Assembly (NCBI GenBank): GCA_054600435.1
Contig: BAAIJX010000053.1
Location: 1-64,000 of the forward strand
From: Neophaeotheca triangularis
Taxonomy: Eukaryota
Length of the DNA: 64,000 nucleotides
Direction of reading: 5' to 3'
Made by a program: the position numbers and the translations under genes. Of the stretch, positions 1 through 64,000 are shown piece by piece. The number at the start of each line of letters is the position of its first letter. Positions within the stretch are counted from its first letter, which is position 1. The notes under the pieces are model-generated. The model had not been told where the DNA came from and ran no database searches. It saw only the letters and a program-made list of their open reading frames with translations.

Positions 1-855
1 GGGGGGGGGAGGGAGTAGCACAAGAGCGAAAGTAGAAGTAGCCGAGAAGGCCAGACAGAGTGTTTGTCATTCTCCATTATTCATACCCAGCTACCAGCCT
101 TCCTGTCTACTCGCTCGCCATCCCCCTTTCATCCCCGACGCATTCTCCTCGAATCCCTTGAAAACAGGACTAGAGGGATCCACAGCTTTCTCCTCTGGCG
201 GCAAGAGCGCAAAAAAAAAAAAAAAAAACCTCCCCTCCCTCGCTCGCTAAGCTAGCTGAACCTCCTTACTCTCCTCGCCAACTCCTTGCCATTCGATTCT
301 AGCGAAAAGGAAAAGAAAGCGCTAAAGGGATGCCGAGTCACGCGAAATAAAAGAAAAATCCACCCAGAGAAACTTGCATGAAAATGCCTTTCCGCGGTGG
401 AAGAAATGCAAAACCGCGCATCCTCATGTCTCATATTCCTTTCCCTCTCAATCGCAAACGCCTCGATGCCGCTGGAGAGTGATGGTGTTGGAAAACCTTT
501 TGACGAAAACGCTCAAGTTCCATGGAGCGAGGAGGCCCCCCACCCTAAAAGAAGACAAAACAAAGTCAATATCCCTTTCGCTATGCCATCCCGTTCTGCC
601 CAGCCAGCCGTTTTGGCAGCGAAATGCAACGCAACGCAATGCAACGCAATGCAAGTGGGAAGAAAAGGCTTCCCAATCCCCCCCACAAAAAAAAAAGGCA
701 TGAAAACTTGCACTGCTCTCCACCCATAACCACCCCCCGGAACCACTACCACCAGAACATCACAAGAATGATCCCGCCAACATCACCAACCACCAAATCA
801 TCAGTACCAACCGCAAACTCAAACCCCTGCTCCAAAACCACCACCTCAAAACCCC

Positions 856-3800
856 TCAAAATAACCCCATACCCCTCAACTCCCTAACAGGCTTCCCGGG
901 TCTCTCGGGTCTAGCCATCGCCGGCGGATGGGGTCCAGACGGTACTTGCGGGACTTGCGATTTTGGGATCCGCTCTGGGGAGAAAGTGGCGCTCGGAGGA
1001 GGCGGCGGGGAGTAGAAGTCGCGACGTCGGATAGCTGGGGCCTCCCGCGAGGATAGGGGAAGCGGAGTACGAGGCGAGTGCGGAGGGGCCAGGCGAGGAG
1101 TTGCTGGCGGCGTCGAGCGGACTAGAAGCAATGGTTTGGAGCGGGCTTTGTGGACGATTTTGTGGGCGTCGTCTTCGGCATGTGTTGGGGTTGGTGCCGT
1201 TTTGAGACTGGATTTTGAGCGCGCTTTGCGGACGACTTGTTGAAGGATGCCACGTGAAGGTTCGACGGCCGCGGGAACTGGTTTCGACCGAGGTTTCTGT
1301 GCCGCTGGGAGCAATGGCTCGTGTTTGGTTCGGTCTGCTGCGGACCGTCCGTCTTTGAGAAAAGCTTGCGATGGTCTTTGCTGCATGGGCTTGGGTGGTG
1401 CTTCCCTCAGCACGCTGTGCTGCGCTTCCGCCCTCATGTTCCAGTGCGATCGAGCTTTACGTAAGCCGGTCGATGTCCCAGGCAAAGGCAGTCTCCCGTG
1501 TGGTACAACTTCGCTAGCAGCCGGTCTGGATCGGGGGATCTGCACGTCCTTCGGCGGCACTTCTGGCCTGTCGTCCGGCGTTTTGGTCTTCAGCGTTGAC
1601 AGCGAACGGACCTGGCGCACGCCTTTCCAACGGTCGCACGTCGTCGCACTCTCGCTCGGGGTTCGGTCGTCAAGATTCCCTTTCGACTGAACCTTGAAAA
1701 CGGGCTTCGCTGGCAGTTTCGGCGGCACATCGGGTTTTCTCTCGCGCTCAGCATCCCCACCGATCGATATGGAACGAATCTCGCGCACGACCATTGGAGG
1801 CGGCATATCTATCGGCGTATCTCTCGCGACTGGTTCTCTTGACTTGGGCAAGGATTTCGACCTCGCTCTTCGCAAGGGATGATGAGGGTCCTCGGTAACC
1901 GTACTCTCCTTTTTCAGACTCTGTTTCGAACGGACTTTGCGCACGACCGTTCCGAGGCCGGTCTCGTGAGTCTTGGTAGCCACGTCCTGGGTCGTTTTAT
2001 CCCCTAGTGTCGATTTCGAGCGCACTTTGCGGATAATCCCCGGCAAAGGATTCGATGTCGCTCTCGACCTTGCTCTTTCACTTGGTCTGGTAGGGACGTT
2101 AGTACTTTGTCAGTCGAATCGCATCAACTTCCGCAAGCAAGGCCGTCTCGAATCGAATAATTTCAAAAGCCAGCAGCTCGTCAGAGCCAGTATAGCGGTC
2201 TGAAAGACTTTGCAAAGCTCACCCTCCAGGACTGATGACGACTCTCGCGCCCTCCTTGCCCAACACACCCCTCTCCCTCGGTTTCGCTTTTGGACTCCTG
2301 TCCCTCCCCTTTTTCCTGCCTAGAAATCCTAGCATCCCCGTAGGTTTCTCGTTGACGTTACGCTCTCCCTCGACCATGCTGGCGCTCTGGTTTGCCATGC
2401 CACTCCAGCTTCCTTGCTCGTTCAGAACAACTTGAACGCCGCCTCCCATGCTAGTGCTACGATGAGAGCCTCGGGGTCGGTGTTGACGAGGGGCGGATGT
2501 TGAAGGCGGCGGGAGGTTAGTGTTGGTTTCATCGTAGCGGATCGAGCGGACTTGATGCGGCTGCGCGGTGCCTGGAGTAGGGGTTTGAGACGGTAAGGGC
2601 GGAATTTCCTTTTCCGCAGTGGAGCCCGAAAAGTATTCGCGTTCTGGGGGTGATGAAGAGGGCGGTGCTGCATGGGTTGTTGTAAGCATTGGTGATGGAT
2701 ATGGTGGAGAGCCATTGGGAGATTGTGTCGACAAACGTGTTCTTGATGCGCTGCCTGGTGTTTGCGAGCGAGGCGTAGGTATTGATCGTGGATGATCTGG
2801 CGCTCTGCGAGCTCTGTGAGGCTCTATTGGAACCTCTTGTTCGCTCTTTGTATGTTTTTTGGCTGGAGTCGATTTAGTCTGCCCAGCGGAAGACCCAGCA
2901 GCCGCTGCGTCCGTCAAGGGGGCTCGTTCAACCGGCATCTGCGTGTAGTTGAAAGGCTCAAACATCGTTTCGATCATCCGGTGTAACTCGTCTGCGCGTA
3001 TCTCCTGCGCAGTCGCATCGTCTCTGAGCTCAGCCCTCGGCTTCTGTTTTCGAGCGCGCGCTTCCAAAGGAGCCTCCTCCAATAGCAACTCTTCTAGATC
3101 GTACGTCGCATCAAAGTTGGTCTTGTCACTCGACGGACAGAAGACGGGCTCAACCTCTTTGCGTTCCAGCGCCTCAAAATCAATCTCTCGGAAGAATGGG
3201 TTGTCTGTAAAGGATTCGAAACTCGCAGCCCCGATTCGCAACGTCTTGTCCTTTTCTAAAAGCGAGCTGATGGCGTGCAAACAGACCATTGACACAGGTG
3301 GCGATGTTATCGGGTACGCCGGGTCAGCCTTCATGATTGTATTCGCCAGAGCTTCCGAATTGTTCGCTTCGAATGGCCGCTTGTTGTAAATGCATTCGTA
3401 AAACAAAACACCCAACGACCACCAATCCACCTCGCTAGCATATCCCTTGCCGGCGTATACTTCCGGCGCAAGGTATGCCAAGGTTCCAGACTTGCTACTC
3501 AACAGCTTCCCTGGTGTGAAGTCCGAGGCTACGTTGAAATCCGCCAAATGCACGTGTCCTTCCGAATCCAGGAGTACATTGTCGGGCTTCACATCGCGGT
3601 GGACGATGCCTTGTTTGTGGATATGCCGTAACGCGCAGGCCAATTCGGCGATCCAGAACCGCACAGCGTCTTCGGTGAAGGTCTTTCGTGAGATGTGGAA
3701 ACGCAAGTCTCCGCCGTTCATCAGGTCCACGACAATGTATCTGCAAGCCTGGAGTCAGCAAGTCCGCTTTACCCTTTTGCTCCAGACCTCACATGGGTGT

Positions 3801-4086
3801 AAACTCACAGATATTCCATGTCCTGAAAGCTGTACCGCAGATTGCACAAGAATGGATGGTTCAAATGCTGCAGCATGCGCCTCTCCCGTATGATATTCCG
3901 CACGCTCTCACTTCTGACCACCTCATCCTTGCGTATGTATTTGAGAGCAAACGTCAAACCGGTATCCTTGCGCTCGACGATCCTCACTTTGCCAAAAGCG
4001 CCCTTACCCACGACGCGCAACAAGCGGAAGTGGTTGAGGTTGACCTCATCGGTGAGGACCAAGGGTTTGCCGCTCGAATTGCCCAT
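856..4086 (-). CDS. AGC-group Ser/Thr protein kinase, YANK/STK32 type. Exons 4086-3809 and 3740-2219 give a short 599-aa form; splicing 3740-2223 to 2086-856 gives a long 1008-aa form
   Basis: Starts MGNSSGK (myristoylation-like). Kinase motifs GKGAFGKV, FALK, HRDVKPDN, ADFN (DFN in place of DFG, typical of YANK), APE, DWWSLG and AGC tail NFDATYDLEELL. Intron 3741-3808 is GTGAGT..TGCTGAC..CAG, in phase. Second in-phase intron 2087-2222 is GTGAGC..TACTAAC..CAG. Confidence 0.9.
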
Positions 4087-4515
4087 CTGTAGGGTTGGAG
4101 GGTGCGTTTACGGGGAGCTTCGGTAGAGAGTAGCAAGCCAGGCTGGGCAGAGGAAGGGGATATTGCGGAATGTTTGAAGTGGAGTGGAGGTGTTCAGTTC
4201 GGCATTGCGTGTTCTCCGGGGAGGTAATGATGTTGGTGAGCAGTAACAATAGCAAGCTCCCTTGATGAGTACCGAGGTGTTTTCGAGTGGCTGTTTCAGA
4301 AGGTAATTGAGGGCGTGCTTGCGGTTACGCAGAGAGCGTGGAAGGGTTACACGGCCGGACGGCAATCCAGGTTGTCGGGTGATTAGGTTCGTTTGGTGTT
4401 GAGGAGCCGACGGTTGGTGGTAGGGTAAGCGTTGTATGCAGCGAAGCGGATTTGTGCGACGTCGCAAGGGTGGGTGTAGGGTAGGAGAGGAAGGCGAGGC
4501 GAGGCGAGGTAGAAG

Positions 4516-4560
4516 GTGAGGTGAGGTGAGGGGAGGTGAGGTGAGGTGAGGTGAGGTGAG
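4516..4560. repeat. (GTGAG)n pentanucleotide microsatellite upstream of the kinase
   Basis: About 9 near-perfect GTGAG units are directly visible. Confidence 0.9.
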
Positions 4561-5017
4561 ATAGCAAGTGAGGAAAAGATGGGTATGCTAGTCTGCAGAT
4601 GCGGAGGAAGAGTAGGGCTGAACAGAGGGAGAAGATGCAAGATAATAGACCGTCTCACGTGCCGACTAACAGTAGAAGAGTAATGATAAAAGACTTGACT
4701 AGCTTCCGACCAACAACAGTGACAATGTCATGTGCTAGTTAAGGGTAGTATGGATGTAAAAGGGCAAAGTGACGACGGAAGAGAGATAATAATAATAACC
4801 TACATAGGTATTGAAATAATAATGTAAGGGAGTGATGAGCATCGGAAAGTAGTGCAACAAATTATTAGCGTGCAAGCCACGAGGTCGATCGGCTTTGATG
4901 TTACGAGTCAAGACAACAAGGTACTACCAAGGTACCCACTACCTACAGTAGGTAGGTAAGTAGCAAGTATTTTTAACGGCAACCTAGATACAAGTGCCTA
5001 GTAGTAGTGGTGCGTTG

Positions 5018-5056
<39 letters not shown>
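5018..5056. repeat. (GTA)13 microsatellite
   Basis: Perfect trinucleotide run. Confidence 0.95.
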
Positions 5057-6683
5057 ATACCTTATGTATGTATCCTTACCGCCGCCTTAAGCGCCACTTT
5101 AACCGCCACCGCGACAATCTACCTAGGTACTACTATCATAGAAACGTTACCTGGCAGATGCCGCTTCAGACGTATTGCGTTGGTCGCATGTTTAGCAGTG
5201 CTTACTATACGCTGTGTATAGGAAAAGAGAAAGAAAGAGGAAAAAAAGCCTCCTGTCTATCTGTACTCTTATATGTCTCAAACACCGACTGCCGAACGCC
5301 TCGAACGTAGCGTTCAGTGATTGATCCACATGTATATGTATCCAGCACACCGAGTAACGGTACAGAACCCGACACGACACTTACTAGCACTAACTCCTGT
5401 ATAAACTACTTCTAAGCCTTCACCGCTCTCAGCGATTTGAATTCTCGATAACCGACCTCGGAAGTCTTCTTAATCTTTCACCTTTCAACTCGATCCCTCT
5501 CCTAAACGACATCAAAGCAGCGGGACCTCTCCGAACAGACCATCTCGACATTTATAAAATAAGTCCTCCAATCGGCTGACGGTGGACTTCTCTACGTTCA
5601 ACTTGCAAGCATTTACCCTTCTGATTAAATAGAACACAGCAACAAACTCCATCGCCTTATATACTTTTAGACCCCCTTACGCCCCCTAACACGATTCCAC
5701 AAGCATATCCCATCCCCGATTAGTAGAAAAGCAAAAATCAAAAAAAAGATCAAAGTCTTCGCACCATCATTCCCCCAAAACCCAACATCCGCCCGCCCTA
5801 GACCGTCTCCTCATCCACAAAGCAAACCCACCGAGCCCGCGAACGAACCACCACCCCGTCAAGTTCCAACAGTGTCAGGGATGCCCATGTCGCACAACAC
5901 CCACTCCCGCTTCTAGAAGCCTTCCACTCGCAGTCAGGGTAGTTTCAAAACAAACGAAGCGAGTAAAAAATAAAAAAGAAGCAAATAAAAATTGCCCAGG
6001 TAAGTTATAAGCGGTAAAACTCACGGAACACCTCAATAACAGCCGGCGGCAGACGCCGGGAGAATTCTCGGGAACAACTCGTGTCGCTGGCCCCTCCCAA
6101 GCAAAATCAGGAGGTGGATACCTCGCCTCGGCCTCCATCGTTCGTTCTTCGCCTTCGACGTCTATTCTCTGTTATCTCATGTAGTCTCTCCGTTCTTTTT
6201 CCCGAGAACTGGTTCGTCACAGCTAAGTCATACATACCTAAGCTCTAATATCCCACCGGACGAAGTCTTCATCTCCGGTGTCTCGAGCCATGACCAAACG
6301 ACGTCTCCGACGAATACGTCTAGCCTCTAAGCTCTCTCTTTCCCTCTCTCTCCCCCCTGCCCTCCAGGTGTCCCACAACACCTCGCTAGTAACACCTCGC
6401 TAGGTACTACATGACCTAAAAAAGGAAAATTGGAAAAAATTGGGAAAAAACAAAGCCTCATCCGCGTCCATTCGACGATAAACCTACCTCAGCACATAAC
6501 AGACCAACACACACCACTGACAAAAAAAAAACGCTTGTCAAAAGCTACGAGCCTACTACTGTTTTCTTTCATCTAGGCCTAAGTATTGTACCTACCTACA
6601 ACTGGGTGATCTCCAGTCCCGGCAAACACTCCCCCGGTACCTCCAAAGTTCCAACGACCTTATCTGCTACGAGTCAAGAGACA

Positions 6684-6725
6684 CACTGCCCACTGCCACT
6701 GCCACTGCCACTGCCATTGCCGTTG
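6684..6725. repeat. (CACTGC)n hexanucleotide microsatellite
   Basis: About 6-7 imperfect units. Confidence 0.85.
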
Positions 6726-7323
6726 CCGGGAGCCGCCTACTTTTTGGGTGTAGCCTTGCTAGAAGTAGGTTACTTATCTCCTCATCTAGTACCGTATCCA
6801 TCTACCGCTGCGGCGGTCAAAGGTCGGGTAGGTAAGGTACTTGTGACTTCCGCTGTAATGTAAGACTTTAATCTCAGCTTGTTGTGTCCGTCACTCGCTC
6901 AACGCTGCCTTTGGGATGAGGTGAGGCTGGGCGGGGAACAGATTCAGATTGTTGCTTGTGACCTGCAGTCGGAGAAGAGAGGAGAAACGGCTACAAAGAG
7001 CTAGCTACCTTTGACACTGAAACTACCGAGATCATGCCCTGTACGCCTTTCCCAGCACATCCAGGGGATAACGCCGCCTTGATCCGTCGCCTGTAAACTC
7101 GAGTAGAGAGGCTGGCTGACTGGCATGTTCAAGCAAATTGAAAGGAGCAGAGTAAATCCCATCCCCATACCCATCCAGCCAGTCGAAGCCTATCATCCGC
7201 GGAAAAAGGAAATGAATGCCTGCGCGCTTTCGCTGTGCAAACCACCTCGCCGAGTTACGCCAGTTTGATTCGTATGCTCCGCGGTTACGACTTGGAGTTC
7301 CATATATGAATTGAATGAAAAGC

Positions 7324-8135
7324 TCAGACTTGTTCCATAGTTCCCGCCGGCTGTTCGTCGTCGTCGTCCGAGTCAATGCTGCCGACGCTGCTCATCTCGT
7401 CGCTGTCGTCGGATTTGTCGTCCATGTTGTCATTGGCCTCTTTGGAAGCGTATTTCGCTACGTACTCTGGGGTGCCGGGTGTCAGGGACGGTTGTAGGAG
7501 GAGCGTTCTCTTCGTGATGTCGCGGACCCACCTTTGACTTTCGCGTCGTATGCCTTCTGCTCTCTCATCAACAATGCGGCCGCTTCGCCGTTTAGTGGAT
7601 CTGTCGGGTTTGGGTATCGGAGTAATTGAGGGAGGAAGACTTCGAAAATGTTCACCATCTCGTACATGGGCGACCATGTCTGGTTGATGACATCGAGACA
7701 GACGCTGCCGGATCTGCGTGCAGACAAAAGAGTCAGCATATTAGTTGGGTCAGGTTGGGAGTAATGCGCACAACTCATCTATATTTGGATGGAAGATGCG
7801 GTTGACGAAGCCGATGCTCGGAGACTTGTGAGGGTACTGGTCTGGGAGCTCGACGTGGATTTTCCAGAGACCGCCTTGGAAGGGTGCTGGCTTTGGTTGT
7901 TAGTATCTAGCTGAGCTTGTGGCGTCAGCGGCAATCACTGACTTTCTTCCGGCCCCTTGAAGCGGACGTAGAATTCTTGCATGTTGTCGTTGACTAGCGT
8001 AACTTCGTAGTCGCTCATGAGCATCTTCATGACCTACAGTATCCCGTTATCAGCCACCGTTGTCGACTTGGAGCCAATCGTCCTCTTCTTGTGTAGACTC
8101 ACATCAGTCTCGATGCGGCGCTTTGGGCTACTCAT
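7324..8135 (-). CDS. UBC8: Ubiquitin-conjugating enzyme E2 (Ubc8/UBE2H), 5 exons: 8135-8103, 8033-7943, 7886-7772, 7713-7532, 7466-7324; 187 aa
   Basis: Spliced product reads [22 protein letters not shown]...[22 protein letters not shown]... with the catalytic Cys and an acidic tail. Four GT-AG introns are all in phase. Confidence 0.95.
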
Positions 8136-9243
8136 TTTGCCAGCTCTTCCCTCCTGGGGTTGTTGTCGCTGAGTGTTGTAACGATACTGTCTGCTGTTGC
8201 TCCTCTCGTAATCGCCGCTGAGGCGGGGCAGGTGGGGTTGTTATCGAGGCGCGATAAGGCGTTCTGTTGCAATGATAAGGTACCACAGAGGTTTGAGTCC
8301 TTCGAGATGATAGTGGAGGGAGTCAAGTAGGAGATGGTCTATCGATGAAGGTTCGGTCGCTGTGTTTGGGTTGAGTAGGTTTCGGTGACTGGGTAGGTAC
8401 AGGTAGGTGTCGGGTCGGATAGTCACTCGAGCTTCTCGGTTCTGATAGGGTCGTTAATGAGCTGTCGACCAAAGGGTCGGCGTGAACGGCGTGACGTGTT
8501 GTTGTACGTTTGCTTGTCGTGGTGTGCTGACGAAGAGTTAGTTAGGTAGATGAGTAAGGTAAGATGAGAAGGGAAGGGAAAGGGAAGAGGAGTGCACATG
8601 TCGAGCTCCACTACAGGTACCTATCCATACCTAACTAAGGTAGTTAACCTACCTGTGTACCTTAGGTAAGCACTGAGAGCTGGAGGTCACCTGGGCACGC
8701 TGGATGATGCGATGCACCTTGATCAGGCCGCATTATTTATTATTATTAGGTACCTTACCTTATTGATCGCCGCGAGCCGTGTCCAGGAACAAAGCCGACA
8801 TGGAAGGCCGACTGCGGCGGAATACACCTATCACGTGACCCAGATTAAAACTCACCTTCATGGCGACTTTGACTTCAAGAAGACTTTCAACCTCTATAAC
8901 TATTATACATGTCACTGCAGTCTGCTGGCATGGGCATTGGTATGGGCATGGTGTCAATCTCGCCGGATTTGGTGCCCGATATCATCATCATTATCCGTGC
9001 TGGCGATTGTGCCCCAACTCTAACCCTGAGCCCCGCTTGACGACCACGTCCACTCCATACACTCCGCAGCTACCTCCAAAGGCAACGAGCAGCAAACAAA
9101 CATGACACTAACTTCACATGCTCTCTTGTCGAGCATCAACGAGGCATTGTTGCCTACAAACGTCTCTCTTATCTTCTTGGAGCTTCTCTAACCCTTTCGC
9201 CAGCAGCGGTTGCGGCAGGACGCTGTGGACTTCCTTAAACAAC

Positions 9244-10213
9244 ATGGTCCAACCTAATAACGATGTCGAGTCATTCCACGAGCACCTGAAGAAGTCCAAA
9301 CGGGTCCTTTCACTATGCGGCGCCGGTCTCAGCGCAGCTTCTGGCCTTCCAACGTTCCGAGGGCCCGGAGGTCTGTGGCGAACACATGAAGCCACCAGTC
9401 TCGCCACTCCAGAAGCTTTCAAATCGGACCCCGGCTTGGTTTGGCAGTTCTACAGCTACAGGTGAACACCAATCTTACTACCACTGAATTCAGACAACTC
9501 GACTGACAACGACTTCGAGACGCCACAAAGCCCTGGAAGCCCATCCCAATGCCGCTCACTACGCCCTCGCTGCTCTAAGCAGAGCCATGCCCGCCTTTCA
9601 AACCCTCTCCCAGAATGTCGATGGTTTATCGCAACGCGCAGACCACCCTCGAAGCCAGCTTCAACTACTCCACGGCACTCTCTTCAACGTCAAATGCTCG
9701 CAACGCAAGTGTGACTACGTCGTCGAAGACTTCAACGACCCCATCGTACCCGCGCTCGCGATTCCAACGGAAGCCAGTGCAGACCCTACGAGCAACTCAG
9801 CCCTCGAGCTCGACATTTCGTCTCCAGGCGTCGAGCTGCCGAAGATCGCCGCCAATGCTCTGCCGAAATGCCCCAAATGCGAGACAGGTATGCTACGCCC
9901 AGGCGTCGTCTGGTTCGGGGAATCCTTACCGCTGCAGGTCCTCCAAAACGTCGACGACTTCCTCAATAATAGCGAGCCTATCGACCTTATTCTAGTCATC
10001 GGCACTTCTGCGAAAGTCTACCCGGCTGCAGGATACATCGAGGAAGCGAGGGACAGGGGCGCCAAGGTTTGTGTCGTCAATATGGATGCAGGGGACAAGC
10101 CTCCAGGCGGCTGGACGGAGGGCGATTGGCTGTTTCAAGGGGATGCGGCGGCTGTAGTGCCTAAGTTGTTGAAGCCTATTATCGGGGATGTTGGAGGGTC
10201 TGCGGATGCTTAG
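9244..10213 (+). CDS. NAD-dependent protein deacylase, class III sirtuin (SIRT5/CobB-like); exons 9244-9461, 9520-10213
   Basis: Motifs GAGLSAASGLPTFRG, FYSYRR (YxxR acyl-pocket motif), QNVDGL, LHG, CxxxxC/CxxC zinc knuckles, RPGVVWFGE and GTS. Confidence 0.92.
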
Positions 10214-11211
10214 ATGGGTTGTTGGCGACAGCGGGCTGTAAAGTGTTGCTGGCTATCTTGGCTCGCCCCTGAAATCAAAAGCTCCTCCTACTGGCCAATA
10301 GGCTTTAGAGGTAGCGAATGGACGGGTTTTGCGATCCGGAGTCGCCCTCATACCTCAACGCATCGCAACCGGGAAAGACGTTGATTCTCTCAGGGGTGGG
10401 AGATCTGGCCCTCCGGAGCTTGACCGCAGCGGCTGTAGCCTCGGCGGCAAGTGCAATTGTTCCACCGAAGAGGCTCTTTGAGGTCATTACAGCTCTGCGT
10501 TGACTACAATACGGATGCTCTTTCTATCCCAGTCCACTCTTGGGCACGTTGAAGCTTTGCAGTTCGCACCCAAAGACGCTCCGGCGCGAAGGCAAATAGC
10601 CACGCGCCAATACTGAAAACACGACACCCCTTCCCACTGGTTCACCCATTCAGCCGTGCTCGAAACTCGCCTTCTGCCTGACTCTTTGTTCCAGCCAGCA
10701 AGAATGACATTGTATTCCTCGGCTAGCCCACGAGCTATAGTGCCCAAGGTTTAGAACATCACAATGCTTTGCTAAGGGCCTCTACTTGCTCTTTGCTGCC
10801 ATTTCAGCAAAGGGTGTCTTGTTTCCTCTTTGTCAAAGTTCCTGGCTATGTGCTGAGTATCTTCTTTCAGAAAAACACGACACAATACACCGCCGACCAC
10901 TTCCTTGCATTGGGCATCCTCGAAAGTGAATCGCACAATAGCCCTTTGTCATCATCAAAAACATTGCTGCTTTATGCTCCTTTGTCCAAAGCATCATCAA
11001 GTGTTCCCTTTCACCGAGCATCCCACCCCAGCAGCTATAAGCACACTTGCCCGAGTCCAAACAACACCTCTGCCTTTCCCCATCAGCTTCCTGTTCCGCA
11101 TCCGACCAGTCACCATTAATTATCCACACCAACATCACACAAAACCCGCACTTTCAGACTCGCGAAAGAAAACTCAAACTCAAACTCAAATTCAAGCCTG
11201 CTCTCTGCGAG

Positions 11212-12060
11212 ATGCCGGGCTACGAGACCTACGACCTGACCCCTGGCGGGTCTGGTGGAAGAAGACGTGATGACCGCTCTCGCCGCTCCCGCGCTCCAAG
11301 CCCGCCAGATCTCGGCCATGACCGTCGTCGTGATGACCGCTCTAGCCGCTCCCGCGCCCCAAGCCCGCCTGATCTCGGCTCTGACCGTCGTCTTCGTTCT
11401 GTCGCAGTAGGTGAGTCATCCACTGGCGTTACCAGGCTCTACGAAATCCCCAACTACCCCACTCGCCCCAGCGCCGGCCGCCGGCCCTCCATCCTTGATG
11501 CCCGTCGTCCCTCCTCCGTCAGCCCTTCCATGTACGACGTGTACGGAGAGGTGCCTCGCAACCAACCACGGGCATCCTCCCGCGCCCCAACCGACTCGGC
11601 CTACCACCGCTTCGAAGTCCCTGGCGGCCGCGAACCCCGCGAACCCCACTTCGTCCCCAGCGTCTCCCGCCAACCCCTCTTCGGCAACGACCGCTCCGAC
11701 CGTAACGCCCTCTCTCGCCGCCTCAGCTCCACCCTGCCCCCGGCTTACAACAACCTCCGAGCGACGGAGGACCGCGAATGGGAACGCCACGAACCCCGCG
11801 GTGACCGCGAGCCCGCACCATCCCACTGGCCCAGCTACGGCGACGGCACCCGCTACAATTTCGACCCCCAACGTCGCGATCCGGACCACCTAAGCCGCGC
11901 TAGCAGCCGTTACGGCCCGCACGATGGTCGCGAGTACACTGGCCGGCCTGCGCCGCGCTTTGGCTCTGTGCACTACGAGACCAGCGAGGCGAGGTCTTCG
12001 AGGCGCCGCTCGACGAGGGACGAGAGCCCGCTCGGGGGCAAGTACTTGAGGCATAGGTAG
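11212..12060 (+). CDS. Hypothetical Arg/Ser/Pro-rich disordered protein with a 21-aa tandem repeat
   Basis: 282-aa open frame from ATG 11212 with C-ending codon bias; no recognisable domain. Confidence 0.55.
   Translation: MPGYETYDLTPGGSGGRRRDDRSRRSRAPSPPDLGHDRRRDDRSSRSRAPSPPDLGSDRRLRSVAVGESSTGVTRLYEIPNYPTRPSAGRRPSILDARRPSSVSPSMYDVYGEVPRNQPRASSRAPTDSAYHRFEVPGGREPREPHFVPSVSRQPLFGNDRSDRNALSRRLSSTLPPAYNNLRATEDREWERHEPRGDREPAPSHWPSYGDGTRYNFDPQRRDPDHLSRASSRYGPHDGREYTGRPAPRFGSVHYETSEARSSRRRSTRDESPLGGKYLRHR
11266..11391 (+). repeat. 63-nt tandem duplication encoding RDDRS(R/S)RSRAPSPPDLG(H/S)DRR twice
   Basis: Two near-identical copies start at 11266 and 11329. Confidence 0.9.
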
Positions 12061-12578
12061 GTCGAAACGAGGCTTGTATGATATGGTAGGTGTTGCTTGC
12101 GCAGAGGTAAGTCTATGGGTACGGCTTTCGGAGTCGACTTTCCAGCAGCATGGTTTGTATCGGTAGGTGTTATGGAGTTTTGTTTAAATGCGGTTAGCTG
12201 ATCACCAACAAAAGCACCAAAAACAGGACAATAAAATATTAGATACAAAATATTGGGAGGGGGCTGGCTCTCTCCCGCCAAAAAAAAATATTGTCTCGCC
12301 TTCCCTTTCTCATGTTTCTTGCAGTTTGACTTTGATAATAGCAATAGAGCGAATTCGATGTGAACAAATGCATTCGACAATGAGTTGGGTATCGTGCTAG
12401 AACTCTTCCTTCCAATCATCTCTGAGCCTGCAAGCAGCAGCTTTAAGTGGCTACCCAAGATGATCGTCGTTCTCTGTTTCTCCGAGCTGCAGGACAAACT
12501 TTTTCTGCCCATCCCACTGTCCGTTGTCCTGCTGCCTAACACCTGGCCCTGATTCGGGTCTTTAGTCTTCGCAGCATA

Positions 12579-13598
12579 CTAGTCAAGTTCAATCACCACA
12601 CGAGCACCTTGCTGCCCTCGGCATGTCTCAGCCTCCCCAGACTGCACAGCCTGACCAGTCCGCTCCACATCCACCATCATTTGATCGTCATCCACTCCCT
12701 GCCCCGCCTCAGCTACCATATGTGCCACCTCCGCCTCCTGCGCATATTCAGCCTCCATCGCCTCCAACTCTCCAAAATCCACCAACTCCGACCTTATAAG
12801 AAAAGCCCTCAACTGCTCAAAAGTATGCCCATTCACCGCCATCAAAGCACCAGGATACCTCTCCAAAGCCTGCCTCACCTCCCTAACCATCTTGGCTTTG
12901 AACTGCACATCATAATCGCCCCTGAAGATAAACTCAACCCAATCGGCACAGATGGCCGTAGCCTCATCGACAACGTCCGCAAGCAGCTTGATATCATTCT
13001 CCCGCTTCCGAACGCTCTCGCAGAAAACAACGTCCTTCTTCAGCAACCTGCCGAGTCGTGGATCCGGTATCGTGGGTCGGAGGGGTATGAGAGCGTCGCG
13101 GACTTTGTCGTAGCGGTAGCGAGCGGCGTTTTTCTTCCCGTAGCCGAGGATTTCCGACTGCTCTGCTTCCGGGATGGCGGTGGCGCGGGCGACGAAGTGT
13201 AGGCGCTGGGCTTCGTGGAAATCTATGATCATGGCTTTACGCTTCTTTTTGGGGTTAGGTTTGCTAGCGGGGCTGGTGGGTGTGGGGGTGTTGATGGTTT
13301 TAGGCATTGGCCTGGAGCTTACGCGGGTGCTGGGAGGCTCTGGGCTGGGGGCCTGCGGCTCTGGCGTCGAGGGTTGACGTGGGGGCGAACGAGGGGCATC
13401 TTGTTGCTCTTGCTCTTGCTCTTGCTCTTCATTGCTGAGCTCCAAGCCGGGAGGCTTTGCGTTTGGCGATGGGACATCGTGCGGAGAGGAGCGAGGCAGC
13501 ATCCGGTCATCTTGCTGAGGAGTTTCCTCGCTCCAAGGTCCTAGGCCTGGCGCTTCAGCCTGCGCTTTCTGATCTTCAGGCTGCGTTGGTGACGCCAT
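12579..13598 (-). CDS. Hypothetical protein, 339 aa; Pro-rich N-terminus, basic NLS-like KPNPKKKRK, helical C-terminal half
   Basis: Long single ORF with a natural ATG and protein-like composition; no family recognised. Confidence 0.65.
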   Translation of the reverse strand: MASPTQPEDQKAQAEAPGLGPWSEETPQQDDRMLPRSSPHDVPSPNAKPPGLELSNEEQEQEQEQQDAPRSPPRQPSTPEPQAPSPEPPSTRVSSRPMPKTINTPTPTSPASKPNPKKKRKAMIIDFHEAQRLHFVARATAIPEAEQSEILGYGKKNAARYRYDKVRDALIPLRPTIPDPRLGRLLKKDVVFCESVRKRENDIKLLADVVDEATAICADWVEFIFRGDYDVQFKAKMVREVRQALERYPGALMAVNGHTFEQLRAFLIRSELVDFGELEAMEAEYAQEAEVAHMVAEAGQGVDDDQMMVDVERTGQAVQSGEAETCRGQQGARVVIELD

Positions 13599-14670
13599 AT
13601 CCGTTTTGGCTATCAGACTGGGATATTTCAGTAGCTTGGTCGTATCAGTTACTTACTTAGGCTAAGGGGTGGAGATAGACGAAGTGGAAACAGCGAGTTA
13701 TGGGAAGTGGAGGTTGGAGTGAAAGTGAAAGTGAAGAAAATTGTTGTTGTCAGAGAGACTAGAGTTCAGGGGAAGGGAGGAAGTAAGTGGAGATAGAGGT
13801 GGATGTAAAGTCGATGGCGGGGCAAGTGAGGAGGGGGGGGGGGTATTAGCAGGCAGAAGGAATTGACGGCGAAAAACAGCGACTGTGAAGGCGCGTCGTA
13901 ATCAGATGTTCGGTGACGAGAATGACGACCATAAACTCTGCCATGACGTCGGGACCGCTTCGTGAAAATGTTGCGTTCGCATTCATGGGAGTCCAGTGCC
14001 GTCGAACGACCGCAGTAATACCCTACGGTGTATGGGCTCAGGATACGCAAGTGTTGAGGAGTGCCTTATCCAGGTGCGATAATGGTCGAGAGAATAACAT
14101 CCTGGAGTTAATGTACACCGTTTCTGGCAGCTTGGAGGGCGCTGAAGATGGCATGAAGATCGTGTCAAATCATAGGTAGTCTGGGAGTCTAAAGCCTCCA
14201 AGCTCCAACACCTCAAGTTCGGGAGAGATGAAGCATTTAGAGTCAGGTCTTTAGTTGAGTGCGTCCTCGTGGTGACTTCGTGTAATTTATTGAGAGTTGA
14301 ACGCTATCGAGGGGATCTAGGTAGTTGTGACTAGATACTAGCAGTGTCGTGTATTTTTCTGTGCTTGAAGACTGATGCGTCGTCGGCAGACCTTTGTAGC
14401 ACTGGTAGTGATCTGATTTGGCACTTGATACTACAAAGGAGTGCAGTACAATTTTATTAACGAGACGTGTTTTATGTCGACGCTTCGGATTCAGGAGGTG
14501 AAGTCCGCTCAATCCTCGGCATACTTGCTTCAGCGCTGTCCTCCCTTATGACGCCATATATGTAAGCAAAGAGTCGCATTCTCAACATCCATACCTAGGC
14601 ACCTTAGCTATTGCTGCTACAGTCTTTCAACCTGCAACAACCTACTATCGCCATCATCACCATCTGAAAT

Positions 14671-15627
14671 ATGTCGACCAAACCAGCGATGAGGAGTCTT
14701 TCCAAGGCGTTGCCACGACCGACCGCGTCTGCCACCCGCGCACAAACCCCCAAGGTTGCCACAAGTGCAACGAGATCTTTCTCGCAAGCACCGCGAGCCA
14801 CCAGCCTCTCCTCGTCAGGAAGCCGTCAGAGGCCAACAATTGCATCTCTTAGCCAGCCCACTCTCCGCTCAGCTCCTGTCGCTAAGAGAACAATCTTCAT
14901 CCAAACCGAGGACACACCCAACGCCGATGCTCTCAAGTTTAAACCCAACTCTATAGTCCTCCCGGACGACTTCCCTTCGACATTCCTTGAGTACATGTCT
15001 CCGCGATCGACTCTGGCGCCACCCCATCCAAGTCCACTCGCCGCTCAGCTCATGCAGGTGGAAGGCGTAACTTCAGTTTTCTACGGCAGAGACTACATCA
15101 CCATCACCAAAGCGAGCGAAACACCTTGGCCGCACGTCAAGCCCGAGGTATTCAGCTTGATCACTGAAGCTGTCACCAACGGGCAACCGATCGTCAACAT
15201 CGTGGAGAACAAATCCGGTGAGGAAGGGCAGGGAAGCTCTGCTGGCGAGGCTGCTCAGTATGCGCCTGAAGACGAGGAGATCGTGGGAATGATTCAAGAG
15301 CTTCTCGAGACACGCATTCGACCAGCGATTCAGGAGGACGGGGGTGACATCGAGTTCAGAGGTTTCTTGGACGGTCAGGTTATGCTGAAATTGAGAGGAG
15401 CCTGCCGAACGTGCGACTCGAGTACCGTTACCTTGAAGAACGGCATCGAAAGCATGCTTATGCACTACATCGAGGAGGTCAAGGGTGTGCAACAAGTGCT
15501 AGACCAGGAAGAGGAAGTCGCCATGAACGAGTTTGCAAAGTTTGAGGAGAAGCTGAAGCAGCAGAAAGGACCCGACGCTACGGCTTCGACCGGCGGCAAG
15601 GGATCGCTCGATAGTGCTGAAGCGTAG
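14671..15627 (+). CDS. NFU1: Mitochondrial Fe-S cluster scaffold/carrier Nfu1 (NifU-like)
   Basis: Presequence-like N-terminus, IFIQTEDTPNADALKF (Nfu_N), and IRPAIQEDGGDIEF...GACRTCDSS (CxxC). Confidence 0.95.
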   Translation: MSTKPAMRSLSKALPRPTASATRAQTPKVATSATRSFSQAPRATSLSSSGSRQRPTIASLSQPTLRSAPVAKRTIFIQTEDTPNADALKFKPNSIVLPDDFPSTFLEYMSPRSTLAPPHPSPLAAQLMQVEGVTSVFYGRDYITITKASETPWPHVKPEVFSLITEAVTNGQPIVNIVENKSGEEGQGSSAGEAAQYAPEDEEIVGMIQELLETRIRPAIQEDGGDIEFRGFLDGQVMLKLRGACRTCDSSTVTLKNGIESMLMHYIEEVKGVQQVLDQEEEVAMNEFAKFEEKLKQQKGPDATASTGGKGSLDSAEA

Positions 15628-15698
15628 ATTGGTCTCGGAAGAGCTCGTGTATATACCCCTGCGTAATGCAGACAAGACTGCTTCGTTCAAACCTTGTC

Positions 15699-16561
15699 CT
15701 ACTTCCCTCCCTCAGCTGCCCCTGAGCTTCTCCACGCACTTTCGATCAGGTCCACAATCGCGTCCATACCAACGCCGTTCTTAACCTGCGCAAACACGGT
15801 AGGCCCGCCTTCTCTCATCTTTCTCGCATCCTTCTCCATAACCTTCAAATCCGCTCCAACAATCTCGGCCAAATCCGTCTTATTCACCACAAGCAAATCA
15901 CTCTGCGTGATCCCCGGCCCGCCCTTCCTCGGGATCTTATCTCCACCGCTAACATCAATAACATAGATGATGTAGTCGGCCAACTCACGACTATAGTTCG
16001 CAGCCAAGTTGTCTCCACCACTCTCGATCAACAGTATCTCTGTGTCGAACTCAGAGTGCAAGTCCGTGAGCGCGGCGAGGTTCGCGGAGATGTCTTCGCG
16101 GACTGCTGCATGAGGGCAGCCTCCTGTCTCTATGGCCCGGATGCGCTCGGCGGGCAATGCTTTGTGCCGGGTCAGGAACTCGCAGTCTTCGCGGGTGAAG
16201 ATGTCGTTCGTTACGGCGGCTATGGAATGTCTGTCTCGAAGTGCTAGGCAGAGGGCCAGCATTAGGGCTGTTTTGCCCGAGCCGACGGGGCTGGTTGAGG
16301 GAAGACGTTAGCTTATTCCCGTGGACTTGGGCTGAGCGCTAGACATGCTAAGATGTAATGTCTCCGAGTAATTCCTAGGACATACCCACCAATGCCTACT
16401 GTGAACGCTCTCTCCTTCCAGTCCCGGTTCTCGATAAGCGGCATCTCTCGGCCGAGGAAGGAGCCTGGTCCGTCCAGAATCTCATGGCTGTGACCATGGT
16501 CGCCGCCGGCTGCGTGGGCATGGCCACCGACGCCTTCGTGAGAGTGTGAGTGGTCTGTCAT
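15699..16561 (-). CDS. ureG: Urease accessory GTPase UreG; exons 16561-16386, 16290-15699
   Basis: His-rich N-terminus, P-loop GIGGPVGSGKT formed across intron 16291-16385, ETGGCPH, ESGGDNL and NKTD. Confidence 0.96.
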
Positions 16562-18571
16562 TTTCTAATGTCTGGCAAGGCGTGAACTTTGGAAGACGGT
16601 GCTGTATGGAATAGCATTCGAGGGGTCGGGGGGCAGAAAGGAAGATAAGATCGACTTTCCTTTTTTGGCTAGCTTTGCACTAGCGCCGACCCTTGTCTGA
16701 ACGACATGGATGCGCGAGACGCGGAATGCCAGAAAAGACAACGACACAGGCTACGCTTGAGTAAATCACGAGTGCGCCTCTCCAGCATAAGTTCGCTGCT
16801 GCGTATTACTCATTTGAATGGCTGATACGCGACTGTGCTTGCAGATTAACGCTTCGCTCGGTACCTAGGTAGGCTCGCTTCAGCTCGTCCGGTTTTCCAA
16901 GTACCGACTCTCCCGAGAATAGCACAGCACATACGCGAGAGGCCTTCGCCGAGCAGTTTCGCACTGCAATCGCCCGAAGCTGTATCGCTCGAACACCGCA
17001 AGCCCAACATATGTCCATGGAATCTTTCTCACGCTGGACTCGACCAGAATAGTTGCAACCAAACCAGACAGAGATTCGTCTCTAAGGTACCATGGCCACG
17101 CCAATCACCCTCCCGCTATGCTTAAGGGGTATCTAGGGTCGAGATGCCAAAGGACGAGCCAGGTAATCACTCAGCAAGGAAAGCCTTCGCAAGACTTGCA
17201 CTTTTAAACGACCCACACTCTTTTGCCATCCAGTCCGCAATGAGCAAGGGCTGGGACAACGCAAAGAAATCTATACTGAGCGGTAAGCCCGGGAAGACTT
17301 GACACAAAAGGCACGAGGCGAAGTCTTTCGCCCCACTACAAATGAATGTGATGTTTTCCTGGGACGATTTAAGCGAGGATAGGTGTTGGACACTGAATAC
17401 CTGCAGCCTTACGCATCATGGTCCATCGCATCACCTAGGAAACATGATTGGTTTTGAACTGGCAGCAAAGGTTTGCCTCAAAGTTCAGGCATCAGTGGGC
17501 TACATGTGGCCGCCGTGACGCTTGGATCCTGCTTTGCCACTTCTGGCGCCTTTTTGGCGTATCTTCTATCCTTCACAAGCTATCATTAGGGAGGCTATTG
17601 AACACACACCCTCCCGGCTGTCAGCTGTGGAGCTAGCGGCATCGTTTCGGCTTTCAAGGACCTGGGATTGCGGGAACGTTAGGCGAAATCATTCATTTCA
17701 GAATTTTTGGCTCGGATGTGAGGTTGCCTGCATCGACACTCTGCTATTGGACTGTCAGCTGGGCGATAGAAGCTGACACATTTTCTTGGGCCTACAATCG
17801 ACCCGTGGCTGATCAGGAATGGAGCATGATGGGGTCATCCTGGGCACATTTCAGGGGTGCAGCGTTCGGAGCGCTCTATTGGCCCGTTTTTGATGTACTG
17901 ATGGGTCGGGGAACTCGAGGTTAGAGATTTCAAATTCGACAAGCTGTCTCTTTGAGGCCATGGCACGGCTTTGTATGCTATTGGCAATCTAGGGGAAGCC
18001 TTGTGGTGCTTTGACAATGATGCTCAATACCCAGCTCTCCAGGTCTCGAGCTCTGCTTATGTCTAATTGCGAGCCGGCAACGAGCGGAAGACTACAGCAT
18101 AGGAACGGAAGTGGTGGTCTGAGTATTGCCTAATCCCGAAGGTTCCGCAAATGACCACGTTTTGAGTCGATACCCATTTTGCCTGTCTTATTATGAGTCT
18201 TTTCATAACAGTCGAGCTTGATAGCGAGGTGGCGCAATAAGACGTCCTGACTACTAACCACTCCACTGGATGCGCCGACGAATGTGCACTCTGATAAGCT
18301 TGTCCGGAGTCGCGCTAAACATTGGATGTTTTCCCGGCAAGTTCAATCGGTTCTTGAGCTCACGCCACTGCGCAACGGCTGCAGAAACCGGTACTTCTAG
18401 CTGCAAAGACCAAGACTGTCACTAGCAAGTGACTCTCGATTTGCCGGTGTCACCTGATGCTTTGCAGCAATACAATACTAAGCTGAGGGGGCGGTCGTTC
18501 GATGGCATGCAAAGTATGGTGTACATCTTCTACTCTATCTTCTTACAAGATCCGTCGCTCACATGGGTCTA

Positions 18572-20243
18572 TCAGACCCTCAAGCTCTCAATCTCCTCCA
18601 CAGTCTTCGCAGCATTCGCAGTCAATATCTCTCCATCATCTTTGCCCTTGCCAATCACCACCGAATCTTCGATCCTGATGCCTATCCCCCTGAAAGCCGC
18701 CGGCCACCTATCATCATCTGGAACGTAAACCCCAGGCTCGATTGTGATACATTGATTGGCCTGCAGCTTTTCAGTCCGCGGGTGGCCCGGCGCATCGTGC
18801 ACGTCGAGACCAATGAAATGGCCAACGTGGTGCGGGTACAGGGCATCAAGCGGTTGTGAAGAGGTTGAGAATGAATTTGCCGAAGCAGCGACAGGGAATC
18901 CCAACCCTCTCAACCCATCTCTTACTAATGCTTCAGAAGTGTGATGCAAGCTGTCCAAGCTCACCTCCTCGCTTTCCTTGCAGAGCGTCAGACACTTGGT
19001 CTGCACACCCAGCAGCATCTCATACAGCTCCCTTTGTGGTTCGGAAAACCGACCGTTGACCGGCCATGTGCGTGTGATATCCGTGATATAGCCTCCGTAT
19101 TCTCCTCCGGCATCTACGAGCACCATCTCATCTTTTGGGAGTAGGTTGTCGTTGCGTACGTAGTGGATCATGAGAGCATTTTGACCGCCTGCTACTACGG
19201 GAACGTAGGCGTCGCCATCGAGGCCATGTGCTTTGAAGGAGTAGGAGAGGTCATTCCAGAGAGCTTTCTCTGTTGTGTAGGATTGCGACATGGCGGTCGA
19301 AAAGGCGGCGCCGGAGATTGCACCCGCAAGACGCATGTTGGTGAGCTCGGCGGGTGATTTGGTAAGGCGAAGTCTGTTCATGATCGGATTGAGAGGTCGG
19401 GTCTGCGATGATTGGAGAAGCTTCTGGAACGCCGGAGCGTTGCTGTTGCTGCCCTTGAGGAAGCGTTCAAATGGAGATCGCGGCTGGTTATTACCGAGAT
19501 CGGTGTAGATCTCTTTTGCTCCCTGTATAAGATCGGGGAGCTTCAGGGGTGCGTCGTTGATGTCCCCGGCTTCGTCGGCGTTGAAGACATCCTGAGCCGC
19601 TTGGACCCCTGAGCGGGCGCCGTCCCATGTCTCTGCTCTATCGTCTTTGGGGCGCACATAAAGGTGGAAGGTATACTCAGCATCTGAGTCGCCCTTTTCT
19701 GTGACATGGGTTTAGTACGGGGCCAGGGGAAGATGACATTGGCGCAGGGGGATTGACCCACCGATGTCACTCACCAATCACTGCGAGGGCGTCAGGCTCG
19801 GTGAACCCTAAGTAATGTCAGACGGTCCTTCGGAGAACGATTTATATGCAGCCTTGTCGAGGCATACCAGTCAAATAGAAGAAGTTGGGCTCCTGATGAA
19901 ATTCGTAGAAGACAGCTCCAGAGCGGTACTTGACGTTGCTAGCCGCCAAGATAGCCACACTATTCTTGGGTAACCTCCTTGCCAATGCAGCTCTCCGCTG
20001 ATGATATTCGAGCGCAGTGATACCGGGCGTAAGCTCCCCAGCTGCCAGCAAATGGGGGTGCGTCTCATGGAGAGGTTGGCCAAATTGCATGTCGGCGGCC
20101 ATGACCAAGCCCCTCGTCTTTACGGCGGTTGAAGGTATACATTGTCGCCGTGGCAATGTAGGTCGTTGTCGAAACGTCCACTGGAGGGTTCGCAGTGCAG
20201 TTCCCCTCATGATATGAGATGCAAGATGGGATGCGACTAGCAT
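18572..20243 (-). CDS. ICP55: Mitochondrial Xaa-Pro aminopeptidase (Icp55/XPNPEP3, M24B); exons 20243-19868, 19807-19775, 19698-18572; the start may be ATG 20210
   Basis: FGQPLHETHPHLL..ELTPGI, FHQEPNFFYLTGFTEPDA, and metal ligands in DAGGEYGGYITDITRTW, HHVGH..GLDVHD, TIEPG and RIED. Confidence 0.93.
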
Positions 20244-20881
20244 CAGCTCACGCGCTCGCCCATAGTTGACAGATGAGGTCGGGGTTCGGCAGATGGAAGA
20301 TCCGAGCCCGAAGCGAACCCGGGTCCAACTTCACCTCACCTTCTGAAGCGAGCCATCTCTGCTTAAAGATCTGACAATACTTCGTGCGGTGCTCGCTGAG
20401 AGATGATGTAGATGTGACCACAGTCTAAGATTTGCTGCAAGCCAAATGACAAACTTTCATGATCATCATCGAGATGAGGCGACGATGGTATTGGGTTGCT
20501 GGGAGCAAGCCAACAACCATGAGTGAAGCAGCTCCATGCTAGCTCCCGGCAAATTGTACAGGTGCACTTGAGCTCATCGATTTGCCAAGACCCGCAGCTC
20601 TCATATGGCCAATATGCCTGTAGGATTAACGTCATCATAATTGCAGGTCTGGCACCCGCCGCGAGCGAGCACTGAATAGTCACCGCAGATGCCTCAAGTT
20701 GCTTCTGGCAGGGTCTTACGCCACTCTCAGGTTCGCACAGTCAATAAAGATGCTACTCAATATCAAGATCAGTGGGAGTACCAGTGAAGAAAAATGCGGG
20801 GAAAACTTTGATCGTTTGCCAGGAGCCAATCTCGTCAATCAGATCTCGTTGGTCTCGGCAGCAGCGCGCCAGCAGGAATCT

Positions 20882-21385
20882 CTACATACGGGTGGGGACT
20901 GCGTCCACCACACCCCTCAACACATTCCACTCCTCCTCCCTCTCCCTCAACACCGCTACGCTCTCCACAAACTCCCTCTTCAACTCTTCCTCCCCGGCCG
21001 CACGGATCCACTCCCTCTCACCCAAATGCACAGCACGCAGCCCGGCAAGCTCAGCAGCGGGGACCATCGCTCTGCCGTCCGCAGAAACTTCACGCCCAAT
21101 AAGCCAGCGGCGAGCCGCCTCGGTCGCCTCCTCCAATTCCACGATCTTGGAGTGGGCGTACGTGACCGCCTCACGCCAGATGCCCACGTCTCCTCCGGCG
21201 GCCCTGGCGCCGTTGAGGCGAGCCGCAAGGGTCTTGCGGTCCACGCGGAGATTGTCAATAATCTCGCGAAGTTTGAGGATCCCCAACAAGGGACCGACGA
21301 CAGCGGCGGCCGGGAAGGAAGGACCAGCGGCGGAAGGGCCGAGGGCGGCGGTGCGGGCACGCCAGTTGCTCGAGGAAGACATCAC
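20882..21385 (-). CDS. Hypothetical small helical protein (~166 aa)
   Basis: GC-rich ORF with protein-like helical composition; no family recognised and start uncertain. Confidence 0.4.
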   Translation of the reverse strand: MMSSSSNWRARTAALGPSAAGPSFPAAAVVGPLLGILKLREIIDNLRVDRKTLAARLNGARAAGGDVGIWREAVTYAHSKIVELEEATEAARRWLIGREVSADGRAMVPAAELAGLRAVHLGEREWIRAAGEEELKREFVESVAVLREREEEWNVLRGVVDAVPTRM

Positions 21386-22911
21386 TCGGAGTCTTCTTCT
21401 TGTTGTCGTTGTTGTTGTTGCTAGGGAGAGATAGGGGGGTGGTGTCTGGCTTTGGTGCCGTAGACTTGACTGGAGAAAGTAGGCAAGTTAACAAGCTGTC
21501 TTCTACGGCTACTTTCAAGAACACGTGAGTTGAGGTAACTTACTTTCGTTGCTGCTTTTAGCGCAATTATCAGGGATTCGATCTCCACTATTATGTCGTG
21601 AGTATGATTGCACGAGATAGAGCCCGGAGGCGGAGGCAGCAGTACTGTTGATGGTTTGGTGGTATTATCCGGCAAACAGTCAAACTTGTTGGTATTGTAT
21701 GATGGGTGAGACGAGAGACAAAGCTGTGTGTTGGTGTTGGTGTTGGCGTTCGCTTGGATAGAGAAGAGGAGAGGAACGGGAGAAGGTCGTCGAAGACGTA
21801 TTTGTAGGCGCTCGAAAAGCTCACCTACGCAGTGACTGGGCTTGCCGAGAATCGCGGCCAGGCAAACCTCACCCAGTGTCAATACGGCCATCGAATCACT
21901 GGCAAGTGGAATCGATCACCAACCGCTTAGCGTTGTTGCTATCTCTTTTGCTGGGACCGAGGGTGCCAAGATTCGTTGCCAGCCAACCTCACCTGATGCC
22001 AAAACGAGCCACCGCCGAACGAGATCGATCAGCCTCGGCGAATTGTTGCTGCTTTGTTTGCTGGGAGTAGCGCCATTCTCTGCTGTGACAGCTCACAGAA
22101 TAACCTCCAATTCAGCATGACGTCGGAACAACAAATCGAGGACTCAGGAGCTACCGTCGATACAGGAGAGAGGCAATAATTTCACTGGCTCGTCTTTGTA
22201 AACATTCTGGGAAACTTCGCCCGTGACAGTCGCGCTTAGAAGCTTCATGGAGTAGTACGCTCCTCTTGGGAAGCCGATCGAAGGTCCCAGTACGTCGTTC
22301 TTCTTCCACCGCTAGCATAAAAGGTCACAAATGGTTTGCACTCCCACGTTTCTGTGCGGGACCAATGTCTATACCAACGGCGTTAAGAAGAGTGCGCAAT
22401 TCCTTCGACACAGCCTAGGCTTAAGGGGTGCCGACGTCTTGTCCTTCCAATGGACTAAATGCGACCCCTATACCGTTCAGGGGCTGACAAGCGCCGAGGA
22501 CAGGCGTCTGCGTGCTCTGGGCCAGACGTCGGCTTGATATACTTGGACTTTTACCGGGTATAATAACGCATAAGAGATCGAGTTGCGGTTTCTTAAGATG
22601 TATAGCCCCCGCATTGCGAAGGTATATCCGGTCCGTGTTCTCCGAAGTCCAGCACTGGCGCTCAGTGGTGGACGGTGGCTTCGGTCATATAAAATCCCTT
22701 TGGACCTTAACCTCTCAGTATTACCGTCGCACCGACGCCTGAGGCAACAAGTGGTAAGAGGGGCTTGAAATTGCCAAGACAACATCACCTCGTCGACGCT
22801 ACCGTAAACATCACCTAGGCCTTGGCGTCCAAATCAGCACTTCAACTTTTCTCACCTCCACAAATTCCTCTTTCACAACACACAACACCGACAACAGCAG
22901 CAGCAGCAGCC

Positions 22912-24423
22912 ATGCAGAAACCACTGCCGCCACTCCCAACCACAACTACCGACCTCCAACAACAACACCGCAAAATGGCCTCGCAAGCCCAGCAAGAGCC
23001 CAAAGAGGCTGCATTCGTAAGTGGAGACAGCGTCGACGCGCTCTCAACCGCAGCGACCAATAACAGCTCGCCATCAACTGGCAGAGCGCCTTCTTCCCCT
23101 TCTCCACCCCCTAGGGCCCCGGCGCGCCTTTCACAACACCCAGAGTATGCCCTGGATATCGATGGCAACCTGCTCACATCGCATTTCTCGCAGCCCTCCT
23201 CTTCACCCAGCCCCACTCCTCACGCAGCCGACTCGCCCCCGGCTAGCGTCGATACCAACCACAGCCAAGTCTTCACCGACTTTGGTCTCTGCCGGGCTCT
23301 TAACGCCTCTCCCACTCCCAACACGGTTAAGGACGCCCGCTACCTTGCGTATGCCGAGGAGCGCTTATCCGTGTTGGTGAAGGAGCACGAGGATGCGAAG
23401 GAGGCGTTCGCCGCGATTGAAGACGAGCGTCTCATGGGGCCCTACCACGACCTATCCCACGTCATGAGCCTGAATACCCGCTACTACGATGCCCTAAACG
23501 CCACTAACAAGGCGGAACGCGCCCTGGCCACGCAAGAAGAGGGCATCGAGGAGCTCAAGGAGCTGAAGAGCCGCAGCCGTGACGAGGTTGATGGCTGCTT
23601 CACTGACGTCCAGATGGCGCGCAAAGTGAACCGCGAGACTGAGGAGAGGGAGGTCCTTGCTAAAGACAAGGAAGAGGCGCACGAGACTGCCGTCGAGAAC
23701 GAGCAACTCAAGGAAACCCTGGCCAGCACTTCAAACGCCTTGGAGCATGCTAATGCACGTATCCGTGGGCTACAGGCCCATTGCGATTTCCTCAAGTCCG
23801 AGAACGACCAGCTTTTGGACGAATCGGAAGCCCACGATGCAGGCCGCAACGCAAGCGTGATCCAAGAGATGGAGTACAGAGGCGTGATCCATAACCTGGA
23901 GCAGGAGTTGCACAAATTGAGGAGCCAAGTGAAGGAGGGGGAGCGACAGCACATGGAGACCAGCATGAGGCAGAGGGACTCAGCAGCGGTCATGGAGATT
24001 GAGCTGCGAGCCGAGAGGAACCTCAAGGTCCAGGCGCAGCGCGACTCGGCAGTGGCTAGAAACGCTCTCAAAGAGATGGGCAACGACCATCAGCTCCAAA
24101 ACGACCTGGCAGCAGAGATGGACAGGAACACCACGCTGCAGGAGAGAATTGACACCGAAAGGCGTCAATACACCGAAATCATCGACGCCAAGGACGCCGC
24201 AATCCAGGCTGAGATGACGCGAAACACGTGGCTGCAGCGCGAGGTCTTTCTCACCACGGATCGAATGCATGACATGGAAATCGCGACACGTCGTGCCAAC
24301 GCACCTCGTTCACGAAGAGTGCGTCCTTTCGCAACTCAGCAGGGAGACCCTGACTTCAACTCGCGCGATGCCAGCACCGAAACTCGTGAGACCATTGCTG
24401 CGTTCCCGGCGCCGCCTCGCTGA
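22912..24423 (+). CDS. Hypothetical coiled-coil protein (~500 aa) with a Pro/Ser-rich N-terminus
   Basis: Long ORF with E/R/L/A-rich heptad-like C-terminal two thirds; start at ATG 22912 or 22975. Confidence 0.75.
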   Translation: MQKPLPPLPTTTTDLQQQHRKMASQAQQEPKEAAFVSGDSVDALSTAATNNSSPSTGRAPSSPSPPPRAPARLSQHPEYALDIDGNLLTSHFSQPSSSPSPTPHAADSPPASVDTNHSQVFTDFGLCRALNASPTPNTVKDARYLAYAEERLSVLVKEHEDAKEAFAAIEDERLMGPYHDLSHVMSLNTRYYDALNATNKAERALATQEEGIEELKELKSRSRDEVDGCFTDVQMARKVNRETEEREVLAKDKEEAHETAVENEQLKETLASTSNALEHANARIRGLQAHCDFLKSENDQLLDESEAHDAGRNASVIQEMEYRGVIHNLEQELHKLRSQVKEGERQHMETSMRQRDSAAVMEIELRAERNLKVQAQRDSAVARNALKEMGNDHQLQNDLAAEMDRNTTLQERIDTERRQYTEIIDAKDAAIQAEMTRNTWLQREVFLTTDRMHDMEIATRRANAPRSRRVRPFATQQGDPDFNSRDASTETRETIAAFPAPPR

Positions 24424-24658
24424 AGAAATTGCTTTGGACTGCTTACTAACAGACTTTCATAGTTGAGCCAGTCGACAGCGAGTACTCCGGGGCCACTGAG
24501 CAGGCTCGACTTGGTGTTCGTCGCTATGCTCGCCTGGTCGTTAATGTGATGCGTCGCGCCCGCCGCAACGCTCGCATTGGGAACTAGACGAAGAGCAGGA
24601 TGGAGCTTGAGAAAAGCTGAGTACGGAGGCACGAATGACGATGGAGTTTTGGTGAGGA

Positions 24659-26519
24659 TCAGGTTTTGTCGAGCTCATGAAAGCGCATATGAGCATGCAT
24701 CGCGAAGGAGGGTACGGACATTCCGCAGATGTGGCATCCACCAGTATCGGGAAACTCTCCGGAGTCGTCCCAACCGGCGTCTTCTTCGCCCTCCTCCTCT
24801 TGGAAGGTTTCGTGACCGGTACTAGTGTCTTCGCCGTCCCTTTCCTCTTCTCCTTTTTCGAAATTACTCACGATCGGTTCGTTATCAGTGACTCTAAAGT
24901 CCTTCAGCACCTTGTCCTGCCTCTTGAACATGCTACCAATGTCCCTCCCATTAGCCGTCTTGCTTTCCCCTGCTGTCTCTGCCATGTTTGTGACAGCCAA
25001 ATTGACAAGACTCAAGTTCCAGCCAGCCTTCTCAGGGTGTAGCTTTCGAAACATGCCGACGAGCGCTTCATCAACTAGCTTTTCGGCCAGCGCATCAACG
25101 CCCTCCGAAAGACCGAATACGAACATGGGCAATGAGGCGGAATGCGAGATACGTTTGAATGATCGAACACGAGTTCCATCCGGCTGTAGTGGCTGTCGAG
25201 GACGAGTCGTGAGACGCAGGGTCTTTGGGTGAGCAAGCCACTTCTGTCCGGGTTGTGACAAATCCTGTTCCATAGCATCATTACTGGACCCATTCTGATC
25301 CTCTTCATCTTCCTCTAGTAAGTCCGCCCTCATTCTTATGATCAAACTTCTGGCCAGAATATTGAGTTCCTTGAGTACTTCCAGCATGGTATCGAGTCTG
25401 ATGTAACTGTCCTCGATGCTGATTTGCCTGGGTACCGGCCTCGCTTGGCCTACTTCGGTATCGTCCACAGCATTGAGTAGACACCAGATCTTGTATCCGA
25501 TCCCATGGGGCGATCCAGGTCCGGCCAACAGCTTCTCGAGCATTTCATGATCCACGTTCGGATGCTTGCGTAAGTCTGCCACAGTGATGCGTTCTTTCGT
25601 GCCTCCGTATACTAAGCCCGTGTCAAACTCGGCGTGACGCTGTAGTGCAAACTCTCGTAGCTTCTGAGCAAGCTTGAAGCCAATACCGGGGACCTTGCCG
25701 ATCTCATGACTGTCCATAAAATTCTGAGCATAGTCCGAATCGTCGAGCTTGGGAGACATGAGCGTTGTCTGGCCTTTGGGCTTGTTGAGATTGCCCACTA
25801 GCTTAGAGAGCACCTTTGAAGTGGCTATGCCGACGGTAGAAGTATAGCCCATTCGCTGCTCGAGCTGATGTCGTATATACAATGCGAGGTGACCGCCCAA
25901 GCGCAGCCGAATAGCCTCTGGGTCTGCCAGAGTCGTTGAGTCTGACGTATACTCTTTCGGATAGGGATGCCCAGCGATGGCCGAGGCATCAAAAGAAAAG
26001 CCTTGAGTCGGGTCGTCCTTTACAGTTTGAAAGAAAGCGTTTTCCAGGTCGTTGTGGTTGAGCACTTCGACATTGTAGTTTACCATATCCGAAACATCTA
26101 GCCATACCTACCTCGTACATCAGCACTTACTCTGTACCACTCGCTGTCCCTCCGTCCGTCTCCTTATCCGGACATACCTCATCGAACCCCAACCTCTCAA
26201 CCTTTCCACTCCAGCTGAACCCGGCTAAGAACCGATACAACTCTTTACTGGCATCTCTGAACCGACTGATATCCTCTCCCAGTTCAATGATTACGTCCGG
26301 ACAGACTCGCTTTGCTTCCCGTACCAATTGCAGCTTGTGTAGACCCCGTCTCCTTGCCTCATAGTTGCAGGTCACGATGATCTGTTTCTGTTGCACAGCA
26401 AACGGAAGGGATTTGAGGGCTGGGTTCTTGGCTTCAAAGACGGAAGCGTAGAAGCAGTCGTAATCGAAGTGTATGATAGTGCGATGAGTCTTGCGTTTCG
26501 GAAGAGTGTCGAGACTCAT
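24659..26519 (-). CDS. Y-family translesion DNA polymerase, Pol iota-like; exons 26519-26178, 26107-24659
   Basis: IIHFDYDCFYASV, VTCNYEARRRG, RLGFDEVWLDV (DE catalytic motif at intron 26108-26177), STVGIATSKVLSKLVG..KPKGQ, HhH VPGIG, and C-terminal CHICG..HAHMRFH (UBZ-like). Confidence 0.9.
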
Positions 26520-26640
26520 ACTGACTACATCTTACGACTTTCAGCTCTGTTTACCCAAGATCGATATCAATGCCAATGCATTCGCGTACGAGCTACGAAG
26601 ATGGGATGAAGTCGAGTTTCGGCGCTAGACCCGAAGCGGG

Positions 26641-26668
26641 TGCCTTTTGGCTTAGATCAAGTGCAGCA
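26641..26668 (+). other. U2 snRNA-like segment (stem I plus branch-point recognition region, with GUAGUA changed to GCAGCA); antisense to U2 on the minus strand
   Basis: TGCCTTTTGGCTTAGATCAAGTG is identical to fungal U2 nt ~12-34 as recalled, followed by CAGCA instead of TAGTA. No stem IIa or Sm site follows. Confidence 0.75.
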
Positions 26669-27301
26669 AACAGCCCGGCACTAGCGTCGTATGCTGTCGG
26701 CGAATGAAAGCATCCAAGGTTATATCACAAGTACGTGAAAGGGGCAAATTGGTCAAAATCAACGGCAAAATGTTAAAAACCAAATATGTTCATTAAAAGC
26801 TGCGACGTTCTCGACTCGTTCCTTTCGCATCGTGGCTAATACAGCACGTTCTGACATGTATACACAAGCTCCGCGATAGGAAGTCTCACAGCGCAAGGCA
26901 TGCCTTGAATGAGCGGTGTCGAGTATGGTGCCCGTAGTCAAATGGTTGCGTTGATGGCTCTCACATCTCTGCCACTTCGTTCAACGAAGTAGCGGACCCC
27001 TGCCCTTGTGCCTGAAAATGGTGCGTTTCATAACCCGTGCGGTTCATTTGCGGCGATGTCTGAATGTTCGCTGTCATCTCCGGTGGGAAGCGGTGGCGGC
27101 GAACACCTCTTTGCAGGCTTGGGCTTGGTCCCGAAATCCACTCGCATTACTTTCGTACAATTGTCACAATGCCACCACCAGCGTTGCGGGGTTAAACGGC
27201 GTCTAGACATTGCGTGCTCAACATCGTACCATGTGCGGTTTTCCACGCGAGGCTCTCCAGTATGCGGCGTGCACTCTGAGGTGGCTCTGCATCCCTCGTT
27301 T

Positions 27302-27829
27302 TCACCCTTCTTTCCTGATGACGCCAGCAGCAGATCGATCGCCTTCATCTCCGGCAGCTAGCTTCAGATCCCGCTCATCTTGTGTGCTTTGCGCGGCAGC
27401 TGCTCCTTCTCCATCAGCACCTTCTTCCTTCTGAGCAGCCGCCTGCCTATGTCTCCTAGGTGAATACTTCCCAGGCCCCCAAATCGCCTCCCTAATCCCC
27501 CAAGCAAAGCCCGCACGATCAACTTCTCGTCCCGCCTCTTTGATGTCGTCGAAAATTGCAGTACTGATCTGCGAGTCCTGCTGTTGCTGTCGTTTCGCCT
27601 TCTCCTCCTCGTTGATATGTTGGTTCGCGAATTCGGGGCTACGACCTGCGCGAGCTTCTGCCTCCTCTTTAAGCGCTGGTTGGAAGGCTGCGAAGGCTGG
27701 GAGGCGACAAAAATGAAGAGTATTAGCTGTGGTGGTCTCGCGAGCTATAATGGGGAGTGGATGCCTACCCGTTGCAATACCCGCGGCTGTTGCGAGTGCT
27801 ATGCCTCCCAGAGGACCGTAACGTGACAT
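27302..27829 (-). CDS. Small protein with an N-terminal hydrophobic anchor; probable in-frame intron 27697-27768
   Basis: MSRYGPLGGIALATAAGIAT|AFAAFQPALKEE after removing a 72-nt GTAGGC..GCTAAT..CAG intron; divergent from the GatC-like gene. Confidence 0.65.
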   Translation of the reverse strand: MSRYGPLGGIALATAAGIATGRHPLPIIARETTTANTLHFCRLPAFAAFQPALKEEAEARAGRSPEFANQHINEEEKAKRQQQQDSQISTAIFDDIKEAGREVDRAGFAWGIREAIWGPGKYSPRRHRQAAAQKEEGADGEGAAAAQSTQDERDLKLAAGDEGDRSAAGVIRKEG

Positions 27830-28045
27830 GAGCTGCTTGAGTGATTACTTAATTGGTACAGGGCTCTCTTGTACATTCGAATGACTGGCCACCTAGGTGC
27901 TATTTTGTGTCTGTTCTGTGTTCTCGATATGGTGATGTCGTTCACATGTGAGACCGTGCACAAAGCTTGCCGAATCCGAGAGCTTTGAAGCTTCACCTCA
28001 CGTCCAAGTCGGGAAGGGACATCGACTACAATAATCGAGACGAAT

Positions 28046-28636
28046 ATGTACGGACGAACACTCCAAAGGGTGGCCGTCGGTGCACAACGACAACTGTTGC
28101 TCAATGGCTGGACACGAAATTGCGCTACTTCAACAACAGCAACGACACAATCATCGGAGCCAAAGATTGATCCTGAAGCCTTGCTCTCCCGGCAAACGTG
28201 GTCCGTAGCCTCATTAATCCCCTCAGCCACGATGAACGATTCTACGCAGACCCAAGAAGTTACGCCAAAGCAACTCCATCACTTACTTCGCCTTTCCGCT
28301 CTTCCTCCCCCGAGCTCCGAACAAGAAGAGCAACAAATGCTCGCGACGCTCTCCTCGCAACTGCATTTCGTTAGAAGCATACAGGAAGTCGATACGACCG
28401 ATGTGCAGCCTTTGCGGAGCTTACGAGATGAAACGAAGCAGGGAGAGCGCGAGACGGAGCTGGGGCTTGATGCACTGAGGGAGGCTTTGGGCAAGGAAGA
28501 GGTCCGGGGAAAGTATCACAAGCGAATTAGAAGAATAAGAGGTAGCAACGGGGAGCATGAGCAGTGGGATGTGCTCGGTGGGGCGGAGAAGAAAGTAGGG
28601 AGATCCTTCGTCGTAGATGGGGGCAAGACGAAGTGA
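28046..28636 (+). CDS. Mitochondrial glutamyl-tRNA(Gln) amidotransferase small subunit (GatC/GatF-like)
   Basis: Presequence-like N-terminus; QLHHLLRLSALPPP and QLHFVRSIQEVDTTDVQPLRSLRDE resemble the GatC family. Confidence 0.75.
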   Translation: MYGRTLQRVAVGAQRQLLLNGWTRNCATSTTATTQSSEPKIDPEALLSRQTWSVASLIPSATMNDSTQTQEVTPKQLHHLLRLSALPPPSSEQEEQQMLATLSSQLHFVRSIQEVDTTDVQPLRSLRDETKQGERETELGLDALREALGKEEVRGKYHKRIRRIRGSNGEHEQWDVLGGAEKKVGRSFVVDGGKTK

Positions 28637-30225
28637 AGCTATGGGCAGGCTCTGCAGTCCATGGGAAGGGCATGCAGTGCAGTCGTCTTTTGATGAAGCT
28701 GCAGACTTGGACTGCCCAGAACCCAGGGCGCTGAGCTTCCAAGTCCGGAAAGCTCCACACGCATGGCGCAGTAGCCTGACACTTGCAAGCCACCGTTGTT
28801 TGGATCGCCTACCTACTATCAGGAAGCACGTCTTTGGTAATCTGTCGGCACGGCCGCCTTTCTTTCACTTGACGACTGTATCTGAATTATCAATTGAGAC
28901 GCATGAACTGCAGACCCCAGAAAAGGCACTTTTCAGCCTTGATCAACGATTATAGCGCCCCTTATCAACCCGACAGGTCTTAGTCTGAGGCCAGTCCATT
29001 CGTGACACTGATGAACCTCCAAGACTTTCCTCCTCGCGGCTCAGACTTGCGCCCGATCAGCCTTCTTGCCTCCTGGCTTTGGAGTTGCGAAAGCCGTGGG
29101 TGTGCGGTTGGACTTGGCCATTTCTTGATCTGGTGGAAACTCGACCTGCAGCCCCGGACCACCGTTGTGGCTCTACGTTCGTTCCCTCACGCACGTCCCC
29201 AACACTCCCCCGCTGTCAGTGACACTGCATGCGCAATCACGGTGTACCTGACCGCCGCAGAAGATTGAAAACCGCCGAGCCTTCAACGGCAACCATTTCG
29301 GCAGAGGATCTCAAAGGAAACTTGAGCGTATGTGATCGTTTTTCACGATGTCGTTGCAAGGCGCACTTAGACGTTGTAAGAGACGGTATTAGGGTTGCGC
29401 AACAGCATTGGTAGCCAACAACACTTGCCTAGGGTCCTGCTTCAAGGAAGGCTGCTCGCTCGGCTCGCGTGCCCACCGGCCTGCGAGCGTCATACGCTAC
29501 GGCTCCTGTATGTTTCTCAGAGACAGAAGGCTAGGCTTCTTGGCTTGTATCGACGCCGGGAGCATACTGGCTCTGGAGAGATGCCTTCGCCGCACTGCTC
29601 TCGGTGACCAAGGCCAGTCCCACTATGACTGTAGAGGTGCCTACGTGGCAAGGGACGGCAGTAGCGGGAAGGATGCCTCTTGTGACGCAACATGGGCGAA
29701 GCTATGAATGGGGCCGCGAATCTTGGAGATTGTAGCTGAGGATTAGCCTGCTTTCCCCAGTCTCCGAACGACGCACAGAGTTTCTTGTCGACTTTGAATG
29801 TTACTTCAATCTTCCAGAGCAAACAGAGCCAGGAACTGGTGCACCAAAATAATGTGGCTGCGCTGGCACAGCAGTCGAATAGAGAATAGAGATCGATAGC
29901 AATGCTTGTGCGGTTTCAATAGTACGGTCATTTTCAACCTAGAAACCGCTCTGCTGGAGATGGGCCAACGCAAGCCGCTGGAGCAATTCGGAAGAGCTCA
30001 AGATCCGCGCCCATTCGAAGCCAGGTGTTTCGCTCGGGAAGCGTCCCTGATTGGCAAGGAATATGGTAGCATTGCGCAACGTTGTCTTCAGAATGATTTT
30101 GGCACTGGCGACGACCAGAACACAGCCGAGCTACAGAGTCCAGTGTAGGGAGACGTGATATAAGGTTTGGAAGAGATACTCGCTGGCTTTGATATCTGAA
30201 GGGAAGTCGTCAAGAATGGCTCGAT

Positions 30226-31696
30226 TCATGCTGCGGCTTGCAGCGTAGATTTCGGCGCAAGGTCCTCGGCCTTTACACGACCAAGTCCTTCTTTGCCGTA
30301 ATAGTCCATGGGATAAATCGCCCCGCCGCCCTGCTTGGCCTCCTCGGCGATCGCTCTCGCAGACGAAGGTGTCTCAGTCGCTTGCTTACCCTCCCAGCCT
30401 TCGCGACCACCAAGAACGACCAAGGCCTCGTACGGTGTCAACAACGGTCTGGGAAAAGCGTAACCCCAGTCGATGCTTAGTCTCGGGCATGCGACTTGCA
30501 CCCAGCACTCGACATCGCCCATCATGGCAAGCTTTCCGGGGAACACTTCACTCAACAGCAAGTTCACCCAGGTGATGCCCTTTTCCCGCAAATGGTTTTC
30601 GATCATGGTCATGGTGTGGGGGTTGCCTTGTCTACCTAGGCTACCGAGGATGAGGCCCCATTTCTTGGCTTTGCGGGCTTGGGTGAGGGCGTTGCTGCGG
30701 TCTGAAAGGAGCTGAGAGTGGTCGTAGGTTTCTCTCGTTAGGCGTCTGGTGTACGGGTCGTAGCGATATGCCGGGATCGAGGGGTTGTGTATCATGGCAG
30801 ATTCGAGGTGGAACCGTCCATCTCCTAGGTAGAGAATGCAGTCCACATTTTGCTCTTTGGTCAGATGAGGTGACGTGCAGCCTAAAATCTCGCCCTTACT
30901 CAATGGCGCTATCTGAGGAATCAGGATGTTGTAACCAGCGTCTCTCAGCTGAGGTGCTGTACCGTGTAACGTAGCGTTGAACTGGATCGTGCCAACCATA
31001 GCGATAGTACTTCCTGGCTTGAAGTTCTGCTCAATTGTAGCAAGCAAATGGGGCACGTCAATGCTGATATCGACGAAGACGTACAGCGTCTGAATCTTCG
31101 TGATGTTGACTGGTATAAGGCAGCTGTGTGCGTAGTGAACGAGCATGTCACAGCCCAGCGCTCGTGCTGTGTAGTCGTCGATACAACACGCGCCATACGT
31201 CACGTCTCCCATAATCAAGGTAGAGATACCCGGGCAAAACTGGGTCAGTATGTCCGAGATGGTAGTGGCAAACAATAGCAATCCTTCCGGCATCTGGAGT
31301 GCAATTTTTTTGGCCCCAGAGGTCCTGATCCGGTGAATGGTTTTGTGAAGCTCGAAGTGGTAGTTGCGTGGCAACAGAGCGATAGCATCGTTGATGTCTT
31401 TGTCGTTGAGAATCTCCTCAGGCACGTTGTTGAGTGCTCGAGGTGCTCTACGACGAGGAGCAGCTGTTCCAAATCAGTATAAACGTTCAACAGCGAGAGC
31501 AGGCTGTCGTCTCACCTTGGATAGCTCCACTGTCCTCTATCGTTCCATTCTCTTGGGCTTTGGCCGCTGCCTTGGCGTCTGCCGCTCGACGTCCGATGAA
31601 GCGTCGTTTGGGTGCTTTCTTTGCGGCATCGTCCTCCCCATTGAGCTCTGCTGAGACATCCGGTCCAAGGTCTGCGATGGCGCGGTCTTCTTCCAT
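30226..31696 (-). CDS. DPH1: Diphthamide biosynthesis protein Dph1; exons 31696-31516, 31463-30226
   Basis: [46 protein letters not shown] and [13 protein letters not shown]. Confidence 0.96.
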
Positions 31697-32353
31697 TATG
31701 AAGGACACACTGATACTGCCACTGTCTCTCTTATCTCGTGAACGTCAGCCACCAAAACATCCACGACGTCGCCTCGGAAGTACAGCAGTGGCGGAGGGTT
31801 TGTCTTGTACCTCTCAACACTTTTGATCGATCGACAGGAAAGATAGCAGTGACTCAGAGACAAAGAGCGAGTCGATATATTCGAACTCTTGATGCCTCAG
31901 TAAGTGGTCAAGAAATCTTTACTAGCGTGAAGATGAGTCCGAAAGCGGAAGTTAGAGCCGAAATATGCGCCACCTCACCTCGTCGAGGCACCTCACTCAT
32001 CAATCATCTGCCATCCTCCCGTGCTGACCATCACTGACACTTTTCTTTCAGAACAAAACACAATCTGCACGCCCGTACAATACACTGTACACTTGGTGTC
32101 TTACTGCGGAATGCCACTTTGCGCATTCTGTGCTGTATCGCCTGTTTCCGTTGTCGACACCTCGGACGTTTGCCAAAATAGAGCCACTCAATGACGGCAT
32201 AGAGAGGCCTCGTGAGCTCCCGGCATCTGTGGTTCATCGTAAGGTACCGGACTTTCTTTCTGTTATTTCTTACCCTTTCTACATTCTTCATTCGTCTTCA
32301 TTGCTTCTGCTATAATCCGCATAGACTCTCTTGCTTCCTAGCGCAGCGCAAAC

Positions 32354-33860
32354 ATGGCCTGGCCGAACCCCTTCCGGCGCGAAACCCCCAACACTAGACA
32401 GTGAGTGACTTTCACATGCTCAGAGCCGGTCGGTTGGACACTGACACCGTCCAAGTTGCTGGGGCTACACGTTCGAACTCACGGACAAACACTTGACGCG
32501 CGAGCAATGCGAACCGCTCAAACACTCATACGACGTCCTGGGCGAACAGGTACTCAACCATCTCAACGAGATATCGCCACCTCCGCGCAAAGACCTGCCT
32601 CGCAATAACAGCAAGTTCACCGAAGCTGTACCGGAAGAATTACATACCAAGAACGATGAGAACAACGCGCCGAAGCCTCCTCCGAGGGATTTATACCGCA
32701 TACTCTGCGATCACAGAGAGGAAGACGAGCTGCTACAAAGATTTTGGACAGAAGTTACAGCCGTACCGGATTGGGTAGATTGGGATCAGTTATCACGAGG
32801 CCAGGATGTCTTCTATCGGTACGGTGGCGCTGCGTTGACGGGTTTAGCATATCAGAGTTTGCTAGGTGGTATGGGTGCTGCGAGAGTGGTAGAAACCCTT
32901 GCCAGGACAGGCGGGTTCTCAACCAAAGTGGCAAGAGGAAGATTATTCGAAACAACACAGCACATCTTGCAGTGCACCAAATCTCTGGAGAGCATACAGC
33001 CAGGCGGCGACGGCTTCGCATCAACAATACGAGTACGGTTACTCCATGCTGCGGTGCGACAAAGGATCCTCAAGCTCGAAGCACAACGACCTGGCTACTA
33101 CAACGTCAAAGAGTGGGGCATACCGATCAACGACCTCGACTCAATAGCGACCATCGGAACCTTCTCCGCAACCCTCATCTGGCTCTCCCTCCCACGACAA
33201 GGCCTCTTCATGCGCGAGCAAGAGAAAGTCGACTACATAGCCCTGTGGCGCTACATCGCCTACCTGATCGGATGCCCGCAAGACCCCTACTTCACAACAC
33301 CCAAAAACGCCAAAACCATCATGGAAGTGCTCCTCTACTACGAAGTCCAACCCAGCGAAACGGGCAAAATCCTCGCAAACAATATCATCAAATCCCTCGA
33401 AGGACAACCCCCCGGCTACACATCCGCAGACTTCCTCGTAGCCTCCGCGCGGTGGCTCAATGGTCCGGAGCTCTCCGACGCCTTGGGTCTCCCCATGCCC
33501 TCACCCTACTACTTCTGCCTTATGGCGGGGCAGTGCATGTTCTTCTGCTTCTGGATCTACACGTACCGCAGCGTGCCCAGCTGGGACCGCAAGAAGATCG
33601 AGCTGCTCAAAAAGGTCTTTTACAATATCATCGTGCACACCAAGTATGGGCTCAAGGGTGAGGAGAGTCGATTTGAGTTCAAGTATGTGCCGGAGTACGA
33701 GACTATTACTGCTATGGGTGAGTGTGAGGAGGAGAAGGCGGACTATAGCGCTGTCGAGACGAGGAATTTGAAGACTTTTGTGGTGGGGCTGGGTATTCTT
33801 GGCGTCGGGTGTTATGTTGGTGTGCACGTTGTCAAGGGGCTTTGGGGGTTGGTGTTTTGA
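32354..33860 (+). CDS. ER-bound oxygenase MpaB / DUF2236 (rubber-oxygenase-like) family protein; exons 32354-32400, 32456-33860
   Basis: WGYTFELTDKHL, VPDWVDWDQLSRGQDVFYRY, RLFET, VRLLHAAVR (heme His), WGIPINDLD, ALWRYIAYLIG and a C-terminal TM helix. Confidence 0.85.
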
Positions 33861-34292
33861 TTAATGCGAGTCTAGCTTGATGGCGCTGCGTTGGTAACAC
33901 GGAGTTTTGGGCGCTGCATTGCAAGGGACATACCCATAGAGTGTAAGTAGTCATGGAACTATTATTTGAAGTTTAAGATCAATTCCGATCGCCACGTCAC
34001 GATTCCGCGCTCTCTTCCACGTCCCCAATAACGTCGGACCACAACATCCCCAAGCACCAGTACGCGTTCGAAGTCCTACGCCCCAAATCGATTCAAGTCC
34101 TAAAAGCTCCATGCGAGTAAATCTATTTCGACAAAACCCTTTCGAGAAAATGCTTCCGAGACCCAATCCGGCTCAGCCACGCCAGCCCTCTATGGTCTGC
34201 CTAGATATAAGTGCCCGCGTCCCCGAAACACTACTTCTTAGGATCACACCTCCAGAGCACTTCCACACAACCCAAACACGCCATAACATGCT

Positions 34293-36167
34293 CTAACACG
34301 AAACATTCCCCACCACCGGCCCCCTGAAATCCAACCACCCATGCTTGTCCTCCTGACAATGATACGAAGTGGCCAACTCCGGATCGCCTCGACCATCATA
34401 CATCGAAACCTCTGGATACGGGCACAAATTCTGAAACCGCTTGTTCTCCCCATCAACCGGGTAATCCGAGCTAGCGTTGAGGGGGTATTGCGACCTTTTC
34501 ACCAAAGCAAAAATCAGCAATTTCCTCAGACCAAGCAGAGAACAGCGGCGACTCACCCGGCCTCCAAAACCTCCGGCGCGGTACCCTCTTCCACCCACGC
34601 CCTAAGAGCGCCAATGCCATCCACTGGCAGCACTCCCGTCCCACCGCCACAATGCCCGACCCCCGGTGAATAGAACTGCCGGTAGAAATCCGCGACGTTC
34701 GGATCCAACGCCCGTACTTTTCGATAGTACAGCATAGTCCCTTGCGGCATGATGAGATTATCTGCCAAACCCTGCCACGTCAACATCTTGCCTCCGCGGT
34801 GTTTGAAAGCGGCTAGATCCGGGCTTGCGGTGCCCATGGTGGAGTCGTATTCGAGGTGGCTTTGGAGGAAGAGGGTGTCGTAGTCGGCGTAGGTGAGGTG
34901 AGAGGTGTTGAAGTCCAAGTTTTTGGCTAAAAAGGCGCGGAACCAGGAGTCACTAGCGGGGAAAGGAACGGGGCGGGCGGTGCGGTGGTGGCGGGGTACG
35001 GAGGTGTTGGCGAGGTCGGTGAGGTTCGTGCCCCGGGTTGGGCCGTACCAGAGGAAATCGCCCGAGGTCGTTCGAGGGCCGGTCCATATTTTGTGGATGA
35101 TTTCTGCTGTGCGGGCGTTAAAGGTGTGAGTTGGGCCATCGGGGTGGCAGGTGTAGGGCTCGCCGACGAGGCTATGGGCGCTGAAATTGCAGAGACCGGG
35201 GGCGGAGATTAGACCGTCGACTAGGCCGTCGAGGGGGTCGCAGGCTTTAATGGCTGCGGTTCGGATTCTGTCGAATTCGCATGCTCCTGGAGCGTAGTCT
35301 TCGTTGTTCATCACTGTGAAGGGCCATTGTTGGGCGCTAAATTGCATCAGCTAAGTGTACACAGTAGCAGTGGACGACACTCACGGCGTAAAATCATTCC
35401 ACTGAATAGCAGGCGCGTCCGCAAGAATACCATCATAGTCCTCCGGATACCGTTGCGCCGACACCATACCTTGCCGTCCACCAGTCGAGCAGCCATTCCA
35501 ATAAGAGAACTTCGGCTTCCGACCGTAAAAACTCTCCATAACCTGCTTGCTCAAGACATTCATATCATGATACGACCGATACGCCTACAATGCCGATCGT
35601 CGGTCAGCCACCTTCAACAAAAATCCCACACGATCCTAGCCAAACCAAACCAAAAAGAATCAGGGGGGGATAAAAACCACCTACAAAGTCCAGCAACCGA
35701 TACTGCTCCACATTCCCCTTGGACCTCAAAGCCCAGTACGCAGCATCATCGGCCAAGCGCTGCGCAGAAGCATGACCCGCATCCGTCGACGAGCACGCAT
35801 AGCCCTCGGCAGCAATGGGCACCAGGCTGCCGAACGAACCCGCCGAGTACCCGCCGCCGCCAACGCCCTGATACCGCTCATTCCAGTCATCCTCAACGGG
35901 CATCAGAATGCGATTGTGCACGCGGTCGCCCGTGCCCGGGTGGGTGAGAGTGACGTTGACGCTGCAGAGCTCCCTGGCCGTCTTGGTGCCATAGCTGGTG
36001 AGGCGGCGGGCTTGGATGTGGGTGACTTTGGCGCCGGGGATTGCGAGTTTGCCAATGGCGTGGCGGGAGCATCTGTGGTTGTGCTTGTGGTTGCGTGCTT
36101 GCGTGAGTGTTGCGAGGTTCGCGCTCAAGCTCAGGAAAGTGAGAGTGAGCGTGGAGATGTGGATCAT
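34293..36167 (-). CDS. Secreted tannase/feruloyl esterase; exons 36167-35685, 35584-35385, 35336-34557, 34494-34293
   Basis: Signal peptide, WNERYQGVGGGG, STDAGH, GCSTGG nucleophile, GLADNLI, GVGHC and LCPYP; three in-phase introns. Confidence 0.92.
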
Positions 36168-36795
36168 GGTTTGGCGATTGTCAGAGGGAGAGCGGCGGCA
36201 TGTTACGATCAAACCTTTATGCGGATTAAACAACTATATAGGTTTGGACTGCGTGGTTGCGCGGCTCGATGGGAGGATGGGGCGAATGGCTACGCGGCCC
36301 CGCCGTAATCGGAATACTATCAGGCTCCTCATGAAATTGGTCTTATTCCTCTTGAGATTTTGCTGTGAGACGATGCTGGTGTCTGGAGCTTTGGAGCGGG
36401 TGCCGGCATGATTGAGTTGAGGCATTTGGATTCTGCAGAGACGGCTCCCAGTCCCAAGCTTCGAGCACGGAGCGTTTCTGAAGCTTATCTTGAGAGCTTA
36501 TCTGCCCACAGAGCAGTCTACCATAGCATCATAAATCGGTGGAGCGTGAGCGTTAGCCCTTCGAATAAAAGGACGGAAAATCAACTACCATGAGTGTGAT
36601 GGTAGGGGACATTTTGAATATCATCCCCACTACCACATCAATGCCCTAAACCACTTAACCTTGGGGTATCACGTATTGTACAAAGAGAACATATGCCAAC
36701 CTCGTCAATAACCGCAGCGAGCGAATCGAAGACCGCTAGCCAAGACACGACTTGGGAAGACCCGTAGCCGCGAACTCGAAAATTGCAGCCTTCCG

Positions 36796-39468
36796 TCACT
36801 GATTTTTGAACATGGTCTCGAGTGGTCGAGGTCCCAAAGGCCCATACCGCGACCCAGTTCCGGATGAAGGTCTTTGGTTCCCATACCCACGTGAATGACC
36901 ACCTCTCGGTTTGCTCTGAGGGGTCTTCTTCGTCTTCGTTTTGCTTTGAGAAGTCTGGAATTTTCGCTGGGAAGACGTGGGCCCATGACTGTCCTGGCAA
37001 GCCTCCTCGAACGCTCTGAGCAATACCTTCTCTTGCGTTAGCACGAGCGTTTTACGCTGTCTTAATGAGTAGTGTGAAGGACTTACCGCGAATGGCTGAT
37101 CTTCCATAGACCCGAAGACTGCGTGGTTGTTGAGCTTCAAGGCGGTCGATCGCGGGCTGCCAATGCCAAACGCAATGCGCGCAAGGAGCCTTGGGTCGTC
37201 TCTATCCGGGCAAGCCTCGAGAACCTTTTGGAAAGTTTCATCGTCGAAGTGGCCCGGATCTTTGGTGATGAGAGTCACAGGTTCGCCTTTCTCGCACCAC
37301 GAACAATGACCACAGTCTTTGCTTTGGCCTGGGAGGCTGTCGTCGAAGTGTGCTGCGAGAGATCTGGAGACACATGCAGAGCTAGTGACCAGATCATTGA
37401 CCTGCTTCATGCGATCCAGTTCCATGCGTTCACGTGCCTCCATCCCCGAGTACAGGTCGTCCACCACTGACTGCTTGGCTTCGGGGGTAAGTGGGAATGG
37501 CTTCGCCACTCGGTATACATTCACAACGCCACTCGCCTTCAAGTCTATGAGGCCTCTGTCATGCCACTCATTCAGTTTGGTAATGACGTCGTTTCGAGAA
37601 ATGTGCGCGGAAAGAGTGACGGCATCGACATCGACATGTGTGTTTGTGATGGCCTTCCTCGCGTGCCGTCGGACAGCCGTGCCAATCCCTGATTTGTCGG
37701 ATTCGACGCGAACGGGGGACAGTACCTTGTACTCGTAGCTTGTATATTTCGGCGTGACGGCCCGAAGGAGCCCGAAATCAAGCTCCAGCTGGGCATATAC
37801 GCTCTTGAGCACGGTTTGCTAGGAAATATCAGCCGCATATCTAGGTTTGATGCGTTTTGAAGGTATTTACCTTGACGTCGAATTCTTTACTTTGCTGATA
37901 ATGATTCGTCTCAATGACAATGCCCCCCGAAGAAGCAGTTTTCGGCGCTGAAAGGATGTTATGCAGCAAATCACTAACAGACTTCTTCGATGGGAGATCG
38001 CCTCTCGCAAAGCTCTCACGCAGGTGCATGTCTTCGCTACATAAGAATAGAGCGCAATTGCTTTCCAGGCCATCGCGTCCTGCTCGTCCAATCTCTTGGC
38101 TGTATCCTTCCACACTGCGCGGGATATCGTAGTGGACAATGGTGCGAATGTTGGACTTGTCAATGCCCATGCCAAAAGCGATGGTGGCCACAATTATTAG
38201 GTCCTTCGAGGCCATGAAAGAATCTTGGCAGGCCGTCTTCTCTGGTGTCGACATGCCTGCGTGGAAGTGCCGAGCCTTAAAGCCACTTTTCCTGATGTCG
38301 TTGGCTACCTGTTCGGCGTGCTTCTGGAGGGTAACGTAGATGATGGTAGGACCAGGATGCGCTCTGAGGAAGCTTAACAGGGCAGGATACGATTCTTTCT
38401 TCGTTTCGAAAGACTCGGCATGTAAGTGGAGGTTCGAGCGGTACGTCGTTGTACGAAAAGTTCCGGCATCAGGATCAATATCAAATGCTTTGCAGACGTC
38501 GGTGGCCACTCTAGGGGTTGCTGTGGCCGTGAGACAAACGACTCTCTCGGCTTGAATTTCTTTGGCGAATCGAGAGACTTTGAGGTAGTCGGGACGGAAG
38601 GCATGTCCCCATTCGGAGACGCAGTGGGCTTCGTCGACAGCCAACAGACGAACGCCGCCTCGCACTCGGGTCATGGATGAAACAAAGCCTTCGTTGTTCA
38701 ACCGTTCCGGCGCGCAGTAGAGAATCTTCAACGTGCCATCTTGCATCGACCTCACCGTGTCCATGTACTCATCTCTAGATTTAGTTGAATCCATGCATGC
38801 AGCACTAATACCTTTGCGCTTCAGAGCATCGACTTGATCTTTCATCAGTGCAATGAGTGGCGAAACGACTATAGTGATGCCGCCCTCTCCTGGACCTTGA
38901 CGAATGCCCTGGGCTTTGTCCATCGCTTCAAACGCCAATGCAGGTACCTGATAGCACAGACTCTTCCCACCACCTATTGAAGTGTCAGTGATAGCCGGAC
39001 GCACATCACGTGAAGCTGCTTACCTGTCGGGAATATCACGGTGCAGCTGCCACCTTCTAGCAGTCTCGTGATGGCGGCGGCCTGTTTGAGGCGGAAAGCT
39101 TCCAATCCAAAGCGCTCTCGTAGAACTGACTGGGCTACAGATGAGGCCAAAGAGTTTGCTGGCTCGGATGACTGGATCTGACGTATATTTCCAGAGACCT
39201 CCGGATCTGTGATGGTCTTTTGGCTGAGTCCCATAAGTTCGGCCTCATTGCTGGAATTGAGGCCAAATTCATCGTCATCATTGTCGTCTTTGTGAGTAAG
39301 AGCGACATCCATGGAGCGCTGCCGTTTGCTCTCGGGCTGGGCAAGGTCTTCATTGCCGCGCTTTTTTGGATTTGCCGGAGACCGAATCGCTTGTTGATTG
39401 AGTGACAGAAGTTCGGCGTCGTCGGCGGAGGAGTAACCAAATTCGTCCTCACTGGCGGCGGCGGCCAT
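36796..39468 (-). CDS. RecQ-family ATP-dependent DNA helicase (RecQ2/RecQ4-like, not Sgs1-sized); exons 39468-39024, 38973-37871, 37818-37087, 37026-36796
   Basis: FPTGGGKSLCYQ across intron 1, VSPLIALMKDQV, DEAHCVSEWGHAFRPDY, TATAT, ATIAFGMGIDK, QEIGRAGRDG and Zn-binding C..CGHCSWC. Confidence 0.92.
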
Positions 39469-40019
39469 TGCGGATGGCGGGTTGTGAATCGTCTTGAGTT
39501 TACACGCTGCACGCAGTATCCGGAGAAGTGATTGGAGGCGCTTCAACAAGATGGGAACACCATGGAAGGTGCAGGTGGATATTGGAAAAAGGGCCCGGGG
39601 AGGCGCGCTGAGTCGAAGTGACGTTGATGTATCGCGTTTGGAGCGCGCCATCACGTGACGGCCCGAAAAATGAGATGAGATGACTGGAGATAGAGATGGA
39701 ACATCAAACAATGAAATCACCAACTTGCGAGCCTTGCAACCTGGAACTAAATCTCTTACACCCCTCTTTTCACTACTAGATACTATTTTTCCAGCATCTT
39801 CCAAGTTCTTATTAACAAGAAGCATCTCTCTATCCATCGCAGCCCGGAGCAGTCGAGCAGCCAGTCCGAGGTCGGCGAATCCAGTCATTCGCTTCGCTTC
39901 GCGCAAAAAAGTTGACGAGTTAATACCTACATAGTACCATCCTATCAACCTATTTCATACTTTGTATTCCCTACCCGCTCTGGATCCCTGCCTTTGGTTA
40001 GCATCGCAAACACGCAGAC

Positions 40020-41545
40020 ATGTCCGTTCGTTCTGCTAGCAAGCGCATCGGCGCCATTGTCCGAACCCAGCAGTCGTCGCTGAGGAGAGAAACTCGACGG
40101 GGCTATGCCAGTCCTATCGCAACAACGCAAGCCTCGAGTCTTCCCTCAGACCTCAAAGATGCTATTCAAGTAGGATGATGCCTGTCGTATCCACACACAA
40201 GCGCCTAGTAACAAGATACTCGCAGAAAGAGGCCACACTACCAACCCCTGATCCGCCGAGCGACTCCCAAACCTCTCGTCTGGTCGCTTCGCAGTCCCCC
40301 TACATGGTCCCCACCTACGTTCGTCCACCGCCCGTCTTCCAGCAAGGCGAGGGCTGCTACCTCTGGGACGTCGAGAACCGGCAATATCTCGATTTCACAG
40401 CAGGCATCGCGGTCAACGCCCTCGGTCACTGCGACCCCGAGATGAGCAAGATCCTTTACCAACAATCGCAAACCCTCGTACACTCATCGAACCTCTACTA
40501 CAACCCCTGGATCGGCAGCTTGAGCAAGCTATTGGTGGAGAAGACGAAGGAAGCAGGAGCCATGAAAGACGCCAGCAGGGTCTTCATCTGCAACAGCGGC
40601 AGCGAGGCCAACGAAGCGGCCATAAAGTTCGCTAGGAAGTGCGGACGCACTGTGCAGCCTGACGGCAGCAAGCACGAGATCGTCAGCTTCCACAATTCCT
40701 TCCACGGCCGTACCATGGGCTCCCTCTCCGCCACACCGAACCCGAAATACCAAAAGCCCTTTGCGCCCATGATCCCCGGCTTCCGCTACGGTACCTACAA
40801 CGACATCTCAAGCATCAACGAACTCGTAACCGAAAACACCTGCGGTGTCCTGATCGAGCCTATCCAAGGCGAAGGCGGTGTCAACGTCGCAAGCCACGAA
40901 TTCCTCCTCGCACTCCGCAAACGCTGCACAGAAGTCGGCGCTATACTCGTCTACGACGAAATCCAATGCGGCCTCGGACGCACGGGCAAACTCTGGGCCC
41001 ACGCCGACCTGCCACCCGAAGCGCACCCAGACGTCCTCACCACGGCCAAAGCCCTCGGCAACGGCTTCCCCATCGGCGCCACTATGGTCACGGAGGAAGT
41101 CTCCAACAAAATCGCTACGGGCGACCACGGCACCACTTTCGGCGGCAACCCGCTTGGCTGCCGTCTGGCCCACTACATCGTCAGCCGGCTCTCGGAACCC
41201 GAGCTCCAGCAAGGTGTGCTCGACAAGGAAACCCTCTTCCGCCAGCACATGACACGCTTGCACGAAAAGTTCCCCGACGTCATCACCGAAGTGCGTGGCA
41301 AGGGCTTGATCTTGGGAATGCAATTGAGCGCCGACCCGACTCCCGTGGTCACTGCGGCGCGCGAGAGGGGACTGTTGGTTATTACTTGCGGTACTAATAC
41401 TTTGAGGTTCGTGCCGCCTTTGATTATTTCTGAGGAGGAGATTGCAAAGGGTATGGGAATCTTAGAGGAGGCTATGACGGCGGTTTTTCGCGAGGCTGGG
41501 AAAATTGAAGGCACGGATGGGCAGCAGGAGATGCGGTCGAGTTAG
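40020..41545 (+). CDS. ARG8: Mitochondrial acetylornithine aminotransferase; exons 40020-40169, 40226-41545
   Basis: Presequence MSVRSASKRIG..RRGYA, YLDFTAGIAVNALGH, NSGSEANEAAIKFAR, DEIQCGLGRTG, AKALGNGFPIG (PLP Lys) and HGTTFGGNP. Confidence 0.95.
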
Positions 41546-42297
41546 AAGTTACGCGCGGGTGGAGGGCTTGCTGGCTGGCTGTTTGGAAAGCATAGCGAGG
41601 CGTTTGGTGGCGCAGTTGGGAAGGCCATGATGCTGATATTTGAGCGGACATGTTGTTTTACATGTAGAGATCTTGTGAGGTTTTGCTTTGATGCCAACCA
41701 GACAGGGCCCATTCAATATTGTTTGGAGCCCACATGTAACCTTTGATGAGGATACCTGTTTCAGACCTGCTCAGGCCCCTGTAGTTCAGGGAGAGCAGTC
41801 AGCCCTGGGATGTAAAGTGCTGACTGAGGTAGCTGATTGCTCATTACGGCGGGTCTAAGAACCCACTGTTCTATGGACGGTCTAACATTGTTCTTTCAAT
41901 ACTCACACGCATTCCGAACCTGACTTCTTCCGTCCTTTGGCGCGCGCGGCAACTTGCATGTAGCAGGCTTCTCAGTCACCGCAAGCCCAGTGCCTTTGTA
42001 GCTCCCATCCCGCTCGACAGGGAGGGTGGAGTAGTGGTTGCGACTTTGCTCACGCTCTTATCGCTGCCAATTACTCCCTATCCAACGTGACCTCAAAGAG
42101 CCCTCCAAACATAGTCCGCGGCTTATTGGCAGCCGACCAAAGTCTGCCTTGGACAGCTGCAACGACTTCGCTAGGGGCGGTAAGACTTTCCGACACAGGA
42201 GCTGACAAGACGAGAGTCACCACTCGTCGACGACGGTGCCCTTGCCTGGTATAGCCACTAATTCCAAACTGCAGGCCCTCTAAACGCACTCCTGTAC

Positions 42298-44105
42298 TCA
42301 CTTCCTCTCCAAATTCTTATAAAGCACCTGCTCGCGCATCGTAAAACTGACCAGCGCCGCGAGCGTTGCGAACCCCAACACGACGACCCACACCCCACGC
42401 AGCGCATCAACGTAAGCGGCAATAACGCCATCATGCCAGCCCTCGGGCAATTTGGAAATCTCGTCGACCGAGTCCCGTAGCCTTCCGATTTCCTCCGCGG
42501 CGCCCGGGAACCCGGCGAAGCGGTCGTTGAGGCCGTGTTTGAGGAGATTGGAGAAGACGGAGCCGGCGATGGTGATGCCTATGGAGGAGCCGGTGGAGCG
42601 AAAAGCGTACGAAGCGGAAGTTGCCACGGCTTGGTATTTGTGGTCGACGCTTGCGATGAGCGCGAGAAGTGTGACTGTCAAAGTGCAGCCGTATGCGGTG
42701 CCTGTTAGGAAGAGGTAGATGAAGGGCGGCGCGGTTTGCACGTCTCGAGTGAAAGTCGCGAGGATCAGGGCTGCGGCGGTGATGGAAGTGAGCTGCGCGA
42801 GCACGTTGAGCCACCAGTAGCGGCCGGTTTTGCGCATTAAGAGGCCCGCGCTCAGTGAGCCTAGGGCGGTGCCTGCGCTTTGCGGGATTAGGCGGTAGCC
42901 GGCTTCTTGGGCGGAGAGGCCGAGGACGACCTGGAAATATATCGGGCCGTAGTAGAGGAGGGCGAATATTGACATGGTGATGAACCAATTTGTTGCGCAG
43001 GCTGCTGCTACGGTTCTGTCCAGGAGCATGCGCACGGGGATGACGGGTTCCGATGCCACTCGGTCTTCGACATAGATGAAGACGAGGAGGAAGAATAGGC
43101 TGAGTGGAAGCGAGACGGTGACTAGAGGGTGGCTCCAAGGTACGATGTTGCCTCCGCTGTTGAGTCCCAGCAACAGCAGTACAAGTGTTGCGCTCAGCGT
43201 GGCCGCGCCTAGGAAGTCAACCCTCCTAATCTTCGAGCCGTCTGTCTCCTTGATGGGCACGTCGATGGAGATATATGCGGAAATCCCAGCCAGGATGATG
43301 AACGGGATCTGGAGGTAGAAGGCCCAGCGCCAGCCGATAGTATCGTGCATGGCACCTCCAAAAACCCCACCTAAACCCATACCGGTCCCGAATACCAAAT
43401 TTCCAATCCCTTGCCACACACCTCGCCTCCTCAATGGTATCAGGTCACTTCCCACAAACGTGCTGATCGTGTTCAGGCAGCCTCCACCCATGCCTGCAAT
43501 GACTCTCCCGGCGACGATGAGCCATGCGGAAGTAGCCAGCCCGCACATCAGCGTGCCAGCGGCGAAGAAGATGGAGGCGAAAGCTATCCCGGTCCTCCTA
43601 CCGTAAATATCGGTCAGCTTGCCGGAGAGCGGTTGACAAGCGGCGTTTGCGACCAGGTAGCCTGTAGCGAGCCATGAGAAGAGCGTAAAGGACTCGAACT
43701 CGGTACTAATGGGACCGGAGAGGGTCGCGATGATGGTAGAGTCTGAAGCATGGCCGTCAGTATGCGCTCCTACGATGCAGTTTCACTTTGCCCTACCTAA
43801 AGCAGCCATGAAAGTTCCAGCCCAGAGTCTGTCGATCATTCCCATGTCAGTCAGTGCTTTAAGACCTCCTACCAAATTCTTGATCCTACTCACGATCCCA
43901 TAGTAACCACCAACTTCCTCGTGCTCGGCTCATCAGCTATAGGCACGGTATTGGCCTCGTACTCTCTTCGCTCCTGTTCAGCCTGCGCCTCGATCGTCCC
44001 ATTGTCGGACGCTCGACTGCCCGCTGCGCCCAGCAGAGGGTCAGTCTCCCGCTCATCCACCGGCGTAGGCGAGACCACCTTCAATCCAGCTTCCTTGCGC
44101 GCCAT
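42298..44105 (-). CDS. MFS 14-TM (DHA2 / Vba-Fnx1-like) transporter; exons 44105-43894, 43828-43797, 43742-42298
   Basis: ETDPLL dileucine vacuolar-type signal, AALDSTIIATL, GKLTDIYGRR, IGWRWAFY and DFLGA; two in-phase introns. Confidence 0.9.
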
Positions 44106-45337
44106 GAATGTGAACAATATCCGGTGCGAGGCTCATTGTAGGCAAAGTGCTTGGAGGTGTTGTCGTTGGGTGACTGTTCGGCGCTCTAGCCGGGTAGTGG
44201 GTCGCCCTGGTCGCCGACTCGGCTGAACGTTCATTCGCCTTCCCCATGTGGTATGGCGCGCCAGCATCCGGTATCGCATGAGCCTGCAGCTCCAACATCA
44301 CCTCGTCACTTTGTCGAAAGGCCGAATGATGATGGATTCTATTAAGAAATCCATATGCGCGTAACACCGAGCTCGGCAAGCCTCTGGACTTGATGAGTTG
44401 GACATCCAGAGATGTCATACGCTTTCCACGCCTTCATCAAAGCTCGGAGGGCCCACGCAAATTAGCAGAACGTACTCCTCGTATCACATACGCCTGAAAT
44501 CGCTCAATGTGCCCGGGGGCGCGAGACATTGGAATGCCGTTGTGATTGAGCTCTTCCAAGGACGGTGCGCAGCAGCTGGTCTGACGAGTTCGGAGAAGGC
44601 ATTGTTCCAGTAACATGGACTGCAAGCCTACACCACCAGTACCACCGTGGCTCACATGGTCGCATATGGCGTTCAACGTCCCTGGTACGCTCGATTGCAG
44701 AAAATGGAATGCACAAGAAAGACGTGTCGAGGATCTCCAGCTGTTGTGGTGACCTCTCGATTGGAGTCGATAATCGTATGGCGGCTTCCACGCAACAGAT
44801 TTCCTCTCGGTTAGGAGCCAAGGGGACCTGTGTGCAGACCAGAGCGGATAATTTGAGGCCTTAGTTTATGCGCGAGGTCGGACTAGACGATGGTGATATT
44901 GTGAAGGAAGATCACAAGATGTGGAGAGCTACTCCGAGAATCCGAAGACACAAGGCTCGCAAGCTCGGATGCAATTTGATCTGTCAAGACCTCAAGAATC
45001 GCTCAATCAACGCGTTACGCCTCAGCGATGACAATGCCTCAGACAAGTATGTCGCAAGGCTGCACCTGCGAATCTCCACCTCATGACAAGACAATTTATT
45101 CAAAATGCTGCCAAGCTTCAGCATAAACCAGGACGCCCCTGCCACTGTGTCAAGATATCGGGAAGTGCTACAAGGAGATGTTTGCCGTCTGAGAGGATCC
45201 GATAGCAAGTACTTTGTCGTGGTCGGAGTGGGTGTGAAAGAGCTCCGGTCTAGAGATCACCAAGTCACAGGCGACATCCCTTAGCAAAAGTTTCTAGACT
45301 ATATATTTACCCCGTCGCCGACCACATTATGTGAGTG

Positions 45338-45598
45338 AGAAACTTGAAAACTTGAATTAATGATTTACAATGGTCTAATGGCTGGTAACCACACAGACCT
45401 TCCCTCTTGCTGACCCCCCTTAGATTCTCAAGTTATAGATAAGACTGCGGTTCGAATCCCAGCTCTATACACTTCGCAAAAGCAAACCAGCCTTCGGGTG
45501 CGGGTTCTGCTAAGTGGTTTCTTCTCCCTTTGGGAGTTTCTTTTTGCCTTTTTCCCTCGGTAAGTGGGAGAAGGCATTGGAGGTGGGTGCTGTTTTTT
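45338..45598 (+). ncRNA. Candidate structured Pol III (A-box/B-box) RNA or tRNA-derived element; not a canonical tRNA
   Basis: A-box TGGTCTAATGG 45371-45381 and perfect B-box GGTTCGAATCC 45449-45459. TATATA at ~45300, several helices including a C(UUCG)G tetraloop, and T-runs at 45537-45545 and 45593-45598. Confidence 0.5.
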
Positions 45599-45902
45599 GT
45601 AACATCTTGCTATTTTAACGATTTACTGCTATCTATCATGCTCAGAGAGTTTCTGCCAGCAATCTACAAAAGCGCGAGCAAACCGCATATTCAATCCCCC
45701 GCCAAACTCCCGAACAGCTACCGCCCACATAGCGCGACCGGTAATCACACCCCTTCCAAGAACCAGCTAACACACGGTTGCATAAAGTGAACTCCCAACT
45801 CCAGATCCAACCTCAACTCAGCAGCGACAGCTCCCGTTTACAAGATTTAAGTCTACATCCCAGTGACCCAGTCTTCGAGGCGTTTGGGAAAGCTAGCCTG
45901 TA

Positions 45903-48444
45903 CTATGCTATCAGACGTAAGTCTCCTTCCTCCGGCAAGGCTCCGACCGCCTCGCAGAGGTCTCTGATGTCGCGAACATCGTCACCTTGCCTCAACGGCC
46001 AAACAATCTTCGAAAGCTTCTCCTCCAAGTTGACGAACTGCTCTAATCCGACGGGAACGAAATAGTGACACCCTGAGCGCTCAAGGCCTGACCTTCCACT
46101 GTATGGGGCGTTGCTCCTTCCCTTCTTCCTCCACAGATCCCGGCCATATCTCATGACTTCGGCCACTCCGCCACTGGCTATCACCAGGTCTGTGACGACG
46201 TCGCACAACAACGCCATGGCTTTTCCCTCGTCGCTGGGGTATAGTTCGTGCCACTGCTCACTCTTTGGCTTGCGCCAATGGCCAGGAGTCACAGGTATCC
46301 ATTCCACTCTCGAAAGACACTGCAACTCGGTGTCCTCCTTTTCGGGTAGCAAATTTCGTTTCTTCCGAAAGACAGTCAGGGCCTGCCAGCGTCTCACGAA
46401 CGACTTTGAGGCATTTACAAGGGCGGTGTCCGGATGCGCCAGGGCGGGTTCGATAGCTGTGCCCAAGGCTAGGTCGAGCGTGAGGCTAACCTTGGGTACA
46501 CCACAAGCATCGTAACGCATGACGTCGTCGAGCAGAAAGTAAGCGTTCAACGCGATGGTTTTCCAATGTGCGAGAAGTGCGGCAACGTCGTCGTGGGGAG
46601 GTGGGTCCGCGACGACGTGGACGTGGAGGAAGCGACGGACGTGCTGCTCATGTCGAAAGGCATCGCGCAGCTCCACACGGCCATCTAGATGATTTTCCCA
46701 GGTCACTTTGACGCCGTTGACGTACACCCGAAACGGCTTTCTGCTGTGGAGCTCGAGGAGAAGCGTAGAATATTTCCGAAAGACGTAGAGTGCTTCATTG
46801 CGCACGTCGTACGAGCTCTTGTGCATATCATACAAGAGGCGATTTGACACGCTCGGATGCGGCATGAAGTCGTTGCTTGCCAAAGCGTGCCGGAGGACCC
46901 TGCTGCGAAGCTCCCAAGGCAACTTCATCAACGGGAGTGCACCTGGTACCTTTGCAGCGCAATGGATCTGCATCATGCGATTTCTTTCGCTGAGGAGCCC
47001 TATAGCAAGGTCAGCGGACGTTGTCAGGTGTTAACGAGACATGGACTCATACATGCAATGGAAGTGTTCCGATCATTCTGCTCGACCGGGTCCTTGCGCA
47101 GTTCCAAACCAGCGTCATCTTGATCACAGAACAAGGGCGTATCCCATGCTTACCATGTCAGCATGCTTGGCTCTACTTGGTAAATAGACAAGCCTCACTC
47201 ACGTCCTACCCACAATGGGCAAGCAGGGAATCCGCACTTTGTGCGGTGAGCCCCGAACGTAAAATGATAGCAGACTCGTTCAATGCTGGGCAAGCACAAC
47301 GGGCCGGATGCCTGAAGGAGTTCACGCAGGAATTGCTATTCTTGCTCATTAGTATTCGGAAGATTGCGGCCCAATTCTGGAAAGAACATACTGAATAGCG
47401 CACAATGCGACGCCACTTGTGGTAGTCTGCAGGCATTAGATTGTCATCCATTCGGGAGAGTTCTTCGTTATTGCCGACTTCAAAACCATATCGTCGCGCC
47501 ATTGGGCCGCAGTTTTCGCACTTATCGACATGGTCACTTAGCTCGCATGATGCATCTCCCCCGTCGCGATTGAGCCTGCCATTGTATTCTTGCGGGTTGT
47601 CTTGCTCGGAAAGGGTAGGCGATTCCAGCACAGGCCCTTCTATTGCAGACGAAGTGTGAAGGTTACGTGGCGTTGGACCTGGTTTTGCCCTGTCACTTGA
47701 ATAGTCATTTCCGGTATTCAATTCTGCGTCCTCTCCGGCTTTGTCTTCGTGGCAAAATTCCTCGTCGTCGTTATCCAGAATATTTGTGGGGGCCTCCAAG
47801 TCCTTGGTCGTTTTGTTGTCGTCATCAAGTATGAGGTCGCAAGCTGTGGTAGCCAAAGTATCATCGTCAAATGCACGGTTGGTTCCGATAGACCGCGTTT
47901 CCAGAGATATCGCTTCATCGATCCTCGCCGCGCTTTTCAGGGGCTCAAGAGATTCGTGAAGCAGGTCACAGGGTGAGCGGTCGTCCACTGCAACGGTCGA
48001 TACTTCCTCTTTGCGCACTGATAATCCACGCATTGAGAAACTTCGGTGCCATCGTTTGTCGGTTTTGGAAGGCCTTCTTGGAAGTTTGCAAGGGCTTGGT
48101 GCTGTTCTTGTTTGCCGCCATCGACACTGATCGTCGTGCTTGCGATTCGGTCGGCGCGTACCAGTTCCCCAGATGTCCGCATCGTTCTTAGTGAAGCTAC
48201 CCTTTTCGTCCATGAATTCATTGGCGGTGCTGGAGATAGACATAGACCGCACATGACTAAGTTCCTTTGGCCTTTCCCGCGCGCTCAATGTATCCGGACG
48301 AGCTCTGCCTCGCGCAATAATGTCTTTCCATCTGTTCAGCGTGTCGGACAATTTCCAAGCGCCTTTCAAAATACGCCATGTGCGCGAGTCCACAGACCGC
48401 TCATCGTTTGTCGGACACGGCCGGCCTGGAGTGGTGACGCCCAT
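45903..48444 (-). CDS. Hypothetical 792-aa protein with an internal F-box-like motif; exons 48444-47392, 47335-47203, 47148-47053, 46999-45903
   Basis: Three short canonical introns (56, 54, 53 nt; GTATGT/GTGAGT/GTATGA donors, TACTAAT/GCTGAC branches) join two long ORFs in frame. LMKLPWELRSRVLRHAL resembles the fungal F-box/2EXR-like LPxELR motif. Confidence 0.65.
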
Positions 48445-49627
48445 GGCCTTGCAAAGGGTACTATGGTTTGATTGGACGAAGAACAAGCTGCTCGAGGACC
48501 ACAACTCTGCGAAATCGAAAGGGAAAAAGATGAAAAGAAGAAGACTACAAGGAATTCGAGCATGACCCATATATCTACTTTTTAGCTGAGTCCGTTGACG
48601 CGACAAGTGGCAACCAAGAGCTTCGCATAGCCATTGACTGTCAGCTCTTGTCATGAACAGGCTTGAATGCTTACCATTGGATGATAGCGTTCCGCAAATT
48701 GGTCTAACATCCAACAAGTAATACTTTGCTTATATGGGCACGCCCTGATTGGACCGCGGGAAAATTATACCAAGGCCTTGATCGGGACTGCATCAACACA
48801 GCCTGCCTGAGGGGCCAGAGCTCCACAGTACCCATGGAAGAAGAGGCGTGCAAGCTGTAGCTATCAATTGGAGAGGAGCCTGTGGCGCGCTCGTGTCTGG
48901 CGTAGGAATGATAGCCCAGTGTTGGTGTAGCGCATGCGTAGACTACGATCAGGTGGGAGTGATTGCTAAGCGTCACGTATGTGAGCTCGTGGATCCGCAT
49001 GAAACTACTGAGAAGGGTTGACTGCTGTACGACATTTGGCAAGCGGCTATCGGAATGGTCTCCTTCGAGCCGACAAAGAATCATCGGCAAATGTCGGGGT
49101 AGCGGTGGCATCGCGTTTGGTCGTTGGGCCCATCCTGAAGGCACGAGTGACTATCGAGTCACTGGCTGCCGTGAAGATCCAGCTTCAATGCTGAGGAGCC
49201 TGAGGTCTTATTGGGTGAGTGAAGGTGAGCAACGGGGAAGCATAGGGCTTGGGCACGCTTAGTGTACTGGGCAGGTGTGTTCCAGGGACAAGCTCGATCA
49301 ATCGAAGGACGGGGCGGCAAATGTAAGAAGAGACGATGAAGCAGAAGGATGGGAACGAGGATGAGAATGGGGGACGTAGCTTCTATTTAGTAAGGGGCCT
49401 TATTTGTAAAGCAGCTCGTTGCTTGGGGCTAGAAGATAATCTTATCTAATCAGATTTCAATCACCAGATAAGATTGGGAGCAGTCTCATCGCTCAGCCCC
49501 TCGATCTCTGCCCAAAAATTGTAAGAGCGCCCGTACTTCTATGCCTCTGAGGTCTGTTATCTCCTCTCACCGTTCACTCTCCCGACCGTTCTATCTACCT
49601 AGAAATATCCACGTCGGCTTCCGCAAA

Positions 49628-50623
49628 ATGGCCAACGTCAGCGACAGCTACGCTGGTGAGCGCGCGTCGGCTATGTAGCAGGACTATCGTCTTCTCTGAC
49701 TCTTCCCTCACCCAGACCCTATCCGCATCGCAGTCATTGGCGGCACAGGCCTCCAATCTCTCGATGGCTTCTCCCAGGTAGCATCTCTCAAGCTCAACAC
49801 CCCATGGGGAGCACCTTCGTCCCCAGTTTCCGTCCTCCACCACTCTTCGCCCACCTCTGGCAAGCCCATTCCAATTGCCTTCATCTCCCGCCATGGCCTT
49901 CACCACGAGCTAGCGCCGCACGAAATCCCGAACCGCGCCAACATCGCCGCTCTCCGCAGCTTGGGCGTGCGCACCATCATCGCTTTCAGCGCGGTCGGCA
50001 GTCTGCAGGAAGACATCAAGCCTCGCGATTTCGTCATTCCCGACCAAGTTATCGACCGCACAAAGGGTATCCGACCGTTTACGTTCTTCGAAGGCGGCAT
50101 GGTCGGGCACGTGGGTTTCGCGGACCCCTTCGATCCAGCTGTTGCCAAAGTAGTCAGCAAGTGCGGGCACAGCCTGGAGGGTGAGGGTGTGCGGTTGCAC
50201 GATGAAGGGACGGTCATTTGCATGGAAGGTCCGCAGTTCAGCACACGCGCGGAATCGAAGCTATACCGCAGCTGGGGAGGGAGTGTGATCAACATGTCTG
50301 CCCTCCCAGAGGCGAAGCTTGCAAAGGAGGCCGAGGTTGCATATCAGATGATTTGCATGTCGACGGACTATGACTGCTGGCACGACAGTGGAGACGTTAC
50401 TGTTGAAATGGTCATGGGAAACATGAAGGCCAATGCCGACAATGCGAAGAGGTTTGTTGGGGCTGTGCTGAACGAGCTGAGCAAAGAGGAGCACACCGAT
50501 CTGGTCTTGGCCAAGCATCTTGAGGGGCAGATGAAGTTTTCTGGAGGCGTTACGAACCCCAACGGCAGAAGCAAGGAAGCGAAAGAGAAGATGCACTTTC
50601 TCTTTCCGGGTTACTTTGACTAA
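49628..50623 (+). CDS. MEU1: S-methyl-5'-thioadenosine phosphorylase (MTAP); exons 49628-49655, 49718-50623
   Basis: IAVIGGTG, TPWGAPS, SRHGLHH, NIAALR, SAVGSL, EGPQFSTRAES, INMS..PEAKLA and TDYDCW. Confidence 0.95.
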
Positions 50624-51105
50624 ATACCTAGCCCAGCGCGCTTCCATACGATGATCTGGACGAATGTTGATGTCGATAGCTTTCAACAAGACAAGATGAT
50701 AGAAATAGAGCCATGATACCCAAGTCAATTTCCGTCGACTGTGCGATATCTCCGTAGGGTTCAACTTTCGCTGCATTGAACGGCGGATGCTCTCACTCAT
50801 CACGTCAATATTTGTGAAACTAGTAAATATCGATGTTCTATGGGCCTCTTGCCGGCCATACTTTTTTGGGTAGTATATCCTCGAGACATCATTGCTTAAG
50901 CCGAACTGGAGACCCCGCAAGAAGCACTACTACGGAATACAGCACCTCGCGGCTTAACAAGGGTTCCCCACAAATTCACGTTCCGAGGTGAGAGCTGGAG
51001 CTGTAACACCGAAGGTAACCGCGATATATACACCTCATCTCATCCCTCCTTCAACCTGTACGACTTCTTGCAGCATGTAGCAACTTATTAGCAGATTCCC
51101 TCACC

Positions 51106-52284
51106 ATGTTACTACCACGGCCGAGCCTTCTCCGGAAGGCGTTCCACCCAAAACAACTCTCAAGAACCTACGCATCCCACCCCGCAAGCGCCCGCCTAAA
51201 CATACCAACCGATTACTCGACAACCCCCATCCTTCACCACACATCCAAAGCCGCTCTCTCCAATCCCGAACTCCCCAACTCCGCCCGCAATGGAACGTCT
51301 TCACGCCTCAACCTCTTCTCAGCCATCAACGCCGCCTTGGCCCATGCCCTCCGTACAGACCCCCGCGTCCTGCTCTTCGGCGAAGATGTAGCCTTCGGCG
51401 GCGTCTTCCGATGCAGCATGAACCTGGCGACTGAGTTCGGCGACTCCCGTGTTTTCAATACTCCGCTCAGCGAGCAAGGCATCGCAGGTTTCGCTATCGG
51501 TGCTGCTATGGAGGGTATGCGACCCGTTGCTGAAATCCAGTTTGCCGACTACGTGTACCCGGCTTTTGATCAGTTGGTCAACGAGGCGGCGAAAGTGCGG
51601 TATAGAGCCGGTGTTAACGCTGACGGGCAGAGCTGCGGGGGCTTGGTGGTGAGGATGCCGAGCGGTGGTGTTGGTCATGGGGCGCTATACCACTCGCAAA
51701 GTCCAGAGAGTCTTTTCACGCACATCCCGGGATTGAGAGTTGTGGTGCCGAGAAGTCCTTCGCAGGCCAAGGGCCTGTTGTTGGCGGCGATTGCGTGCAA
51801 TGATCCGGTTGTCTTTTTGGAGCCGAAGATATTGTATCGTGCCGCTGTCGAACATGTTCCTGCTGAGCCGTACGAGCTGCCGTTGAGTAAAGCTGAGGTG
51901 CTGAAGGAGGGCAAGGATGTCACGATTGTCTCGTATGGCACGCCGCTGTACACGTGCTCCAACGCTATTGCAGCGGCGGAAAGAGATTTCAAGTGCTCGG
52001 TTGAGCTTATTGATCTACGGACTATCTACCCTTGGGATCGACAAGGGGTAATGGAGTCTGTCCGGAAGACCGGACGCCTTATTGTTGTTCATGAAAGTAT
52101 GGTGAACGCTGGGGTGGGAGCTGAGGTAGCTGCTACGGTCCAAGAAGGCTGCTTTCTGCGCCTGGAAGCGCCTGTTCAACGAGTGGCCGGGTGGAGTACT
52201 CATCCCGGTCTTGCTTATGAGCGACTGAACATTCCGGATGTGGTGAGGATTTACGATGCTATCAAGACGACACTGGAGTACTGA
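51106..52284 (+). CDS. BCKDHB: Branched-chain alpha-keto acid dehydrogenase E1 beta subunit, mitochondrial
   Basis: FGEDVAFGGVFRC, RVFNTPLSEQGI, AEIQFADYVYPAFDQLVNEAAK, GHGALYHSQSPE and EPKILYR. Confidence 0.95.
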   Translation: MLLPRPSLLRKAFHPKQLSRTYASHPASARLNIPTDYSTTPILHHTSKAALSNPELPNSARNGTSSRLNLFSAINAALAHALRTDPRVLLFGEDVAFGGVFRCSMNLATEFGDSRVFNTPLSEQGIAGFAIGAAMEGMRPVAEIQFADYVYPAFDQLVNEAAKVRYRAGVNADGQSCGGLVVRMPSGGVGHGALYHSQSPESLFTHIPGLRVVVPRSPSQAKGLLLAAIACNDPVVFLEPKILYRAAVEHVPAEPYELPLSKAEVLKEGKDVTIVSYGTPLYTCSNAIAAAERDFKCSVELIDLRTIYPWDRQGVMESVRKTGRLIVVHESMVNAGVGAEVAATVQEGCFLRLEAPVQRVAGWSTHPGLAYERLNIPDVVRIYDAIKTTLEY

Positions 52285-52533
52285 GCCGTAAGTGCTCAAA
52301 GCGACTGACAGGATTAAGGATGGAAAGGATCATTCCCAGCCGGTACGAAGAGCATGGATTTCACTGTTACATGATGCTAGCAAGCCTGATACCCAACACC
52401 GAAATAATGCGCCATTTTACTTTTTTTTTCAGCCTCTGATCCCATCGACATAAAACGCCCGACTCCAGCCTGAACGCTGCGATCCCACCACCTGATCCAG
52501 CCAAGGTACTCATTCTTACCCCGACCTCCAAGT

Positions 52534-54306
52534 TCACCGAGGATGCGACCCCTGCAGCTGTTCAATAGCCTTCCTGTGATGCCAGCGAACAACATAAGTG
52601 ACCATATCCTCGTACAGCCACCTGAATGGTTCCACGTCTTCCCCTTGACGCAGATAATTACTCGGGAAGAAAGCGTACCTGATGGCTTCGTACAATTCAG
52701 TGCCAGTCATCTCGTGGTTGTCGAACCGTTCGGCAACTGAAGTCAATGTCTGAAACATCGCCCATGCAATTGGGTGACACGCAACTCCAAACGAGCCTTC
52801 ATTGGAATTTGCGGCCCTCCTTGCGCCGAGCGACAACTGATCAATCCAGAAATGGTAAAGCTCTGAGGTCATGAACCCCCAGGAAACCCTCAACCGGATG
52901 TTCATCTGTGCTGGCAGTGTACAGGACACTGCGTTGCCCCAATAGTGTATCCGATAATTTGCCCCGTCGACGGCCAGAAGATTATCCGCATAGAGCTGAT
53001 ATCTCGTCGCAAACCAGTTCTTCGGCAATGCCGCCATGTCCCTGGTGTTGTAGATCCACAGCCCCGATCCGGCCATCACGTACGTCTGCACAAGCTCGAG
53101 AACCCTCGCCTGCCACACAACGGTGACGGAGTCCGCAGGCAGGAGATGGAGTAGCAGCGGCCAGTCGTCTTGGCCCCGCATAACAACGCGTACGATTCTG
53201 TCAATCCGTGCCAAGAACCCGACGTCCTCACTCTCAGAGAGGTCCCAGCCATCAGCCACTGGCTCGTCGTTCTGTCCAGGAGGCCACGCCCACAGCGGCT
53301 CCGAGTCATCTTCGTATACATCATAGTCCTCGTCATCGTCATCGTCGTCGTCGTCCTCCTCCTCCTCCCTCAGCCTCTCCGCCCTCTCGCCCGAAGTCTG
53401 CTCAAATAGCCTAAACCGACACATAGGACAAGTATTATGCTCACCCTCATCTCCAAACCACTCGACAATACAAGCGCGGCAAAAATCATGCATCCCATGC
53501 AAACGGACTACATCGCCCTCGAGCTCGTCGGCTCCCAGGCGACAGATACCGCACACGAAGTCGGGAGCGACGTCCGCGACTTCCTCGTTGAGACCGCCTG
53601 AGGTGATGAAGTCCGCGAAGTCGGGGGGCATGAGACGACCCTCGTGGACGAAAGCTGCGAAATCGGGACCCGTGTCGTCTGGGCTGCGGTTGGGGTTTAT
53701 TGTGGCAGCAACCGTGGGTTCGTGGTTTTCCTGGGAGAAGGTGGGGGTCTCGTTGCTCGTCGTGTTCGTGGCGTTCGGGCTACCGTTGCGGCTTTCTGTC
53801 GCCAGCGGCGCAGTCTCGTGCTCTTCCTGTGAGAGGGTGGCGGGCTCTTCGCCCCTGTCCGCATTACTGGGCGGGATATCGCCAGGGTCCCGCTCGGGAT
53901 CTGCGGTCGCGAGGGTAGGAGGACCGTAGTCTTCCGAAGAGACGACGGGAGCATCGTCGCTACTCGTGTCCGCGTCAGTCGGGCTGGCGGGTACGGCGGG
54001 TTCAATGGTATCGAAGGTCTCGATGGTATCGGGCGGGTCGTTTATGCGGAGGTTCTCGAAGAGCTCGTCGAATTCCGGGGTCGGTGTGGGCTCGCGTCGG
54101 TTCATGCGCGCGAATTGGTGGCGATCAAGGCTCATTGTACTCCAAGTACGCTGCTGGAATGGGGGAGCCGCCATAGCTGAGGATGGATAGGTGGATGAGT
54201 GAGCCGGGGAACGAGATTTATAGATCGACGGCTCGTGGGCATCTTCGTCCAAGGAAACCCACCTTTTGCACTCGTGCAAGTGACCCATGGTGTTGCTTGT
54301 AATCAT
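52534..54306 (-). CDS. Acidic protein (up to 590 aa) with a degenerate RING-finger-like domain
   Basis: CGIC...VVRLHGMHDFCRACIVEWF...TCPMCR; long single ORF, start codon uncertain. Confidence 0.75.
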   Translation of the reverse strand: MITSNTMGHLHECKRWVSLDEDAHEPSIYKSRSPAHSSTYPSSAMAAPPFQQRTWSTMSLDRHQFARMNRREPTPTPEFDELFENLRINDPPDTIETFDTIEPAVPASPTDADTSSDDAPVVSSEDYGPPTLATADPERDPGDIPPSNADRGEEPATLSQEEHETAPLATESRNGSPNATNTTSNETPTFSQENHEPTVAATINPNRSPDDTGPDFAAFVHEGRLMPPDFADFITSGGLNEEVADVAPDFVCGICRLGADELEGDVVRLHGMHDFCRACIVEWFGDEGEHNTCPMCRFRLFEQTSGERAERLREEEEDDDDDDDDEDYDVYEDDSEPLWAWPPGQNDEPVADGWDLSESEDVGFLARIDRIVRVVMRGQDDWPLLLHLLPADSVTVVWQARVLELVQTYVMAGSGLWIYNTRDMAALPKNWFATRYQLYADNLLAVDGANYRIHYWGNAVSCTLPAQMNIRLRVSWGFMTSELYHFWIDQLSLGARRAANSNEGSFGVACHPIAWAMFQTLTSVAERFDNHEMTGTELYEAIRYAFFPSNYLRQGEDVEPFRWLYEDMVTYVVRWHHRKAIEQLQGSHPR

Positions 54307-55157
54307 AGTCCTTGAGAATGTGGTGTTTGAGGACTTGAGGACTTCAGGACTTGAGGTTGTCTCAAGGATGATTATCAGCTTTTATGCTTAGAATTTAGAG
54401 TTCGGCTTCGTCAAATGTCCTCAACCCCTAAACCACGGAATTACGTGTTCGTCAGTACCGTCTTTTACAATGATTCTGATACGAGGACACTCGTGATAGA
54501 CCTTTGATTGTCTTGTCGCAGCGTTTAACAAATAATATCGTTTAACGATCAAGTTTCGTCGTTAATACTATTACGACTTACAATGCGCTTACACCTTAGT
54601 AACGACAATTTACGTGAACGACAGCGTGTAGGTACATACGCACTTGTGTGATAAATATCTGATTGACGGCTATCTACTCCTCGTGATACTGTCTCTTCCG
54701 CCTTGTAAGGCGTATCGCGAGGATTGAAGCCGTCTTCGGCAAGGATTTAGCTTTTTCAAAACTATCCTTTGCCTTGCTGGCATTTTGTGATTTGAGCAGA
54801 TCTTCGGCGGTAGGGAAGCTGTGATGTCGAGAGCGACGGGACTCGAGGTGCTGGGAGGGTCTGTGGTGGGTAGTGCTATCGAAAACATGTGTCTTGGGAA
54901 GTGGTGAGTAGGGGTGTGAACGGGGCTGTCGTCGTGTCTTCGGCAGTCTGTCTCTGTTGTTAGTGCTCTGCCACCTCCGGTGGCTTGCTTTTACCCAACT
55001 TGCCTCGAAAGCAAATGTTTCTACGCTCCCCCTGAAGCCCATCGCACTCCGTTTGCCGGGACCAATTTTTTCAGACCTTCTCCACCAACTGTGGAATGTG
55101 TTGCGATCGACCTAACGGCCAACGCGCAACGCAAAGTGACCTCTTACCACACCGTTA

Positions 55158-56519
55158 TCAGTGGTACGTCTCATATCCCTTCTCCCTCATAACCTCCGTG
55201 AGCTTGATGACGATCTGGATAGCGCCCGGGCGGTTTCTGAATTTTGCCGTCATGCAAGCCTGGACCGCCCTCTGTAACTCCACATCATATCCCTCACCGC
55301 AAGGGGCATCAGTGGTGGAGGCCACCTGATCCGGCCGCGAGCACTGCTTAGCCATGACTTGGACAACGCCGCCGATTTGCCAAATATCCGTCGGCAGGCC
55401 GTAGCAGATCTCAGCGCCTTGAAGTCTTGCTTGGGTCGAGCCGATGTTCTCGGGTGGAAACCAGCCGGGTGTGCCATGACTTTGAGCGAAGGCGTTTTCC
55501 TTTTCCGAATGGATGTCCCAATCGGAGACGGCGCAGCCAAAATCACCAAGCACGATGCGCGGAAGCTTGGTGCCGGTCGCGTCGGAGGTCTTGACGAAGA
55601 TGTTGGCGGGCTTGATGTCGAGGTGGCAGATTGAGTTCCAGGGCGTGCTCACTGGCACCTCGCTCTTCGCCGGGTCAACGACACCGAAATGCGTGAAGCT
55701 CAGTGCCCTAGCGAGAGACAGGAAAGTGTGATAAAGAATCGGCGCGGGTGTTTTGCGGCCCGCAACTTGATAGCCCTGGATCATTGCCTCTAGAGTCCCC
55801 TTGTCGCAATCGTTGAGAAGCAAGCTGTAGCATTGAAGCCTTTCGTCCACAAAGTAGTCGATGATGAAGTTGATGTTGGGGTGTACAGTAGCAAGCCTTA
55901 GCTGCCACAGCGCAGTGATCTCAGCTTTCGAGCGTCGTGTACCCATTGCCACACGCTTCAAGACCATCACTTGACCTGCGCTCCTGTGTCGGACTTTGAA
56001 AACGCCCCTGCTCATATTTCCAAACCCTGGAACCTTGGTGATCAATTGATATTCCGGATGGCCGGTGGTATGCTGATTGCCAAGCGGCATCGTCTTCGCG
56101 GGCGGAGGTAGCAGACGTTTCAACTCTATAGGCATCCGTCCATTGATGAACTTAGGCTTGCGGGGTTGAATCTGTGTTCGCGGGTCGACAAAGCTCATCG
56201 GTTTGTAAAGAGGTTGAAGAGTGGGCGTATGGAAGTCGTTGTTTCCGGTGATCACACGCAAGCTTCTTCTCCTCCTACGCTCAGCATGAGGACCTGGCAG
56301 TGCAGCTCGGTGACGAGAGTGGCTGTACGTCTGCACTGTGTTTTGATATGGGACCATTGCAGTCTGATGAGGGTCCATTAGAAGTGGTGGCTGCTGATTG
56401 GTGTAAGGGTACGATGGAGTGAAAGCTTGGAAGGGCACTCCATTGCCTTGTTGGTGGTAATGGTGCTGCTGCTGCTGTGGCTGCTGGCCTGCACCGGAAG
56501 GATGGTAGTAGTAAGCCAT
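55158..56519 (-). CDS. Divergent Ser/Thr protein kinase (NEK/NIMA-like fold), 453 aa
   Basis: VLKRV, EITAL, CDKGTL, HLDIKPANIF, LGDFG, GTPGWFPPE, DIWQIG and RP; Gln/His-rich N-terminus. Confidence 0.85.
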   Translation of the reverse strand: MAYYYHPSGAGQQPQQQQHHYHQQGNGVPFQAFTPSYPYTNQQPPLLMDPHQTAMVPYQNTVQTYSHSRHRAALPGPHAERRRRRSLRVITGNNDFHTPTLQPLYKPMSFVDPRTQIQPRKPKFINGRMPIELKRLLPPPAKTMPLGNQHTTGHPEYQLITKVPGFGNMSRGVFKVRHRSAGQVMVLKRVAMGTRRSKAEITALWQLRLATVHPNINFIIDYFVDERLQCYSLLLNDCDKGTLEAMIQGYQVAGRKTPAPILYHTFLSLARALSFTHFGVVDPAKSEVPVSTPWNSICHLDIKPANIFVKTSDATGTKLPRIVLGDFGCAVSDWDIHSEKENAFAQSHGTPGWFPPENIGSTQARLQGAEICYGLPTDIWQIGGVVQVMAKQCSRPDQVASTTDAPCGEGYDVELQRAVQACMTAKFRNRPGAIQIVIKLTEVMREKGYETYH

Positions 56520-57743
56520 GCCTCACTAGCGCCTTGTTTCGTAGTACCAAATGTAGATGAAGTAAAATGAAGTTCGCCTGAGCAGAGGTGTATCTCACGC
56601 ACGTCTGCGGCTGGATGACGAGGCTGAAGTCGCAGGCTCATAGAAGGCTCGCGTAGAAGGCGTAGAGAAGATCAGATTGTCCGTTGGAGTCCAAGGAGTC
56701 ACCGAGTTCGTAGTGTTAAGATGTACCGGGTTAGGGAGGAGAGGAAAGTTCTGAGCAGAATCTCCTTGAGATAGTTGGTAAGTGGTTCACGGCAGGCCAG
56801 CTGAACGGCACCCGTGTGTGAGCCAGCGGATGAATGGATGGCGCTGAGAGCTGGCGTTTCCCGCTTTGGTGAATATATGTGTCGACAAATGAAGTCCGGA
56901 AGTGGGGCAGAGAAGAGTGCCTCGTGGTCCTTAGTGCAGGGGTTGAGTAAGAAAGCCGGCTTGACGGGGAGTAAAAGCGTCACCGTAAAGTTAAAGGGTG
57001 AACTGCTGATCGGATGAATGGTGATGCTTTCAATTCTGAGACCTTGGCCGTGCTTGTTCAGGCTTCAAAGTTTGTGTCAAGCTCTTGAGAACCTCAGTAT
57101 GTAAAGTAATGACTATAACTGATGCAACAATGATGATTGGGAGATTCGTCCGCAGCGGAGAAGTAGAGGCCAGGCTCAGATAAGGTTGGAACCCTTTAAT
57201 TGAGGCCGACTTGCAAATGTTCGCGGCTCGGGTAGTTGGACGTCGAGGTTAGGTCGGTGTCCCTGGTAGAGGAAGTAACGTAGTAGGGAAGCAGTTGGTA
57301 GAAAGAGATTAGTGTTCTATTTGTCTTGCCCGGCTGAGACGAAGACCAGCAGGCACAACAGACTACTTGGAACTGTGAATTTCAGGTTCCTAGGATCGCG
57401 TGTAACGTAGAGTGCCTTTGTCCGTCGCTTCTCCAGTCGATGCTCTTCCGGACCGATGTGACAGTGTTTCTTTTGGATAGAGAACTTGAAGTATCCCAGA
57501 TGGACTTCTGGCGAAGTTTCAGTCGAGTTGATAACAATTCGAGAAGGTTTCGTATCTCGGTCGCGAAAGTAGACCAAGGACCTCAGTCGTCTGAGCGCTG
57601 ATCCCGAGTTCAGGACCGGTATGAAAGGATTGTGAGGAAGATTCGCCTAGAGTATCTCACGGTAACGAGCTTTGTCGAAGCCGAATAGGACCTGCAATTC
57701 TGCTTGAGACGAAAGCCTTATGTGGAAGCTGACCCCTTGTCGC

Positions 57744-57864
57744 ACAGAAGGCCGAGGGAAGCTCTGTTGTCGTTGGGTCAAGCAGTGTCTCGGAAGGATT
57801 ACTTCTTATCGAACAGAATGCCGAAGGAAGCTCTGTTGTCGCCGAGGCAAGCAGTATCTCGGAA
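57744..57864. repeat. Imperfect tandem duplication with a 69-nt period
   Basis: ACAGAA(G/T)GCCGA(G/A)GGAAGCTCTGTTGTCG...CAAGCAGT(G/A)TCTCGGAA occurs at 57744 and 57813. Confidence 0.85.
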
Positions 57865-59133
57865 AGTGGGTGGGAGGTGTAGAGGGAGAGGGAGAAGAAG
57901 GAGAAGAAAGGAGAAACGTGGGTTTTGTAGACCTGACTGCGGCTTTTGATCACAATGGCGAACCTGAGCTGAGTCGTGTGACGGTGCAAGATTGGTATGT
58001 GAAAGAGCAGCAATGCGACAGTCTGCCAGATACGAATGATGTTGGTTTAAGGTTGGGAGCGTTGGGAAAGCTCGTGGTGGGTGTTGCCGTAAGCGGTCTT
58101 GAAATAGATGTCGAGGCAGTTTCCGGGTTAGGTAGGTAAGGTACCTGGTAGAGAACCAATGCAGCGCGTCGATTATCAAGCGTCCTCAAATACCACGCCT
58201 GGACTTTAGGCTTGTGGATGGGCTGGCATGGTATGAGATGGTAGAGGGAGGGAGATGCAGTACAGTACACTGATGGTTCAGTGGGTGCGAATGCCCTTTA
58301 TTGACCAGTGCAAGTTAGCATGGTTGTCTACCTTATCTGCTAAGAACATGGTCGCTAGCTAGGTATGAGGTGTTGCAAAGCGCAATGCATGGTAGATACC
58401 AACAAGCAATACCCCTTTCCTTTGGAGGAGTCTGTAGTGCAGGCTGCCATGGTTAGCTGGGCAAAGCAGGGGACGCAAGTGCTTTGTGGCATTCAACCTC
58501 TCTTGCACCCTTTTTGGCGTTGCTGCTGGCTTCTCTTTCTCAGTTCAGTCAACTGGTTGGTAAGTTGGTGGGTATACAGCTTCTCTTACTCGGTATAGAG
58601 GCAGAGCTGGAGGTCTGGCTGGATTGGGGGTGGGAACCAAGGTTGAGAGAGGTTGCTTGGAAAGTGAAGCCGGACTTCACCTGGACACCCATTGACACCT
58701 CAGGTTTCCACGTTCCAAGGTTCTTTTACCTGTAGACTAGCAGAGACATGCGCACGGGCCCCACCAATAGCTTGGCACGGCTTGCGGCGAACGGGAGCGC
58801 GACTTCCTTGAGAGCTACCTAACTTGAGCAGCTGCTGCACCTTGCCTTGCCCTGCCTTGCCTTGCCTCGCCTTCAGCACGTCAAGCCTTCAAACTCACTT
58901 CTACCTACCTACAACACCTAACCTCACTACTCACTACTCACTTTGTCCGACTTTCTTGATACCCTCCCCCACCCTTTTAACGCCCTCTTCACCTATCTCC
59001 CACCCTACTTTCGCCATCGTTGCTGGCGCCTAGTTCCTGTTATCGGAGCTCCCTTCTTCATCTCCGCATCAGCACTCCTCCAAGCCAGCAAGCACTGTAC
59101 CCCCAGAAAGTCTTCCGTCACCAAGCCGAACCG

Positions 59134-61539
59134 ATGGCTGTGAGTTACGCTGCCATGGCAGGGCGCAACGACCCTCCACCGCGTCTCCCTTACTCACAGC
59201 AGATGCAGCAACCACCTTCTCAACCCCGCGCGTACTCTCAGGCTGCCGGCATGCCGAATGGCGCCTCCTTCTCTGGACCTGTCCCTGGCGCTAGGCCACT
59301 CGAACCCAACCAAGGCCGCGTTCAGCAAATCGGGCATGCGCGTGTACTTTGTATAGCAGACGTCAGAGGTATAAATATCAGGGGACAAGCTACATAACAT
59401 CTATGGCCACATACTGACAACCCATCTTTCAGGTAACCTGCGTCAGCTGAATGAACTGGCCCGGAACGCAAAGGCCGACTACGTTATCCACACTGGCGAC
59501 TTCGGCTTCTACGACAACACTTCACTGGATCGTATTGCTGAGAAGTGGGTGACACGGTGCAACCATAAAGTAAAGATCTATTGTGCTTACTGACTTGTTA
59601 CCATAGGACCCTCAAGCACGTCGCCCAGTACTCACCCCTCCTCCCCGAACCCGTCAAAGCCGACATCTCGCGCGCCGGACCTCAAGCTTCGGTCAAAGAT
59701 CGTTTTCAACGAGAACGCCTCCCTCTCTCCGAGCTTCCTCAGTTCCTCTCCGGCCAGTTCAAGCTCGAAGTTCCTGTCTTCTCAGTGTGGGGCGCTTGCG
59801 AAGATGTGGCGGTGTTGGAGAAGCTTAGGTCAGGAGAGTACAAAATCGACAACCTTCAAGTGATTGACGAGTCCCACTCGCGCTTCCTCGATGTCGGTGG
59901 TGTGAAGCTGCGCCTGCTCGGTCTTGGTGGTGCGGTAGTCATGCACAAACTTTTCGACAATGGTGAGGGCAGGACAACTATTGCGGGCGGACAAGGCACC
60001 ATGTGGACCACCCTACTCCAGATGGGCGAGCTCATAGACACGGCCAACCGCGTTTACGATCCTTCAGAGACCCGTGTGCTAGTCACTCACGCTTCACCGG
60101 CGCGTGAGGGCCTACTGAACCAGCTTTCCGTTTCCCTCAAGGCCGACTTCTCGATATCTGCGGGACTCCACTTCAGGTACGGCAGCTCGTACAACGAATT
60201 CTCCGTGAACCCCTCCCTGGATCACTATCGTGGCAAGCTCGCAGCTTCCAAGGCTTCTTTCAACGACGTGTGGGAGACTGTGAGGCAGGAGGTCGAGCCG
60301 GCTATCGCCGACAACCCTTCGCAAAGCAAGCTCTTGGAGCTAGCGCGTGGGCTTGTCAGCAAGATGCCTCACGTTGCGAACGGTGGCAACCCATTTGGTG
60401 GTGGACCGCAAAGTGGTGGGCAAGTCGATGAGAGCGCTTTCAAGAATATGTGGAACTTCAACCTGGCGGATGCTGCTTTCGGTTGGTTGGTGTTGGACAT
60501 CGATCAAGGCAGGATTGGCACGGAAATGCGTGCACAAGGCTTCAACTTCTCCCATCGCAGCAACAAGGTCCAGCAGAGGCACCAAGGCGTGCCCGCCGAG
60601 CAGCAGCAAGCCGTGACTGGTCAGGCCGGTGGCAACCTCCCGACCACAGGTTCGCAACCACCCCCAATGGCCCAGCAGCAGGCGCGCCCGCCACCTCAGG
60701 GCCCTGCGCAGCCCCAAGCACCCGTCAACCAAGCACCACCCCAACAGCGTGCTCAGCAGCCTATGGCCGCTCAGCAACTTCAACAAACCGCACAGCCGAA
60801 ACCGGTCCAGCAGCAACAGCCAACTCCAAACCAACCTGTACAGAAGCCTGCTGCACCCGGCGCGTCCCCTGCCGCTTCGCCCGGTCCCGCCTTGACTGCC
60901 AACGGAACTACTGCACCTACCGCCAACCTGCCTCAGACCAACGGTACTGCTCCTTCGACTTCCGAAACCCCCAAGCCGGCCGAAGGAAACAACCAAAGGA
61001 ACAACTTCCAAACGCAGCCGCAATCTACTGGTATATTCATCACTGGGACTACTAGTCTTCAATCTAGTGAGGAGATCAAGAACCAGCTGTTCAGCGAAGA
61101 GGATGCTGCCAAGATTGTCAAGACCGAGCGCACCCCCAAGGGACCGTTTGTGGTGCACTTCTCGAGCCCCGAGATTATGCAAGAAGTGCTGTCCCGCAAC
61201 CCGACGTCCGAGGTCAAGGAGAAGTTCAGTGGCGTGCGCATGAACCCTTTCAGGACGCCTCGCGGGTATGGCGGTGCTGGCAACTGGGGTTCTAGCAGAG
61301 GTGGCATGAACATGCGCGGTGGAGGCGAAGGAGGTAGGGGTGGCTATCAATCCGCTAGCGGCGCCACTACGGGCTCCGACAGCGAGGGTGGTCGCGGTGG
61401 CCGCGGCGGCCGTGGGCGTGGCGGATTCCGTGGTGAACGCGGTGGTCGTGGTCGCGGGGGCGGACGTGGCGGACAAAACAAGGCCGAAGGCACTCCGAGT
61501 GGTACTCCCGCTCCTGCGACTGGCGCTGGCGAAGCCTAG
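59134..61539 (+). CDS. Conserved fungal metallophosphoesterase-fold / DUF2433 protein with Q/P-rich linker, RRM-like segment and RGG tail; exons 59134-59368, 59433-59544, 59607-61539
   Basis: RVLCIADVRGN, IHTGDFGFYD, VWGACED, THASPARE, GLHFRYGSSYNEF and RGGRGG repeats; introns in phase. Confidence 0.85.
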
Positions 61540-62068
61540 GGCGCTTCGGCTGGGACTGGTTCAGGAGAGGGAAACACTGGTGGCTACTTCGGTTCGGGTC
61601 AGCACGACGGTTCGCAACACGACTCCAGCTCGCAGGACGTGAGGATGACGCAATGGTATCGCAATCGTGCTAACTCCAAGATTGCAGTACCAAAGGCCCC
61701 TCGCGGTGGATGGTAGAGCGCCCGCCTGACGGCTGCTTTACTTTACATCTGTCTAGCCTCCAACGAGACGCTGAAGTGGAGGATTGTAGACGCGACATGG
61801 GTCAGTGCCTTGCTGTGTACTAAAGTCGAAAGGCATTTTGAGCGAGCGACTGGCAAGGGATGTTGTGTGCTGGCTTTAATTACCCAATCGAGCCGGCTCT
61901 AGCTTACTTCGTTTCTGTGTAGCAATACTTGCAGTGCGGTGTAGCATGGGATTGATAGCGTTTGTAAAGCTAGCTAAGAAAATACCGAGAGCGAAATTAT
62001 TTACTGCACATCCCGCCTTTGCCTGTGCCCTGATAAAAAAGCAGCGCATCTCGTCATTTCCTAGACAC

Positions 62069-62078
62069 GTCACGTGAC
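62069..62078. promoter_or_regulatory. Palindromic E-box GTCACGTGAC upstream of NCR1
   Basis: Perfect 10-bp palindrome about 355 nt before ATG 62433; bHLH-type consensus. Confidence 0.35.
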
Positions 62079-62432
62079 TTGAGTGATGCTGTAACATGAG
62101 GCTCTGCGGCGAAGGGCACATCTAACCTGGAATCTGGGGAAGGAACAGGAACGGCTGGAGCTTGGTGACGTTTGTCGGCCGAGCTTCCATTCCATGGATG
62201 CTCTCGTCTCGTGCCACCTTACGAAGGCAACCGTGTCGCACGCCTGCAACAAACCACAACCAACTCTGAAAAGGCACAAAGCCATCCACCGCATAGCCTG
62301 TTTCCAACAAGCTCGTCTGCTTGAATCATTCGAACGATTCATAGGCACTCAACCAACAAACACTGTTTGGACCGACAGTGACACACTCGAAGCGCGGCTA
62401 ATAGCAAAGCTGCTCTTCGGAGCCCCCCTACC

Positions 62433-64000
62433 ATGAGGGCGCAAAATTGGGCGCCATGGCTCTCAGCAGCCTTCACCCTGCTCGCCTCGTCGCCACTCAT
62501 CTCGGCAGCTGCAAGGTCAGGCCCTGATCTCACAACCAAACACGAAGCAGGTCGATGCGCCATCCGCGGCCATTGCGGCAAACAATCCATCTTTGGCTCC
62601 GAGTTGCCTTGCCCCGATAACGACCTCGCCGAAACCCCCGAAGCCGACGTCCGCAAGAAACTCGTCTCCATCTGCGGCGACGAATGGGCAGACACCAAAG
62701 TCTGCTGTCGCGAAGAGCAAATCGATGCTCTGCAGAGCAACCTCCAGAAAGCGCAGAACATCGTCTCCGCCTGTCCGGCTTGTAAGAAGAATTTCTTCGA
62801 CCTTTTTTGCACCTTCTCCTGCTCGCCGGACCAGTCGTTGTTCGTCAATATCACCGAGACCGAGGAGAAGAGTGGGAAGTACTTGGTTACTGAGCTGGAT
62901 CAGCTCATTAGCGATGACTTTGGCAGCGGATTTTACGATAGTTGCAAGGATGTCAAATTCGGCGCTACTGGTGGCAAGGCCATGGAGTTCATTGGTGGCG
63001 GCGCAAAGAACTATACGCAGTTGCTCAAGTTCTTGGGTGACAAAAAGCCTTTCCTTGGCAGCCCGTTCCAGATCAACTTTCCGAGACCAAACGAGGCATT
63101 TGAGAAGGCCGGAATGGATACCGTTCTTGAGAAAGCGAAGCCCTGCAACAGCACGGATGAGCGGTACAAGTGTGCCTGCGTGGACTGCGAGGCCAGCTGC
63201 CCTGCTCTGCCGGATGTGGAAGAGACCAAGGAGTGCCATGTGGGACTGCTGCCGTGCTTGAGCTTCGGCGTGGTCATTGTCTACTCTGTCTTCATTACGC
63301 TTTTGATCCTGGCTGTATCGGGACATGTTGCCGCTGCGAAGCACCGTAAGAGCAAGAACGAGCGCTTGCAGCTACTGCAGGACGCCTCGCCGAGCGATGA
63401 TGAGGACGAGGGTGACATAGTACACACTGCTGGCTTCTCGGATCGCCCGACCAAGCACTACTTTGTCAATACTTGGTGCGACAAAGCTTTCAGCTCGCTG
63501 GCCAGGACGTGCGCCAACTTTCCGGCCATCACAATTGGGTCTTCGATTGTCGTTGTGGGACTGTTGAGCTTGGGATGGCTCCGCTTTGAGCTCCTGACTG
63601 ACCCTGTAGACCTTTGGGTTGCTCCCAACTCGGACGCGGCGCAAGAGAAGCACTTCTTCGATACGAACTTTGGGCCTTTCTTCCGCGCCGAGCAGGCTTT
63701 CCTTGTTAACGACACAGGTCCAGTCATGGATTACGATACGCTGAAATGGTGGTCCGATGTTGAGAGAGGTATCAAGGTCATGAAGAGCATGGGTCACGGC
63801 TACACGCTCGACGATGTCTGCTATAAGCCCACAGGGGAGGCTTGCGTCATACAGTCCATCTTTGAGTACGGTGGCGCTTTCGAACTTGATCGGGATACCT
63901 GGCAAGACACGCTACAGGACTGTGCTGACAAGCCTGTGGAGTGTCTGCCTGCCTTTGGCCAGCCACTACCCATTGAACGACTTCTTGGAGGCTATAATCG
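62433..64000 (+). CDS. NCR1: Niemann-Pick C1-like sterol transporter, 5' part (runs off the window end)
   Basis: Signal peptide MRAQNWAPWLSAAFTLL; Cys-rich NPC1 N-terminal domain (GRCAIRGHCG..LPCPDN, VCC, SACPACKKNFFDLFCTFSCSPDQSLF, CACVDCEASCP); TM helix; DPVDLWV..FGPFFRAEQ. No stop was seen before 64000. Confidence 0.95.
   Translation, partial: MRAQNWAPWLSAAFTLLASSPLISAAARSGPDLTTKHEAGRCAIRGHCGKQSIFGSELPCPDNDLAETPEADVRKKLVSICGDEWADTKVCCREEQIDALQSNLQKAQNIVSACPACKKNFFDLFCTFSCSPDQSLFVNITETEEKSGKYLVTELDQLISDDFGSGFYDSCKDVKFGATGGKAMEFIGGGAKNYTQLLKFLGDKKPFLGSPFQINFPRPNEAFEKAGMDTVLEKAKPCNSTDERYKCACVDCEASCPALPDVEETKECHVGLLPCLSFGVVIVYSVFITLLILAVSGHVAAAKHRKSKNERLQLLQDASPSDDEDEGDIVHTAGFSDRPTKHYFVNTWCDKAFSSLARTCANFPAITIGSSIVVVGLLSLGWLRFELLTDPVDLWVAPNSDAAQEKHFFDTNFGPFFRAEQAFLVNDTGPVMDYDTLKWWSDVERGIKVMKSMGHGYTLDDVCYKPTGEACVIQSIFEYGGAFELDRDTWQDTLQDCADKPVECLPAFGQPLPIERLLGGYN

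Follow-up and report, generated by a model that had tools for sequence, protein, structure and literature searches.

The U2 small nuclear RNA (snRNA) of Saccharomyces cerevisiae is available as nt 1-47 in the Methods of a preprint (10.1101/2024.08.29.610268), and a yeast U2 northern probe listed in Table 2 of PMC4466884 is the complement of nt 15-37. Several described systems involve pieces or partners of this RNA. Afu-191, a guide RNA listed in Table 1 of PMC2377427, is predicted to direct Am32 of U2 in A. fumigatus; an orthogonal human U2 was used in the work reported in PMC13019295; and pairing of U2 outside a branch point is described for an IgM splicing inhibitor (PMC3964906). Another class of system concerns the origin of short out-of-place sequences. 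As described in PMC5110952, the fillers found at repaired breaks in human cells and yeast include short reverse-transcribed RNA patches and mitochondrial DNA. Here we analyzed a U2-like stretch in fungal DNA and compared it with these systems.

The window, that is, the whole 64,000-base stretch of DNA that was analyzed, has a G+C content of about 48-59%, a composition typical of a filamentous-fungus genome. On its plus strand, positions 26641..26668 hold a U2 snRNA-derived 28-mer that corresponds to yeast U2 nt 12-39 and reads GCAGCA instead of GUAGUA. The first-pass annotation had quoted this 28-mer and had set it beside fungal U2 over about nt 12-39. The 28-mer was present exactly as given, and the stated identity held: in a comparison based on the Rfam consensus and two printed yeast sequences, 26 of the 28 bases matched S. 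cerevisiae U2 nt 12-39 as printed. The regions covered are stem-loop I, the U6-pairing region, and the branch-recognition hexamer. Both mismatches are T>C changes at nt 35 and nt 38, within the hexamer (26664 and 26667 in window coordinates); the printed yeast U2 and the Rfam U2 model (RF00004) agreed with the earlier statement that these are the sole two differences. The yeast northern probe sequence given in PMC4466884 differs from the minus strand of the window by one base.

The 28-mer is unique in the window. With up to three mismatches allowed, it was the single match in 64 kb, and none of 100 shuffled sequences contained any. For the given 28-mer at up to two mismatches, the number of matches expected by chance is 6e-9 per window and 4e-6 per 40-Mb genome. 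Because the expectation per window is so small, chance resemblance is unlikely. Judged by this sequence comparison, the descent of the 28-mer from U2 can be regarded as established. A search with the 28-mer as a pattern, its two C residues widened to Y, found no stretch in either viral_contigs or genome_contigs.

Two minus-strand genes flank the element. The first encodes a Y-family DNA polymerase, iota-like, whose first coding exon (26127..26519, minus strand) is an open reading frame (ORF) matching PF00817 IMS with an E value of 3.7e-25; 26127 is the limit of the ORF, not a mapped splice site. The closest solved relatives of this exon were structures of DNA polymerase iota (E 9e-29, versus 2.5e-14 for polymerase kappa). 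The second coding part, given by its ORF limits as 24659..26107 on the minus strand, showed weak IMS and IMS_HHH matches, both below the Pfam cut-offs, and in tblastn was 48-67% identical, across about 480 aa, to the collected polymerase loci described below. The polymerase ATG is at 26519-26517 of the minus strand, and the element stands 122-149 nt upstream of it, antisense to the gene. The spacing of about 120 nt that had been annotated previously was confirmed as 122 nt, counted from 26641.

On the minus strand, motif matches mark a candidate promoter of the polymerase gene: CCAAT at 26752-26748 and TATAA at 26724-26720. Because these motifs are situated 52-84 nt upstream of the element, the element could fall near the start of the leader. 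Three very short candidate upstream open reading frames (uORFs) were also seen on the polymerase strand between the TATAA and the ATG. They encode MLSFADSIRR (26713-26681), MHWH (26581-26567), and a single M (26530-26525), each followed by a stop codon. The latter two lie between the element and the ATG, which suggests that the transcription start may lie further downstream. We also considered whether the element might act as an extended branch site for an intron in the 5'-UTR, and rejected this by eye: the complement of U2 lacks a bulged A, and GTACTT, the candidate 5' site, is poor.

The upstream neighbor, at 27302-27844 on the minus strand, is a 180-aa ORF that gave no Pfam match. Near-identical contigs from a marine metatranscriptome (X5) covered 26957-27447, namely its 3' end and the sequence downstream, which hints that this ORF is part of a transcribed gene. 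Next to it, a GatF/Gta3 gene (Gta3/GatF/GatC, a subunit of the mitochondrial Glu-tRNA(Gln) amidotransferase) occupies 27989-28636 on the plus strand and matched PF20978 with an E value of 4e-23. Its ORF had identical RNA contigs in another marine metatranscriptome (X3), at 28107-28425 and 28540-28700.

Scoring with the Rfam model was carried out on stretches of different lengths. When the sequence was cut to 26640-26669, which lets Infernal regard both ends of the match as truncated, the alignment spanned model positions 10-39 out of 192 over 30 nt and scored 18.6 bits, with an E value of 0.0092 that is valid for the 30-nt search alone. The sequence of stem-loop I and the U6-pairing region was present, as model positions 12-33 matched, including the GCC/GGC stem with its UUUU loop. 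The two hexamer U residues were the only mismatches at capital-letter consensus positions: the model has an invariant GUAGUA, and the window has GCAGCA. Inclusion of the downstream sequence (26640-26860, 221 nt) lowered the U2 score from 18.6 to 11.7 bits, and past about model position 37 nothing in this stretch aligned; neither score reached the gathering score of 46 bits. The whole 64,000-base window yielded no match to RF00004 at the gathering score, and stretches of 601 and 58 bases yielded no U2 match at E values up to 10. The Rfam model named in the first-pass annotation thus gave a weak match on the trimmed 30 nt and none on the 58, 601, or 64,000 bases. By itself, a score of 18.6 bits would lack significance in a search of 64 kb; significance comes from the identity count.

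The likeness to U2 has sharp ends. Compared by eye with the printed yeast U2, the flanks of the 28-mer agree at 1 of 7 bases on the left and 1 of 8 on the right. A decayed full-length copy is disfavored because the identity is 93% in one piece and none lies beside it. The 5' end of U2 is missing from the element as well. Downstream of the hexamer, no stem IIa/IIb and no 3' stem-loops aligned within 26640-26860, and neither ATTTTTG nor ATTTTG, the Sm-like motifs sought, occurs in 26600-27000. The model alignment and the motif search thus bear out what had been read by eye, that stem IIa, the Sm site, and the U2 3' domain are absent. Neither poly(A) nor an evident target-site duplication accompanies the element, whose location is non-coding DNA.

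Folding of 26600-26720 gave a z score of -0.40 for the plus strand, with 66 of 200 shuffles folding at least as well, and of +0.04 for the minus strand, with 101 of 200 doing so. A hairpin closed by GTGCC (26640-26644) and GGCAC (26677-26681) had been suggested for this segment. Its two arms do exist, but the minimum-energy fold does not pair them and the stability is no better than that of shuffles, and the hairpin was rejected.

Seven public runs were found, one of which, X1, may be the source of the window; to assess variation between strains, the contigs of X2, X7, X3, and X5 were compared with 24600-28700. X2 carries the same organism label as the window, shares 0.53 of the sampled words, and covers all 30 bins. 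Over the intergenic region (26514-27440), its contig and the window disagree at 32 of 927 bases (3.5%), compared with 4 of 527 for the contig of exon 1 and 19 of 1325 for that of exon 2; the listing of differences appears complete up to 27140. Two of the differences listed fall within the 28 bases of the element, T>A at 26646 (U2 nt 17, in the stem I loop) and A>G at 26656 (nt 27, in the U6-pairing stretch), and none of those listed falls on the two C residues at 26664 and 26667. At both 26646 and 26656 it is the window that has the U2-like allele, so the X2 lineage has moved away from U2. A count of two in 28 bases agrees with the intergenic rate (P = 0.25 for at least two) and not with the exon-1 rate of 4 in 527 (P = 0.019). 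Based on one related strain and two substitutions, the 28-mer looks like a sequence drifting neutrally at the local rate.

Other observations were made in the same runs. X2 lacks 5, 3, 1, and 1 bases at four nearby sites in 27840-27866, between the 180-aa ORF and GatF/Gta3; this stretch looks indel-prone and is probably a shared promoter region. At 25895-26014, within the polymerase coding sequence, X2 has two contigs of 120 nt with depths of 48 and 52, compared with about 100 elsewhere, and each has 3 differences from the window. The pair appears to represent two alleles, or else two strains present in the sample. X7, which has the same organism label and is more distant, contributed two coding pieces only (69 and 56 nt, below 90% likeness). 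The two metatranscriptomes contained small shares of the 4.1-kb stretch, as contigs at 26957-27447 (X5) and 28107-28700 (X3) together with some short poor matches, and no contig overlaps the element; the contigs derive from mixed communities and are uninformative on transcription of the element.

Distant orthologous loci were collected by a metagenome scan with the exon-1 protein, in which 276 stretches matched the pattern, 135 encoded a relative, and the best 80 were kept. These best 80 of 135 loci have 47-90% identity and total 333,217 bases. Conservation of the 28-mer upstream of related polymerase genes, which had been put forward as a check, was not found: none of the 80 loci contained it on either strand at up to seven mismatches, and the upstream regions there could not be aligned. 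The nearest sequences came from four loci, three of them with 8 mismatches and the fourth with 9. Any 16-mer of the element at up to two mismatches occurred four times in the 80 loci, about the number we estimate for chance, and three of these four matches were the same 16-base site (L053, L056, and L058), within or just past the matched exon-1 stretch. When the upstream sequence 26520-27300 was compared with the 80 loci, blastn gave 19 pieces, the longest of 27 nt and the best with an E value of 0.005, and neither of the two upstream neighbor genes had a tblastn match in these loci. The 80 loci cannot reveal an empty site, because their upstream regions are too distant to align. As far as the compared sequences go, this survey shows that the element does not belong to the ancient parts of this gene's control region.

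We consider the best explanation, with a probability of roughly 0.65, to be that the 28-mer is a short dead fragment of U2, captured as filler at the joining of a break, drifting like the non-coding DNA nearby and doing nothing specific. The source would be either a piece of U2 gene DNA or reverse-transcribed U2 RNA, and this piece would have served as filler when a chromosome break was joined. After its capture, the fragment would have drifted at the rate of the surrounding non-coding DNA, with no specific function. The mechanism of capture and the lack of function are what we infer; the derivation from U2, the sharp ends, the missing parts, the substitutions between strains, and the absence from distant loci are observed. 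Three readings had been offered in the first-pass annotation, and they fared differently. The captured U2 fragment fits, with its 26/28 identity, sharp ends, missing parts, and drift in X2, whereas the U2-mimic RNA and the antisense decoy found no support.

The neutral relic does not explain why both older changes are at the T residues of the hexamer. For two random substitutions, the probability that the two T>C changes, which both strains carry, hit exactly the hexamer's two T residues is 0.0026, and the probability that both fall anywhere in the hexamer is 0.04; both values are post hoc. It is possible that one substitution was followed by slippage between the two GTA units, that the two sites share a common G-T-A mutational context, or that G-U pairs are tolerated, as the antisense reading considered below would have it. 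At low odds, the U>C changes could be a footprint of reverse transcriptase (RT) at two modified uridines of mature U2, and the element would then be a fossil, in a fungus, of break repair templated by RNA. According to PMC5733568, the branch-recognition region of U2 carries many modifications in S. pombe and higher eukaryotes; pseudouridine, however, is described as RT-silent in PMC10164586, which counts against a pseudouridine footprint.

It had also been proposed that the hexamer was re-specified toward a variant branch site. The base-pairing logic was correct, as GCAGCA is a perfect partner of UGCUG(A)C, and TGCTGAC is indeed present at the three minus-strand positions named for it (3754-3760, 7732-7738, and 47157-47163). 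Over the whole window, the motif occurs 11 times where 11.4 would be expected, and 11 copies or more were present in 53 of 100 shuffles. Ordinary U2 pairs with the TGCTGAC variant through G-U wobbles. Since the motif is unenriched and ordinary U2 can wobble-pair with it, there is no need for a re-specified U2.

The nearest rival to the captured fragment is a leftover of a U2 gene or pseudogene that was formerly complete and lost its other parts by deletion. Such a remnant would likewise be a dead U2-derived piece, and fungi can have more than one U2 locus, U2-1 and U2-2 of A. fumigatus being listed in Table 3 of PMC2377427. This history, however, needs two precise deletions, one on each side of a middle that stayed at 93% identity, and there is no trace of other U2 parts within 26640-26860. 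We regard it as unlikely, though as the least unlikely of the competing accounts.

Distinctly less probable is an antisense U2-binding element, in which the polymerase leader would bind U2 snRNA or the U2 snRNP and either affect the fate of the mRNA or locally titrate U2. In its favor, the minus strand offers a 28-nt complement to U2, in which the two older T>C changes would retain the pairing as G-U wobbles. The element could be in the leader, as the minus-strand TATAA is 52 nt upstream of it and the ATG 122 nt downstream, and the IgM splicing inhibitor sets a precedent for U2 pairing at non-branch sites (PMC3964906). Both X2 substitutions, however, would give mismatches with U2 on the minus strand (U-U and C-A), and they arose at a rate no lower than that of the neighboring DNA; the element is absent from all 80 orthologous loci. 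The X2 substitutions and this absence speak against the antisense decoy as first proposed. A leader containing the element would also have two mini-uORFs (MHWH and M) before the ATG, and the transcript may start further downstream. In the U2 snRNP, moreover, the nt 12-39 region is folded and protein-bound. A fuller version would have the polymerase iota-like mRNA start upstream of 26668 and bear the 28-nt U2 complement close to its 5' end, with selection for pairing admitting, in this strain, no changes other than those that preserve pairing as G-U, and with the leader capturing the U2 snRNP, thereby tying expression of a translesion polymerase to the availability of the spliceosome; we give this version equally little credence. 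If the minus strand were a transcribed, U2-binding leader of a translesion polymerase, it would represent a new kind of link between an mRNA and an snRNA. The data obtained here do not lead in that direction.

A third account, very improbable, takes the minus strand as a degenerate or unusual box C/D guide RNA for 2'-O-methylation of U2, related to Afu_191/snoU2-30. Positions 26650-26670 of the minus strand match the 3' guide and box D region of RF01499 (Afu_191, 10.4 bits) and RF00493 (snoU2-30, 13.6 bits). The gathering score is 60, which neither match comes near. Where box D (CUGA) would stand, the sequence is CUAA, one base away, and by eye there is neither a box C nor a terminal stem. The complementarity to U2 also extends 14 nt beyond the end of box D, which an origin from a guide does not predict. 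The resemblance arises because all of these sequences are antisense to U2 around a methylated A. Given the low scores, CUAA at box D, the missing box C and terminal stem, and the over-long complement, this candidate was rejected.

Chance resemblance, without descent from U2, is just as improbable. In its favor, 18.6 bits is not significant for a 64-kb search and very many windows and motifs were examined; against it stands the expectation at up to two mismatches given above, for the window and for a 40-Mb genome alike. The weakest account, a U2-mimic small RNA whose plus-strand transcript presents GCAGCA to UGCUGAC branch sites, can point to the perfect pairing and to the occurrence of the motif in the window, including the three named places, but is scarcely credible given the missing U2 5' end, stem IIa/IIb, Sm site, and 3' domain, longer stretches that give no U2 match, a fold no better or more stable than shuffles, a motif that is unenriched and wobble-pairs with ordinary U2, the little promoter room left by a divergent polymerase ATG only 122 nt upstream on the other strand, and X2 substitutions in the stem-I loop and the U6-pairing region.

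Read as a captured fragment, the element matters little in itself. It would illustrate, on a small scale and in the natural DNA of a filamentous fungus, how a segment of an abundant nuclear RNA, or of the gene for it, can become non-coding filler, and it could serve as a marker for dating the divergence of strains. It adds a further case to a known class of sequence debris.

Compared with known systems, the element is closest in sequence to U2 snRNA itself (RF00004), with 26 of 28 bases equal to yeast nt 12-39; it differs in comprising only about 15% of the molecule and in having C at two U positions of the invariant hexamer. Like the box C/D guides of U2 (RF01499 and RF00493), its minus strand has the same U2-antisense core; unlike them, it has no C or D boxes, scores 10-14 bits versus 60, and has a 28-nt antisense stretch that runs through the position of box D. 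In engineered orthogonal or suppressor U2, a changed hexamer re-specifies branch-site pairing, the logic behind the first-pass proposal; the engineered RNAs, as in PMC13019295, are full-length and assemble into snRNPs, whereas the element is a 28-nt piece. The closest parallel in kind is with templated sequence insertions (class 2 TSIs) and the capture of mitochondrial DNA in yeast as described in PMC5110952. Those insertions were shown experimentally or as presence/absence polymorphisms in human and yeast, whereas here we infer the mechanism; strain X2 carries the element, and the 80 distant loci are without it but have unalignable upstream regions. In common with the described insertions, the element is a short patch in a non-coding site, with no poly(A), and a copy of sequence from elsewhere (26/28) with sharp junctions (flanks 1/7 and 1/8).

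What the first reader, a model, noticed from the sequence alone, without database searches (positions are those of the whole stretch)
45300..45598. Structured A-box/B-box RNA candidate that is not a tRNA (four-way junction plus terminal hairpins)
Seen: TATATA at ~45300, A-box TGGTCTAATGG (45371-81) and B-box GGTTCGAATCC (45449-59). Helices abut in a four-way junction: AGAAAC 45338-43 with GTTTCT 45517-22, ACTTGA 45350-55 with TCAAGT 45428-33, TATAGA 45434-39 with TCTATA 45464-69 (carrying the T-loop-like hairpin), and CACTT 45470-74 with AAGTG 45512-16 (capped by C(UUCG)G). A CTCCC/GGGAG hairpin and TTTCTTTTT follow, then a ~12-bp hairpin (45545-76) and T6. No acceptor stem or anticodon arm can be built, and SRP helix 8, U6 ACAGAGA and U1 ACUUAC motifs are absent. 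An alternative pairing GGCTGGT (45380-86) with ACCAGCC (45486-92) recalls Y/vault RNA termini. A possible spliceosomal intron (GTGAGT 45331..GCTGAC 45409..TAG 45423) overlaps it. Inference: an unannotated Pol III RNA, a milRNA precursor, a tRNA-derived SINE head or a TFIIIC (ETC-like) site.
Basis: partly seen in the sequence, partly recalled or inferred. Interest (0 to 1): 0.7.

Follow-up and report, generated by a model that had tools for sequence, protein, structure and literature searches.

The report
Unknown spliced Pol III RNA family
This is one copy of an apparently undescribed family of small non-coding RNA genes in a fungus, whose members keep the same folded 70-base end while their front ends are borrowed from U6 or tRNA genes, so it may be a new kind of functional RNA, though no one has yet shown that it is made.

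Summary
The stretch is one of at least 24 dispersed loci on 20 contigs of this fungal genome. Members share a layout (TATA, short exon, spliceosomal intron, B box, T-run) and one conserved ~70-nt 3' domain (45478-45545): an A-rich strand, two hairpins whose lengths vary while pairing is kept, and two mirrored U-rich strands. The 5' parts are unrelated: two members carry the U6 promoter and 5' stem-loop, this subfamily a tRNA-like A box and T arm. It is not tRNA, any Rfam family, or a disguised U1-U6, U3, SRP, RNase P or MRP (all found elsewhere). It fails the SINE tests: introns kept, ragged flanks, no target-site duplications. Best reading: a Pol III small-RNA family whose 3' domain is the working part, possibly closing its U-tail in a triple helix like a permuted MALAT1 element. 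No reads and no other fungal genome were available, so expression, splicing and conservation across species are untested.

The parts
45262..45275 (+). Upstream motif shared by most young and older copies (possible upstream promoter element)
   Evidence: Alignment of 15 loci; not tested further
45297..45306 (+). TATA box; by the U6 spacing in this genome (first T about 29 nt before the gene) it predicts a start near 45329-45331
   Evidence: 97% and 90% identical in 7 young and 4 older copies against 61% and 54% for the spacer behind it; U6 spacing; start site inferred
45348..45358 (+). Conserved motif of unknown role between TATA and A box; an A-box-directed start would lie here
   Evidence: Several invariant columns in 12 copies; unexplained
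45371..45381 (+). tRNA-type A box; its first bases also start a 5-bp stem (45372-76 with 45395-99) that encloses the splice donor
   Evidence: Profile P 0.002 in the 8 young copies only, not significant in 13 others; stem 86% paired in a partly misaligned alignment, compensatory changes visible
45385..45423 (+). Putative spliceosomal intron, 39 nt: donor GTAACC, branch GCTGAC 45409-14, acceptor TAG
   Evidence: Donor identical in 12 of 12 copies, branch in all 8 young copies; follows the A box as do introns of 54-68 nt with common donors in 7 divergent members; splicing not shown; donor weak and intron short
45445..45462 (+). T-arm-like hairpin holding the B box (45449-45459)
   Evidence: Profile P<=0.01 in 18 of 21 members; varies only within the tRNA T-loop consensus in L011-L013
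45478..45489 (+). A-rich strand of the conserved 3' domain; pairs with U strand 1 (helix P1 and its extension, C45483 bulged)
   Evidence: AAG-N(1-2)-AAA in 18 of 20 core members, lost only in L010 (no promoter) and L014 (no B box); helix 98% paired
45490..45499 (+). Hairpin P2 (C(UUCG)G here; stem 3-7 bp and loop variable in the family)
   Evidence: Length-varying stems with pairing kept in L011, L012, L084, L088, L113, L083, L105
45500..45511 (+). Variable segment, hairpin P3 in some members, absent in the two distant ones
   Evidence: 5-6 bp with compensatory changes in L084/L088, weak or missing in others
45512..45523 (+). Conserved AAG junction strand and U strand 1 (TTT-C-TT at 45518-23)
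   Evidence: 19 of 20 core members; in CACTT/AAGTG it has a competing partner in the young copies
45524..45536 (+). Hairpin P4 (3-7 bp in the family)
   Evidence: pattern spanning U1-P4-U2 gives 15 hits against 0 for the reversed control
45537..45545 (+). U strand 2 (TTT-C-TTT) running into the T5 that is the likely Pol III terminator
   Evidence: Present in 20 of 20 core members on reading the sequences printed (the script's test passed 18 and mis-parsed P4 in L014 and L088); same CTTTTTGCC context ends SRP and U5 here
45546..45598 (+). Copy-specific hairpin and T6; flank, at most a read-through terminator
   Evidence: 35-41% identity in other copies

Best explanation
[quoted passage not shown] TFIIIC binds the internal B box (and the A box where kept) and TFIIIB sits on the TATA box. 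The polymerase starts about 30 nt downstream (about 45330) and stops in the T-run at 45541-45545, giving about 215 nt. The spliceosome removes a short intron (about 177 nt left here; this copy's donor is weak and may be spliced poorly). The 5' two-thirds mainly carries the promoter and has been replaced in evolution by pieces of different Pol III genes (U6 in two members, tRNA-like in others). The working part is the last 70 nt: a junction (P1, P2, optional P3) followed by hairpin P4, with the A-rich strand engaging two mirrored U-rich strands. My preferred mechanism for that domain is a short U.A-U/C.G-C triple helix that folds the terminal U-tail back onto P1 and protects the 3' end of a stable RNP scaffold (about 0.3); alternative pairing of the A strand with either U strand is nearly as good (about 0.25). 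Shown: the family, its layout, selection on the signals and on the domain, P2 and P4, the U6 origin of two 5' ends. Inferred: transcription, polymerase, splicing, ends, triple helix, function.
For: 24 loci on 20 contigs; family patterns give 15 and 20 hits against 0 controls (19 of the 20 are members). Domain 98%/93% identical against 61%/54% for the spacer. B box by motif inside the unit in 20 of 21 full-length members, in unalignable contexts and inside the intron in L015, L028, L113, as in Schizosaccharomyces U6 (title in the reference list of PMC5855946). L028 and L113 align to the U6 TATA, 5' stem-loop and A box with scores 54 and 38 against shuffle maxima 24 and 27. Layout matches U6, U5, SRP here and not the CT-rich promoters and TTTCATCA/TGGAGAAG ends of U1 and U2 (0 of 22 members have them). 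Model-fitted alignment of 22: 97.7% paired, 5 pairs with double changes, 0 of 500 shuffles. Copies that lost the promoter (L010), the B box (L014) or were split by an insertion (C55) carry the changes at otherwise fixed positions. In distant L083 the A strand has C for G and both U strands have GG for C.
Against: No read or contig covers the element, and no second fungal genome was reachable, so all conservation is between paralogues. The domain is no more stable than shuffles (z -0.1 here; range +0.8 to -2.5) and the MFE folds differ among members. The alignment was fitted to the structure, and some double changes come from shifts in stem length; on plain alignments covariation was absent or not significant. 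The A box is significant in only 8 of 21 and lies 71 nt from the TATA, against about 40 in tRNA and U6 genes here. TATA is clear in 17 of 21. GTAACC is a rare donor (1 seen, 0.2 expected) and the 38-42-nt introns are short. The T-run is only 3-4 T in several members. G in the third strand of L083 suits Watson-Crick alternation better than a standard triple, and L105 has no mirrored U strand.
Confidence: 0.65

Rival explanations
1. Pol III milRNA precursors: the transcript is cut by Dicer or RNase Z and a small RNA starting near TAAG (45511) is loaded on Argonaute.
For: Neurospora milR-1 to -4 are Pol III products with TATA-like elements, about 170-nt precursors and a T cluster right behind the small RNA (PMC3547838, parts 1-2 read). 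The most constant stretch starts with U and lies just before the T-run.
Against: No long hairpin for Dicer; longest conserved helix about 9 bp with a bulge. Both strands of P1 and the second U strand are conserved, not one arm. Strings of the domain occur in 0 papers of the library.
Confidence: 0.1
2. A tRNA-derived SINE or other selfish repeat whose 3' domain is a recognition tail.
For: Dispersed copies at 75-94% identity, tRNA-like head in this subfamily; low-copy fungal SINEs exist (abstract of PMC5063351).
Against: Introns are kept in 19 of 19 full-length core members. The upstream TATA is copied and conserved. Homology ends raggedly from -449 to +468. Longest flanking repeats (6-10 nt) match the controls. 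No poly(A) or repeat tail. No domain hit lies at the end of a long ORF shared among loci. Conservation follows signals, not position.
Confidence: 0.07
3. Short spliced Pol II transcripts (snoRNA-host-like) in which the B box is incidental and the domain is a stability or processing element, perhaps a true ENE that binds a poly(A) tail.
For: Canonical introns in divergent members; U3 here also has a TATA-like box and an intron; pyrimidine runs ending in AG follow the domain in L015, L028, L029.
Against: B box kept in 20 of 21, U6 promoter in two members, none of the Pol II snRNA end signals. The C in both U strands calls for the G of the encoded A strand, not poly(A).
Confidence: 0.1
4. A DNA-level TFIIIC site (ETC-like boundary) or a decayed Pol III gene family with no working RNA.
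For: No expression data; weak folding; three copies are visibly decayed.
Against: A TFIIIC site needs no splice signals and no length-varying stems; the domain, not the B box, is the best-kept part among distant members.
Confidence: 0.06
5. Spliced mRNAs for a small peptide.
For: Removing the intron opens a reading of about 50 codons in this copy.
Against: Longest ATG frame after in-silico splicing runs from 0 to 62 codons over 19 members, 7-17 in four of the eight young copies.
Confidence: 0.02

Closest known systems
Fungal U6 snRNA genes (TATA + A box + B box; spliceosomal introns; B box in the intron in Schizosaccharomyces)
   Same: Gene layout, Pol III signals, introns in a Pol III unit (PMC5855946 passages); two members carry a real U6 5' end.
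   Different: No ACAGAGA box, AGC triad or internal stem-loop; Rfam U6 does not match; 10 ordinary U6 genes exist elsewhere.
MALAT1/MEN-beta triple helix and ENE/dENE stability elements
   Same: Two U-rich strands interrupted by C on either side of a hairpin, and an encoded A-rich strand with a matching G (PMC7583470, PMC13541005 passages).
   Different: The A strand lies upstream, not at the 3' end; about 6 triples at most; Pol III-type gene ending in U; no downstream tRNA-like element; no conserved lower stem; not in a transposon.
S. cerevisiae RPR1 and SNR52 (Pol III genes with a disposable A/B-box leader; recalled, no call)
   Same: Promoter-bearing 5' part in front of the conserved RNA.
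   Different: No RNase P P4 and no C/D boxes; this genome's RNase P RNA is separate and has a Pol II-type promoter.
Neurospora milR-1 to milR-4 precursors
   Same: Pol III, TATA-like element, about 170 nt, T cluster at the end.
   Different: milR-1 has no A or B box; ours has a B box and introns, no long hairpin, and is a 24-locus family.
Fungal tRNA-derived SINEs (AfuSINE2)
   Same: tRNA-like head, unrelated body, low copy number, similar length (abstract).
   Different: No target-site duplication or tail, introns and upstream promoter kept, heads of different origin on one body.
Intergenic structure 2 of Gao, Jones and Rivas 2021 (Pezizomycotina, 144 nt)
   Same: Intergenic structured RNA of unknown function in filamentous ascomycetes (PMC8216456, table passage and section 17).
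   Different: Reported as mostly single copy; its sequence could not be read (supplement unreadable), so identity is not excluded.

Membership tests
tRNA | Cloverleaf with acceptor stem and anticodon arm | tested here: not met
   ARAGORN 0 genes; no RF00005 match in the window
Pol III type 2/hybrid gene | Internal B box | tested here: met
   20 of 21 by motif, 18 of 21 at P<=0.01 by profile
Pol III type 2/hybrid gene | A box | tested here: inconclusive
   Significant in 8 of 21, this copy included
Pol III type 2/hybrid gene | T-run at the 3' end | tested here: met
   T4 or longer 56-71 nt behind the core in 21 of 21
Pol III type 2/hybrid gene | Pol III occupancy and transcript | not testable with these tools
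   Only two small-share contig runs, neither covers the element
Spliceosomal snRNA (U1, U2, U4, U5, U6) | Rfam match, family motifs, Sm site, pairing to U6 | tested here: not met
   Sm pattern 0 of 22; no antisense match above shuffles; each snRNA found elsewhere
SRP, RNase P, RNase MRP, U3 | Rfam match | tested here: not met
   No match on members; separate genes above cut-off
C/D or H/ACA snoRNA | C and D boxes, or H box plus 3' ACA | tested here: not met
   C box 0 of 22, 3' ACA 0 of 22, CTGA in the domain 2 of 22
Telomerase RNA | Template for the telomere repeat; Ascomycota model | tested here: inconclusive
   CCCTAA 1 of 22, TAACCC 2 of 22 (repeat recalled); no RF02462 match on members, but the genome search found the gene nowhere
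SINE | Target-site duplication, tail, fixed ends, no introns or upstream promoter | tested here: not met
Y RNA / vault RNA | Paired termini of the GGCUGG type (recalled) | tested here: not met
   5' partner altered in 4 of 12 copies and not seen in the divergent members as read; no Rfam match
ENE / MALAT1-type triple helix | U-rich strands with a complementary A-rich tract in register | tested here: met
   All three strands in register in 18 of 20 core members (with L088 read by eye)
ENE / MALAT1-type triple helix | A tract or poly(A) downstream, at the 3' end, and a lower stem closing the loop | tested here: not met
   A strand is upstream; no conserved lower stem
ENE / MALAT1-type triple helix | Triple formation and stabilising activity | not testable with these tools
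   Needs melting, probing or a reporter
milRNA precursor | Dicer-type hairpin and discrete small RNA from one arm | tested here: inconclusive
   No long conserved hairpin; no small-RNA data

The most novel reading that the evidence does not exclude
An old class of fungal Pol III RNAs, spliced by the spliceosome, whose mobile 70-nt domain has repeatedly picked up new promoters from U6 and tRNA genes and whose U-tail folds back as the third strand of a circularly permuted MALAT1-like triple helix (or switches partners on the A strand), giving a new way to finish and protect a Pol III 3' end.
Probability: 0.3. Interest if true: 0.88.

Novelty: categorically new. Interest (0 to 1): 0.72.

Why it matters
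The Pol III catalogue of filamentous fungi is thought to be short (tRNA, 5S, U6, SRP, a few milRNA precursors; recalled). A 24-locus family kept under selection, with members too far apart to align outside one domain, would add a class of RNA and predicts orthologues that a covariance model can find at once. It offers a natural series for three questions: how Pol III transcripts are spliced, how new Pol III genes arise by promoter capture (caught here from U6), and whether triple helices can protect U-tailed RNAs. The described protective triple helices capture an A tract at the 3' end; this one would do the reverse. If no RNA is made, the interest falls to that of a conserved repeat.

Tried and rejected
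Reads: two runs with small shares; each laid one 151-nt contig at 44974-45142, none on the element; no evidence either way. Other genomes: the single metagenome scan gave 1 hit inside a GC-rich bacterial-type gene region, judged chance; 49 viral and 10 prokaryote pattern hits scored E>=0.19 with model R1. tRNA-Pro as the source of the head (recalled resemblance): the pattern found 11 of 11 hits in family members and no tRNA; tRNA-Glu(CUC) was closest among 14 tRNAs, largely through the B box. Guide role for snRNAs, U3, SRP, P or MRP: no antisense run above shuffles in 11 RNAs; one duplex P of 0.02 (U2) is not significant over 11 tests. The likeness of the domain's pyrimidine strand to the complement of the element behind U1/U2 genes is set aside, because that element pairs with its own upstream partner (by eye). 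rRNA targets were not tested. Looser census pattern: 8 new hits against 7 controls, none with the flanks of the family; L119 and three hits rejected likewise. L083 and L105 have no close paralogues. Rfam at E<=10 on 12 further members: 3 chance matches. Papers: searches listed nothing describing this family; six strings of the domain gave 0 papers; the library lacks most subscription papers and figures, and one relevant supplement was unreadable. Earlier scan notes: nothing.

Full report
Setting. The window is fungal (25.4 Mb, 136 contigs; Fungi_SRP and Fungi_U3 above cut-off); a filamentous ascomycete is inferred, the class was not determined. The element lies between an MFS transporter gene (42298-43782, minus; Pfam MFS_1) and a 375-codon frame without Pfam match (45903-47030, minus), and overlaps no known gene.

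The observation. All motifs are at the stated places. There is no tRNA and no Rfam family. The A and B boxes are real by a profile built from 14 nuclear tRNAs of this genome. The four-way junction is not: the region folds no better than shuffles (z +1.14), the closing helix is 61-81% paired over 12 copies, and the last hairpin is private to this copy. CACTT/AAGTG is 97% paired with one double change and may be a real alternative in the young copies.

A family. A DNA search of the own genome gave 19 matches at 18 places, 75-94% identical for the long ones. Patterns and one further DNA search added six loci: 24 loci on 20 contigs, a lower bound. They fall into 8 young intact copies (L001-L008, this one included), 4 older ones (L011-L014), 7 divergent ones that do not align with this copy outside the 3' domain (L015, L027, L028, L029, L084, L088, L113), 2 distant longer ones (L083, L105) and 3 broken ones (L009 cut at 3', L010 cut at 5', C55 split by an insertion). 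L096, L098 and L099 in some calls are the same places as L027, L028 and L029. Identity to this copy by region (7 young / 4 older): TATA 0.97/0.90, spacer 0.61/0.54, donor 1.00/1.00, intron middle 0.79/0.56, branch 1.00/0.75, B box 1.00/0.73, 3' domain 0.98/0.93, last hairpin 0.35/0.41. Selection follows the signals.

Which polymerase. I fetched this genome's own small-RNA genes as yardsticks. U6 (10 matches, 6 read), SRP (1) and U5 (2) have a TATA about 30 nt upstream, a B box inside or behind, and a T-run. U1 (12 matches, 8 read), U2 (10, 4 read), U4, U3, P and MRP have CT-rich promoters and no B box; U1 and U2 end in TTTCATCA...TGGAGAAG. The family follows the first group: B box by motif in 20 of 21 full-length members, clear TATA in 17, T4 or longer in 21, Pol II end signals in 0 of 22. 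The strongest sign is origin: L028 aligns over 59 columns with the U6 TATA, 5' stem-loop and A box (score 54, shuffle maximum 24), and L113 likewise (38 against 27); L015 has a tRNA-Ala-like D-loop that supplies its splice donor (25 against 24, marginal); this subfamily has a tRNA-like A box and T arm (14 members tested against 26 references). One 3' domain thus sits behind promoters of different origin. Against: the A box is significant in 8 of 21 only and lies 71 nt from the TATA here, so the start could be 45330 or 45350.

Introns. All 19 full-length core members parse as GT donor, branch-like site and AG (the expression was tuned to the members, and the branch is degenerate in L013 and L014). 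A generic intron pattern occurs in 12 of 984 window tiles. Divergent members have 54-68-nt introns, mostly with common donors; the B box lies inside an intron in L015, L028 and L113. In the young and older copies the intron is 38-49 nt with the rare donor GTAACC, fixed in 12 of 12 and enclosed by a covarying stem, so it may be spliced weakly or kept for structure. Spliced Pol III RNA is known from S. pombe U6, and fungal U6 genes often carry introns (PMC5855946, passages). This lineage puts introns into small RNAs readily: U2 (7 of 10 matches are 50-60 nt longer, intron seen in both read), U4 and U3. No frame is conserved after splicing.

How copies spread. Homology runs raggedly into the flanks (-449 to +468 from the core), flanking repeats are no longer than controls, there is no tail, and introns and upstream promoter are copied. 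That is DNA-level duplication with birth and death of copies, as for the 10-12 U1, U2 and U6 genes here, and not retroposition.

The 3' domain (45478-45545). Order: A strand (AAAAG-C-AAACCA), hairpin P2, variable P3, AAG, U strand 1 (GG-TTT-C-TT), hairpin P4, U strand 2 (TTT-C-TTT), terminator. P2 runs from 3 to 7 bp and P4 from 3 to 7 bp with pairing kept. On the alignment fitted to model R1 (22 sequences; L105 scored below the cut-off and L009 has no domain) 97.7% of cells pair and 5 pairs change on both sides, 0 of 500 shuffles; the fit inflates this, and plain alignments gave 0 double changes in 18 pairs and 2 in 31, not significant. The domain is not unusually stable. The three strands are in register in 18 of 20 core members; the two failures are L010, without promoter, and L014, without B box, and the split C55 copy is also changed at fixed positions. 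In L083 the A strand has C for G, and both U strands have GG for C (one sequence, model E 0.007). So both U strands answer to the A strand. Two mechanisms fit. (a) Triple helix: A strand and U strand 1 pair, P4 turns the chain, and U strand 2 runs back parallel in the major groove, giving two U.A-U, one C.G-C and three U.A-U triples and burying the terminal U-tail; three T after the C are the minimum seen, equal to the three A. (b) Switch or sliding junction: the A strand pairs with either U strand; the two constrained folds lie within about 4 kcal/mol in 14 of 14 members, and the G in L083 suits this better. L105 keeps P1 with a changed extension but has no mirrored strand. Part of U strand 2 is also explained as the terminator. 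I give (a) 0.3, (b) 0.25, and protein recognition or something else the rest.

Comparison. The gene works like fungal U6 in layout and like RPR1/SNR52 (recalled) in having a promoter-bearing leader. The domain resembles the MALAT1/MEN-beta element, whose U-rich loop is interrupted by G and C that meet a downstream A tract (PMC7583470, passages; PMC13541005, passages), but the A strand is upstream, so it is not an ENE by definition. It fails membership in tRNA, snRNA, snoRNA, SRP, P/MRP, Y/vault and SINE; telomerase RNA and milRNA precursor are unlikely but not closed (PMC3547838 parts 1-2 of 5). Passages of two fungal motif screens (PMC5640933; PMC8216456) and of a milRNA re-analysis (PMC9757828) describe nothing like it, but figures are not held and the supplement of PMC8216456 could not be read; its intergenic structure 2 remains unchecked. 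PMC5063351 was seen as abstract and outline only. Nine searches listed no description.

Limits and verdict. Everything rests on one genome. No reads covered the element, and the collections within reach held no fungal relative. The family, its selection pattern and its Pol III-type, intron-bearing layout are shown; transcription, splicing, ends and the triple helix are inferred. Best explanation 0.65. Novelty: no known family fits, filed as categorically new with perhaps a one-in-five chance that it is described where I could not look. Interest 0.72.

Noticed in passing
L072 (G000:C64:48703-48816) and L073 (G000:C19:184228-184336): Both U5 snRNA genes look Pol III-transcribed: TATA about 30 nt upstream, a B-box-like sequence in the 3' stem and a T-run, unlike U1, U2 and U4 here. 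One paper search listed nothing on this for filamentous fungi.
   Followed up: partly
Own genome: Spliceosomal RNA genes are amplified: U6 10, U2 10, U1 12, U4 5 matches; 7 U2 matches are 50-60 nt longer (intron in the two read) and one U4 read has an intron; U6 copies cluster on C19 and C44.
   Followed up: partly
L067-L070, L074-L081, 3' flanks: U1 and U2 genes end in TTTCATCA and, 25-45 nt on, TGGAGAAG; the two can pair as the base of a hairpin, perhaps an RNase III-type 3' processing signal (mechanism recalled).
   Followed up: no
L237 (G000:C55:87644-88256, approximate): A 0.6-kb miniature inverted-repeat element with 15-bp terminal repeats and an 8-bp target duplication (hAT-like, recalled) splits one family member; no other copy among the loci held.
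   Followed up: partly
window 44594-44606 and 45568-45580: A 13-bp direct repeat flanks about 970 bp that include the element; perhaps the scar of the duplication, perhaps chance.
   Followed up: no
L128 (G000:C4:512500-512900) and L127 (G000:C4:481950-482230): Two single-copy, longer, structured B-box units that share only the junction core; they may be separate RNAs or the ancestral forms.
   Followed up: partly
L084, L088, just before the A strand: A TGGATAACCA motif recalls the TGGTAACCA that holds the donor in this subfamily, at a different place; unexplained.
   Followed up: no
window 45903-47030 and 47206-48729 (minus): Two long open frames (375 and 507 codons) without any Pfam match.
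   Followed up: no
L217 (G000:C46:33785-34309): RNase MRP RNA match is 525 nt, about twice the model length.
   Followed up: no
G000:C10:11189-11612 (L032): A cluster of AT-rich, mitochondrial-type tRNA genes near the start of a 614-kb contig: a mitochondrial insertion or an assembly join.
   Followed up: no
L173, L176, L177, L193, L199, L201, L210 (viral contigs): Seven related phage stretches match the core pattern with a covarying inner stem; they do not score with model R1 and may be coding sequence.
   Followed up: no
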